Assembly: GCF_035084215.1 (NCBI RefSeq) | Contig: NC_090356.1 | Span: 11,842,001-11,906,000 of the forward strand | DNA from: Heptranchias perlo | Lineage: Eukaryota | Direction: 5' to 3' | Length of the DNA stretch: 64,000 bases | Shown: positions 1 to 64,000 of the stretch, in pieces | Position numbering within the stretch: the first letter of the stretch is position 1 | Layout: each line of letters starts with the position of its first letter | Notes under the pieces: model-generated | Told to the model about the DNA's origin: nothing | Seen by the model: only the letters and a program-made list of their open reading frames with translations | Database searches by the model: none | Program-made: the position numbers and the translations under genes

Positions 1-689
1 ACAGGGACGATGGGCCAAATGGCCTCCTTCTGTGCTGTAAGATTCTATGATGGCAGACAACCAGGTCTAAATGATCTAAACTTTAATATAGCTGACATAG
101 AAACAATTATTCTGCAAATGGAACTGTTGTGTTGCAGTGAAGTATATCCAGAATTTTTTTTGACATAAACTAACTTGGGTTGGTTCCACTGGAATGGCTC
201 AAACTCTTGCTGGTGGAATGTTCCAGAAGCTACAGTTGCATGGCATGGATACTTTTTAAATTACAACGATTTCTTCCACAACTTGCAGTACAGGCGTGTT
301 CATAAATGTGTCCAGGGTCTAACGATAGACAGAGAAACAGAGGCAAACAATTCTCAGCCCCGGTGCCACTTCAGTCTGCCCCCATGCCCCTGGGTTGCAG
401 AGTTGAAGATATTTTTTGTGCTCCAGTTGGCAAGAATCCTGATTTTGTCTGACTGGGCCAGCCATCTTCCATGACAAGCCTTCAGTGCCTTGCCCAATTG
501 GCCAGTCTTCATGTCCGACCTTATACTTCTCCCTGTCCTGATTTGGAGCCCTGAGTTGTGTGTCCAGCAAACTTTCAGGGTTCAGGGTTCAGTGTTGTAA
601 ATGGCCAAGCGAGATGGCATTAGCAACGTGAATGGGGAAGCAATTGTATCACTTTGTGGCAGGAAGTTTGCAATTGCATTGTGATAGCC

Positions 690-785
690 AAATGTTGACA
701 TAGGTTTTTCCCATAATAAAATATTGACAGGATTTCTTCATTATAAAATGTTGACGTAGGATTTCTTCATTATAAAATGTTGATA
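690..785. repeat. Short tandem repeat, ~30-bp unit x3
   Basis: aaatgttgac..aggatttcttcattata units. Confidence 0.7.
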
Positions 786-1524
786 TAAAAAGCACGACTC
801 AAAAATTATGACACAAGAAGTAAGGTTAATTTGGATAGGAAATGTCTGCCATATATTGGGAGGGAAAGTGATGTGATAGAAGCTTCCTCTCTAAAAGCAA
901 CAAAAATCAAAATTCCCAGCCACAAAAGGACCTTGGTTTAACATTAACTGATCCAGCTCACTGAGACCAAACAGTTGGAAGAAATGTCACACTGGCGCAG
1001 ACTGGAATTCAACGAGCTTGTTGGTAAAACTTAGTTCAAGCTCTACAATCTACCGATGTGGGAGGGCTGGCGACAGACTTAAAGCAGACTTTCATTTCTC
1101 GCCAGTCTGACCACATAATTCACCCACACAAAAATCCCCTTTAACAAGGTTGTAAATTCCAAATGAAGGAAACAATGATCCCTGTACATGGCTGAGGAGT
1201 GGAACCATCTTATTAGATCAACACAATTAAAAATAAATAGAAAATGATTAGATTTTTCCAAAAATTATTTTACTGTATATTTTGGAATACAAATCCATAA
1301 AACCAAGGGAGGGGGACATTATGTCTATAAAATGATGTCATTAAAACTGTGGAACTCCTTTCCGCTCAGTCGTCCCTTCCTCCTACAATCTATAGACCAT
1401 TAAAACTCAAGATTGGGATTATCTAATCACTACTTCCTGGCCTTTTATTCTGTTCTTACAACCTTGGTGATGAACTGCACTGTGGCCCTTTATCTACGTT
1501 CCTTAATAATAACGAAGTACACAC

Positions 1525-1591
1525 CTGTTGCAAGCACACTCAATACAGACAACACAAGGGACAAGTAGTACAGCTCAGGAGTTGTGTTTGC
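1525..1591 (-). CDS. Coding exon D of the 4-TM gene: ANTTPELYYLSLVLSVLSVLAT
   Basis: Long pyrimidine tract plus tag acceptor, donor gtgtgt; 67 nt, phase 0 to 1; in frame with exon C. Confidence 0.8.
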
Positions 1592-2167
1592 CTAAAAAAG
1601 ATAAAGAAAGAAAATCCTTTCAGTGTTAATCCTAAAATCAGTATAAATCCAGTTCTGCAATCAAGATTTGCTATTTCCCTTACATTCAGGTTCTTAACCT
1701 CCAGATTTCCTTGTGTTACACAACATGTAATGATAGTATCTTTCCATACTGTATTTCTATTACCAATTTTCTCTTTTATTCTCCAGATGATTTTGAGTCT
1801 CACAGGGACATTGTTCCACGGGCACTGGCAACCGTCCGGCACTTTGCCCAACTTGCCATTTTTCATGTCAGCTCGTACAGTTGGTGTTTGCTGGCCGTTC
1901 AACCGTGAAGAGCATCACAACCAAGCCCGGTCTTGCCCTTGCCTGACACTCATATGCACATGCTTTCCTGCAGAGCTCACTTGATGGGTGATCATGATTG
2001 GGAAGTCTGGTTGATTTCTTCTCCTCTCTAACCAAGAGGCACTGAAGCCATTGTCTTAACTGCTGCGCCAGCTGAGATCAGCTAACTCAGCACAGACTCT
2101 GAACCGAACCTGACCATCTTCTGGTCTGTACCTCTATGAATATCATTGGGCAGTGCCTTTTCTCCAG

Positions 2168-2540
2168 AGATTTGAGCCTATAATCCAAGTTGACACTTCA
2201 GTGCAGTACTGAGGGAGTGCTGAGGCACCGTCTTTCAGATGAGACGTTAATCTAAGGCCCCATCTACCCTGAGGTCCCTGAATAAAAATTCCATGGCATT
2301 ATTTAAAGAAGAGCCGGGGCATTCTCCCGGTGTCCTGGCCAACATTTATCTCTCAACCAAAACAGATGATCCGGTCATTTCTTTCATTGGTGTTTTTGGG
2401 ACATTGCTGTGCACAAATTGGCTGCCTCAATTCCTACATTATAGCAGCGACTACACTTCAAAAGTACTTCATTGGCTGTAAAGCTCTTTTGGATGTCCTG
2501 AGGTCATGAAAAGTGCTATATAAATCCAAGTTCTTTCTTT
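2168..2540 (+). mobile_element. DeuSINE-type (SacSINE1/AmnSINE1-like) SINE; further copies ~12670-13195(-), 15390-15600, 31630-31960, 33485-33805, 38515-38965
   Basis: cagtgcagtactgagggagtgctg...gatgagacgttaa central domain and L2-like tail gctatataaat(c/g)caagt; the family name comes from recall of consensus sequences. Confidence 0.7.
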
Positions 2541-2675
2541 TAGACTATTAATGGAGCAACTCCACCATGTTTGAAAAGTAGACCAGAGTTTCTGGTTAAA
2601 CATAAAACGGAATACAGCACCTGACAGTATAATCATGACATAAAAAACTGCAACAGATGATAAAGAAAAACTTAC

Positions 2676-2806
2676 ACACTGAGGTGCAGTAACAGTGAAG
2701 GCAGTAGTTAGGATTCCCTGTGCAAAAGATCCGACTCCATATACATGAAAAGCCACTTTCACCTCACGAGGGATTGGGTCCATCAAGGTCAAAAGGACTG
2801 TAAATC
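2676..2806 (-). CDS. Coding exon C of the 4-TM gene: (G)FTVLLTLMDPIPREVKVAFHVYGVGSFAQGILTTAFTVTAPQC
   Basis: Acceptor tcttctttag, donor gtaagt; 131 nt, phase 1 to 0; overlaps ORF 2469..2792(-). Confidence 0.8.
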
Positions 2807-3619
2807 CTAAAGAAGATTCGCTAGAATTAGATCAATTTGTCCACTTACTTACAAATGACTTTAACAACATAACCATTTGTTTTATTATTTTCGTATGACA
2901 CAGCTCTAATTTAAATCCAACATGGCTGGTGATGCTAAAATTGATCAACCTGCTCTCTGTTTAATCACAATAGATAAATTATTTTCCACATATTGCTAAT
3001 CCAGTCAACAGTAAGTAAAGAAAAATTTCTACTTTCTAGACCAAATTTTCACAAGAAAATGCTAATTTGAACTTATTTAAATGAAACAAACTGTTCAGTT
3101 TGCAGCACTGTAGGAAAATATTTGTTTCTCTCAGCACACTCCTTCCAATTTTTTTTCCATGTGTTGCTTTTTACACAGTCCCACAGGTTTATGGGTCAAC
3201 CTATGTGATGCTATCCATGTCCTGTTGGGGTGCTTTTTGAACTAAATACCTGTTTGAACATGAAACTTCTTCATGCAGAAGTCCACAACTTAAGTCTTTA
3301 AAGAAAACATTACCTGTGACGATTCTGCCGGACAGTTAAATAGTTGAACAATCCCTTTACTCAAATCTGAAGAATACATAGAGAACATGGTCTAAAGCTA
3401 AAATGTCTAATTGCAGAGTAGGGTTTGACTCTACATTCTATCTTGACTTTTGACATGTGATGATGCCAGTGGTTCTTTATCTACTGGAAATTAATTCCAT
3501 GTTTCACCACAGAATCAAGAGCCAAAATCCTACAGAAATATATGATCCTAAGCTATGGGTAATTAACAACATTGTAGACACTGCAATGTACATACAACAC
3601 TGTTAATAGACTGCAATAG

Positions 3620-4220
3620 ATATTTACTGCAATAGACATTTACAGCACAGAAGGAGGCCATGCAGTTCATCAATTCTGACCTGGCTCTCCGCTGGAGCAA
3701 TCCAAAACCAATCTCTCTGCCTCACACTCTCCATCTGCTTCAAATATTTGTCCACTTTTCCTTAAAAGGTGCAGTGGCCTCTGCCTCAACTATTCCTTAT
3801 GGCAAAGCATTCCATTCTCCAACAATTCTGTACAAAAAATTAATTCTCCTAACCTCTCTCCTCACTCTCAATGACAATTTTAAATTGATGAGGCCTTGTC
3901 ACTGATTCCCCAACCTGAGGAAATACTCCTTCCCTATTGAAAACCCTTCATAAATTTAAAATCTTACATTAAATCTTCTCTTAGCCTCCTCTTATCCAGT
4001 GAAAATAGCATCAGTATCTCAAGTCTCTCATCCTAAATATTGTTTCCATTCCTTGCCATTGTCTTGGTGAATCTATGCAGTAGACTCTCTATGACTTTAA
4101 TATCCGTTCTCTGAGGGGGCACCCAAAACTGCACACACAACTTTAACTTGTAGTTCCATTGCCGTGGATGAATTTACTAATACCTCTCTACTCTCGTACT
4201 CTCTTTATAAAACCCAAAAT
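3620..4220 (-). mobile_element. Decayed CR1 3' fragment; similar fragments at ~4600-4950(-), 7380-7660(+), 16780-17120(+), 29690-29940(-), 45090-46450(-), 52560-53140(-), 56840-57243(+)
   Basis: Recognisable CR1 ORF2 C-terminus and 3' UTR similarity to the longer copies in the window. Confidence 0.75.
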
Positions 4221-4342
4221 GAGAATTTTATCTCAAATTATGGATGCCAAGAGTGAGAAATACTTCTAAATACTTCTTTTACTTAATTATCATGGATTGT
4301 AAAATCAGTACTGAAAGATAGTGATGGCTACCTGCCTCTTAC

Positions 4343-4422
4343 CTGTCATAAGGAAAGTGAAGATTATAAAACTGGTCAGGTTGTTGAGGAGGGGCTGGTC
4401 ACAGTATCGGGATGACTTTGGT
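4343..4422 (-). CDS. Coding exon B of the 4-TM gene: (R)PKSSRYCDQPLLNNLTSFIIFTFLMT(G)
   Basis: Acceptor tttatctttcag, donor gtaaga; 80 nt, phase 2 to 1; C-x-Q-P motif followed by a hydrophobic segment. Confidence 0.8.
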
Positions 4423-5123
4423 CTGAAAGATAAACCACAAACAAGAAACCAGTTTAAGAACTTGATTTTTGTGTGTGGGGAGGAGTGGCGAGGAGGTGGG
4501 GCGGGGGGGGGGGAAAGAGAATGGGTGAAGAACAAAAAAACACAAGAGTCTCAGGTTACTGATCAACAGAATAGCTTATCCATATCTTGGAACAATGATA
4601 ATTACATAGAATTTACGGCACGGAAGCAGGTCATTCGGCCTAACTGGTCTGTGCCGGTGTTTATGCTCCACACGGGCCTCCTCCCACCCTACTTCATCCA
4701 ACCCTATCAGCATAACCTTTCCTTTCTCCCTCATCTACTTATCTAGCTTCCCTTAATTGCATCTATGCTAGTCACCACAGTCACTCCATGTGGTAGCAAA
4801 TTCCACATTCCAACCACTCTCTGGGCAAAAAACGTTTCTCCTGAATTCTCTATTGGTTTCATTAGTGACTGTCTTATATTTATGGCCCCTAGTTCTGGTC
4901 TTCCCTGCATGTAGAAACATCTTCTCTACGTCTACCCTATCAAACCCCTCAGTCTTCCTTTTTGTGGTGCTTCTCCTCCCAATGCTCTCCGAGTTGAGAT
5001 TGACCAGCTCAGCACAGACCAAGGATCGAACCTGGGATCGAACTGGCCCGAACGACTCACTATCAACCGTTTTTGAATGAACCATCAGGTAGGGTCACAT
5101 TTTGTTTCAAATGTTTGACTTAC

Positions 5124-5186
5124 CTTACCAGCACAAATATCTGAGGGAAAAGGAAGTTGGCCACAAGCAGAACCACCAGGATTTGA
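5124..5186 (-). CDS. Internal coding exon A of a 4-TM membrane protein gene (probable TMEM274 ortholog): QILVVLLVANFLFPQIFVLV(R)
   Basis: Minus-strand acceptor tttgcttctag and donor gtaagt; 63 nt, phase 2 to 2; splices in frame to 4343-4422; hydrophobic segment 1. Confidence 0.75.
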
Positions 5187-5280
5187 CTAGAAGCAAATAC
5201 AAATTAGTAACAGTATTAATAATTGTCACTTTTTGTAGAGAATTAAAATGCAAATTCATTAAAAAGCTGCATGAACTCAC

Positions 5281-5309
5281 CCTGCCATCAACCCCCTCCT
5301 AAAAAGCAT
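5281..5309 (-). CDS. Candidate N-terminal coding segment of the 4-TM gene (MLFRRGLMAG)
   Basis: ATG at 5309; strong donor gtgagt at 5280; phase 2 fits exon A across a 94-nt intron. An alternative candidate exon is 7859-7891 (RQLPKRSRAK). Confidence 0.35.
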
Positions 5310-7109
5310 TCTGTGCTTGTTTCTACATCTGCCTCAGCCAGGATAGCAGAATGATCTGGAGCAGGAGTCTCCAAACGGCATCCCTAAGGCCATATGTCGC
5401 CCCTGAACCCTAGCTACTCAATCCCATTTGGGCTTGGATTTTTTATTTGCTGGTTTGTCCTGTTTGTAATATGTGGGCCTGGAGGTTCGGGAAGGGCTGT
5501 TTTTAAGCTACGTTGCCTCACAGGTGGATCAATCCTCACGCTGAATGCACCAAAATCTCATAGTATAGGGAGGAATGGACCCCCCACCCCCACCGCCTTC
5601 TGACTTAAATCTGGAACAGATGAAGGTCTGGGGCCAGGTTGTCTGCCATCTTCCCAGTGAGTGCATGGTGCAGGGAGACTAAAGAGAATGAAAACAGGAT
5701 TAAAGGATAACATCCCTTCTGAATGAACTGCACTGTAACTTTGAACATAATTTCAAACACCGTCTTCCATACACGACTCCCTCTTTAAACGTACCCTGGC
5801 TTTCATGTACAGATTTGGTAGAATTTTCTAAATATTCTTGGTTTAAGTGTTTATAAATACTGCAATTTGATGCGCTCAGCACTGTGTGCTTAACTGAGCT
5901 CCAGTACAAATGCCTGCAACTGTGTGAGTCAGTACTAAAGGCTGTTGTGTTGATGTGGGAATTAGAAAAAAAAGGAATGCAGTATCAACATGAATCAAAA
6001 CATATTAGCAAGAGGCATTCCTGTAATATCCCTCTATTGTATAGAGAAGGACACAGCTACTGGAAATAGAATTTCCCGGTCATTTCACTGTAAATTATTT
6101 TTCTCAATGGAAGTGACAATAACTTCACAATGTTTTATTTCATTTCTTTTTCTTTCGCTCCTGAAGGTATCAAATCATCCTGGGGTTTGGTTCCGCAGAC
6201 ACAGGCAGCCCTCCTGGACCAAGTGGTCATTCTCCTGTGGAGGGCATCACAAGCCAAGCTTGATCCTGTCCTGACACATGTACACTTTTCAGCAGAGGTT
6301 AGTGGATATTCAGTTGGTGAGGGTCACCTGCCTGATTTTTTCCCCCTTCACTTAATCCAAGGGCACTGATGCCAAATGCATCGCCCCTCCTCCTACCCTG
6401 GCAGAGGTCTGCTAATTCAGCCCAGGCAGTTCCTGCTCTGTGTAATTTAATGCAACATCAGGCACAAACATCAGAATGGTTAATCCTTGGGTTATCAGAC
6501 ACTGATGACACGAGGTGCACTTGAAAAGTCAGTCAGCGTAAAAATGGATCCAAAATGGATTTTTAAAAATTGTTTGCCCTTGTAAATACCAATTTGGGTT
6601 TAGATAACACTCCTGATTTTTTTTTTCTTTCCCATGTAAGGTCTGCTCCAACAGACATTAATTGTTGAACTGGGAGGCTGGACAGAAAATTACCTTCCCA
6701 GTAACTGGTAATGTTCCTCTCAACCGCTCAGGGAGGGGAGGCATTTTGCTTTTTTGAAAGATTTTGTAAGTTCAGTACATCACTGGGATATATTTTCTGC
6801 TGTTCTTTGACTATTAGTTCTGCTAATTTTATCATTCTCAGTAAACCTGATCAGCAGTTTATAGCCAACTGCCTATTTTGTCTGTCAGCTAGAGAAGTCT
6901 GAAGTTATTATTTAACACCGATCTTATCAGTTACACAAAGGAATTCATTATTCACCCGGCATGCTACCTCCCAAAATACTTCATGTATAAATGTGGGCTT
7001 GTCTATGGAAAGCAGTCTTTCGTGCTTGGTTTGAGAAAAAGTATCTGAAGAATGTCTGAATCATAACACACAACATTGGCACACCCAAGACCCCAAACTC
7101 ATAGCTTTC

Positions 7110-7372
7110 CCCCAATCGCCCAGTGAGTTTATTCCAATCAGTAGCTGATCCAAACATATCGATCAGGTAGGTCCCAGGTTCAGTCCCCGGTCTGTGCCGC
7201 AGCAGCTGAGCTCTGCCAGGGTGGTAGAATGCATGCTTCATTTGGGCTTCAGCATCCTTATGTTAAGAAGGAGATAGTTGGCCCAGGTTCCTGCTCCTGA
7301 CTGGTATCCAGAAACTGCCGCTGGAAGTGTGCATGTGTGGAGTTTGGGTGAGGGAGGAATTGGACTCAGTTG
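7110..7372 (+). mobile_element. tRNA-derived SINE family; more than 10 copies (e.g. ~1790-2150, 6180-6500, 13230-13610, 25700-26030, 32750-33060, 36900-37300, 39420-39720, 55940-56240)
   Basis: Recurrent aggtcccaggttc (B-box-like)...tgtgctgagttagctgatctcagc...gaggacagga motifs on both strands. Confidence 0.65.
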
Positions 7373-8129
7373 TGCCAAATTAAGATAATTGGCAAAAGAA
7401 CCAGAGGTGTGGGGATGAGAAGAATTTTTTTTTAACGCAGCGAGTTGTTATGGTCTGGAATGCACTGCCTGAAAGGGTGGTGGAAGCAGAATCAATAGTA
7501 ACTTTCAAAAGGGAACTGAATAAATACTTGAAAGGGGAAAATATGCAGGGCAAGGGGGAAAGAGCAGGGGAGTGGGACTAATTCAATAGCTCTTTCAAAG
7601 AGCCAGCACAGGCATGATGGGCTGAAAGGCCATCTTCTGTGGTGTATGTTTCTATGATTCAATATGCCATCCACACTTTCAAAATAGCCTCCCAATATTT
7701 ACTGTCACTATTGATATCTGACGAATGGTACCGGATTGTGCACAAAGCCCATGGAACTGTATACCAGCAAGGAGAAGTGGGGAGAGGAGAAAACGAACAG
7801 AGAAAATTGGCAAGAAAAAGCTTTTGAAAAAAACTCAAATTCTCAGAGATATGCTTACAATTTTGCTCTACTGCGCTTAGGCAGCTGTCTGCTGAAATGA
7901 TAGGCAGTGTGAGCGAGGCAGTAATGCAGCATCGTATGGCCAATCAGTCCTTGATATCTGAAACAAAAAAAAGTTACCAAACAGACAACACAATGATCTG
8001 TCAAATAATTATCATTCCAATAAGATGCATGTCTTGGGAAATGAAATTGGTGGAGTTGTTGAAAATCAGCTAGATTACACATGGAGCAGGTTCAATGTAA
8101 AATGGCCTTTTCTCCTTACGTTAACATAT

Positions 8130-9300
8130 CACCCCTTAAACTGGCCACTGAAATGCTCACCAAGCAATTTCCCTTCCTGGCCCCCTTGCTAGCTGATGCT
8201 GTAAATGTTTCCCTCTCCTTAGATATTGTCCCACCTCTCTTTCAAAACCACCGTCATCACCTCCCTCCTCAACTAGCCCACCAATAACCCCTCTGTCCTG
8301 GCAAACTACTGCCTCCACTTCCAACCTCCCTTTCCTCTTTGAAGTATGTGAATGTGATGTGGCCTCCCAAATCCATGACCACCTCTCCTGCAACTTCCTG
8401 CTTTAATCTCTCCAATCAGGTTTCCGCCTCCTCCGACACTATCAAAACGGCCCTAACCAAAGTCACAAATGTGACTGTGGTACATCGTCCCTCCTTATCA
8501 TCCTCAACCTCTCTGCAGCTGTGATGTGGTCGATCGCGCCATCCTCCTCCACTGACCTGGGACTGCCCTTGCTTGGTTCCACTCTTAGCAATACAATCAT
8601 AGCCATAGCAATGGCATCGCTTTTCTGTCCTTATCCCCCCCGGACTCCCTCAGTTACATGCTGCCCCTTTGCGGCATCATCCAAAGTCATGAGGTCAACT
8701 TCTACATGTACACTGATGACACCCAGCTCTACCTCTCCACCACCTCTCTCAAACCCTCCACTGCCTCTGTGCTGTCAGACTGCTTTGTCATCTCCAGACT
8801 CGACCATTCCAATGCTCTCCTGGTCACTTCCCAAACCTCGGCCTCTGTAAATGTCAGCTCATCCAAAATTCTACTGCCCGTATCCTATCCTGCACCTAGT
8901 CTTTCTTGCCCATCGCCCCTGTCCTTGCCGACCTACATTGGATCCCAGTCCCTCTATCCCACAAATTCTTATCAGTCTGTTTAAACCCCATCATGGACTC
9001 ACCCCTATCTTTGTAACCTCCTACAACCCCCCCCTCTCCCAACCAAAATCTCTGTTCCTCTGATTCTGGCTTCTTGTGCATACCCCATCTGTCAGCCCAC
9101 CATTGACAACCATGCCTTCAGCAGCCTAGAGCTCATGCTCAGGAAGTCCCTCCCTAAAACCTCCTCTCCTCCTTTAAGTCATCCTGAAAACCCACCTCAA
9201 GCATTTTTGATTACCTCTCCTAATATCTCATTTTTTCGCACTGCGTCCATTTTTTTAAAATTACAATTCTATGAAACACTGATACATTTTTCCACGTTCA
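8130..9300 (+). mobile_element. L2-clade LINE fragment
   Basis: YTDDTQLYLS and SRLDHSNALL motifs; pyrimidine-rich strand. Confidence 0.85.
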
Positions 9301-11399
9301 TGGAAGTTACTGTATGGTCCATGCAACATATGCTGTGACTAGTACAAAGAATTCCATACAAACTTCGTGAAGATAGTAAAGAATGAAAGCATGATGTAAA
9401 CCCTCACTTATTTATCATTGCATCCACTGGCTGTACTCAGCACATCTAAGTTAGGCCCATGGGGATACTGGGTTTCACATATATTAAGTCAAAATTCCTT
9501 AAGGCCAGGGTCCAATATTTCAATTGATCTACCTTTGCATCTGTCTTGGGTTTCATTGCAGTTGGCAGGTTGTGTTTTATAATCATTTGCCCCTGCTGCT
9601 ATCTCCCTTTTCCTCTTGAAGACATTGATACTTATTATATAATTCCATGGGAGTCAATTGCCATTCTTGTGTCAGTCCGGATAGCGAATGCTTGCAGGCT
9701 ATTCAAGCATGGAAGGCATCACGGCCGAGCCTTACTCTGCTCTCACCTAATGTCTACATACATGCACTTTCCAGTAGGCCTCAATCAGGAGTGAGAACCC
9801 TAGCTGATTCCCCAGGGGCAGTTAGTCCATCTGGGAATGTGGAATGTGCATGGCTGATCACCACAGCATCAGGGAAACTCCTTAATCTTTGCTTCCAAAA
9901 AACAAATTCTCCACACACAATCCATTTTGTGCCCTCCCAAATGGGCAATTAGAAATAAAAAGACAATTGCAGAGCTTGGAATTAGCCAGGACTGGGCAGA
10001 TCCTGGGTCCCAGCATAAACAAGGCACAAAATCTAATCCCCAGTGGGTATAAATTCCACAGCACAAAAAAAAACCCATCAAATTTATCTTTAATTGACAC
10101 CAGCGCGTTTCAGCAACTGCTGAAGAGATACATGCCCTAAATTTCTTCTGAATAGCGAGATTAAACTCCCTCACCTGTGAAAGAATGGGCAAAACGCTTG
10201 GAAATGGTGAAATCAACAACGAGGGGGACATGGCTGTCTCCTAGCAACAGAGACAATTTGAAACTAAATATCTGGTCTCAACGTTCGATGATTCTTTTTA
10301 ATCTACTCTTTGTCTCCAGTGTAAAACTTGTCAAATGATCACATCCTCTGTCTGTATATAATCGTTAAAAAGAGAAATAAATTAACATAATCCCCGTAGA
10401 CTGGAAATGTACAGAAAGCAGAGGGAGAAAAATAAATAAATTTTTGGTTTAACCGGTTACTTTACAAACTTGCAAAACAACTTTTTTTCTTTTTTTGGTT
10501 TAACTACCAGTTGAGACTTTACTACTTCCAAATTTATTTTAATTTTACTTTAAAAAAGGAAAGGAAATAACTAATCGTAACGTTCAGATCGCGTCTCTTC
10601 CAGGAGCCACCCACCAAAAGCCGACTCGCCAACACTGAGTTCTGGAAAATGCTGCCATTAGTTCAAAGTTTCACGCCCCGTTTGGCGTAAAAAATTGCAA
10701 AGAAAGTACCGGGACTGAGAGGATCGCCTTCATTGTCTGCAGATTTTCTTGTAAACAACAGTCACCGCCTCAGCGCTTTTGACCACCACGAAATTGGCGA
10801 CTAGGAGGAGAATGAGAAGTAAAATAGCCAAGGACTGAGCGATGACTTTCAACATGTTGCCAGTCTGCGGTCCAATGGTCGATCTGATCCAGTCAGTCCG
10901 ACTCCCTCTCTTTGATCCATCCTCTAACTAACCCAGATCCAGGTTTTATCTCTCTCTCTCTCTCTCTCCATAGGTAGGATCCCAGGGACCTTTTTTTCCC
11001 TCTCTCACCACATTTCTTCCCTCCCATTCTCGGCCTCAATCCCTCCTTATCTCTGTAACCTCCTCCAGCTCTACAACCCTCCGAGAACTCTGATCCCCAC
11101 CATTGGCGGCCATGCCTTCAGCTGCCTCGGCCCCAAGCTCTGGAATTCCCTCCCTAATCCTCTCCTCCTTTAAGATGCTCCTTAAAACCAATCTCTTTGA
11201 ACAAGCTTTCAGTCATGCCTCCTAATGGCTTGGTGTCAATTTTTGTCATCACGCTCCTGTGACACGCTGTTGGACGTTTTCCTCTGTTAAAAGACGCTAT
11301 AAAAATGCAGGTTCTTGTTGTGGAAGGTATTGTTTTCTTAGACACTTCAGCAGGCACTGATTGCTCTCAGTACCTGGCCCATGTGGACTATTATTCACG

Positions 11400-11968
11400 T
11401 GTGAGCCATTCGGCCCATCAGGTCCATGCCGGCTCTGCGCGGGAATGGTCCGGCCAGTCCCGCACCCCCGTCTTTTCCCAGTGGCCTTGCAATTTTTCTC
11501 CTTTCAAGTACTTGTCCGGTTTCCTTTTGGGGGCCACGGTTGAGTCTGCTTCCGCCGCCCACTCTGACAGTGCGTTCCAGATCATAACCACTCGCTGTGT
11601 AAAAAAGTTTTTCCTCATGTCACCTTTGGTTCTTTTGTCAATCACCTTAAACCTATGTCCTCTGGTTCTTGACCCTTCCACTAATGGGAACAGTTTCCCT
11701 CTATCTACTCTGTCTTGACCCCTCATGATTTTGAACACTTCTATCAAATCTCCTCTCAACCGGCTCTGTTCCAAGGAGAACAACCCCAGCTTCTCCAGTC
11801 TATCCACATAACTGAAGTCCCTCATTCCTGGTATCATTCTAGTAAATCTGTTCTGCACCCTCTCTAAGGCCTTCACATCTTTCCTAAGTGCGGTGCTCAG
11901 AACTGGACACAATAATCCAGTTGTGGTCGAACCAGTGTTTTATAAAGGTTCATCATGACTTCCTTGCT
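11400..11968 (-). mobile_element. CR1 LINE 3' fragment
   Basis: ORF2 C-terminus LERVQNRFTRMIPG...LRGDLIEVFKI...FFTQRVV. Confidence 0.9.
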
Positions 11969-12479
11969 TGCCATAGAGGGAGTGCAGCGAAGATTCACCA
12001 GAATGATTCCTGGGATGGCAGGACTGTCATATGAAGAGAGATTGGGTCGACTCGGCCTGTATTCACTCGAGTTTAGAAGAATGAGAGGGGATCTCATTGA
12101 AACATATAAAATTCTGACAGGGCTAGACAGACTGGATTCAGGGAGGATGTTTCCCCTGACTGGGGGGTCCAGAACGAGGGGTCACAGTCTCAGGATATGG
12201 GGTAGAACATTTAGCACTGAGATGAGGAGAAATTTCTTCACTCAGAGGGTGGTGAACCTATGGAATTCTCTACCACAGAAGGCTGTGGCGGCCAAGTCAC
12301 TGAATATATTTAAGAAGGAGCTTGATCGATTTCTAGACACAAAAGGCATCAAGGGGTATGGGGAGAGAGCGGGAATATGGTATTGAGATAGAAGATCAGC
12401 CATGATCATATTGAATGGCGGATTAGGCTCGAAGGGCCGAATGGCCTACTCCTGCTCCTATTTTCTATGTTTCTATGTT
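11969..12479 (+). mobile_element. CR1 LINE 3' fragment (different subfamily)
   Basis: EGVQRRFTRMIPG...MRGDLIETYKI; 3' hairpin and (TTTCTATG)n tail. Confidence 0.9.
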
Positions 12480-14779
12480 GACAGTAAGGGTCAGCAGGCT
12501 ATTAATCTATGTGGGGGGGGGGGGGAAGCTGTCAGTCAAGAGCAATCCTGACCTCAGCCAACACCCAGCAAGGGTCACTGGACAGTGACCAGGAGTGAAA
12601 ACCCATAGGTGCGGAGGCCTGGGGGCGAACCTGGGACCTTTCTGGTCTGTATAGGTTAGCTATTCAAGGAAAAGAAAGAGTTGCCTTTAAATAGCACCTT
12701 ATCAGCTTGCTCAGAAATATCTCAATTCACTTCCCATTCAGAAGTACAATGACTGCTGCTGTGTGGGCAAATGCAGCAGCAATCCTGCATATAAGATCCC
12801 ACAAGCAATGATAAGAAGAATGACCAGTTATTTTATTTTCCATAGTTTTGAAAAAGGGTCTGCACCCATAATATTAACTGGCCTGTTCTCTCCACAGATG
12901 CTGACTGACCTGCTGTGTGTTTCCAGCATTTGCTGTTTTTGTCGGTTGACGGAAGAACGTTGGAAATGACAGCGGAAAAACACCCTGCTTTTCTTCAAAT
13001 CGTGCCATGACCTTTAACATCCACCTGAACCCCAGGAACAGGCAGACATGGCCTCAGTTTAACGTCTCATTTAAAGCAATTCCTCAGTACTGCAATAGAG
13101 TGAGTGCTGGCTTCGATCCTGGTGTGGAGTGGAGCTTCAACCCACAACCTTATCATTGAGAACTGAAAGTACTGCCAAATGAGCCAAGCTGACACAAGGA
13201 TCCAGGACTGAAAAAACAAATCCCTTCAATTTTCTCCCCTCTGATCTGCAGGCATTGACTCGTTGTGGTGGATGGAGTACGGTTCCGCAACTGTACCTCA
13301 CCCAAGTGGCCGTTCTTCAAGCGTGAGCCCCGACAGTGAGTGCAGGTGAGCTATTCAACCACAGAGGCATCATAACTGAGCTTGATCCTGTCCACACATG
13401 CACATTTTCCAGCAAGGTTAACCAGGAGTGCGACCCCTGCAAGAACTCTCTCCTCTGCAGCCCAAGGATTCTGAGGCCAATCACAGCACTCCAGTATCTG
13501 CGCTGGCTGAGATCAGCTAAGAGCACAAATCAGGGATGGAACCTGGAACCTTTATGGTTGGTATAATTCAGTTCCACATCTGGCATTGCACTTACCAAGT
13601 GAGTCATCAGGGAACTATGATCCAGGGTCTCTCTCTCTCTCTCTCTGTTGATTAGATCACTTATTATGAATCAAACCTTTCCTTTCAAATCCATTCTCTC
13701 ACTTTCCCATTGAGGTGTCACTCTTTTTTTTCCTCTTTCTAATCCATTCTCTTGCATGCTCCAATCCAGGCTTTATCTCTCTCTCTCTCTCTCTCTCCCT
13801 TCCTATAGCTCTACCATGACATGACGTTATAACAGACGGAGCTCTCCCGAAAAGGGCGAAGTTTTTAACTAGGATTTCACCATGACCATTTAAATGGTGA
13901 CAGCAATTTAGAACCGGACTGCAAACCAGCCCGCATTGTTTAAATAGTTTAACCTGCATCTTACAGACTCACTCTTTCACACGGAGCAAACAAAGTCAGA
14001 GGCTAAGAAAGATACAACCCAGTACTTCTTCATTTAAGTAGAAAAGATTAGTAAAACAAAAACTCATTCAAAATGATATAATTATGATAGATAAAAACAG
14101 TAGCTTAGTGAAGCGTTTTTCCTGCGGCCAGTCTACATTTATCCAGAACAAGCCATTGTATTACTATTACCAACCTTGGGTGGTGCGATTGGAGCAGAGG
14201 GTAAATCCCATTTCAGTTCATCACCCCTGAAAAAAAAACTATAATTTCCCCTTCTCAGCATTGATGGAGCCTGTAATTATTCTCCCTCTCTGGTTAGTGT
14301 TCAATATTATTAATTAAATCCATTGCGATAGTTTTATCGTAATATGCAAAAACTGCTGAAAAGTGATGAAACGATTAAGAAAAATAATTTAAATTATGGT
14401 AATTGCCGGTTTTGTACGTTGGGTGTTGTTGCCTATTTTAATAAATCAATAATAAACCAATAAAGGGTCAGCGACCGAAAGACAGCTCCACAAAGTGCCC
14501 ACTTCTTAAGGAGGAAACACTAATATAATTTAGACATAAAGTCTGATGAACTACAGCAACCGATCATTCGAAATCATATCGCTGACTGTGTCAATTGGCC
14601 CCTCTGTACCCTGAAATGCTCACTGCAGACTGGTTACTGTTGCAACCTTGTTACATTTCTCACTATTAGTTACTGTATTGATACAGTCGCTGTCACTTTT
14701 CGAGGGAATCGTGTCCAAATGTCAAAAATAAAATGGGGAGATTCTCAGTGTGATGGATGTTTAATGGATGAGTTGTTGA

Positions 14780-15190
14780 ACCTTTTCATTCGCCCGCCGG
14801 CTCCACTGCGCCGCCTTTTGGTCCTCGGATTTCCCTCCCTCTCTTTATTTAATAAAAGCTTCTTTCACTCCAGCGTAATTACTGCGGATCGCGGCAGCAG
14901 GAAGCGAATCCGCTGGACAAGTGGAGTTAAACCGAAAGGCTGCACAGCTTCTCAGCCCTTTAAAAAGCAGCGCCACGTCGGGCGGGAGTCGGTGAGATTG
15001 CGAGCCGATCAATCGTCTGCCAATTGAAATTTAAAACCTCCCTTTTTCTGCAATGGAAATGTTTGAATTCAGCATTGGCGGCCTCTTGCTGCAGCCTGGC
15101 CCAGTGTCCGGCTCACTCGGTGCAGTTGCACTCCCACTTCTGCATCGCTGAGCCTGCTCCTGGTACCAGTGACGCCCTTTAGGTTTCAGT
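14780..15190. promoter_or_regulatory. CpG-enriched unique region, candidate promoter or enhancer
   Basis: Local CpG enrichment with GGGCGG and CCACGTC motifs in otherwise AT-rich, non-repeat DNA. Confidence 0.3.
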
Positions 15191-17789
15191 GTGCTGTGGC
15201 GCTTATGGCAGTGGACTATTCCACCATGGGAGAGTTGTGCAATTCAATTCTGGTAATTAGTGGAGTGGCAACAGAAAAATTACAATGGATGCTCTCAGAT
15301 TATTGTGAGAAACCCAATTAGTGCACTTTAGGGAGGGGAATCTGCTGTCCCCACTTGTGGTTGGCAGCGGCCTGACAAGCCTCAGTGTTCTAACCAATGT
15401 TTATCCCTCAACCTAAATCACTAAAACAGATTATCTGCCCATTATCTCATTGCAGTTTGTGGGAACTTGCTGTGCACAAATTGGTTGCCTTGTTTCCTAC
15501 ATTACAACAGTGACTGCACTTCAAAAGTACTTGTATGGCTGTAATGTGCTTTGGGACATTCTGAGGTTGTGAAAGGCACTATATAAATGCAAATTCTTTG
15601 CTTTTATATTTTTATAAACATGTCACTGTGTTTAATGGGCAAATGTTCCCTTCCTCTCCTGATGATGCTGACTCCCACTAGGCTTTAGTTCCACAGGTGT
15701 TAGCAGCTCTCTTAAACCTCATTTGACTGGAGATTCTTCATGTGTGAGCTGAGACTGTGAGTGTTGGAATTTCATTTGGCTGTGGCGGGCTCCACAGTCA
15801 GGCCTGTTCCTGTTCATACATGTGCATTACATCGGACTCGGGAATGACTAGATAATGATCAGGTGCAATTACCCGGACTGATTTTTCTTTTGTTTAGTCC
15901 AGAGGCACTGCAGCCACGTGTAGTAACCCAACTGTTAACTCGCTGAGCACACCCACATGTACACCGACCCGTACTCCCACACTCTTTGCTGTCAACCCAC
16001 AGACTTTGAGGCTAATTGTAGCACCTCCACTGCTGCCACAGCTGAGATTAGCTACTTCAACACAGACTAGGAGTTGAACCTAGGATCTTCAAGCTTGTCA
16101 GTTTGAAGTAAGTTTCATAATCCCTGCTCTATGTTGAGTCAACCACTCTTAGTTACAGGTGGCAGTATGGGTGCTCCGATTGGCCTCAAACATCCCTGGG
16201 CTGGGGTAAGATTGGCCAGGGTTCCTACTGCTGATTGCTGTGCAGTGAGCCCTCCAGGAGGAGTATGAGGGTGACCGCAGGATAGTGCTAAGCTCCAACG
16301 GCCCCCAAGAGTTGTCACTTGTATTAGTAGTGGGAAGTTGCTGCTTCATGTGGAACTGTAGCCCAGCATGATACCTGCCATTCTCATGATCAGAGGTTTA
16401 GAGGAAAAGAGTAGAGAAGGAAAAAAATACTCTGAATGATTTAATATAATAGTGATAAATATTAGTAATCCCTTTGTGTATTTATCAAAAAAGTAGCTTG
16501 TGCATACTATTATACATCTCTGCTATTGGTCTCTGTTTCAGGGTATGAGTCATTTATTGCCTTGTGTACACTGGGATTCCAATGTTAATCCATATTCTAT
16601 CGAACAAATGGGTACAAAGTGTGTCAAAATTGAATGTGTTTTGCAGGCACAATCACTGGTATTGAAAGCGGTGGCAGAATGCAACCACAGGATAATTAGA
16701 GGTTGCAGTGACAATGCTGTGAGAACAAAATAAACACATCACCTGATCTAATGTAGTTCAAGAGAGCACGGATAGTTAATGACAGAGTAGATAGAGAGAA
16801 ACTGTTCCCATTAATGGAAGGGTCAAGAACCAGAGGACATAGATTTAAGGTGATTAGCAAAAGAACCAAAGGTGACATGAGGAAAAACTTTTTTACACAG
16901 CGAGTGGTTAGGATCTGGAATGCACTGCCCGAGGGGGTCGTGGAGGCAGATTCAATCATGGCCTTCAAAAGGAAACTGGATAAGTACTTGAAAGGAAAAA
17001 ATTTGCAGGGCTACGGGGATAGGGCGAGGGAATGGGCCTAACTGGATTGGTCTTGAATAGAGCAGGCGTGGACTCGATGGGCCAAATGACCTCCTTCCGT
17101 GCTGTAACCTTTCTATGATAGAGAACATGATTTGTTTCGAATACTATTTTAATGATACCTAAAAAAGAATGGTCACAGTGCCAATTGATTCTGATCAATT
17201 AATTCTGAAATGTGTATGTGATGTTGCTTAACCACAGAATGGACACAAATGCATTGGATTTTATTTTCTCGAGTTCTTTTTCATTTGTACAATTGTAGTA
17301 CCAAGAATACAATGAATTGTCAGCTAGCTACTGTCTTTTACACGAATGTCATTGCAGATGTCCGAAAATGATTGTGCTATATCACCTGATCCATCTTTAT
17401 TACAAAAATTGGGTTCTTGTCATTTGTTGTAGGATTTGTTCAGAAACTCGTGCTTGTTCCTAATTTTCATTATAAATTGTTGTTTACACATGGTAATTAT
17501 AATTGACGTAGTACACGTGGCAAAACCATCAGTCCTTTGGTGCAGGTATGAAGTTTAAAAGAAAGACTGAAAACAGAATTAAAAATTAACCCTAGGATTC
17601 CAAAATGAAATTTTGAGGAGTAATTTTGCTCAGCCGGTAAAGAGCCTCCCTAACGGTGAGCACAGGTTGGAACGTTGGGTGTATAGTGTAATAGCCATAT
17701 CTCTGACCTGTGTTCTCATCGAACAAGGCTCTATACCACCAGTGCAGCCTTGCAGAATTACCCCTATAATCTCACCTCAGAGAGACTGT

Positions 17790-19660
17790 GTTATTATGTT
17801 AGTTGCTGTACAATACCATCTTTTTTGAAGCTGGGAAAGAAAGGCTTTGTAGTCATGGTAACTGAGATAGCCTCAAGTTATGTTTTTGAGGGGAGTAACG
17901 TAAATGCGGCTGGTTTGCTTGTTTCCTTGGACTTATTTTTATTTAGCCCACTTTGTGATAGTAACACTCCCTCCTTTTAAAGTTATTTTTTCACCCCGTT
18001 TCCCTGCGCCAGCAGAGCTGTCAACATTGGGGAAAAGTTAGGATGAGATTTATGTTCAAAAAGAGTAAGAACCATTTAATTCAGATGATGATTATTACTC
18101 ACTTGACCCTCACTCCTGCAGTTCGTGATGTCCTACAAACGCAGAAAGGAGATCTCCTGCCTTACAACTGCCGTTGAATGTATGTAGAAATTAATTTTTA
18201 AAATGTCAATTCACATCTGGCAGAATAGCACTCTACTGCAATACCATTTTCAGTGCTGAGCAGAGTGCTGCTGTATGATCCTGCCCACCAGCACTTTGAC
18301 CCTGTTACACAGGGGTTACTCACTTCTGGTTTCATTTCCAATTTATCTGGTAGCATGCAGGAACTACTGAGTTAGAAATGAAAGTAAAAGAATGATGCAA
18401 CTCAAACCCTCAATTTAAAATTGATATGTTTCAATACATTAGTACGAATGATATATATGTAACAATTGCACTCGGTACAAATAACCGTGTAAGTCAAAAA
18501 TAATTATTTTGTGTGGTGCTGTAGATTTGGCACAGAGTACACACAGGAGACTGCAACAGATGAGCAGGGAGATGTATAATATTTCAAGGTATTTCTAATT
18601 GCTTAATTATAATCTGATATATTTAAAAGTTGTGGAACATCTAAATGTTTTAAAGACCTGTTATATAGTTGTATAAGATTTTAATCAGGCCAAATTGCAA
18701 TAGTACTTTTTCAACCAGAGTACTGAATTTAGGCTGGTCAGAATTCTGAGGCTGAGGAGGAATTAATATAACTTAAAACGTGAATATTTTCTGTGTGTAT
18801 AGATATAAATATAGATTAAGATTTAATTTGTGATTTTCTCTTTCACACTTAGTCTGTTCACTTTGATATTTCAGTGTTGTAGGCCACAAATATCTGGCCA
18901 GGCTCAATGTGAACAGCCCTCCAGACAAGGTGCACTCTAGCTAGGATACTCTTCAAATTTAGCCTGGTGTGAAATTTGAGGCCTACACTGCAGTCGGACA
19001 TAAATATTTGACCAAAATGGTGCACAATAATATATTACTAAAGTAGTTTAAGAAATTTAACTCATAGTTATCTATAGGTTGTCAAATAATTCTTATTTTG
19101 CTATTTATTGTGCCAGCTCCCTAAAAAAAAGTGTACTCTTGATTAGAAATTGCTTAGGACAAATGATTTGTTAATTTGAACTGAAATGGTGCAAAAAGCA
19201 GGCTTTTGTGCTATTTTTGTTAAAACTGCTTAATTTGCACTACTGATATGTTGAACTTTTTCAAGCAAAAACAAATTTGAATTAACAGGAATAGACTGTG
19301 TAGAACAAAATGAAAAAGACAATACACTTTTTAAAAAAAATCTTGTGTCAACAATTTTTATTTTATGGAATTTGTGTTTTTCTGAGAGTTGCTGTTTAGA
19401 ACCTTTTTTTTACCTTGTAAAAAAGGCTTTGTAGTCATGGTGAACACGACTGCTCATTGGCCTCAGGTAATGGGTCTGGTTTTAGTTTGTTTAGTTTCCT
19501 TGGACTTATTTTTATTCAGCTAACTTTTGTAACAGTAATACTCCCTTTTTAAGTTTGATTTTTTTTTTCCCTCCCCATCTCCCTGCACCACCAGGGTTGT
19601 CAACACTGGGGAAATGATAGATGTGAGATTTATGATCAAAAAGAGTAACACCCATTTAAA
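17790..19660 (+). repeat. Diverged ~280-bp direct duplication (~17790-18080 and ~19370-19660)
   Basis: Shared blocks aaaggctttgtagtcatggt, gtttccttggacttatttttatt, tgtcaaca(t/c)tggggaaa and tgagatttatg(t/a)tcaaaaagagtaa. Confidence 0.85.
18878..18987. mobile_element. Small MITE-like imperfect inverted repeat
   Basis: 27-nt arms tgtaggccacaaatatctggccaggct and agcctggtgtgaaatttgaggcctaca. Confidence 0.5.
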
Positions 19661-20147
19661 TATATGGAGCTAAGTTTATTTTTTGAAGACTAAGTTGCAT
19701 AAAATTGAGGACACTGAAACTAAAATGAGCAAGGCTCATTCCAGATGATAGATAGTTGATAGATCTGTGCACATTGCACCATTCACAGTGAAGGCTGGTA
19801 TCTGAGAAACTTCTCAGACCCTGCAAGGCCTCACACATTGCACCCTCTGTAAACTTGAGCTCATCCAAAACTCTGCAGCCCGTATCCTAACTCGTACCGT
19901 CCCGTTGTGTACCCAGTCCGGCAATGCCTTAATTTTAAAGTTCTCATCCTTGTTTCCAAATTGCTCCATGGCCTCGCCCCTCCCTATCTCTGAAACCTCC
20001 TCCAGCCCTACAACCTTCCGAGATCTCTGCGCTCCTCCAATTCTTGCCTCTTGCGCATCCCCGATTTTAATCTCTCCATCATTGGCGCCCGAGCTTTTAG
20101 CTGCCTAGGCCCTAAGCTCTGGAATTTCCTCCCTAAACCCTAAACCC

Positions 20148-20772
20148 AATGGTCAGAACATTGAATACAGGAGTTGGGATGTCTTGTTGAAGTTGTACAA
20201 GACATTAGTAAGTCCACACTTGAAATATTGTGTACAGTTCTGGTCACCCTATTATAGAAAGGATATTATTAAACTAGAAAGAGTGCAGAAAAGATTTACT
20301 AGGATGCTACCGGGACTTGATGGTTTGACTTATAGGGAGAGGTTGGATAGACTGAGACTTTTTTCCCGGGAGAGTAGGAGGTTTTGGGGTGATCTTATAG
20401 AAGTCTATAAAATAATGAGGGGCATAGATAAGGTAGATAGTCAAAATCTTTTCCCAAAGGTAGGGGAGTCTATAACGAGGGGGCATAGATTTAAGGTGAG
20501 AGGGGAGAGATAAAAAAGGGTCCAGAGGGGCAATTTTTTCACTCAAAGGGTGGTGAGTGTCTGGAACGAGCTGCCAGAGGCAGTAGTAGAGGCGGGTACA
20601 ATTTTGTCTTTTAAAAAGCATTTGGACAGTTACATGGGTAAGATGGGTATAGAGGGATATGGGCCAAGTGCAGGCAATTGGGACTAGCTTAGTGGTATAA
20701 ACTGGGCGACATGGACATGTTGGGCCGAAGGGCCTGTTTCCATGTTGTAAACTTCTATGATTCTATGATTCT
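20148..20772 (+). mobile_element. CR1 LINE 3' fragment nested in an L2-type element (~19850-20958)
   Basis: LYKTLV...LERVQKRFTRMLPG; (TTCTATGA)n tail; the L2-like sequence resumes after it. Confidence 0.88.
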
Positions 20773-23700
20773 AACCCCTCTGCCTCTCTACATCTGTCTC
20801 CTCCTTTAAGACGCTCCTTAAAACCTACCTCTTTGACCAAGCTTTTGGTCCTAATATCTCCTTATGTGGCTCGGTGTCAAATTTTGTTTGATAACGCTCC
20901 TGTGAAGTGCCTTGGGGCATTTTACTACGTTAAAGGTGCTATATAAATGCAAGTTGCTGGTATAGTAAATGCTGGAAGGTGGACATGAGCAGCCTGGGAA
21001 TGACTCTTCCTCCAATGTAAAGTCCTTTCCTTGAGGAAGCCTCTGACTTCTCCTGAATGCAAACCCATGCCCTCTGCTCTGTGTTGATGAAGGGAATTTC
21101 TCTTAACACCTTTATATTTAAATTTTTGAGCCCCCTGGTTAACTCTTCCTTAATGTGTTCTCTCTGAAAATAATTTACCATATGCCAATTGTTTATGGTT
21201 CCTTTTGTAATAAAGAAACCTTATAAATCTCTGCTCTACAAACACTAACATTATAACATATAAAGTAGCAGATGGCTTGGTATTTGTTACTGTGCCATAT
21301 GTATATAATTTTAAATGCAGTGAAATAAAATCTAACACCATTGCAGTCAAATCATATGGTGCAATTCTACTTCAGTACAAGTCGTACACTTCAACAGTAG
21401 GAGTCAGTCGTCTGCCATTTTCTGCCTTGACATCCATCGCCAGAAAAACAAAACCATACAGAACTGAGCACATCAACTCGATTCCATACTATTCTGTACC
21501 TATTTGATATTTTAACACATTGCTGTGATATCCTGCAGGTTGGATAGGGAGCAAGTCCAATTATGGTAATAAATTTGGAACATCCTAACCATCTTGCCTC
21601 ATCTTCCAGTCTTCTCGTTTCAGCAGCGTTTGGCCAGTGCTAGAATCAGTCCAGATTATGCTCCAGATTAGCACCCTCAGCGGCAAAGGACCAGCCACTT
21701 GCTGACTCATGTTGTTGCTGAGCAGGAATCAGTGTCTCCGCCTAACATGAAATATTGGGATGAATTCTCAGGCCTCCCACCCGGCGGAAATGGGGCAATA
21801 GTGCCCTGATAATGACGGGCAATGACCCACCGCTCCATTGCCACCGTTACTGTATCTGTGGCAATGTTCCCCCGGGCCTGACGTTGGGTGGCTGGAGCAG
21901 CCCCTTGAGTCAAGCGGTAGGCCAATTTAAAATGCAAATCAGGGTCCTGTGACATACGTAGGAACTTGATTGCCATTTTTAGACTGAACTGGGAAGAACG
22001 TGCGCCATTTACATTGGCAGCCCGGCTAAAGAGGATACCAAAGATAAATTTCTCTGTTGTGGGGTCGGGAGGAGCAGGAGTGCGAATCCAGTGCTAACAA
22101 GGCCCGGACCTCAAAACGGACAGGGCCTTTTTCCAGGACTTTCCAGCCAGAGCTTTCCACATGCCAGCTGCCCGCAGTTTGCTCGGGGGTTGGGCGGGGG
22201 ATCCACCTTATTGTGTCTCTACAGTGGAGAGGTACTAGACTAAAGCTAATCATTGGTAGATCATTTTTCTCCCCCAGTTTTCTTTTTCTTTCCTCCTCTC
22301 CTAAAGGTGGTGATTTGTGCTCACAGGAACTGGCACCTTGCCCAAAATGGCTATTATTCAATTGTCCAGGGGTGTACAATAAATCAACAGCTCCAACTGT
22401 TGATCACATTTCCAAAATTTTCCTCAATTTTAAATGTAGAAAGGGAAACCTTTCCTTACTGACACACCATGGAATTGGCTGATACAGAGAGATTCATCGA
22501 TACGTTAAAGGGAATTATCTCAACCACATGCTCTTCCATTCCTTGACTGGAACTTTATTATCAGGAATCCTTCGATATCCCAAACCTATGCTTCTTGCCA
22601 TCTCTGTAAAAGAAGGAAAATATTTAAATTAACCATTCAGTCCACAATTGAAAATTATTATGTGTGGCAAATTGGATTTTCACCTGGATGGCCTGAGGTA
22701 GATTTCTTTTTAAATTAGTAATTTTTCTATAATGCTAGATTCAGCATATAAGGAGTTAACTCTCAGGGCTGCATACAACATTTTTTTTTCTCAATAATAA
22801 GCCAGAAGCCTGAAAGTTCATTTACGCTCTCAATAGTAATTTGATGTGTTAATTAGTTATTCCGTGAGAGGATCTTGATGTACAATCCCAAATATTTTGT
22901 GCAATTGTGAGAAGATGGCTCCTTGGAACTGAGTGTCCAAGATGTTCTTCCATTCCATTGCACTCTCACAGCAGAAGGCTTAGCCAGGCGGACATGCAGG
23001 AGTCTCCTGCTTCCACATTAAAGGGAAGGGCTCTCACATCAGAATAATGACTTTGATTGACAGCTTAGTGAGCTGAACCCGCCATCTCTCTGACTTACGG
23101 TGCGGGGGTTCACGAAGGGGTTTGCTCGTGCGTGTCTCACTCTCACACACGCAGTCATAGGGTGGTCTGTGAATTTGCCAGCCTACATCATAAAGGCTGT
23201 CTGTATCTTAAAAGTTCAAACTGACTTACTTTGAAAGGTTAATCTAGGGAAGGTGAGCCCACGTTTAGAGAGATGGTAAGTTGCACTTTTATTGTTTTCA
23301 TAACAGAAGAGCATCAGGAAACAGATTGTTCCCTGCTTCGAGCTGAATTAGCTGAACCAGTGATATCATTGGTCTCCTTATCACCTGGGCTTAGAACGGG
23401 GGGGAAAAATATCAACCAAGGGTCCTGCTGATTGTAATCGTGACCCTTACGTGTAGATGTAAGGATCAGCCTGGTGCCACTGCTACAATTCAGTCTTTTT
23501 CCATAATATTTTTCATTTATTCTCACTGTAAAGGTCAGCTTCCATAGGCAACCTATACCTTGTTCTGAAACTAGTCTTTATTGACAAAGCAACTGGGATA
23601 TCATGCCACTGCAGGAACAATGAACCCCTTTTTCTGTTGAGCTGTGCACTGGGAATGGTATAGGCTGGAAATAAATAGCTCTTGATTTTTTTCAAATTGG

Positions 23701-24264
23701 CAGGAAACACAACACTGACAGTCCGGTTGAATTTCACACCCTATGAATCAGATTTATTAAGAAGTAAGACTATACAGAAGCAGAGATGAATCAGCTGATA
23801 AACATAGGAAACATTATACTAAACTTTATGACATCTGTTCTAAAACAATGTTCTCAGCTTAAAAGCTTTCCAGTAACTTTTTTGCATGAATCTGCTTTGA
23901 AAACTTTTATGTGAGAAATGAACTTTACTGAGTCCCTATCGGCACAATAAACCCTTTCAGCAAGCAGGCAGAAACCATTTTAAATTGTATCAGGCACAGC
24001 TAGAAATTCCTATAAAACATATAATATCGAGATCATATGATCTGAAACAGGATGGATCCTCCAGTCTGTGTCAGCCCTGCATGGTCAAGTAGTCTGCTGA
24101 CACGTACTGACCAAGCACACAAACGGGATGGGCATTTGGGTGAGGTTGGCAGTGCCCATGGAAGATGGAAGCATCCCCAAGTATGAGGACCTTCAAGAGA
24201 AGAAGGAAGAAAATTTGGAAGGGGGGGGGCGGGTGGGAGCGTGGGAGCGTGAAGAAAGTGGGAC

Positions 24265-24960
24265 GAGCCCAGAAATTGCTCGGAGCGGTGAACTAATGCT
24301 TCTCGCTGCTCCATAAATTTATACCAGCCACTAACACACCGTGGTCTTTACTGGGTGCAATTCCTCTAATAGGAAGCGGAGAAGAGCCCAGCGTCGTTCA
24401 AGGGAAGCTAGGACCCTGGGAGAAGCTCTCCCTTCGACCAGTCAGATTGCAGCATTTTTGACAAGCTGCGAAACTGTTTCTGTGGGCTTAGAGCTTTAAA
24501 CCAGGAAGTGAAACATACATTAAAATTAATGTAAAAACAATTAGCAAAAAAAAAGGATAAGAAATAATCGAATTAAATAAAAAACACAAAAAGGAAAAGT
24601 AAAAAAAACATTTTTTTACGTTAAAAAAATGTTTTTTTTAATGACCAAAAATAAGGAGTAATGAGACTCCACATTTTTAAATTAATTTTTAGTTGTTTGC
24701 CAGTTGCTGTTTTTAAGCGTACCTGTTTTGTGGCAATATTATTTACTTTCCAGCTGAGCAGATGAGCAAGTTGGCGCATTTTCAATGATTTCACTGATTG
24801 CAGCCGGCGATATCCCCTTAATTCGAACTAATAAGAGCAAGTTCTGGATTTCCGCATTTCACTGCACGTGTGCGAGCACCAGGACTTGCTCCTCGATTTC
24901 GCCACTAACAACGGAGAGCGCTGTTGATCTCACCGTTCTTTTCCAAGCAATTTCTGCCCC
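24265..24960. mobile_element. Non-autonomous TIR element, probably Harbinger-derived
   Basis: Imperfect TIRs (gagcc)CAGAAATTGCT ... AGCAATTTCTG(cccc); no coding capacity. Confidence 0.55.
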
Positions 24961-25452
24961 AATGTAATAAACAGAGAGGCAAGGAAATCGGCCCTACCCG
25001 AATTACTAGAAGAAAAAACACATGCACGTACTAAAACCTTCTTCGCACCAAAACAAGTATGAAAACAGATTTTGTACCAGCGCTGGATCTTATAACACCA
25101 GAGCCCTTTTATATCACAGTGTTGGCATGTTGCCGTGCACTTTTATCTCATGACGTTCCAACTGCTTTTTCAGTGGTTTCCACAAATCTCTCAACACTAC
25201 AGAGACTTGGATGTATTTGGAGCTTTGCTAACTGACCTCCAGTGACCAGTCTATGGTGAAATAATGTTATTCATTTACTTTGACCAATTCCTTTTGATGG
25301 AATCAGATTGTGTGTTTGCACGGACCTGACCCGAAGCAGGTTAGGAAATGGAGCAAACTGATTAAACTAGTTGGCACCGAGCTGCCCCAATATAATGTGA
25401 TCCAATATAATGTGATCCAATGTGCAATGAAGATATTGTTAGTTCAAACTGA

Positions 25453-25507
25453 AAGATTGCTTAATACTGTTTAAAACTAAGGGTTTTAAACAGTATTAAG
25501 CAATCTT
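25453..25507. repeat. Perfect 25-bp inverted repeat with a 5-nt loop
   Basis: AAGATTGCTTAATACTGTTTAAAAC-taagg-GTTTTAAACAGTATTAAGCAATCTT. Confidence 0.95.
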
Positions 25508-26099
25508 CGGATTTGCAGGTTCATACTGGTAATTGTACTTTAGTAGGGGGAAAACATCCCACACTAGCAATATTGCAAGATGTCTCTGAAAAGTTAAATA
25601 AAAAATTCCAGCGTAAGCTAAGATGTGGATAAGCGGTCAACAGCAATTAATGATAGGTTCAGTTCCTAACTTCCCCCAATGGGCAAAGGTACCACCTAAC
25701 GCCATATAGACCAGAAGGTCCCGTGTTTGATTCTCGAGCTTTACTCCTTTAGCTGATCTCAACCAAGGGTGCTACCCCGCGGGGGCACTGCAATCTGCCT
25801 CCGAGCCTCTGGAAGAGGGAAAAAAATTATTCTGCTCCCGATTGATACCCAGTGGGAAAGTTTGGGTGTTTGACATCAGGTGAGGACAGGATTTGGTTGG
25901 GCTTTCATGCCCTCCTTGGTTGAATAGCCTGCCCACCCTCACTATCTGGGATCACACATGAAGTATGGCCACTTGGGCAAAGTAGTGACGGGCTGCCAGT
26001 GTCTGTGGAACGCTAATTTAGTATAAGTCCTCTTCTTAAAGGTAGGATGAATTGCCCCATATCTTCATTCTGCAGAAGGGTTGAGAAAACTTTCTTTAG

Positions 26100-26294
<195 letters not shown>

Positions 26295-26900
26295 TAGCCT
26301 AAACACTCTTTCTTGGAATCAATGTCCACTCTCATCAGTGTGGTAAGAACAGGTGCTGTTTCAATCTTTTGTCTTAGTCCTAAATGGTGTGGGTCAATTC
26401 TGTCCAGTCATTTGGATGGCTTTACGCTCACCCATTCCATCTCTCCTTGTCTCTTTCAGCCCTCTCTCTTATCTCTCTATCTGATTTCCTCTCTTTCTCA
26501 TTCCCTTTCCTTGTTTCCCTTTCCCCTCTTTTCTCCTTGTTTTTTTTCTATCATTTCCCCTTTCTCTCATTCCCTCTGTCCTTACCTCTCATTCTATTCC
26601 TGTCAGCTTCTATTGAAGTTAGGTAGATCTGACTAGTTGGTTCTAAAATCATTGTTTATCGGTGCAGGAGGACAGGAACCAGTGCAGGGGAAGGTTCCCA
26701 GCTGAGATTGTTCAGAAACTGAGCATCTTCTGTTTTCAATCAGTGCCTGTACATTGTAGACCAGTTCACACGTGATCCTCGGAATCTGCCAGGCATTGTG
26801 ATGCTCCCATTATTTAATTGAAAAACTTCCTAATGTCTGTGAAGTTCACGTTCCCATGCGTGACCCTGTGGTATCCAGGCAGTAGTTCCTCCACTGCACC

Positions 26901-27015
26901 TTTTTTAAAAATTCGTTCATGGGATGTGGGCCTCGCTGGCGAGGCCGGCATTTATTGCCCATCCCTAATTGCCCTCGAGAAGGTGGTGGTGAGCCGTCTT
27001 CTTGAACCGCTGCAG
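26901..27015 (-). mobile_element. 3' tail of an elasmobranch-type LINE/SINE (HER1/HE1-like)
   Basis: Minus strand gggcaattagggatgggcaataaatgccggcc...cacatcccatgaacgaattttt. Confidence 0.6.
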
Positions 27016-27411
27016 AACCTGACTTGCTTCCTGCTGCAGATTTCCACACTGCAGGGTTGTGCTTGTGGCGATAACAGCGGTGTCACTTGCAGCTTGCTCC
27101 TTTGCTGAGATCCGTGTGTGGGTAGCTGAGCTGCACTTCAGCCAAGGGAGGAGTCGCACGCAGCTTTCAAGATGCCAGCTGGCCACCCCCTGCATTGTGG
27201 TGATTTCTCAATCCTTACCTCTGGAAGGGAGGGGAAAACGGAGGGTGAGACACCCTACGCTGTGCAACATGTTGTAGATGTTATTTTGGTTTAATATAAT
27301 GTGCTAGGGGTTACTTCAGTCATTTTAAGTGTACAAGACTATATAAATGAACAAAATGCATTTTTTTCTCTTCTGTCACTTATTTCTATCCAACACTGTT
27401 ATCTTTTCCAG

Positions 27412-27595
27412 GGAAGTACACAGTGATAAAGGGCATTATATCCCCAGTGGGTGATGGATACAAAAAGAAGGGTCTAATAGAGGCACATCATCGTCTAGCT
27501 ATGGTAGAAAAGGCCATAGAAAGCTGTGACTGGCTGACAGTGAATCCCTGGGAAAGCAAACAGGAAGAGTGGGTGGAGACTGCCAAAGTTTTTAG
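27412..27595 (+). CDS. nmnat1: NMNAT1 second coding exon ([22 protein letters not shown]...WVETAKVF)
   Basis: 184-nt exon with ttttccag and gtgagt sites; SPVGDGYKK and WES motifs. Confidence 0.97.
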
Positions 27596-28241
27596 GTGAG
27601 TGAAGCCATGGAAAATTCTGTCAATCCTTTTATCAAAACCATTTTTTTTAAAGATTAATGCTTCTCTTCCCTGTACCTCAATTCCTTCTTAGCCTGTCAC
27701 CATCACACATTCTGCAGCAGCTGGCAGAGTAGGCTTTTCTTATGTGCTGGTACTACTTTGTGGCTTAGACTCTGTAGCGTATTTCTAAGAGGGAGGGCTC
27801 AATTGAAATGCTAGTTGTTTTCTCATTAATGGTCATTAATTGTTGGCAAGCTATTCGACTGCAGTGGGCATCACACCAGAGCTTGAAATCTGTCCTCGCC
27901 TGACACCTGTGCACAAGCACTTTCTGGCAGGATAGTGATCTGGAATGGGAGTGTGGACTGACTTTTCCTCACCTCTCCTGGGCACAGTGAGGCCAACTGT
28001 AGACCCTACACCACTGCTCCAAATCCTAACATTATATGGAGGATTCTCAATCGTTTGAAGAATGAAGAAGAATCTGTGTGGGGGGGAAAAAAAACACGAA
28101 CTTTTCTGGCATTCAAGCTGGAAATTCCTTTTTACAATATCTTGTGAAATCCAACTCGTGTTGAGCCAAGATGATAGGAGCGACCATTTTAAAAAGAAAC
28201 CTTACTATGCTTTCAATGTTGATTTACATTTTTTAAACCAG

Positions 28242-28360
28242 ATATCTTTATGAGAATCTGGAGAACCTCAGTAACAATGAGAAGACGAGCTCGGCGCAAC
28301 GCAGGAGGGGAAAGAAAAGGAAGATAGAAGAAAAAGATGACAACTCACTGGAAGCGAAAG
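28242..28360 (+). CDS. nmnat1: NMNAT1 third coding exon with basic nuclear localisation signal (RRRGKKRKI)
   Basis: Acceptor ttttaaaccag, donor gtgctt; phase 2 to 1; the basic cluster sits where NMNAT1 has its GRKRKW NLS, distinguishing it from NMNAT3. Confidence 0.88.
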
Positions 28361-28891
28361 GTGCTTACGGAGCAGGTGCTATAAACTGTGCAGCTAAATT
28401 GAAATTTATATGAAGTAAACGTGCTGCAAAGAATTAATTTTTAAAAATCTCAAGTACTTAGGATTTCAGGTTGTTTAATGGCAAACTGTTTAAATACTCC
28501 AAAAAAAGCCTACAGCTGAGCTTGATATTATCCTCAAACACGCCTTCCAGCAGGATACACTGTATAGGGAGCAGGAACGCTATAAACCAAGGGATTTTGA
28601 GGCTAATTAAAAGGTCAACATCAAAGGCTCATGCTAGATTCTTATTTGGCCAGTGGGTAGTGTATCTGTGGTGCAATGTCTAAGCTATAAACCCAAAGAT
28701 TGTATTTATAAGCTGCACTAACTAGACCTCGAGGTGAAATGGTTTTTCATTATTGTGTTGACAATCTCAGGAGATTGCTTAAAATTATTTTTTTTGTTCT
28801 CTTGTAAATTGATCTTGAAACCTCCACTGGCCTTTTTTTAATTAATCTAATGGCTCCCCTACATCTAAAGGTCTTGCAGTTTCTTTTACAG

Positions 28892-29307
28892 ACTCTCCTG
28901 AGTTAATGTGCCTCTGTGGAGCAGATGTTCTAGAATCTTTTGACATTCCAAACCTGTGGAAAAAAGAAGACATTGAAGAGATTGTGGGGAAGTTTGGTGT
29001 CGTGTGCATCAGTCGACATGGAAGCAATCTCGAAAAATGTATTTACGAGTCTGACATCCTCTGGAAGTTCAGGAAAAATATTCATCTTGTAACCGAATGG
29101 ATGAACAATGAGATCTCGGCCACAAAGGTCCGTCGAGCTTTGCGAAGGGGACAGAGCGTTAAATACGTGATACCTGATTCAGCCATTGAATACATTCAAA
29201 AGCATCATTTGTATGATCCACGCAGTGAAGACAAGAACTCTGAAGTTATTTTAGCACCTTTGCAACGTTACATGAAAGAATCCAATAGTAGTTCAGTACA
29301 GTGTTAG
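28892..29307 (+). CDS. nmnat1: NMNAT1 last coding exon ([17 protein letters not shown]...[18 protein letters not shown]...)
   Basis: Acceptor ttcttttacag; CGAD and ISATKVRRA motifs; total spliced CDS 837 nt = 278 aa plus stop. Confidence 0.97.
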
Positions 29308-30998
29308 ACCGGACCAGATTCTCTTGTGAATGCCTGGCCCAGGATATTAAATCATGGATCGTTTACCCACATTATCTTTGACGCATTGCTTTTGGGTTTA
29401 TTTATTCGACAGTATGAATAAGGATAGTGAATCCATTTCCATTGCTCCCACTGTCCACATCAGGCTCCGAGGAGAGGAGGAGTAGAACATGACAGGTGAT
29501 AAGGGGTTTGTCCAAACCATATGCCCAAGGCAAGTCCCAAAAAAGAATGTTCTATTTGTAACAGGCATTGTTTGATGACCAACTTTAATTGGAGAGTTGT
29601 CCAAATGATGCGCCTCAAGACCAGTGTAGGAGAGAAGCCTCTATTGCATCAGTGTAACAGGTGCATTGCCTTACTGTAACATTATGTCTTTTAGAGCCTC
29701 CTAACTTAGTCATCTGCAAACCTGGATATACAACTCTCTGTTCCTTCATCCAAATCATTAATATATGTGGTGAAAATCTGAGGCCCCAGTACAGGTCCCT
29801 GGGAAAGACCACTTGCCACATTCTGCCAATCAGAGAACGTTCCCTTTATCCCTGCTCTCTGTCTCCTACCCTCTGTTTCAATTACCACCAACCCATGTCA
29901 CAAGGTTTCCTCCAATTCTGCATGCGTTTAGTTTTGCTAAGATTCTCTCCTACTTCAAAGGGGTCGGCTCTCACCTCAGGGTAGTAATTTGGTGGACCAG
30001 ACCCCATCGCCCTGACTTAAGGTGTGAAGGTTCACCGAGATGCTTGCTCGCATATATCTCTCACTCTCTAACGTTATGGTCTGTTAGAGCATGACTGATG
30101 GTTTTACAACAAATTCAGGACAGGTATGTGCTGTGGACCCTCGTGCGTCTCTAACTGAATTGTTCAAACATCTTTTACCCAGCCCTGCCTAAGCTGGGCT
30201 TATCAAGATCTCAGTGGTGAAAGGACACTGTGCCGGACTGCCCCAGCCCTCTCACCTTTTGAGTCATCTGAAAAAGTGTTGCGATCGCCAAACTGGTAAT
30301 GAGACAAATGTTCAGCCAGTTTTACTATTCTCCCAGGCACCTGACCACATGGCAGAGTTAAAGGTCGTGAAGGAGGATCCAAAGGTAAAATTGTGCAATT
30401 AAAAAAAAAACCACCCACCCCTGTTTTTATTTTCAAATTGCCTGAGAAACTAGAAATTAAGTGTACCCGAGCCCCTATCATTTTCATCTTGGAGTTCCAT
30501 TTGAAACATTACCAGAATTAACTAAAACCTGCCGAGAAATAGGTTGCTTTACAACGATATAAAAGAAATGCGGCATGTTTGAATGTTGTCCACGGGGATT
30601 GAACGACCTCTGGGCACCGCAAAATAATTTTGGGTAGCGATTCTGATTAATATAGCTGAAGAGCTAGACAGAGTGCTGCGGCCACTTTGGAGCACTTTGT
30701 CATTGAAATGCTAGGATTAGTGGTGCCAAATGGAAGGGAAAAGCCTCCCCGGGATAGTCTTGTGCAACTCCCAACTGGTTAGGTCACAGTGGCATTGGCC
30801 AAGGCATGGCAACAGGTTGCCTAGCAATCTGCAAGTGGTGCATGGCCCAGAGAGACCGGTGAACTGGGGAGAAAATAGAAAGCTTCATACACTCGGAAAA
30901 CAAATAAAAATACTGCATGCAAGGGTTTAAGATTATTTGCTACTTATTTGGTGGATGTGCTGGACTTGCAACTTGTTCTGTGACTCTGAAATACTCTG

Positions 30999-31004
30999 AA
31001 TAAA
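30999..31004 (+). terminator. Candidate nmnat1 polyadenylation signal
   Basis: AATAAA about 1.7 kb after the stop, followed by T/GT-rich sequence; a second AATAAA is at 30903. Confidence 0.35.
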
Positions 31005-32020
31005 AGAATATTTATTGATACATCTTGTTGATTTTAGCAAAGAAGAAGTTATAGGGGCCTACAACCTTGCACAAGCATTGCTTTTTGTAAAAAAAAAATG
31101 GATTGTCCTGCAATAGGGTTGAGAATCATTGGGAAATACAGTAAATTATTAATTGATTGCATTTGAAATAGACGATTAGGGCAGGATGCCATCCATCGAA
31201 ATCCAGTGGCACCTTCTCCCCACTCCTGATGACGTGGACTGCATTCACATTCCACAGGTTTAACGTTGGTGCAAAGCCAAAACAACTTCACTCCAACACT
31301 AAAGTGGGAATGTGAATTGGGGAGGCCAAGGCCCAAAGTGACGTCAAAGTGAAACTCCAGGGAGAATGGGGAAAAAAAAAAATCAAAGAGAATAAAATAT
31401 TCCAGTTGCCTCATAGTTCTACTCAATATCAGATATGTTGAGATCAAAACAGAGTTCTCCTTTCAATACCATGTGATTTTTGCAGAGGAAGACAAAGTGC
31501 TTCAATGTAAACATGTTTTTCTCGTTGTTTATTAGTCCTGACTTCACAGCCAGGAGAGCAGGTCTGAATTGCCTTGTTACAGGATTATGAACCTTACCCA
31601 ACAGATATGTTTGGGGGTGATTACTAATTGTGTGTCAGTTTGGCTCAGTTAGTAGCACTCTTTTACATCTTAGAAGGTTATAGGTTCAAGATCCGCTCCA
31701 GGACTTGAGCACAGAATCCAGGCAGAACTGAGGAAGTGCTGCAAGGTTGGAGGTGCTGTCCTTTTGATGAGATGTTAAACTGAGGCCCCATCTTCCTATT
31801 CCAGTGGTTCAGGTGAATGTTAAAAATCCCATGGAGAGTAGGGAGATCTCCCAGGTGTCCTCACTAACATTTGTATATCCACCCAAAACTGGTTATTCAT
31901 CTCATTACTGTCTATTGGGATCTTGCTAAAGGCAAATTGGCTGTGTTTACCTGTAGAACAGTTACTTTAGAACGCTGTAGCCTTGATTCTCCCACCTGCG
32001 TTCCCAGCAAGTGTGGCTTG

Positions 32021-32419
32021 CCATTGGAAGGGTGGGATAGAAGAATTAGTCCTCATATCGCCATTGGAAGGGTGGGATAGAAGAATTAGTCCTCATATCG
32101 CCATTGGAAGGGTGGGATAGAAGAATTAGTCCTCATATCGCCATTGGAAGGGTGGGATAGAAGAATTAGTCCTCATATCGCCATTGGAAGGGTGGGATAG
32201 AAGAATTAGTCCTCATATCGCCATTGGAAGGGTGGGATAGAAGAATTAGTCCTCATATCGCCATTGGAAGGGTGGGATAGAAGAATTAGTCCTCATATCG
32301 CCATTGAAAGGGTGGGATAGAAGAATTAGTCCTCATATCGCCATTGGAAGGGTGGGATAGAAGAATTAGTCCTCATATCGCCATTGGAAGGGTGGGATAG
32401 AAGAATTAGTCCTCATATC
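32021..32419. repeat. Minisatellite, 40-bp unit x10
   Basis: CCATTGGAAGGGTGGGATAGAAGAATTAGTCCTCATATCG repeated head to tail; one G>A variant in unit 8. Confidence 0.98.
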
Positions 32420-34024
32420 ACATTCTAATTGTTGGAGTTATTTTTCTTTTAAGTTCCATTGAAAAGTATAAAGGTTCTAAAGCTACATCACACAACAAGA
32501 GTCTGTCCAGCATTCACCACCGCTAGCTGCATGGGAACCAAATAAGAAAGAAATGCAGTGCACCATTAACCCAGCTGTTCTCTCTTTACCAAGTTACTTT
32601 ACCCAATTCCTTACCAAATACACTGCCTCAGTCATAATTCAACAGGCCAGCCCTCCCATTGGATTGGACCAGTGATCTTCATAATAGATCCCCCATTTCT
32701 AACCTGAGTTACTGTAATTTTTATGTTCCCTCCAAATGTCTCCTCTTCTTTCCCAAAGGCACGAATCTGTGCTGAGGTGCAATTCCTACTTTGGCCAAGT
32801 GGATGTTCTTCATCTGTGAACCTACACACCGAGTGTTGGTGGGCTGTTGAACAATAGTGGGCATCACAGCTGGGTCTGATCCTGTCCTCATTCAAAAATG
32901 TGAACTTCAAAGTAGGAATCACTGGACAGCAATCAGGAGTTTGAACCTTGGCTGATTTCTCCCATCCCCTCCAGCCCAGAGTGCTGTAACGCCATTCCAA
33001 CTACAGTGGCTGAGATCCAGCTAACTCAGCATACAATGTGGATCAAACATGGGACCCGAAGGGGAATTGAATAGAAAATGAGAGGTTGCTATCTTCAGTT
33101 ATGTGTATTCTAGAATGGATCCACTAAAATAAAATATAAAATTAATTTGAATTCTTGAATTTTATTTAATACAAAAATACAAATGTTAGATTATTTTGTT
33201 ACAATTTTTTTTGGAGAGGAAAAAAATGCATCACCCTTATATTTATTTCTGGTATATTTGCTATTCAGCAAAGTAGGAGACAGTACAGGTCCAAGGTGGT
33301 ACAGTACTTCCAAAAGCAGCTGTAAATGTGCTTCAGAGGCAAGGCCATATTCAAAATAATTCAAGTCTTTAAGTAATGAAGGGAATAGAATAGAGTAGGT
33401 GATTACAGAGAGGTATTTGGACAAGAGAACCAGAGGGACATTGCAAGCCCCACTAGCGACTTGAGCAAATAATGTAGGCTAGCTATTCAGTGCAGTACTG
33501 AGGGAGTGCTGCATTCTTGGAGGTGCTGTCTGTTAGATGAGACGTTAAACCAAAGTCCAGACTGCCTGTCCAGGTAGATGTGAAAGATTCCAAGTCACCA
33601 ATCAAAGAACAGCAGGGATCTGATCAATATTCCTCCCTCAACCAATGTCACCAAGATTATCTGGTCATTTATTCTTTGTGGGACCTTGATGTAAGCAAAC
33701 TGGCTTCCGCACTTGCTACAGCGATTGCCCTTCAGAAGTAATCCATTGGTTGTAAAGTTCTTTGGGACATCCTGAGAAGGTGATAAGGTGCTATATAAAG
33801 GCAAATGGTTTCTGTAGTTGAGGATGGCCTAAGCAATAACTAGTAGAATTGACTGCTGATACTCTAGTAATTACTGACTCCTTTGGAACATTTAAAAGAG
33901 AATTTGATCAAATGCAGATACAGCAAGGAGTAGAAGGAGATGGGTCAAGGGCTGATAAATGATAAAACATGAATCTGGATTACATAGTGGGCTCAATCGT
34001 CTTCTCTTGCTCCTGTATCACTAT

Positions 34025-34213
34025 GGCCCTGAAATTACATGCTAGTGTATGAACACTTAACACATGAAATTCTCCTCTTTACCACTTTAGCAGAGCTGTT
34101 AACCATTTATCTTAAACAGACTAACTCCTCCACTAAAATAGCAAAGAGAGGAATTTCAGACAAACACATTTAAGTGATTGTGCATTAGTATTCCATCCCA
34201 TAATTTCAGGGCC
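34025..34213. mobile_element. MITE with 13-bp TIRs and an internal palindrome
   Basis: GGCCCTGAAATTA / TAATTTCAGGGCC; internal inverted pair gaaattctcctcttt / aaagagaggaatttc; flanks TAT and GAT. Confidence 0.7.
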
Positions 34214-34808
34214 GATTATCATCAAATCATGCAGACCAGCCTCCAGCAGACCAGTGCTGTCAGACACTTGCACTTCTCCTCAGCCCTGTATCATATTTGT
34301 GCTTATAATATTTTCTGTTTAATTACATTAACTATTTGAACCAAACTTCTTTCACAGTTAAACATGAATGCAAGCATTTTAGAAAATTATTAATGGTTTA
34401 AAGCTTTTAAGTAGGGGAGCAGAGGCAGAAACTGGAACATTGAATGAGACTGAGATGGTCGTGCATCTGCTTTCTGGAGCACATTGAACAGAGAGCTCAG
34501 CCTGTCCTTCTGGAAGGACACCCACCTTTAAGGCTTGTCTGTCAACAGACTAAATCTATCACATGGTGTAACTGAATTAGTGTTGGCCAGCTCCTGGACA
34601 TTAAACCCTGACATTCATGATTCATCATTTTGAATTGTGGTTAATCAGCAGGTCTGTAGACTTATGCCATTTTTAGAATTTGCAGAGTAATACAAAATCA
34701 ATGAGAATGAATAGAGCCAAATGCATATTTACTCAACTTGTCAATTCTAAAGATTTCTAAAGGCTAACAATAGATAATTCCCCAGATGTGCAGGTTTCAA
34801 AATTAACT

Positions 34809-34971
34809 GGGTGAAAGGGTACAATGCGAATAATGGGTCTTCGGCAATGGTGCAAAGCAGGCGATAAGGAATCAATGGCCCATTTTATCCCCCGCCCGAT
34901 TTTCTTTAACAATGGACTGCCGATTCACTATTGCCCATTTTGCACTCCTGCTGAAGACCAGTTTCACCCCC
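34809..34971. mobile_element. MITE; related copy at ~38972-39112
   Basis: GGGGTGAAA / TTTCACCCC termini; shares gattcactat(t/c)gcc(c/t) internal motifs with the 38972 copy. Confidence 0.55.
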
Positions 34972-36214
34972 AATGTATGCTGTCTAATTTCATAATATAA
35001 CGGTTGTATCATTTTTCTACTCTATGTCTGACAGTTTCAATTTGAGCAAGGTTAACAAATATAAGCCTGTAAATTATTGTTGGTGATATTGATGGACAAC
35101 CAGCTTCAGGCTCTGTTTCTCTAAACTCATTTGTCCAGCAGTCCTGTGATAAAAGTGGACCATTTTATCTAAAAGATTTAGTATGGTATTAGCTCATTTA
35201 ATTCTGTCATGACATATAAGGGTTTAAAAAACAACTTCATTAATAGAGAACAAACCTTAGTTTAGTTTTGATATAATAGTTGCAACAATTAGTCATTTAG
35301 TCTTAGACAGCTATCAGAGGGAGATAATTGAGATACAAACATCTTGTTGGATTGGTTCAAATTATGTTTGACTGGCAGCTTCCTTTTGAGCTGAAAAGAG
35401 AGTTATTTAAATTGGCTTGGTCCCAATCATTTTAGGGAAAGTATCTTGGCTGGCTCAGATTGGACAGTCTTTCTGAAGCCTTCAGAGAGCGATAGTGAGG
35501 CCAGATAACCATCACGGATGAAGAGAAAAGAAAAAGAACCAACACATTCGACTATTAAGTAGCAGTCGCTACTATTAGTTACTTTCTTTTATTCAAAAAG
35601 ATAATTCAGTTTCATAGCCTCTGTGAAATCTATGTTGTGTCATTGATACTGTTCACTTATTGTTTTACTGTTTAATAAATTTGTTTGGCAGTTAAAGTGG
35701 GATTGCTCACCTCAGAACTAATGGCTCTGAGCTTCCCTTAGGAACTGAAAGAAAAAAAATTAGTTGATTTACCTTTGACCTTTCTTGAGCTATGGAGTTC
35801 CCCACCCGTGTCTCGCTATGAGTTCCACCGATGGAAAGGGGCACGTGCTCCTGAAGTGCCCTTGCAGGTGTGTGGTTGTATTTTGATGTTGCTGACTGAG
35901 GAGGAGGCAGCCCCACAGGGGCTGGATGGTGCTCGTGGATCACAGAGAAGCCATATAAATGGAGAAGTGCAAGAGCAGCTCAGGCCAACAAGTGCAGTGA
36001 AAAAATTATTCCAACGAGGTAGACCCCAGTAAAATTTGCCAGAGCCAATGGGGCAAACACAAAGCCCACCCTACCAGCTTTACGCTGGGTTTCCACTGAA
36101 GCAGAAAACCCCAGCTTTAGCATCCAATATCTAGATCGATAACTTTTTCTCTTTTTTTGTGAAGATGTACTTTTCCCTCTATGAACCCCATGCCACCTGC
36201 AAGTGACCTAAACA

Positions 36215-36690
36215 ACAACAACTGGTAATTATATAGCACCTTTAACATCGTAAAAAGTCCCAAGGTGCTTCACAGGGGCGTTACCAAACAAAATTTGACA
36301 CCGAGCCACATAAGGAGATATTAGGACAGGTGACCAAAAGCTTGGTCAAAGAGGAGGTTTTAAGGAGCGTCTTAAAGGCGGACAGAGAGGCAGAGAGGAT
36401 TAGGGAGGGAATTCCAAAGCTTCGGGCCAAGGCAGCTGAAGGCACGGCCACCAATGATGGAGTGATGAAAATCGGGGATGCGCAAGAGGCCAGAATTGGA
36501 GGAGCGCAGAGATCTCGGAGGTTTGTAGGGTTGGAGGAGGTTACAGAGATAGGGAGGGGTGAGGCCATGGAGGGATTTGAAAACAAGGATAAGAATTTTA
36601 AAATCAAGGTGTTGCTGGACCGGGAGCCAATGTAGGTCAGCGAGCACATGGGTGATGGGTGAACGGGACTTGGTGTGAGTCAGGATACCC
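36215..36690 (-). mobile_element. L2-clade LINE 3' fragment
   Basis: LADLHWLPVQQHLDFKILILVFK...LRSS...RAFSCLGPKLWNSLP; (TTG)n tail. Confidence 0.9.
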
Positions 36691-37910
36691 TTGTCCGAGT
36701 TGGCTGCGAGTGGTCTGGGATGACTTTTTCATCCTTCCCCTGGGGAGAGATGACTGCTTTTCACTTTGTGTCACAGTAGTGCAGCTGAGATGAAGAAATC
36801 AGTGTGTCCCCATTGCTGTGCCCAATCTTGAATTCATACAATCATAACTAAAAACTGGATAGCAGATTTCAGCCTATCTTTTGCATTGCTTTCAATACAT
36901 CTGCCTGGCCCCCTTCTCCTGATGGTGGTGACTTATGCTGGCATATAGTTTTAAGGGCACCCGGACCCCTCCAGCAACTTGCGCTAGTGGTTAATTCTGC
37001 TTGTGTGGGCTCAGCAGTGAGTGTTGGTAGGCTTCGTGTCCTTGGAGGGAATCATAAACAAGCCTGATTCTGTTTTCACACATTTTCCAACAGAAGTCAT
37101 CTGGATAGCATCTAGGATTGGGGAACCTGGCTGATTTGTTTTCTTCATCCCAGGAACACTAAGGCTAATCGTAGAACCCAACTGCTGCCTGACTAGGATC
37201 AGCTAACTCAGCACCAAGTGGGAATCAAACCTGGGATTTTCTGACCTGTATGGCTTAGTCATGAACCTTGTGGTATATTTACTCAGCAGGTTATCAAGGG
37301 AGTTGGCCATCTCATTTAATGGAGAGATTTTATCTCCTCTATTTCGCTCCTTCATCCAACCTATCTTCCTCCAACCACGGGTAAGAAATGTGGCATCATA
37401 AACGGAGCAGAATAAACAGGAGTGTCAGCTTGTCCTTGTGGCGGGAAGACACCTTTAGGACTTTTTCCATAAGCAGATCAATCTTGTCACACAGCATAAC
37501 CAGATCAAATTGTCAACCGTTCTCTGAATATCAAATTCTTGACGCTTATGATTCATGTTTCAGTTGCTCCCATCTGGTCATCCAACACATCTGTGGATCT
37601 GTACCATTCCTTAGACGTAATATCAACTGGGTCAAAAGCATATGTATACAACCTTTCAGTTCTAATCAGAGGTTTTCAAAAGATAACAGGTGATAGACAC
37701 GCAGGTCTCAAAGTTTACTCGGTGAAAGAGTATAGTCTCTACTTTGTCAATTCAAATAGTTATGCAACACACTATATACAACAGGGTCAATTTTCCGAGT
37801 GCTTACACATGACGAGTTCCTCACAAGCCATGAACGTGCATCAGAAAATCACAGACCCACTGGCTGCAATTTTCCATCCATTGATTTTGACATCTTCAAG
37901 TTCCATAGGT

Positions 37911-38330
37911 TGGGAGCAGAGGAGGAAGAAATTTTTACAGCTCAGAGGAGTGCAAAGGTAAGATTGCCCAGAATGTTCATAATAGAAGTATATGCCCATT
38001 GCATTCATGCCACAAACACTTGAACCCCAACCTGCTGCTGCATCAATGCACTGGCACAATCTTTCATCCTGTACCATTTACCTATATGACGTCAGGATAT
38101 ACCTGACACCAAAATATGCAAGTAATTTAACACATGCCTCCCCCAATGCACGCCGTCACCAGAAACTACTTTCTTGCCGCACTATCCTACATCACAGAAG
38201 CTGAGGTGAAGGCTGGCTACTGGGATGGCATTCTCTGCTCTTCCAAAATCTAACATTTGTATGTTTTGTATCTGTTTACAGGAGAAGGCAGCACGAAAGA
38301 ACCAGAGCAAAGAGAGGACCTCCCATCCTT
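37911..38330 (+). pseudogene. Degenerate relic of a Harbinger Myb/SANT gene
   Basis: WEQRRKKFLQL(frameshift)RSAK|gtaag...ttacag|EKAARKNQSKERT aligns to the exon 1/exon 2 junction of the gene at 40800. Confidence 0.6.
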
Positions 38331-40799
38331 TGTCCACTCACCAGGCATGAAGAGGCTGCCCTATAAATTGTGGGTAGAGAATCCATTGAGGGAACAGGAG
38401 AAGGAGAGTTTTGTGGCTTTGCGTGACTTTATGGCTAGAATCCTCATTATTTAGTTTCCCCTGCAAACTCATCCACTCACTCAATCACCAAAATATTAGC
38501 ATATAATGACAACAGGTTGGCACAGTTGGTAGAATTCTTGCCTTTGAGTCAGAAGTTTGTGGGTTTCAAACCTCACTACAATACTTGAGCATTTAATCTA
38601 GGCTGAGACTTTGGTGCAGCATTGAACAATTGATACCATGTCAGGGGTGATTTTTATTGGATGAGATGTTAATCTGAGGACTACCTGTTCAGGTGGATGT
38701 TAAAGATCCCATAACATTTTTCTGCAGAAGGACAGAGAGTTCTCCCAGTGACTTAGCCAAAATTTATCCTTTAGTCAATGCCACAGATTAACAGATCATT
38801 TCTCACATTTGCTGTTTGCTGGATCTCACGATGCGCAAATTGGCTGCCATGTTTGCCTATTGACAACAATGACTACTCTTCAGAAGTAATTTTTTGGTTG
38901 TGAAATGCTTTGGGATGTCCTGAGGTCGTGAAAGGTGCGATATAAATGTAAAGTCTTTCTTTCTATAATACAGAGGATGAAATTGGTCATTGGCGGTAAG
39001 CAAAACGGGCAATAATGGCCCCAGTGGAAAAGAAAATCGGGTGGGGCATAAAACGGGCTTCTGATTCACTATCGCCTGTTTTGCTGAACCCCAAAGAACA
39101 ATTTCACTCCCACAATGTCTTGGCATGTTACCTGTGTCAAAGGCCTTTTCATATGGTAACCAATGTAACACATTTCTTTTCTCTTCGTGTTTAAGTAACC
39201 TGGTTTTATACAAAAAACATATTCAAGATACCTTAATTGCTTCTAATATTGCCTTCCATGAAATTTTAGTTGCTGGTCTTTCTCCGTTGAGAGTGGGAAG
39301 TTGTGTTCACTGGATATTGCATGACCAACTCATGCATATTATTGAAGTACGTTTACTGTGATACTTGTGCCTTGTGCATGAGGGAGAGGAGGTTAGAAAT
39401 CACCAGAGCTTGCAGCCCAATGGTTAGTTTCTATGAATCTTATTAGGCTATTCAACTGCAGGGGCACCACAGCCAAGCACGATCTTGCCCCGGCCCAACT
39501 TTAACACACGTAAATTTTCCAGCAGCAGTCAATGTTTATTGATCAGAATCTTGGCCGATTTTCCTCTCCGTAACTCAGGGTACTGAAGCCAATTGTAGCA
39601 TCGCCATTACAGCCCCAGCTACAACCTGCTACCTCACACAGTCTGGGGACAGAAACTGGGCTTTCCTGGTCTGTACGATTCAGCTATTCACTGCAACGCC
39701 TTGCTGAGCTACAGGGAAAGCAGAGATACTGAATCTGGTCCAGTTAAACCCATGCAAAAATGGATAATGGCTTTCTCAAGGTTGCACAAAAATCTGGAAC
39801 TGATTTTGCAGCTGTTAGCTGAAACAGCAGATTAAGCAATCTTTCAATGACAAACATGGATAACCATTTCCAAACTAGTAAATATGTAGTGAGCAAAGAA
39901 AGAACGGAACAGCCTTGCAGTTTCTGGTGAATCTTAAATCTCCAACTCGGATGAAATATTGTAGTTGTTTCAGTGAACTGACATGAGTGAAGTGTTTGCC
40001 ATTCCAATTTCCTCTGAAACTAAAAGCACCATTGTGCATGTGTAATGCCTTCAAACTGAGGCCTCAGGCCTTTACCTGGGTTTCTTAAATTAAAAAAGCG
40101 TATCAAAAACATAATTAAATTTTGCCTTTTGATTCTCCACATTTTTCATTAAGTACTGTACTAATGCACAATACAGGCCACACCCAAAAATAATCCGACT
40201 GCTCGGCTCTCTTTCCCCACAGCCCTGTATCTCCTTCTGCTTCAAATATTTATATAATTTTCTCTTAAAAGATACAATGATCACTGCCTCAACTATTCCC
40301 TGTGACAAAGCATTGCATGCTCCTGTTAGGAGACATTGGCAGAAAAGAGTTAAAATATATTTTTAAAGAGCAGAAGTTGAACACAGAATCTCAAGCTTTT
40401 ACTTTCCCAACTGGAATGCAAAAACCAGGCCTCAAAAAAAGATAAGCACCTACATGCATACCTCGTCCAGTGTGAAAGAACCCATACATGATTTGCATGA
40501 CACTTAATGAAGTGGGTCCAGTGACCTCAAATGAGGAAGATAAGGGGCTCGATTTTAGCAGGCCTGCTGGTTCCCAGCGGGTGGTCCTCCGGGAGCGTGG
40601 AAAACGCGGACGGCTAATTGCGTGCGCCCCCCGCGCGATCGCGGGGTAATTGAACTGATTAAGCCCTGCTTCCGGGTTCTCCGCTCCCCAGCTGCGTGCC
40701 GGCGGGCTGCGCATGCGCACTACCGTCGACGCGATGTAGGAGCTCCACTTAAAGGGGCAGTCTCCCAAAGCCCCTCCTGCTGCAATCAGTAGGCAAGAC

Positions 40800-42640
40800 A
40801 TGATGGCTCACCCGAGGGGAAAGGCTGCGCCACGTTTTTCGGTCCTCGCGCTGCAGCTGATGCTGGAGGGCGTGAGGAGGAGGAGGGACACGCTGTTCCC
40901 TGCGGACGGACGCAAGTGCCCTGCCGCCGCCACCAGGAAGGCATAGGCAGAGGTGGCGGCGGAGGCCAGCAGCAGGGCCAACACCCCCAGGACATGGGAG
41001 CAGTGCCGCAAGCGGTTCAATGACCTCACGAGGTCCGGCAAGGTGAGTACACCAACGCACCCTCCCACAACCCGTCCCCACCATCACGCCAAACAGATCA
41101 CAACCCCTCCTGCAGAGCCACCACAGCGCTCCCACAGCAATCCTCACAGCCACTCACTCACCATCCTCGCCGTGCCCGCAAGTACCCACCGTCCCTGTCC
41201 CCACCCGAACACTACCACACACCCCAATCCCCATGCAATGGGATGGGCATGTGGCACACGCATCCTCCCATCCATCTGCCCCACGCTCAACCCACCCACA
41301 CCGATGCTCGATGCGTCTCACTATGCAATACGCACCCACTCACGCATCTGTGTTTTGCCTTGACAGGAGAAGAGAAGCAAGAACAACAGGGAAAGGGCAC
41401 GCACCGGAGGTGGCCCGCCGCACGTGGTCGACCTGACAGACGCAGAGGTGGAGGCGCTCGACCTCGCCTGCACGCCACATTGCCTGTCGGTCGCAGATGG
41501 CGAGTCTGTCGTTGCAGAAACGGCTGGTAAGGGAAAGCTGACACTCAACACCCATGATCGCGAGTGACCGTATCATCACCTGCCATCAGGCGCACCGTAA
41601 AGTTGGTCCACATGCCTCATAGTGCCCTCTGTTCTCTTGCAGGGCCGTCTGCGAGCGCTATGATTGAGGAGGGCGATTCCTCAGAGGACATGGCGGTCTC
41701 TGAGGGTGCATCGTCACATCTGAGCCAACCATCCACCAGCGCAGAGACACGCACCTCGGTGGGTCCCCCTCGCCAACTAGTTGGGGTAGCACTTGGTGAT
41801 TCACCGCGCACAAGTGAGCATGAGCAGACCCTGGTGGCAGGGGCAGCCGCGGAGGGTCCGCGTCGGTGGGAGCACTCATCTCCAGGCTCTGCTCAGCCGG
41901 ACCCAGATGCTGAACCCAGAGGGCCACCAGTGAAAAGGAGAGTCGTCGAGGGGCACCAGCTAATTTCCGAGGTACTGGGAGAGGTGCCGTGCGCATGGTC
42001 CACAATTGCGCAGGCGATGGAGGAGTCCAACTCCTGCATGAGGGCATTGGTGGCGCAGGCACAGGAGGGTACCGGCGACATAGTGTCGCGGGTAGGTGCG
42101 GGAGCGTCTGCGGTGGAGGACAGGCTGGCCTCCCTCGAGCGTCACGCACAGCTCCACATCGAGTCCGTGCAGGCCCTGACAACGGCTGTACGGATTCAGG
42201 GTGAGCAACATTCCGCCGCCATAAACAGGCTGACAGATACACTGGGGGTGGCCTTGTAAGGCCTCACACATGCCATCCAAACTGTGGTCCAGCAGGGTGG
42301 AAGGGGTGATGTGGGCCGAGGCCACGAGAGGGATGATGGTGACCGGGGACATGGAAGCGGGGACGCTTCTCAAGGTGCCCCCACGTCCCACCCGTTGCCC
42401 CCCTCTCAACCAGTACCAGCAATGGTGCCTCCTCTCCAGGTGGCCGAGTCTGCCCCTGCCCCGGTGCAGGAGGTGCAGTCTGTGGAGGTGCCCTCACGGG
42501 CACCGAAACCCAGGGGCCGTCCGCCCAAAGCATCTACCCGGTCAGGGCGAGAACAGGAGCAACCTGTCACTACCTCTGCTGGAGCCACAGGGGTAGCACC
42601 ACGTAGGGGTACCCGCAAAAGAAATCCAAAGGCGTTATAA
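40800..42640 (+). pseudogene. Harbinger Myb/SANT-like DNA-binding partner gene, 3 exons (40800-41042, 41367-41526, 41643-42640), two premature stops
   Basis: APRFS...WEQCRKRFNDLTRSGK|EKRSKNNRERARTGGGP; canonical GT-AG introns; in-frame TAG at 40944-40946 and TAA at 42257-42259; ATTAAA at 42712. Confidence 0.88.
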
Positions 42641-42930
42641 GCACAAAGGGAATGCACCAGGGTGTCTGTTAATTTGTACACGTTTTGTTTATAGTATTTC
42701 ACATTGTACATATTAAATACTATATTCTCACCACTCCTGCCACCTCTCGTCCATTCTTCCGCGGCCTGTGCAATAGGTGCGTTCCGTGCAGCCCATCATG
42801 ACGGCGAACACCTGCTGCCGCCCAGTGGGCACACTGCTGTGGGTACTGGCAACACTCTTCAGTGGAGGGGGCTGGTATGGCCCCTCGCATGTGCAGGTGA
42901 GGAGATGCGAGCGCCTCGCACTGTCTGACT

Positions 42931-44181
42931 CTAGGAGAACCGTTGACGTATGAGTGCCTCCCTGGCCCGGCAAGCATCCTGGTGAGTCGTGGTTCGGCGC
43001 ATGGGTCGTCCACCATCCTCTGGCGCGTCCTCCTCCTCCCCCTCCTCCTCCTCCTCCACCTCCTCCTCCACCTCCTCTTCCTCGTCCTCAATGTGGGTGG
43101 CGGGTGTGGATGGGGCCTCCTCCAGCGGCACCCCTCTCTGTTGGGCCATGTTGTGCAGGGCACAGCAGACAACTATGATTCGTCCCACTCTGAATGGTGT
43201 GTATTGCAGCGCTCCCCCAGAACGATCAAGGCACCTGAAGCGCATCTTGAGCAGCCCTATGGTCTGCTCAATTGTAGACCTGGTAGCAATGTGGCTGTTA
43301 TTATATCGACGCTGCGGCTCGGTGATGGGGTTCCTCAGAGGTGTCATAAGCCACGTGTGCAGGGGATACCCCTTGTCGCCGAGGAGCCAGCCGTTGCCGG
43401 CGTTGGGTGCGCGGAGGATGGGCGGGACGGTGGACTCCCTGAGGACGAAGGCATCGTGGCAGCTGCCGGGGTATCTGGCGCACACGTGTAGGAATCTCTG
43501 GCGGTGGTCACAGATGAGCTGGGCGTTAATGGAGTGATACCCCTTCCTGTTGATGAACAGCCCTGGCTCATGCGGAGGTGCCCATATTGCGATGTGGGTG
43601 CAGTCGATTACACCCTGTACCCGTGGGAAGCCAGCCATGGCATGGAATCCAACCGCCCTCTCCATCTGGCTGCGCTCGTCCATGGCGAAGTTGATGTAGT
43701 GCGAGGCCCTGCGGAACAACCCATCGGTGACCTGCCTTATGCACTTGTGTGCAGACGACTGACAGACCCCGGTGATGTCCCCGGTGGCACCCTGGAAGGA
43801 TCCGGATGTGAAGAAGTTGAGGGCAGTGGTGACTTTGACGGCGACGGGTAAGAAGATGCTGCTTGGTCCATCAGGGAGCAGCTCGTCGTTAAGGAGGCTG
43901 CAGATGTCGGCGACTACCTGGCGATTGACTCTGAGCCGACGTATGCACTGCTCCTCGGAGAGGTCCATGAAGCTGAGCCTCGGTCTGTACACCCTGTGCG
44001 GAGGGTAGTGCCTCCTGCGACGCATTTCTCTCTGTGGTTGCCCTCCCTCCTGCTGCGCAGGTGGGTGTGCCACAGCACCGTGTTGGGGGGCTCCACGTCT
44101 CCGAGGCGGACGGCGTGGACTGCGAGGCTGCTGGGGCTGGTCATGCTGTTCGTCCTCCGAGGATGTCAACGCACCACCCAT
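42931..44181 (-). CDS. Harbinger (HARBI1-like) DDE transposase
   Basis: Uninterrupted ORF with VIDCTHI, GSCHDA, LGDKGY and IEQTIGLLKMRFRCL motifs and an acidic tail; likely ATG at 44181, with the open frame extending to 44346. Confidence 0.93.
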   Translation of the reverse strand: MGGALTSSEDEQHDQPQQPRSPRRPPRRRGAPQHGAVAHPPAQQEGGQPQREMRRRRHYPPHRVYRPRLSFMDLSEEQCIRRLRVNRQVVADICSLLNDELLPDGPSSIFLPVAVKVTTALNFFTSGSFQGATGDITGVCQSSAHKCIRQVTDGLFRRASHYINFAMDERSQMERAVGFHAMAGFPRVQGVIDCTHIAIWAPPHEPGLFINRKGYHSINAQLICDHRQRFLHVCARYPGSCHDAFVLRESTVPPILRAPNAGNGWLLGDKGYPLHTWLMTPLRNPITEPQRRYNNSHIATRSTIEQTIGLLKMRFRCLDRSGGALQYTPFRVGRIIVVCCALHNMAQQRGVPLEEAPSTPATHIEDEEEEVEEEVEEEEEGEEEDAPEDGGRPMRRTTTHQDACRAREALIRQRFS

Positions 44182-47134
44182 CTGGCAGGTGTTGGTCTGA
44201 GGGGTTGTGCAGGGTAGGTCGGTGGTTCCTCGCACTGGGGCTGCAGTTTCACGTCGGTCTGTCCTCTGGCTTGGCGGGGGGTGGTGGAGGGCAGGGGTTG
44301 CCCTATGTGACACGGTGGCCTCCTGCGTGGGTGAGGGCTCTCCCACCCGCTGTGGAGTGCACCTTGGCAGCTGCCACAGGCTGCCGGCTGGAACATGACC
44401 GGTTGAAGGGAGACTGTTTCCCCCAGTGTGTGGAACACTCTGCCTTGAAGGTAAAATCCCACTCTTCCTGTTTTGACAGCTGATTCAGCTCATTTAATGA
44501 CCTCAACAAGCAAGGTAAGTACACTCAAGTGGAACCCCGCGGGATTCCCACCAGCGGGGTCTGCGCACACAGCCCCGCACGTCAGCGCGGCACCCGGAAG
44601 TGGCCGGGATCTCGGCGCGATCCGCTCCCGCACGTGGAAATTGACATTTTGGAGCCCGCCCCGCCGATAACGCACAGGAAACCCGATGCTAAAATCGAGC
44701 CCAAGGTGTCTGGAAAGTGAAGGGATTATGAGATGAAGTAATCTCACTATGTCAATCAGTAGTATAACTGTACCCGTTGGTCTTATATATATATGTATAC
44801 ATCTTGTAGTTTAGAGAAATAGTTGCACGCCTTATAAGGGAATTTAGATTAGTGATTTGTAGCTTAGAAAGGTAAAAAAAGTGGGGAATTGTAATGGGAT
44901 TTTGGATTCAACCCGGGAAGTTTGAGCTCAAAACGCTGTATACTCGATAGACATCGTTTCCCAGAATCAGGTTCACTTCAGGTATTTTACCTTATTTGGA
45001 GGATTAAACTTTGAATAAGCAAAACTTTGCTTGTGTGCATATTGTCTTCGCCTCATTGAATGAACTCATATAAAGCTAGCTAGTTAACACTCCAATAACC
45101 CTTTGCAAAGGAAATTTCGCCTAACTTCTCTCCTCACTCTCTTAGTAATAATTTTGAATTATTGATCCCTCATCACTGACTCCCCAAACAAAGGATATAG
45201 TCTTTCCCTATTCACTCTATCAAACCCCTCAAAATTTAAAAAAATCTCCATTAAATTTCCTCTTCGCCTTCTCTGCTGTAATGGAATTAGTCGCAGCATC
45301 TCATATTTTTCCTCTTAATAATTGTTTTCCATCCCTAGCATCATCCTGGTGAATCTGGGCTGCATGTTTTCTATGGCTTTAATGTCCTTTCTATAAAGGA
45401 ATGCCCAAAACTGTAAACAGTTACTCTAATTGTGGCCCAACTAATGTTATGTATAAATTTATCATTACTTCTTTTATCCTAGCAACATAGGAATTGTGAG
45501 ACGAGAAAAGACCAAGGTCCATCTTGTTCGCCTTCTATCATCCCGGTAGTCACATGATACAATGTTAATTGAGTTGCTGACTAATTATAGCAATCAATCT
45601 CTATCAATTAGTCTCCAATAAACCCAGACGTGACGTGAGGAAAACCCCAGTGGTGGAAAGCTTTGGGAACCACAGGTCCAAAGTCATCTGTTCCTCCCAA
45701 GCATGTTACACTTACCACATGTCAGGTCTCAAATTACTCTTGTACTCTATGTCCTAATTTATAACATCCAAAATAATATTGACCTTTCTTTTGGCTTTAT
45801 CTACCAACACCCATACTTCCTGGAATTATGCACTTGAACCTTTAGATCTCTCTGTTTATGCACACCCTTCACAGCATCTTTTCATTATGTCTATACTCCC
45901 ATTTTTCCTCCTAAAATGTATTAGCTCACACTTGTATTATGCTTCCACCTATCATCCTGTTCCACCAATCAGTCTATGTCTTCCTGATGTCTTTTACAGT
46001 GCTCCTTGCTATTTACCAAATCCCCCACTTTACTGTTACCAGCAAATTTTGAGATTGTGCTCCCCATGCTCAAATCATCTAAAGAAACACCAAGAGCAAA
46101 AGTGGACCCAGCACTCACCCAGAGTACACAATTTCCAGCCCTTCTCCAGTCTGAGCAACACCTATTTACTCTAACTCTTTGTTCTACGTCTGTTCACCAA
46201 GGTGCTATTAGTGCTGCTACAATTCACTTTATACCATTGCCTGAATTTTTCTTGCAAGTCGCTCTCATCGAAATTCTGAAAATCCATCTACATTACATTT
46301 ATTGCGCTCCCTTTATCTATTCAGTCATCTCTTCAAAAAAAACGATTACATTTCCCAAACAGATCTTGCCTTTAATAATTCTGTGCCAGCTGTCCTTGAT
46401 TAACCCACATATTTCTAAATCCTCACTAATTTTATCGCAGATTATGGAGTTTGCCAACAACTGACCTTGTAGGTCCTTGCACCTATTTGTCTCAAAGGCA
46501 GTCATCTAAATTAATTTGAAGTGCAGTGACTGTTCTGAACAATTTAAATTAATATTTTGCTTTTAAAAAATGTGGTCTATACGCAAGTTTCATTCAAAGG
46601 ACTTTGGGAGCAGCCTGAAAACAGGCCTAAACTTTCTGGGAGCAAAGAAATCATTCTCCTCGTCAACGCCCCTCCGAAAGAAATAATTATGTTTGACCAT
46701 TTCCACCCTCAGGGAATGAGTCGAATTATGACTATCACATTAAGAAAGCCAAAATCAGAAAGCATTTCAAGAATTTCGAAAATGGAAATAACACGATTTT
46801 AGGGGAAGGATTAAATGGTGAACATAGATGTGCAGAAAGATGGAAATGTGCTGAAAATGACTTAAAGACTTTAAAGGGGGGAAAAGAACTCTTGTGCTGC
46901 TAATAATTAGTAGTTCAGCGAGGTTACGAGCTTTACAGCCCTGCCCACAGTGACCTTTCATCTCAGTCTGGTTGGCAATTTCTGTGTTCAGAGCTCTCAA
47001 GGTCAGCCTGAAACCATTTCCAATTCTCAGTGTACTTTCTTACCAGCGGCTTTGCAGGTTTTACGTACTGAGCTACTACTGTCATTTTAGTTCTCTATTT
47101 CAGCTTGTGTTAACTGTGCCACCCAATTTTCACG

Positions 47135-47207
47135 ATGTCTGTGGATTTCAATGGTAGCTGGAACATGATCAGCAATGACAACTTTGAGCCTTACATGCAA
47201 GCACTGG
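47135..47207 (+). CDS. rbp7: RBP7 exon 1 (MSVDFNGSWNMISNDNFEPYMQAL)
   Basis: 73-nt coding exon typical of cellular retinol-binding proteins; GxW motif; donor gtgagt. Confidence 0.95.
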
Positions 47208-48614
47208 GTGAGTGTAAAATATTTCTGTAGACATATCATGGAAGTGGAATCCAATTGCAACTTCCTAGGTAATTCGGTAACAATTTTTTGCCAACATAAA
47301 ACATAAATTTATTTCCTTTCATCAGGGAATGAGAGTTTTGGGGTTTGGAAATTCTTTCTGGTGCCTCCTTTCCCCGTTACCTCACAAGTAATGGTGTTGT
47401 AAATAACGTGAAATTAAGGTGCTCCAGCTAATCTGCTAAAAGGGAACGTGTAATATGAATTTTAAAGAGCAGGCAACTTTTTAATTTAAGAACATAAGAA
47501 ATAGGAGCAGGAGCAGGCCATATGGCCCCTCGAGCCTGCTCCGCCATTTAATAAGATCATGGCTGATCTTTGACCGCATCTCCACTTTCCCGCCTGATCC
47601 CTGAATTTTGTTCATGAACTCAAGTAAACGGTGGATCACAACTTCGAAATTATTGCCATTTGCCCATGATGCTCTATGCAGTAGCTATCCACTAAAATAA
47701 CGTCCTAAAATTTAATTCAGTTTACTCCTCAGTTCAAAGTTGCTTAATTCAAATGATTTGGTCATTCAAATTGTTAACACTAAATTCCCATTATTTACAT
47801 TACTTAATTCAAATTATTGGATAGTTCCAGGGATGAGGGACTTTAGTTTCGTGGAGAAGCTGGGGTTGTTCTCCGTGGAACAGAGAAGGTGAGAGGAGAT
47901 TTGATGGAGGTATTTAAAATTATGAAGGGTCTGGACAGATTAGATAGAGAGAAACTGTTCCCATTGACGGAAGGATCAAGAACCAGAGGGCTTAGATTTA
48001 AGGCGATTGGCAAAAGAACCAAAGGTGACATGAGGAAAAACTTTTTTACACAGCGAGTGGTTAGGATCTGGAATGCACTGCCTGAGGGGGTGGTGGAGGC
48101 AGATTCAATCATGGCCTTCAAAAGGGAACTGGATAAGTACTCAAATTGATTTTGAATTATCAGGAGAAGACTATCAACCAATATTCTTCTGCAGAGGTAC
48201 CTGGCGTTAGTGCTTACTGAGGGAATTCTACCGTTAAATTAAAATTCAAGCTTGATTAGCTCCGATAATGTTTGTTTCTCACACGTTGTTTTAGCTGTTG
48301 CAGTGTTTCAGACATTTCTTCTGAACTGCACTGTGAGGACACAGTTGGATGCCAGTATAATTTTATACACGGCAGCTGTGTGCATGAAGTCTAAATTTAG
48401 CCTGTCAGCTGGTGACAGTACCAACTGTGAACGTTCTCTACCAGTTTTTTCCAGCAGGTTAATTCCTAGTGGGAATTGAAGCTCTGGTGAATGAATTTGC
48501 GGTTTATTGTGGAGATGCCACTGGGTTTAGTATTTTGTATTCTTCAATGGAAACTTGGTAAAAAAATTATTTTTGTTAACGACCTGAGACAATGGAATTT
48601 GTCATCTATTTGTT

Positions 48615-49830
48615 ATAGAATTTTTTGATGAGGTAACAGAGAGGGTCGATGAGGGCAATGAGATTGATGTGATGTATATGGACTTTCAAAAGGTGTTTGA
48701 TAAAGTGCCACATAATAGGCTTGTCATCAAGATTGAAGCCCATGGAATAAAGGGGGCAGTAGCAGCATGGATAGAAAATTGGCTGAGTAACAGGAAGCAG
48801 AGCGTAGTGATGAACGGTTGTTTTTCGGATTGGAGGGAGGTGTACAGTGGTGTTCCCCAGGGTTTGGTACTGGGACCACTGTTTTCTTGATATATATTAA
48901 TGACTTGGACTTGGGTGTACAGGGTACAATTTCCAAATTTGCAGATGACACAAAACTTGGAAGTGTAGTGAACAGTGAGGAGGATAGGGATCGACTTCAA
49001 GAGGATATAGACAGGCTGGTGGAATGGACGGACACGTGGCAGATGAAATTTAACGCAGAAAAATGCATTTCGGTAGGAAGAACGAGGAGAGGCAATATAA
49101 ACTAGAGGGCACAATTCTAAAAGGGGAACAGAGAGATCTGGGGGTATATGCACACAAATCGTTGAAAGTGGCAGGGCAGGTTGGGAAAGCGGTTAAAAAA
49201 GCATACGGGATCCTGGGCTTTATAAATAGAGGAATAGAGAACAAAAGCAAGGGAGTCATGATGAACCTTTATAAACCACTGGTTCGACCACAACTGGAGT
49301 ATTGTGTCCAGTTCTGGGCACCGCACTTTAGGAAAGATGTGAAGGCTTAGAGAGGGTGCAGAAAAGATTTACCAGAATGATTCCAGGGATGAGGGACTTT
49401 AGTTTTGTGGAGAAGCTGGGGTTGTTCTCCTTGGAACAGAAAAGGTGAGAGGAGATTTGATAGAGATATTTAAAATCATGAAGGGTCTGGACAGATTTTA
49501 TAGAGAGAAACTGTTCCCATTGGCGGAAGGATCAAAAACCAGAGGGCTTAGATTTAAGGCAATTGGCAAAAGAACCAAAGGTGACATGAGGGAAAACTTT
49601 TTTACACAGCGAGTGGTTAGGATCTGGAATGCACTGCCTGAGGGGGTGGTGGAGGCAGATTCAATCATGGCCTTCAAAAGGAACTGGATAAGTACTTAAA
49701 AGGAAAAAACTTGCAGGGCTCTGGGGATAGGGCGGGGGAGTGGGACTAGCTGGATTGCTCTTGCATAGAGCCGGCACGGACTCGATGGGCCAAATGGCCT
49801 CCTTCTGTTTGGTAACCATTCTATGATTCT
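48615..49830 (+). mobile_element. CR1 LINE (RT C-terminal part to 3' end) in rbp7 intron 1; partial second copy at 47826-48140
   Basis: DFQKVFDKVPH, GVPQG and KFADD RT motifs with frameshifts; TTCTATGATTCT tail. Confidence 0.92.
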
Positions 49831-50069
49831 CCCTCCATCTTCAAATGATCCTCTCAGATTCCGCATAGTAAATCTGAGGATGCAGTTCATTTTGTGTCTT
49901 TGCTCCTTTTAATTATGAAGATTGAATTAGGGGCTGTGACCTTTGTCTTTTTTTTAACACCCCCCCCACCCCCAAAATGTAAGTATAGCATTTGTTCTTA
50001 TCAGGGTTTTGGATGTTAGTAACAAAAACAGAAAATGCTAATGCTGGGAATAGAACATTTTCAGTTTCC

Positions 50070-50420
50070 GGCACCCAGTGTCAAGCACCAAGTAGTCCCG
50101 GGTCAGATTAGAAGTAGAATAAAGGTCCCTCCAATCTCCCATTGTGCTTCAGCCCCAAACTCAGAAGAACATCCCTTGCTGCACCAGTATGGCATTTATT
50201 TGCCCTGAGCGAGTTTGCTAATTAATGCCATATTAGGGGCAGTTTTGTGCTGAAGTCCTGCATCCACCAGGAATTGGTTTGAGAGTGCTCAAACCCACTT
50301 CAAGTAAACTCCTTGCAGCCAACAGATGGGGGAGACTTTATCCCATCGGGCTGGGCTGGATTTGAACTCCCAGATCTAGAGGTAAAAGGCTAATTAACCC
50401 AGTGCACTACCCAGTTCCCT
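50070..50420 (-). mobile_element. LF-SINE-like element in rbp7 intron 1
   Basis: Minus strand gccttttacctctag...gttcaaatccagcccag...ccatctgttggctg...ccaattcctggtgga resembles the recalled LF-SINE consensus. Confidence 0.5.
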
Positions 50421-51147
50421 AGCCACTCAACAGACCAGTTATGCATGTCTTTGCCAGCTGGATAGTTATAACCATAATTATTGCAATGTATTGCATGTTA
50501 ATTTTATATTGTTGCTTTACAAGATTGTTTCTTGTTCTTGCTATACACAAACATTTGCTTAGATATTCTCTCCATCGAGCACAATTTGGAAGAGGTTAGT
50601 TGATTTGACATGGACAAAGATTCTCTAGTTTTCAACTTTTGTTTGATTATCTGAATAAGCTGACAAGAGCTTTGCTAGGACATTACTACCGTGTGAATGG
50701 GATTCCACCTTTTATTTGCTGGAGGGTTTTATCATGGAATCCTTGATAATAAAAAGTTTCTTGGCCAAAACATCTCGCTGTAAAGTTTTTAACCTACATT
50801 ACCATGTTGATGTACTCTTGTAATCCATCTTTTTTGAAATGTCAAGAAGGTAGAGCGTTCCTTATCTTTCTCTTCAGTTTTCTCCGAACAATGTTGACTC
50901 ATTCTTGTGTGGCGGTTTTCCTGTAGTACTTGTCCTAAATGGCATGTACTCATGTAAGCTTGAGTGGTGAGTGTCGGCAGGCTATTTAACTGCAAGGGGA
51001 ATCACAGCCATTGCTGTCCTCACCTGCTGTCTATACACGTACAGTTTTTGAAAATCTCCAGATTTTGGGGGATCTGAATTCAATTTGCTTCCTCAGTTTA
51101 AAAGCTGGCTAATTTGGCATGAAAGCTTAACAATGTTCTCTTGACAG

Positions 51148-51326
51148 ATATCAACTTTGCTACTCGTAAGATTGCTGTTCTTCTGAAACCTCAGAAGATT
51201 ATTGAACAGAAAGGAGATTCATTCATTATCAAAACAAATAGCACATTCAGAAACTATCATGTCCAGTTTACAGTGGGAGAAGAATTTGAAGAAGATACAA
51301 ATGGTTTAGATAATCGCAAATGCAAG
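51148..51326 (+). CDS. rbp7: RBP7 exon 2 (DINFATRKIAVLLKPQK...GLDNRKCK)
   Basis: 179-nt exon with ttgacag and gtgaga sites; STFRNY and GEEFEED motifs. Confidence 0.96.
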
Positions 51327-53157
51327 GTGAGAGATCAATGCCTGTCAGTAAGATTGCTGTGGGATAATTATGGTGGAAGTGAAATGACCACTTGTTAGAG
51401 GAAATAAAAAAGCTTAAATCTTGTTTAAGTTTTCCATCCAAGTCACAGAGGATGATGGGATGGAAATGGTCTGTCCATATTCCTTGTACCCATCTTCTCT
51501 GCAAACTTGCCAGTTTTTCTTCTTTCAATGTCTCTTGATCAGTTTTTGTATTTGCAATGAAGGCTGAGTTTCCTTATACACTTCAAACTCTTTCTAATAG
51601 CTTCAACAAAATGTACATTCCATCACATATTGCCTGAATGATTCAAAAACAAGGATATTGAGGCTTTCTTTAAAATTTACCTTTCTACTGGTTCATAAAT
51701 CCTACACAATAATTCAGAGATAAGCCTCACCGTATTGTCTCTTACAAACTCTGCACACATGATAGAAATTACAGCACAGTAGGATGCTGTTTGATCCATT
51801 CTACTGGTGCTAGCTCTTAATTGGAGTTACTCTATTCCCACTTGCTTGCTCTATACCCATCTATATTAAAAATCTTACATCTGCATGCATTTCCTTTCAA
51901 CTTTTTTCCATTGTAATTTCCTTGTCCACATTTACAATGTGTAAGTAAACTTGTCATGCTGTAATTACTCTCTCGAGTGGAAGTTCTGCATCACCATCAC
52001 TCATGGGAGGATATAATTATGGTGCTAAGGTTTACATAGGCAGTTTCCATTACAAATGTGGACATAAAAAATTATAATGGGAAATATAAAAATGTTATGC
52101 TTATGCTCCCTGGTCCAATTATCTTCAGCTCTCTGTCCCCCCTTCAGCTGAAGATTATACTTGGTCTTGACTCCCCACGCGCAACCTTGAGAGATAAATA
52201 ATATATTTAAAATCGTGCGTCTGTACACACCTGTCAATATTTTTCATTCATAAACTCCTACATCCGCAGTTATAATGGAAAGTGCCTTTGTAAGCTCATG
52301 TAATTTAATTGTAAACTGCTTTAATTACTCTCGTCGTGATGCTACAGCACTGCCACTGGCAGGAAGGTGTAATTGCAGCATGATAAGTTTATACTGGCAG
52401 TCTCCATTCTAAGTGTGGGCATAGGCATTTGTATTGGACATATAAAAAGAACATATTGTATGACTTTAAAATGGGGACTGAATTATGTCTGTGTGCCCTG
52501 CTCTAATTATCCCCCATCCTTTAACCCCACTTCACCTGAAGGCTATAACTCCCTGGGATAGATCTTGACTTTGTGCGATAGTGTAATACGGGTGACAGCT
52601 AGTCGGCTGCTTCTTTTACTTCTCTCTCCCTGTGTGCAATGCTATCGGAGATCGACTGCTACCTTTTTTATATTCTTCCTCTTCAAATGCATCTCAATTT
52701 TTGTTAAACGATGCAATAGTCTCTGCTTCAATAGCCACTTGAAGTAAAGCATTCCATGTTCTAATAGACTTGTTTTAAAAATATTGTTCTAACTTTCCTT
52801 TTCATTCTTCTCATGATCATCCAGAGGAAATGGCCCCTTGTTAGTAATTTGCCAACCAGTGGAAACAATCCTTCATTGTTTACCCTCAAAACCTTTCATA
52901 ATTTTGAGAACCTACGTGATTCCATTCCTGAATCCTCTCTGTTCAACTAAAAAGACCCCCAATCTTATGAGCCTTTCTTCATGATAGTAACCTCACATTC
53001 CTAGTATTCTATCGAACCTATGCTGTATCCTTGGCTGTAATATTCTCCCCATAATGGGATGCCCAAGATTGCATTCAGTACCGCAACTGCGGCTTAATCA
53101 ATGTCTGTGCTGGTTCAACATCACTTCCTCGCTTTTGTATTCAAGGCCTCCAGGCAT

Positions 53158-53222
53158 ATGTATGTATGTGTGTGTATGTGCTTGTGTATATGTGTGTGTG
53201 TGTATGTGTGTGTGTGTGTGCG
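53158..53222. repeat. (TG)n microsatellite
   Basis: Imperfect TG run about 100 bp upstream of rbp7 exon 3; (CT)n tracts also occur at ~10949, ~13627 and ~13776. Confidence 0.9.
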
Positions 53223-53318
53223 TATATTTATGTCACTCAACATCTATTCCAATTAGGCTGTAAAATCCAATAAGTATGTTTAGAAAAATGAGTTTTGATG
53301 ATGCCTTTCTTTATGCAG

Positions 53319-53420
53319 AGTCTCGTTACATGTGACAACAACAAACTAGTATGTGTGCAAAAAGGAGAAAAGAAGAACCGAGGATGGACCCACTGGGTAG
53401 AGGGCGATGAACTGCACCTG
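53319..53420 (+). CDS. rbp7: RBP7 exon 3 ([34 protein letters not shown])
   Basis: 102-nt exon; WTHW with His at position 108 is RBP7/RBP5-type; synteny with nmnat1 supports rbp7. Confidence 0.95.
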
Positions 53421-54362
53421 GTATGTTCTCTAGAGGATACAGAAAACCAATAGATCACTTTATAAGCAGCCATGCTCATGAAAATTTGTGTAATAGTAAG
53501 CCATTTGGTTGACATTCATTCTTCTCTCTATTCTGTGCAACATTAACCAGCCTGGCTCCCTATTCCCAGAATTCTGCCAATGTAGCCCTTGATCTGGATA
53601 CTTACAGGTGTATGAGCGGATTTTTTTTTCCTTTGTATCCTTATTTCCTTCCTTCTTCCCCCCCGGCCCCCCCCACCCAACATTCTGAAACACATGGTTG
53701 GAACTCTGGTCTACACCATTAATGTGCCGATCTGAAAGAAATCCTGTCGCTTTAAAATTTCATTCATTCCAGAGGAGAGAGATTTGGTGAGTAATTGTTG
53801 CAGCAAAAGCTTGTTCTGTTGCTCAAAATTCTAAATTAGACTGTTGCAATTGTCGAGAGACAAATGCTTTATATCAAACAAAAGTCATCCGAAGTACAAT
53901 TTTAAACCTGAACTGTTGTCTTGGTAAATTCTCAGAAAAGCCAAATCTCGCCCAATTAGGTTCTCTTGAATTGGATTCCTATCACAGGTTATGACTGAAC
54001 AGTTTGAAGGTATTGTAAGGGTTAATCAGACTGACTTGATGTGCTAAAGTTATATTGCTATTAATTTGACCTTATATTATAATAATAGCTTTTAGTCTTT
54101 GTTAAATACCGAAGTGTGATTCTTAAATTGTAATATCTTTAAATAGTTACAAGTATGCTAAGATGGTGACCGCTGAACGTTTGAACTGAAACTGATGCTT
54201 ACAGCACCGACAGTTTTAAGATGGAATGACCACCTGTTTAATGAGACGTTAATTGGAGATGTTGCATTGCATTATCTCCAATTATATATATCACAGTCTG
54301 AGCAGTTGAGTATTGATAACGCTGCTTGTGGCCATTAGCTTACAGAATTTCTTTCTCTCTAG

Positions 54363-54422
54363 GAACTCTGCTGCGAAAACCAAATCTGCAAACAAGTTTA
54401 TAAGAAAGTGTCCAAGGCATAA
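54363..54422 (+). CDS. rbp7: RBP7 exon 4 (ELCCENQICKQVYKKVSKA*)
   Basis: Acceptor tttctctctag; CKQVYKK C-terminal motif; total CDS 414 nt = 137 aa plus stop. Confidence 0.93.
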   Translation, partial: ELCCENQICKQVYKKVSKA

Positions 54423-55597
54423 AAGGGTGAAGATGTCAAATGCAAGGCCTATTAATTTACAGCTGGTGATTTCTTCTAAATTTTAGGGCTGCCTTTCTTC
54501 AGTGAATTTTCAAAAGTGGCATAATTTATCCATCACTCACAGGTTTCAAGTAAGGCTATTCTTGTTACCACACTGTGATAAAGAAGCATATTTGAGATAT
54601 CTTTGCGTTTTGTATTATTGAAGAATCAAGGTACTCAGATGGTCAGTGTGGATCTGGTACAGGATATATAATTACCTTGACATTCCCATTATGGTGACAT
54701 TACACTCTTGGAATATAGTTGTCTGTTGGGAAACTATTGTATGGAAAATCATTGTAGAAGTGTAGGCAATTATGTTACATATGTGAGAATCTGACAACCA
54801 TAAAGGATTAGCAAAGCAATATGTGTCCTGTGTTTTTTTTACATAACTTCAAAATTATTCTTTCTTCTCCCATCCAACTCTGTAGGGAAAAACATTTTAA
54901 TAGTTTTTCTTCCTCTTGTGCTGGTAAGAAAATATTTCAACTTTTCTCCCACCCATTTTCCTGCTCTGCTTAAAGGGGACAATGAACAGGGCTCTGTTTA
55001 TTTTAGGCCAAAATCATTACCCACTTCTCTTATTACAAGTTTTACAAAGGGAGAGTATGACATGCTCTAAAGCTCATAACTTTCCCCATCCAGAGTCCTA
55101 GTTTTCACGCACAGCAAATTTAGCAATGACCCAGCCATGGTGGAGGAGTCAAACCTTAAGAACAAAGGTCTAGCAATATATCGATATTACAGTCCTGACA
55201 TATTTCATGTTCTCAACACTCTCCCACTTGTCTTGTTTAATGGCACAGGTAGTAAGTGTGGGGAGATTTTTCTCTTTCCAGTACCGTGTATAAGGATTTT
55301 AAAAGCTGTTTGTTAACACCGATGTAAAAGCTCGGGGGTTTTCAAGTGTTCTATTTTTAGCATTTAAAAAGCAAGAAGAATTTAGACCATAAAACAAACC
55401 AGAAAATTTGAAAATCAGTGCTTATTTGGAACAAGATTAGAATTCAAGAAAACAACCCAGGGACTTGGATAGGGGAGTAATCAAACTGCTTTATTCATGA
55501 ACATAGTTATTGAAACTCCCAGTTGTATGAGGCAAAATTAATCTAGAAACAATGCTGTCACCTAGAGGTGAAAGCATAGTGTTAACCCATAGTTCCA

Positions 55598-55637
55598 TTC
55601 ACCTGACGAAGGAGGAAGCCTCCGAAAGCTTGTGGAA
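55598..55637 (+). ncRNA. Minimal type I hammerhead ribozyme motif in a Penelope-like repeat fragment (~55598-55726)
   Basis: TTCAC-CTGACGA-A-GGAGG-AAG-CCTCC-GAAA-GC-TT-GTGGA: intact core, 5-bp stem II, palindromic AGCT in place of stem III. Confidence 0.7.
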
Positions 55638-58600
55638 TTTAAAATAAATTTGTTGGACTATAACTTGGTGTTGTAAAATTGTTTACAATTGTCAACCCCA
55701 GTCCATCACCGGCATCTCCAGATCATTCCTTCAGTTGAGCACAGTAAACTGCTGTAAAACTGTTCAATATGCCTTTTTTTTTCAGACAGAAGCCTCCAAT
55801 GCAGCACTGATTTTACAAAGTATTTAAAAGTTATTGGGATGTTTCCCAACTCAACTTTGTGGTGCTTGCTGCAGAAATTGGCTTTGAGGTGCAATATTAA
55901 GTGACCTTATGGTTTATTAATTATTATAATTTATGTAGTGCTGTCTCTTGATCCCTAATCGGCATTGAGTTAGCTAAACTCAACTGGAGAAGTATTCCAA
56001 ATGGACTTCCTGATCCCAGTTACAAAGACAGACATCAGCCAGGACTCCTGCTCATGATCACTGTGACCTCTGCTGGAAAAGTAGAGGGTGTATGCATGTC
56101 AGGTGAGGACAGAGTCAGGTTCATGTATGCTGCCACCCATGGTTGAACGCTGACAGTGACTAAATAAGTTGCTATCTGGAGGCGGTAGGGCAGGCCTACC
56201 ATAGACTGTACACCAGCAAGAGTCAACGCTTTCAGAAGAAAAGTCCAAAAAAAACACTTGCTGGAATCGGGTATTGGATCAAAGTCCCATCACTGGTTGT
56301 ATAAGGTATTGCAGCATTTTGGCACCACCCTGAACATTTATTTTTGACAATCTACTTGTCAATTTCTACTAGATTTTGTATAAATGAAACTAATTGACCA
56401 TTGATCTCCATGTGTTTAGCTTGTGAACCGGGATATTAGGAAGTAAATTATTGCAATTTGCCCCATAGTCACTAATGGTGAGAAAAATGGTCACCCTGAC
56501 TATTCTTTAGTTTTCTCCCCTTTCCTAACTCCCTCGGTCACAACTCTCAGTTGAGAGTTTTTCACGCTCTGCTCAAGCTATGGTCCATTTGAAATCTTGC
56601 TCCGCTCGACTAGGCCCAGCCATTTACCTCTCTCTGCACCGGTCAATTCTTGCGTTCTTGTGCCAATTTCAAGTCACCTGACTACTCACGGGATCACACC
56701 CTTATTTCCTTTACTTTAATTGCCTCCTATTTAGACCCTGTCTTCCGGCAAAGATACTACGCCCCCAAACTACTCTATCACACCCTAGTTAATTAATGAA
56801 GTTACTTCAGCCTTTGCTCACTTCAGACACAGTTGAATGAACAAGTGTTCTCCTTAGAGCGTAGAAAGTTAAGAGGAGATTTGATAGGTGTTCAAAATCA
56901 TGAATGCTTTTGATAGATTAAGCAAGGAGAAACCAGTGGCAGAAGGGTCAGTAACCAGAGGACACAGATTTAAGGTAATTGGCAAAAGAACCAGAGGCGA
57001 CATGAGGAAAAAAAATTTACGCATCGAATTGTCATGATCTGGAACGCACTGCCTGAAAGGGTGGTGGAAGCAGATTCAATGGTAACTTTCAAAAGGGAAT
57101 TGGATAAATACTTGAAGGGGAAAAATTTGCAGGGCTGTGGGGAAAGAGTAGGGGAGTGGGACAATTTGGATAGCTCTACCAAAGAGCCGGCAAAGGCACA
57201 ATGGGCCGAATGGCCTCCTTTTGTGCTGTATCATTCTATGATTCCAAATACTAAGACTAACCATATGGAAATACAAGTACAGATATACAATTACAATACA
57301 GCAAAAGGTATACATGAACTATACAATACAATGGAAGACGATACAGATGCTCCATGCACGCATATTACTCCAGTAAAACAAAAATTTGTTCACTCTCTCA
57401 GTCACAATGCCCAGTTGTGAGACCTTCACGCTTGAGCCACAGTCTGCTTGAAGCCAGTTAGCATGCTGCAAATGGACTCAGTGTCCCTGGGCTAGAGAGG
57501 GGAAAACAATCAGCCAGGGTTCCTGTCCATGATCACTAGTGCCCCCAGTACCTGCTAACACTCACTTTCTAGGCCTGAACAACTGAAGAAAGACTAGTCG
57601 GTGAAGGGAATGGGTGGGGCTGATGGTGTCTGTGGAACCATACCCAGCAAAGTCAGTGTCTTTAGGCAGGTGGGGAGAGGAGAAAGATGTCATTGGAGGA
57701 AATAACTTGACAAACGCATTTAAATCAGATGACGGAATCTACTCAGCTCGGCTGCATTTTTAAAAATTAATTTTCATTAAAAAAAAGTCCTTGAGGTGTT
57801 CAATTTTGTAAATGCTCAGTTATTTTGCACATTGGTAAATAATCGAACCAATATAATTTCCGCAGTTTCTTCCTGCTAAAATGACGTTTCTTGAAGTCGA
57901 GTATTAACCAGTCCTGTTCTGCTGGTACTTGAAGCTAATGTTTACCGAGGGAATTCAAGCATTAAATTATAATCCAAGCTCAATTTGCTCAAGAATGCCT
58001 ATTATTCATGTGATGTTTCAGCTGTTATTTTGTTTCTGATGTGCCTTTTAAACTGCACTGTAAGGGTACAGTTGGATGCCAGTAGGTTTATACAATAGCA
58101 GCTGTATGCATGAAGTCTAAAATTAGCCTGTCAGTTGGTGGCAGCACCAGCACTGATTAGGATATTGCTCTGTGGTAGAGAATGTTTCTGCGCTGAATGT
58201 TCTCTACCAATTTTCTGTGGCAGTGACACAGAAACCGACTTTCTGGTGAATGAATTTGTGGTTTATCGTGCCCCTGAAATTATTAATGGAAATGGCAATG
58301 GATTTAGTGTTTGTACACTTGAAGGGCAATTCTTACATACCTGAGATGATAAGGTTTGTGATAGAATCATTGGATTTTACGGAGCAGAAGGCCATTCAGC
58401 TCATCATGCCTATACCGGCTCGCTAAGAGAGCTTTCCACTTATTCCCACTCCCCTGCTCTTTTCTTTCTACTTTCTTAGTTTTAAAATATTTATCCACTT
58501 CTTTTTTTAAAGCTACTATGAATTCTGCTTCTGGTTTATCAAAACTTCTCCTAAAGCCTCTGTTAAATTTCCCCGAAATCTTCTTTGTTCCAATGACGAG

Positions 58601-58739
58601 AGCCCCAGTTTCTCTAATCTCTTCTCATAACTGAAGCCTAGCATCTATGCTACTGATAGGAAAAGCCCCAAATGCATTGTTCTTCTCACCTCGCTACCTG
58701 TTCTTGTTCCTGACATTTCTTAAAGGGGCAGCCAACACG

Positions 58740-60450
58740 ATTTCAAATGGGACAGCTCCTGCCTGTCAAACTTCCTTCACTTTTTTGAGGAAGTGACATC
58801 TCAAATGAACATTGGAAAGCCTACACTTCCAGAAAGCCTTTGATACAATTCCACATGAAAGGCTGCTACCAGAAGCTTACAGAAGTAAAACTTGGAGGTG
58901 GGTAACGGATTGGCTGAGAGAGGCGAAGTAGTGAGTACCAAAATAAAAACAGAAAATGCTGGAGAAGCTCAGCAAGTCAGGCAGCATCTGTGGAGAAAGA
59001 AACAGAGTTAATGTTTCAGGTCGAAGACATTTCGTCAGTAGTGGGTACTAGTTAGTAGAGTGATATCAGGCTGGGGAGATGTACTGAGTGTGGTTTTTGA
59101 TTTATATGAATGACCTGGATTCAGAAACTCAATGTAAGTTTGTCAGATTCACAGAGGATACTAAACTAGGCAATTGCAATTTTAAATTGTAGGCGGCAAG
59201 AACACCCGTCCGAAGCCAGAGGTCCTTCTGTAAATATGCAGATCGAGCTTCAAAGATGCCATTGGGGTCTAACTGCAATATTAACCTGAGGCCTGAGCAG
59301 GGAGCAGTGATGACGTCCACGCTAGGTCAAAGCTGTCAGGAAGTGGATCCAGAAGCCAGAAGAGGCCACAAAAAGGTAAGTTTTTAAGAAGTCTTTAAAG
59401 TTTCCCTGTGGGCCAAGAGGAGCAGGAGTGCTCCTCTGGGCCCCACAAGGAAACCTTGGGCCTCCCCTGCCCTCAATTTCCCTCCCCCTACCACAATCAT
59501 GATCCCTGTTGGGCCCCCCTCCTGAAGACTTACTTGAGTGGCAGCACTCCACTCAGAACGTCCCCTTACCCCAACATAACTCCTCTAACTAGCATCCCTT
59601 GTTTTCTACCCATCAGCTAGGTTCTTATCCATTCCCAAGATTTACCCTGAATCCTAGTAGTCTTTCATGTGGAACTTTCTTGAATGCCTTTTAGAAGGCT
59701 AGATACATCGTGTTGAATTGTCACTTCCTCAAACAAGTCTAGGAGGTTTGTCACGCAGGATCTTCCTCTTTTAAAGCCATGGGATAAATATTATCTATCC
59801 CATGGGATTTATTTGCAGGATACAGGGGTTGACCACGTAGTTCAAATGAGAAGAGGTTGGGTAGTAATTGTAGTGAGGGGTGGTAGGAAGGGGAAGGGAT
59901 ATTGGGAATGTGAAAGGGTAGGCAATGGGAGTGGGGGAACTACGTGATTGAGATGGGGATAGGAACGAAGCCACTGAGGGCCACATTTTTCTTGCACCCT
60001 CCACCCCAGAAGTAGCCTGCTTCCATCAACGTCTCCTTTCCCCGCCACACCATGTCATGCCACCCTTCACCCTCAAACTGAAAGGAATGAAGAAAAAGAC
60101 AGAGAAAGAGAGACAAAAGTAGAAGAGGAGAGACAGAGACAAACAGCAACACAAAGACAAGAGATAGTTAGAGAGAGACCATATTCTCTACTTACTGGGG
60201 GGACATATTTAATGAATGGTATTGAACTAGCTGGGGAGAAACTGAAAAAGGTCTGGGAGTGGCAGTAGACTCAACTCCAACAATGTCCAGTCATTGCAAA
60301 TCAACGATTAATACAGCAAACAGAATGCTGAGCTATATCGCCAAATCAGTCCAATTTAAGCCTGATGCTGTTATGTTGAAACTGTAAAGTGCTCTTATCT
60401 GATTGCAACTTGAATGCTGCATTCACTTTTGGTCACTGAAGTAAAAGGAA
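58740..60450 (+). mobile_element. Old CR1 element, fragmented by nested insertions, where duplicate exons 2-3 would be expected
   Basis: Decayed RT motifs (ttttttgaggaagtgac, ttccagaaagcctttgata, gttgaaactgta); contains Penelope-like, Harbinger-like and inverted CR1 pieces. Confidence 0.6.
58940..59040 (-). mobile_element. Penelope-like terminal repeat fragment with a degenerate hammerhead motif
   Basis: Minus strand CTGACGA-AATGTC-TTC-GACCT-GAAA-CATT followed by ctccacagatgctgcctgac...ccagcattttctgttttt; a more decayed copy lies at ~12845-12942(+). Confidence 0.6.
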
Positions 60451-60924
60451 GCATGTGCCTAATGGCTAATGTATTGGACAACACTGCTCTAAAGGACACT
60501 GAGTACCAGAAATCATTTTATAGCCATCGATCCTTGTGAATGTTTGTGGACTAGGAGGCCATTTGGTTGTTGACTTAAAAAAAAAATTCAGTGTAACAGT
60601 AACCAGTCTGGTTAAATCTTTCCAGACTTCTGTCAATGTCGCCCTTGAGCTGGATACCTGGAGGTTTATGAGCAGACTTTCTTATCCCCACTTTTTGTCT
60701 TCTCCCAATTTCATTCACTCCCAGAATAGTGAAATTTGGCTAGTGATTGTTTTTAGTAGGAACATGTTCTATAGCCTTAAAAACCTAATTAGACTGTTGT
60801 TATTGTTGGCAGGCAAATGGTTTTCATCATTCCTATAAAGCTGCAAGGTTAGACACCTCAATATTCACGGTCACATTCAAAATTGCCAAATTTTACCCAG
60901 TTTGATCCTCTTGGATTTTCTAAG

Positions 60925-61905
60925 TATCATAGAATCATAGAATGGTTACAGCATAGAAGGAGGCCATTCGGCCCAATGAGCCTGTGCTGGCTCTTTGTAA
61001 GAGCAATCCAGTTAGTCCCATTCCCCCGTTCTTCCCCCGTAAAGTTTTTCCTCATATCGCCTTTGGTTCTTTTGTCAATCGCTTTAATTCTGTGTCCTCT
61101 GGGTCTCGACCCTTCCGCCAATGGGAACAGTTTCTCTTTATTTACTTTATCTAAACCCTTCATGATTTTGAACACCTCTATCAAATCTCCTCCTAACCTT
61201 CTCTGTTCCAAGGAGAACAACCCAAGCTTCTCCAGTCTATCCACATACCTGAAATCCCTCATTCCTGGAACCATTCTAGTAAATCTTTTCTGCATCCTCT
61301 CTAAGGCCTTCACATCCTTCCCAAAATGCGATGCCCAGAATTGGACACAATACTCCAGTGTTTTATAAAGGTTCAACATAACTTCCTTGCTTTTATACTC
61401 TATGCCTCTACTTATAAAGCCCAGGATCCCTTATGCTTTTTTAACTGCTTTCTCAACCTGTCCTGCCATCTTCAAAAATTTGTGCACATATACCCCCAGA
61501 TCTCTCTGTTCCTGCACTCCCTTTAGAATTGTACCATTTAGTTTATATTGCCTCTCCTCATTCTTCCTGCCAAAATGTATCACTTCGCACTTCTCTGTGT
61601 TAAATTTCATCTGCCACGTGTCCGCCCATTCCACCAGCCTGTCTATGTCCTCTTGAAGTCTATCACTATCCTCCTCACTGTTTACTACACTTCCAAGTTT
61701 TGTGTCATCTGCAAATTTTGAAATTGTGCCTTGTACACCCAAATCCAAGTCAAAAAGAGTGGTCCTAGCACCGACCCCTGGGGAACACCACTATATACCT
61801 TCCTCCAGTCTGCAAAACAACCGTTAACCACTACTCTCTGTTTCCTGTCACTCAGCTAATTTCGTATCCATGTTGCCACTGCCCTTTTATTCCATGGGCT
61901 TCAAT
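60925..61905 (-). mobile_element. CR1 LINE fragment inserted in the duplicated rbp7 intron 3
   Basis: KFADD and LERMQKRFTRM ORFs; atcatagaatcatagaa tail on the + strand. Confidence 0.9.
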
Positions 61906-62405
61906 ATGTTACAACACAGGAGGCCATTCGGCCCACTGTGCCTGTGCTGGGTTGTGACAGAAGGGTAGTACACTGCTCCATTGGAACTTCAGATCAATAC
62001 TAAACTTGTCATTCTGTGAGGGATATTTTCCATGTAGCTGTTGGCAATCTTTGATTTTTACTTTGTTTATAGATGTTTATCTTGTGGACCTGATTTCATG
62101 CTGCTTGAAGCTATTCTAAAATCCAAAATATAAATACAAGAACACTCAGATTATCAGTGCTTTTGCAGAGATTCACTGGAATTTACTGAAGAGTTAAATC
62201 GCTCAGGAAATGTCAACAGTTAGCCAATGGACCAATTAAGTTGATTTACTCAAAAGGAAAGAAAGTACTGTAAAGGCTTTGTGGACTTAATGTACTGGCT
62301 GCACCTGCTATAATGATATTAATATTTGCTACATTCTAGGCGGGTGAGTATAGACAGGACTGATTTTGGCAATTAGCTTACACCATTTTTCTCCTTTCTT
62401 CCCAG

Positions 62406-62465
62406 GAAGTCCACTGTGCAAATCAAGTCTGCAAACAAGTTTATAAAAAGATTGCTAGGCCATGA
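62406..62465 (+). CDS. Duplicated rbp7 terminal exon 4' (EVHCANQVCKQVYKKIARP*), possible alternative last exon
   Basis: Intact pyrimidine tract plus cccag acceptor; same phase and length (60 nt) as exon 4; 11/19 identical residues. Confidence 0.6.
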   Translation, partial: EVHCANQVCKQVYKKIARP

Positions 62466-64000
62466 AAGTGTAAAGATGCCAAGTGTGATTTCTATTGATA
62501 TGGGGCTGTCTTTGTTCAGTGAAGATATCAAAAGATGCACAGTTTAGTCATCAGTAACTAGGTTAAAGTTATTCAATAAGAACACTTCACTGGGAGAACA
62601 GCTTATCTTTTTGCATTCTTATTGATGAGGAATTGAGATACCCGGATATTTAGTGTGGATCTAGTCCAGGGCATGAAATTGACTTGACATTCCTGCTATT
62701 GTGATTGCACACTCTTTGGGTAGGTGGTTACAACCATATTCCAGTCTGTGGACCTATTACAAAAATATTATGTGGGAGTTCATTGTACAAAAGGAGATAC
62801 CTGTATGTGAAAATTTGATGGCCATAAAGGATTAGCACAGTAATATTTTCTTCCATTCGTTCTGGTGCCACTCAAGAATTCTTCTTTCTTCCAGGAAAAA
62901 CAATATAGCTAATCCTAGAGAATCTCTTTCTCCTTGTCAACTGAGAAAACATTTCCACTTTCCTGTTAACTCACCTTGTGCTTCTACTGGCTTTCTAACT
63001 AACCTAAATACTGTCCTACCTGTAGGAGGAGGAGTGAATAAGGCTCTAGCTAGTGCCAAAATTTTGAGGTGATCTACTTCTCCTACTGAATCAAATGCTT
63101 ATTTTGCAATCTAGTGTGGGGAGAAAGACAGTCAGACTTTGCACAGGGAAAGAGCGTTTTGCTCTAAAGCCGATACTTTCTCCACCCTGAATCCCACTTT
63201 TCAAATACAGTAAATCCAGCATAATACATAGGCTGCAAATTTGTAAAACTGTAGCGCATCAATGCTTGAGGAGTGAAACCCTGAGAAGAATATTCACGGA
63301 ACTTACCAGTATTGTTACAGCCCCAAGTGATGACATGTCTCAACACGCGCTCCAACTTGTTCTCTCTACTGGTACAAGTAGAATTTGTTTTATTCTATTT
63401 TTAGCATTGTGTGGGTTGAGCTTTTTTCATTTATTATGTGCCGAGGTATGTCATTATCAACCTGATTTATCACAATATAAGCCATTAATGTGTCACCGTG
63501 TACTTCCACTTCAGCTGTTGAGGTACTGAACAGGGAAATATTTGGCTCATTTGTGCAACATAGAAAAGTATGCAGCTGCTTAAGTCAAAAGCAAATGCAA
63601 ACAATTCCTTTTGTAACCTAGTACAATTTGCTAAAGGGAAAATGTCCTACGTAAATGATGATCACAAGTGAGCAAAATGGTTGTCCAGGTGAGTGGCTTA
63701 GGAATTCAGGAAAGTTATACAGATGTGGATTGGGCAAATCTGTTGAATCTAAGTGAGCTTCAGTAAATGTGTCATTTAACTAGATTTAAATTTAGCCTCA
63801 ACTTCAAATGAATGTGGATTTCCACAATGATTTGCCTATGGAGCTGCAGTACAGTATAACTCGCATGTTTTATTCCAGTTAAACAGACCTCCAATTTTTA
63901 AATTGAGGAATCCTTCATTAAACATCCAAGTATGATGGACTAGTTGAAGGAAAACAGTGCTTGATGTCCATCTAACCTAGATTTAAGTAGAAATAGTTTG

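What the first reader, a model, noticed from the sequence alone, without database searches (positions are those of the whole stretch)
57890..63410. Decayed rbp7 tandem duplicate leaves an intact alternative terminal exon
Seen: collinear paralogy to rbp7 intron 1, intron 3 (starting within a few bases of the exon 3 donor), exon 4 and ~1 kb of 3' sequence. Exons 2-3 are absent, with a CR1-rich block in their place. Exon 4' keeps a strong acceptor, phase, length and stop, with mostly conservative changes (L/V, I/V, V/I, K/R) although the flanks are full of indels. Inference: either a formerly functional rbp7 paralog later deleted, or exon 4' is now spliced to exon 3, giving RBP7 isoforms with swapped final beta-strands and 3' UTRs.
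Basis: partly seen in the sequence, partly recalled or inferred. Interest (0 to 1): 0.7.

Follow-up and report, generated by a model that had tools for sequence, protein, structure and literature searches.

The report
Decayed partial copy of shark rbp7
An old, broken second copy of part of a shark's vitamin-A-binding-protein gene (rbp7) lies just behind the working gene; its last exon is still readable but has diverged as much as the non-coding DNA around it, so it is likely an unused relic rather than an alternative protein ending.

Summary
Behind rbp7 (nmnat1–rbp7–ube4b locus) lies a collinear, same-strand partial copy: intron 1, intron 3, exon 4 and about 1 kb of 3' flank, 69–76% identical. 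No trace of exons 1–3 was found, and nested retroelements fill the gap. Exon 4' (62406–62465) keeps a strong acceptor, phase, length and stop.

Exon 4' is no more conserved than its flanks (73% vs 71.5%). Weak constraint is not excluded: it fits the sequence 3–11 times better than pure neutrality.

RNA contigs from one sample join exon 2 to exon 4 across an exon-3-sized gap. Both annotated isoforms, and all 13 cartilaginous-fish proteins compared, end in an exon-4 type.

Verdict: likely an unprocessed-pseudogene fragment (0.7); a rarely used alternative last exon 0.22. The scan noted similar decayed exon copies on other DNA (TMOD1, RING2).

The parts
47135..47207 (+). rbp7 coding exon 1 (ATG to phase-1 donor)
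   Evidence: start of protein P0002
48073..48196 (+). alternative first exon of annotated isoform X1, mostly CR1-like repeat; its last ~34 bases overlap the start of paralogous segment A
   Evidence: P0017 residues 1-41 match 48073-48195 at 100%; GT donor
48163..48605 (+). rbp7 intron-1 stretch paralogous to copy segment A
51148..51326 (+). rbp7 exon 2 (no copy in the duplicate or elsewhere in the genome search)
53319..53420 (+). rbp7 exon 3 (no copy in the duplicate)
53428..53987 (+). rbp7 intron-3 stretch paralogous to copy segment B
54363..54422 (+). rbp7 exon 4 coding part plus stop, used by spliced RNA contigs and by both annotated isoforms
57893..58362 (+). copy segment A: decayed intron-1 copy (a short upstream extension at 57848-57887 reached by 4 of 500 shuffles)
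58363..60486 (.). nested retroelement block where the rest of intron 1, exon 2, intron 2 and exon 3 would lie
60487..60932 (+). copy segment B: decayed 5' part of intron 3
60912..61950 (-). younger antisense CR1-like insertion in the copy's intron 3
62406..62465 (+). exon 4': 19 open codons plus stop behind an intact acceptor; 44 of 60 bases and 11 of 19 residues identical to exon 4
62466..63412 (+). decayed copy of the rbp7 3' UTR and flank

Best explanation
This is the remnant of an old tandem duplication of rbp7 in which exons 2 and 3 are gone and no exon 1 is found, and its surviving last exon is likely an unused relic that drifts neutrally while rbp7 transcripts splice exon 3 to the original exon 4. 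Shown: the collinear copy, the missing exons, the retroelement fill, canonical splicing in RNA contigs and exon divergence equal to that of the flanks. Inferred: unequal crossing-over made the duplicate, a deletion tied to the retroelement insertions removed its middle, and transcripts mostly end behind exon 4, about 8 kb before exon 4'. Also inferred: the exon stayed open by chance, helped perhaps by an early period under selection.
For: Exon 4' matches exon 4 at 44 of 60 bases (73%); the flanks match at 71.5% over 1715 columns, and 42% of 1479 non-coding 60-column windows do as well or better. It differs at 8 of 19 residues, whereas 12 shark and ray proteins differ from exon 4 at 3-6 and the chimaera protein at 7, although the introns still align at about 70%. 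L>V at position 2 and E>A at position 5 occur in 0 of the 122 anchored homologue proteins (of 143 held). Simulations give a neutral copy 5.8-7.8 differences on average, P(>=8) = 0.21-0.56. Constraint throughout (omega 0.2) gives P(>=8) = 0.003-0.008. A neutral copy keeps acceptor, frame and stop in 8-17% of runs, and in 14-34% if it was constrained for the first quarter to half of its life. The copy contains intron 1 and intron 3 sequence, so it is a gene-scale duplicate, not a single-exon one. One contig in X1 (depth 137) and one in X2 (depth 421) join exon 2 to exon 4 across 103 letters, the size expected for exon 3, with 0 mismatches (one sample). The protein cluster for this gene has 2 members and both end in exon 4.
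Against: The acceptor is stronger than exon 4's own (18 vs 14 of 19 pyrimidines) and the branch-like CTTAC is kept. The longest identical run of the whole duplicate (19 bases) lies in the exon, and the three residues invariant among homologues are kept. Nei-Gojobori dN/dS is 0.27, on only 10.5 synonymous sites. Under pure neutrality P(intact and profile score >= observed) is only 0.007-0.021, and an always-intact exon with omega 0.6-0.8 has 3-11 times the likelihood of the neutral model. This is before allowing for the fact that the feature was picked because it is intact. The only contig in 62000-64000 (163 bases, depth 2.1, unspliced) lies in the copy's 3' UTR equivalent; intronic pieces of like depth also occur.
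Confidence: 0.7

Rival explanations
1. Exon 4' is a rarely used, weakly constrained alternative last exon. In some tissue, read-through transcripts skip exon 4 and splice exon 3 to exon 4', giving RBP7 (or NMNAT1-RBP7) a changed last hairpin of strands and another 3' UTR.
For: Intact phase-compatible acceptor, branch-like site and stop. Relaxed-but-intact models have likelihood 0.09-0.33 against 0.03 for neutral. A 16-base identical run holding a CATAAA hexamer near the 3' end of the canonical contigs is kept in the copy (its role as poly(A) signal is untested). One low-depth contig lies on that part of the copy. C-terminal swaps are enriched among human tandem-exon substitutions, 77 of 236 (PMC9741552, passages). 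The locus already makes read-through transcripts in other vertebrates (PMC4664474, abstract and section 21).
Against: Strong constraint is rejected. Two substitutions are unseen in 122 homologues. The spliced contigs listed and both annotated isoforms use exon 4. No protein among 182 anchored (of 208 held) matches exon 4' at more than 13 of 19 residues.
Confidence: 0.22
2. A complete second rbp7 existed until recently or still exists, and its exons 1-3 are missing only from this assembly or haplotype.
For: The intron-3 match starts within 7 bases of the exon-3 donor, a neat edge. Long reads could not be checked.
Against: The window has no N. The gap is filled by old nested repeats rather than a join. 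Genome searches with exon 2 (8 matches) and exon 3 (3 matches) give only rbp7 itself, an rbp2-like and rbp1-like pair on C13 and more distant family members. No second rbp7-like protein from any cartilaginous fish is among the 120 listed of 313 hits. At 70-76% identity the copy cannot be a falsely duplicated haplotype.
Confidence: 0.04

Closest known systems
Unprocessed (duplicated) pseudogene fragment next to its parent gene (class recalled, not from a call)
   Same: Adjacent, same strand, intron-containing, collinear; exons lost; retroelement insertions; divergence compatible with neutrality.
   Different: Its one surviving exon has no inactivating lesion and keeps a strong acceptor.
Tandem exon duplication-derived C-terminal substitutions (Martinez Gomez et al., PMC8373072: abstract and sections 6, 16; PMC9741552: passages)
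   Same: A homologous terminal exon of 8 or more residues lies downstream in the same phase and could replace the last exon.
   Different: Those are annotated, mostly ancient and conserved across species, and the catalogue discards exons that belong to a neighbouring paralog or pseudogene. Here the exon sits in a gene-scale duplicate, no transcript with it was seen, and it has diverged quickly.
RBP1/RBP2 tandem pair (here C13, about 48 kb apart)
   Same: Tandem duplication of a cellular retinol-binding protein gene; the nmnat-rbp neighbourhood of rbp1 is described in PMC4664474, section 21.
   Different: Both of those copies keep exons 2 and 3. The rbp7 copy lost them, and it still aligns with its parent in the introns.
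NMNAT1-RBP7 read-through fusion (PMC4664474: abstract and section 21)
   Same: Same locus; non-standard splicing across gene borders.
   Different: It concerns the 5' end, and is shown by RT-PCR and conserved from fish to mouse. The parts read do not mention a second last exon.

Membership tests
Tandem exon duplication-derived C-terminal substitution (PMC8373072) | Homologous coding exon of at least 8 residues in an equivalent position and phase | tested here: met
   19 codons, 11 identical residues, phase 0, AG acceptor
Tandem exon duplication-derived C-terminal substitution (PMC8373072) | A transcript that uses the duplicated exon in place of the original | tested here: inconclusive
   Canonical join seen; both annotated isoforms use exon 4; contigs of one sample cannot show absence
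Tandem exon duplication-derived C-terminal substitution (PMC8373072) | [quoted passage not shown] | tested here: not met
   It lies in a copy that also holds intron 1 and intron 3 of rbp7
Tandem exon duplication-derived C-terminal substitution (PMC8373072) | Both exons conserved across species (typical of the class, section 16) | tested here: inconclusive
   13 of 13 cartilaginous-fish C-termini compared are exon-4 type; no DNA of related sharks was available
Tandem exon duplication-derived C-terminal substitution (PMC8373072) | Strong purifying selection on the alternative exon (expected of a functional member; my criterion) | tested here: not met
   P(>=8 differences) 0.003-0.008 at omega 0.2; weak constraint not excluded
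Unprocessed pseudogene fragment | Intron-containing collinear copy of a parent gene | tested here: met
Unprocessed pseudogene fragment | Disabling loss: cannot encode the protein on its own | tested here: met
   No exon 1, 2 or 3 copy
Unprocessed pseudogene fragment | Neutral evolution of the remaining coding sequence | tested here: inconclusive
   Residue changes fit neutrality, but the intact frame favours weak constraint 3-11 fold
Unprocessed pseudogene fragment | No functional product | not testable with these tools
   Needs raw multi-tissue RNA reads or proteomics
RBP7 (cellular retinol-binding protein IV), parent gene | Best matches are RBP7; four coding exons; nmnat1-rbp7-ube4b order | tested here: met
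   (top structure 6at8, E 5.7e-64); nmnat1 exons at 26148-29295 and ube4b from about 20 kb past the window end

The most novel reading that the evidence does not exclude
The last exon of a deleted rbp7 paralog has been captured by its neighbour as an alternative terminal exon. A shark would then make two RBP7 (and NMNAT1-RBP7) forms that differ in the last beta-hairpin, including the residue matching human M119, and in the 3' UTR: a dead gene recycled into an isoform of the survivor.
Probability: 0.2. Interest if true: 0.45.

Novelty: new member of a known kind. Interest (0 to 1): 0.17.

Why it matters
As a relic it matters little. It records an undescribed, old rbp7 duplication in a shark and may serve as a phylogenetic marker. 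It is also a worked warning that a 60-base exon stays 'intact' by chance about one time in ten at this divergence. If junction reads were found, it would be a clear case of a pseudogene's last exon being recruited as an alternative ending in a small beta-barrel lipid-binding protein.

Tried and rejected
RNA: the run search on 62300-63400 gave 'no RNA holder listed' (3 runs, one sample, kind guessed). The strict lay of X1-X3 on 62000-64000 placed 1 contig in X1 and 0 in X2 and X3: none on exon 4', no joints, no loose ends. Contigs drop rare variants and a filter omits some records, so this absence is not counted as evidence either way. The depth of 0.82 in the exon-4' bin of X2 at 85% likeness vanished at 90%. 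In one search the joint table was crowded by repeats (262 rows not shown), so a weak 53420-to-62406 joint could have been hidden there.

A relic of exon 3 just before 60487 looked possible by eye but scored at shuffle level (266 of 500). No exon 1, promoter or distal intron-1 copy was found. No further rbp7 exon copies appeared in 80 kb downstream.

One search was translated one base out of frame and is not used; the correct frame is. The script stopped early, and only its printed rows are used.

Dating: the epaulette-shark rate of 7e-10 per generation (PMC10587355, passages) would give over 2e8 generations per branch, too many to take literally. I only infer that the duplicate is old.

Literature: 'rbp7'+'shark' (10 papers) and a four-term search (10 papers) listed nothing on this locus by title or abstract start. 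That covers the held open library only, and no supplements were read. PMC9741552 has 0 hits for 'rbp' or 'fabp' in its main text; its supplementary lists were not seen. Of PMC9013439 only the abstract and outline were seen.

Left out of the 13-protein comparison: P0004, P0019 and P0007 (C-termini without the exon-4 motif), P0020 (same end as P0018) and P0021 (no RBP7 part). No structure was predicted for a swapped isoform.

Full report
Locus. The window lies on G000:C35. The gene at 47135-54422 has four coding exons. Its exon-2 translation matches P0002 at 100%; the source labels P0002 'retinoid-binding protein 7a isoform X2 [Heptranchias perlo]', on a contig of the same length as C35. Its best solved-structure match is RBP7, 6at8. 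nmnat1 exons lie upstream (26148-29295) and ube4b exons begin about 20 kb beyond the window.

Observation. Self-comparison shows three collinear same-strand segments behind the gene: intron 1 (48163-48605 ~ 57893-58362, 76%), intron 3 (53428-53987 ~ 60487-60932, 72%), and the end of intron 3 with exon 4 and the 3' flank (54284-55289 ~ 62322-63412, 69% outside the exon). In the own genome each copy segment finds only itself and rbp7, so these are not dispersed repeats as far as that search can tell. Over 1715 non-exon columns identity is 71.5%, K2P distance 0.37, with 51 gap events (local alignment biases identity upward). Exons 1, 2 and 3 have no counterpart above shuffle background. Genome searches with exon 2 and exon 3 give no second rbp7: the next hits are an rbp2-like and rbp1-like pair on C13. 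The stretch 58363-60486 is a nest of retroelement pieces ('CR1' is my recalled label). Exon 4' starts at 62406 after a CAG with 18 of 19 pyrimidines and has 19 codons plus a stop.

Is the exon under selection? It matches exon 4 at 44 of 60 bases, the same level as the flanks, and 42% of 1479 non-coding windows match as well. Its gap-free block is the 4th longest of 54; 10.5% of non-coding 60-column windows are gap-free, and only the copy's branch was free to take gaps in the exon. At the protein level, 12 shark and ray RBP7 ends differ from exon 4 at 3-6 of 19 positions and the chimaera's at 7, while exon 4' differs at 8. Two of its changes (position 2 L>V, position 5 E>A) occur in 0 of 122 anchored homologues. 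Position 2 aligns with M119 of human RBP7; that this residue lines the ligand cavity is recalled, not tested. A profile score puts exon 4' below all 115 homologue peptides in-sample and at or above 4 of 75 in leave-one-out, some of which look mis-anchored.

Simulations used present exon 4 as stand-in ancestor and uniform omega. A neutral copy gives 5.8-7.8 differences on average and stays fully intact in 8-17% of runs. Constraint at omega 0.2 throughout gives 8 or more differences in under 1% of runs. A copy constrained for the first quarter to half of its life fits about as well as or somewhat better than pure neutrality (likelihood 0.032-0.061 vs 0.031-0.032).

Results against the relic reading. 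dN/dS is 0.27, on 10.5 synonymous sites. The acceptor and branch-like site are well kept, and the longest identical run (19 bases) is in the exon. P(intact and score >= observed) is 0.007-0.021 under pure neutrality. An always-intact exon at omega 0.6-0.8 has likelihood 0.09-0.33, 3-11 times the neutral value. Sequence alone thus rejects strong selection but cannot separate a relic from weak constraint. Part of that margin is ascertainment, since the feature was flagged for being intact.

Expression. Three runs of one sample, guessed RNA and kept as contigs, were available. In X1 and X2 a single contig (depth 137 and 421) carries exon 2 and exon 4 with 103 letters between. That is exon 3's 102 bases once the listed piece borders are allowed for, and there are 0 mismatches (the exon-3 piece itself was not among the rows shown). 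So canonical splicing is shown. The strict lay over 62000-64000 placed one unspliced 163-base contig of depth 2.1 at 62706-62868, in the copy's 3' UTR equivalent; an intronic piece of depth 2.9 occurs, so this is at background level. The lack of cover elsewhere is listed under Tried and rejected and not weighed. The protein cluster of this gene has 2 members, X1 and X2, both ending in exon 4. Among 182 anchored C-termini of 208 proteins held, none matches exon 4' at more than 13 of 19 residues; one search listed only 120 of 313 hits, and 90% clustering hides members.

Mechanism. Most likely an old unequal crossover duplicated at least intron 1 to the 3' flank of rbp7 (inferred). The copy's middle was then deleted and replaced by retroelements (loss shown, order inferred). 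Without a detectable exon 1 or promoter, and behind the parent's 3' end, the remainder has decayed. High-depth contigs end near 54740-54810, about 7.6 kb before exon 4'. The edge 7 bases from the exon-3 donor is unexplained; it may be chance, or a breakpoint inside decayed exon 3.

Comparison. It would work like a C-terminal tandem-exon substitution if used (PMC8373072, abstract and sections 6 and 16; PMC9741552, passages). It fails that catalogue's exclusion of exons that belong to a neighbouring paralog or pseudogene, and it shows no strong constraint. It fits an unprocessed pseudogene fragment. The known splicing novelty at this locus is the NMNAT1-RBP7 fusion (PMC4664474, abstract and section 21). 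Two searches of the held library listed nothing on a shark rbp7 duplicate. Two earlier scan notes on other genomes describe similar decayed exon copies (unchecked), and no look-alike of this stretch was indexed.

Verdict. The feature is real and ordinary: relic 0.70, rare alternative last exon 0.22, misassembly 0.04. Interest 0.17.

Noticed in passing
window 48073-48196: Annotated isoform X1 (P0017) starts in an exon made mostly of a CR1-like repeat end plus about 50 unique bases, replacing exon 1. It would lack the first strand and helix of the barrel (inferred).
   Followed up: partly
window 53331-53333 (exon 3): The tryptophan found at this position in 156 of 169 anchored homologues is a cysteine in this rbp7 (2 of the 3 C counts are this gene's own isoforms). 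Whether RNA agrees at this base was not visible.
   Followed up: partly
window 26148-29295 to 47135-54422: nmnat1 lies directly upstream of rbp7. NMNAT1-RBP7 fusion proteins are annotated in many sharks and rays, including P0023, which joins early nmnat1 sequence to rbp7 exon 2, much like the zebrafish protein P0201. Known (PMC4664474).
   Followed up: partly
window 47825-48145 and 49381-49700: Two CR1-like pieces within rbp7 intron 1 are 95.6% identical over 321 bases, suggesting a recent local duplication or conversion.
   Followed up: no
window 54798-54813 and 62822-62837: A 16-base identical run with a CATAAA hexamer is shared by the rbp7 3' UTR and the copy, near where the canonical contigs end. 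No AATAAA occurs before 55643.
   Followed up: partly
window 32020-32419: Near-perfect tandem array of five 80-base units, downstream of the nmnat1 exons found.
   Followed up: no
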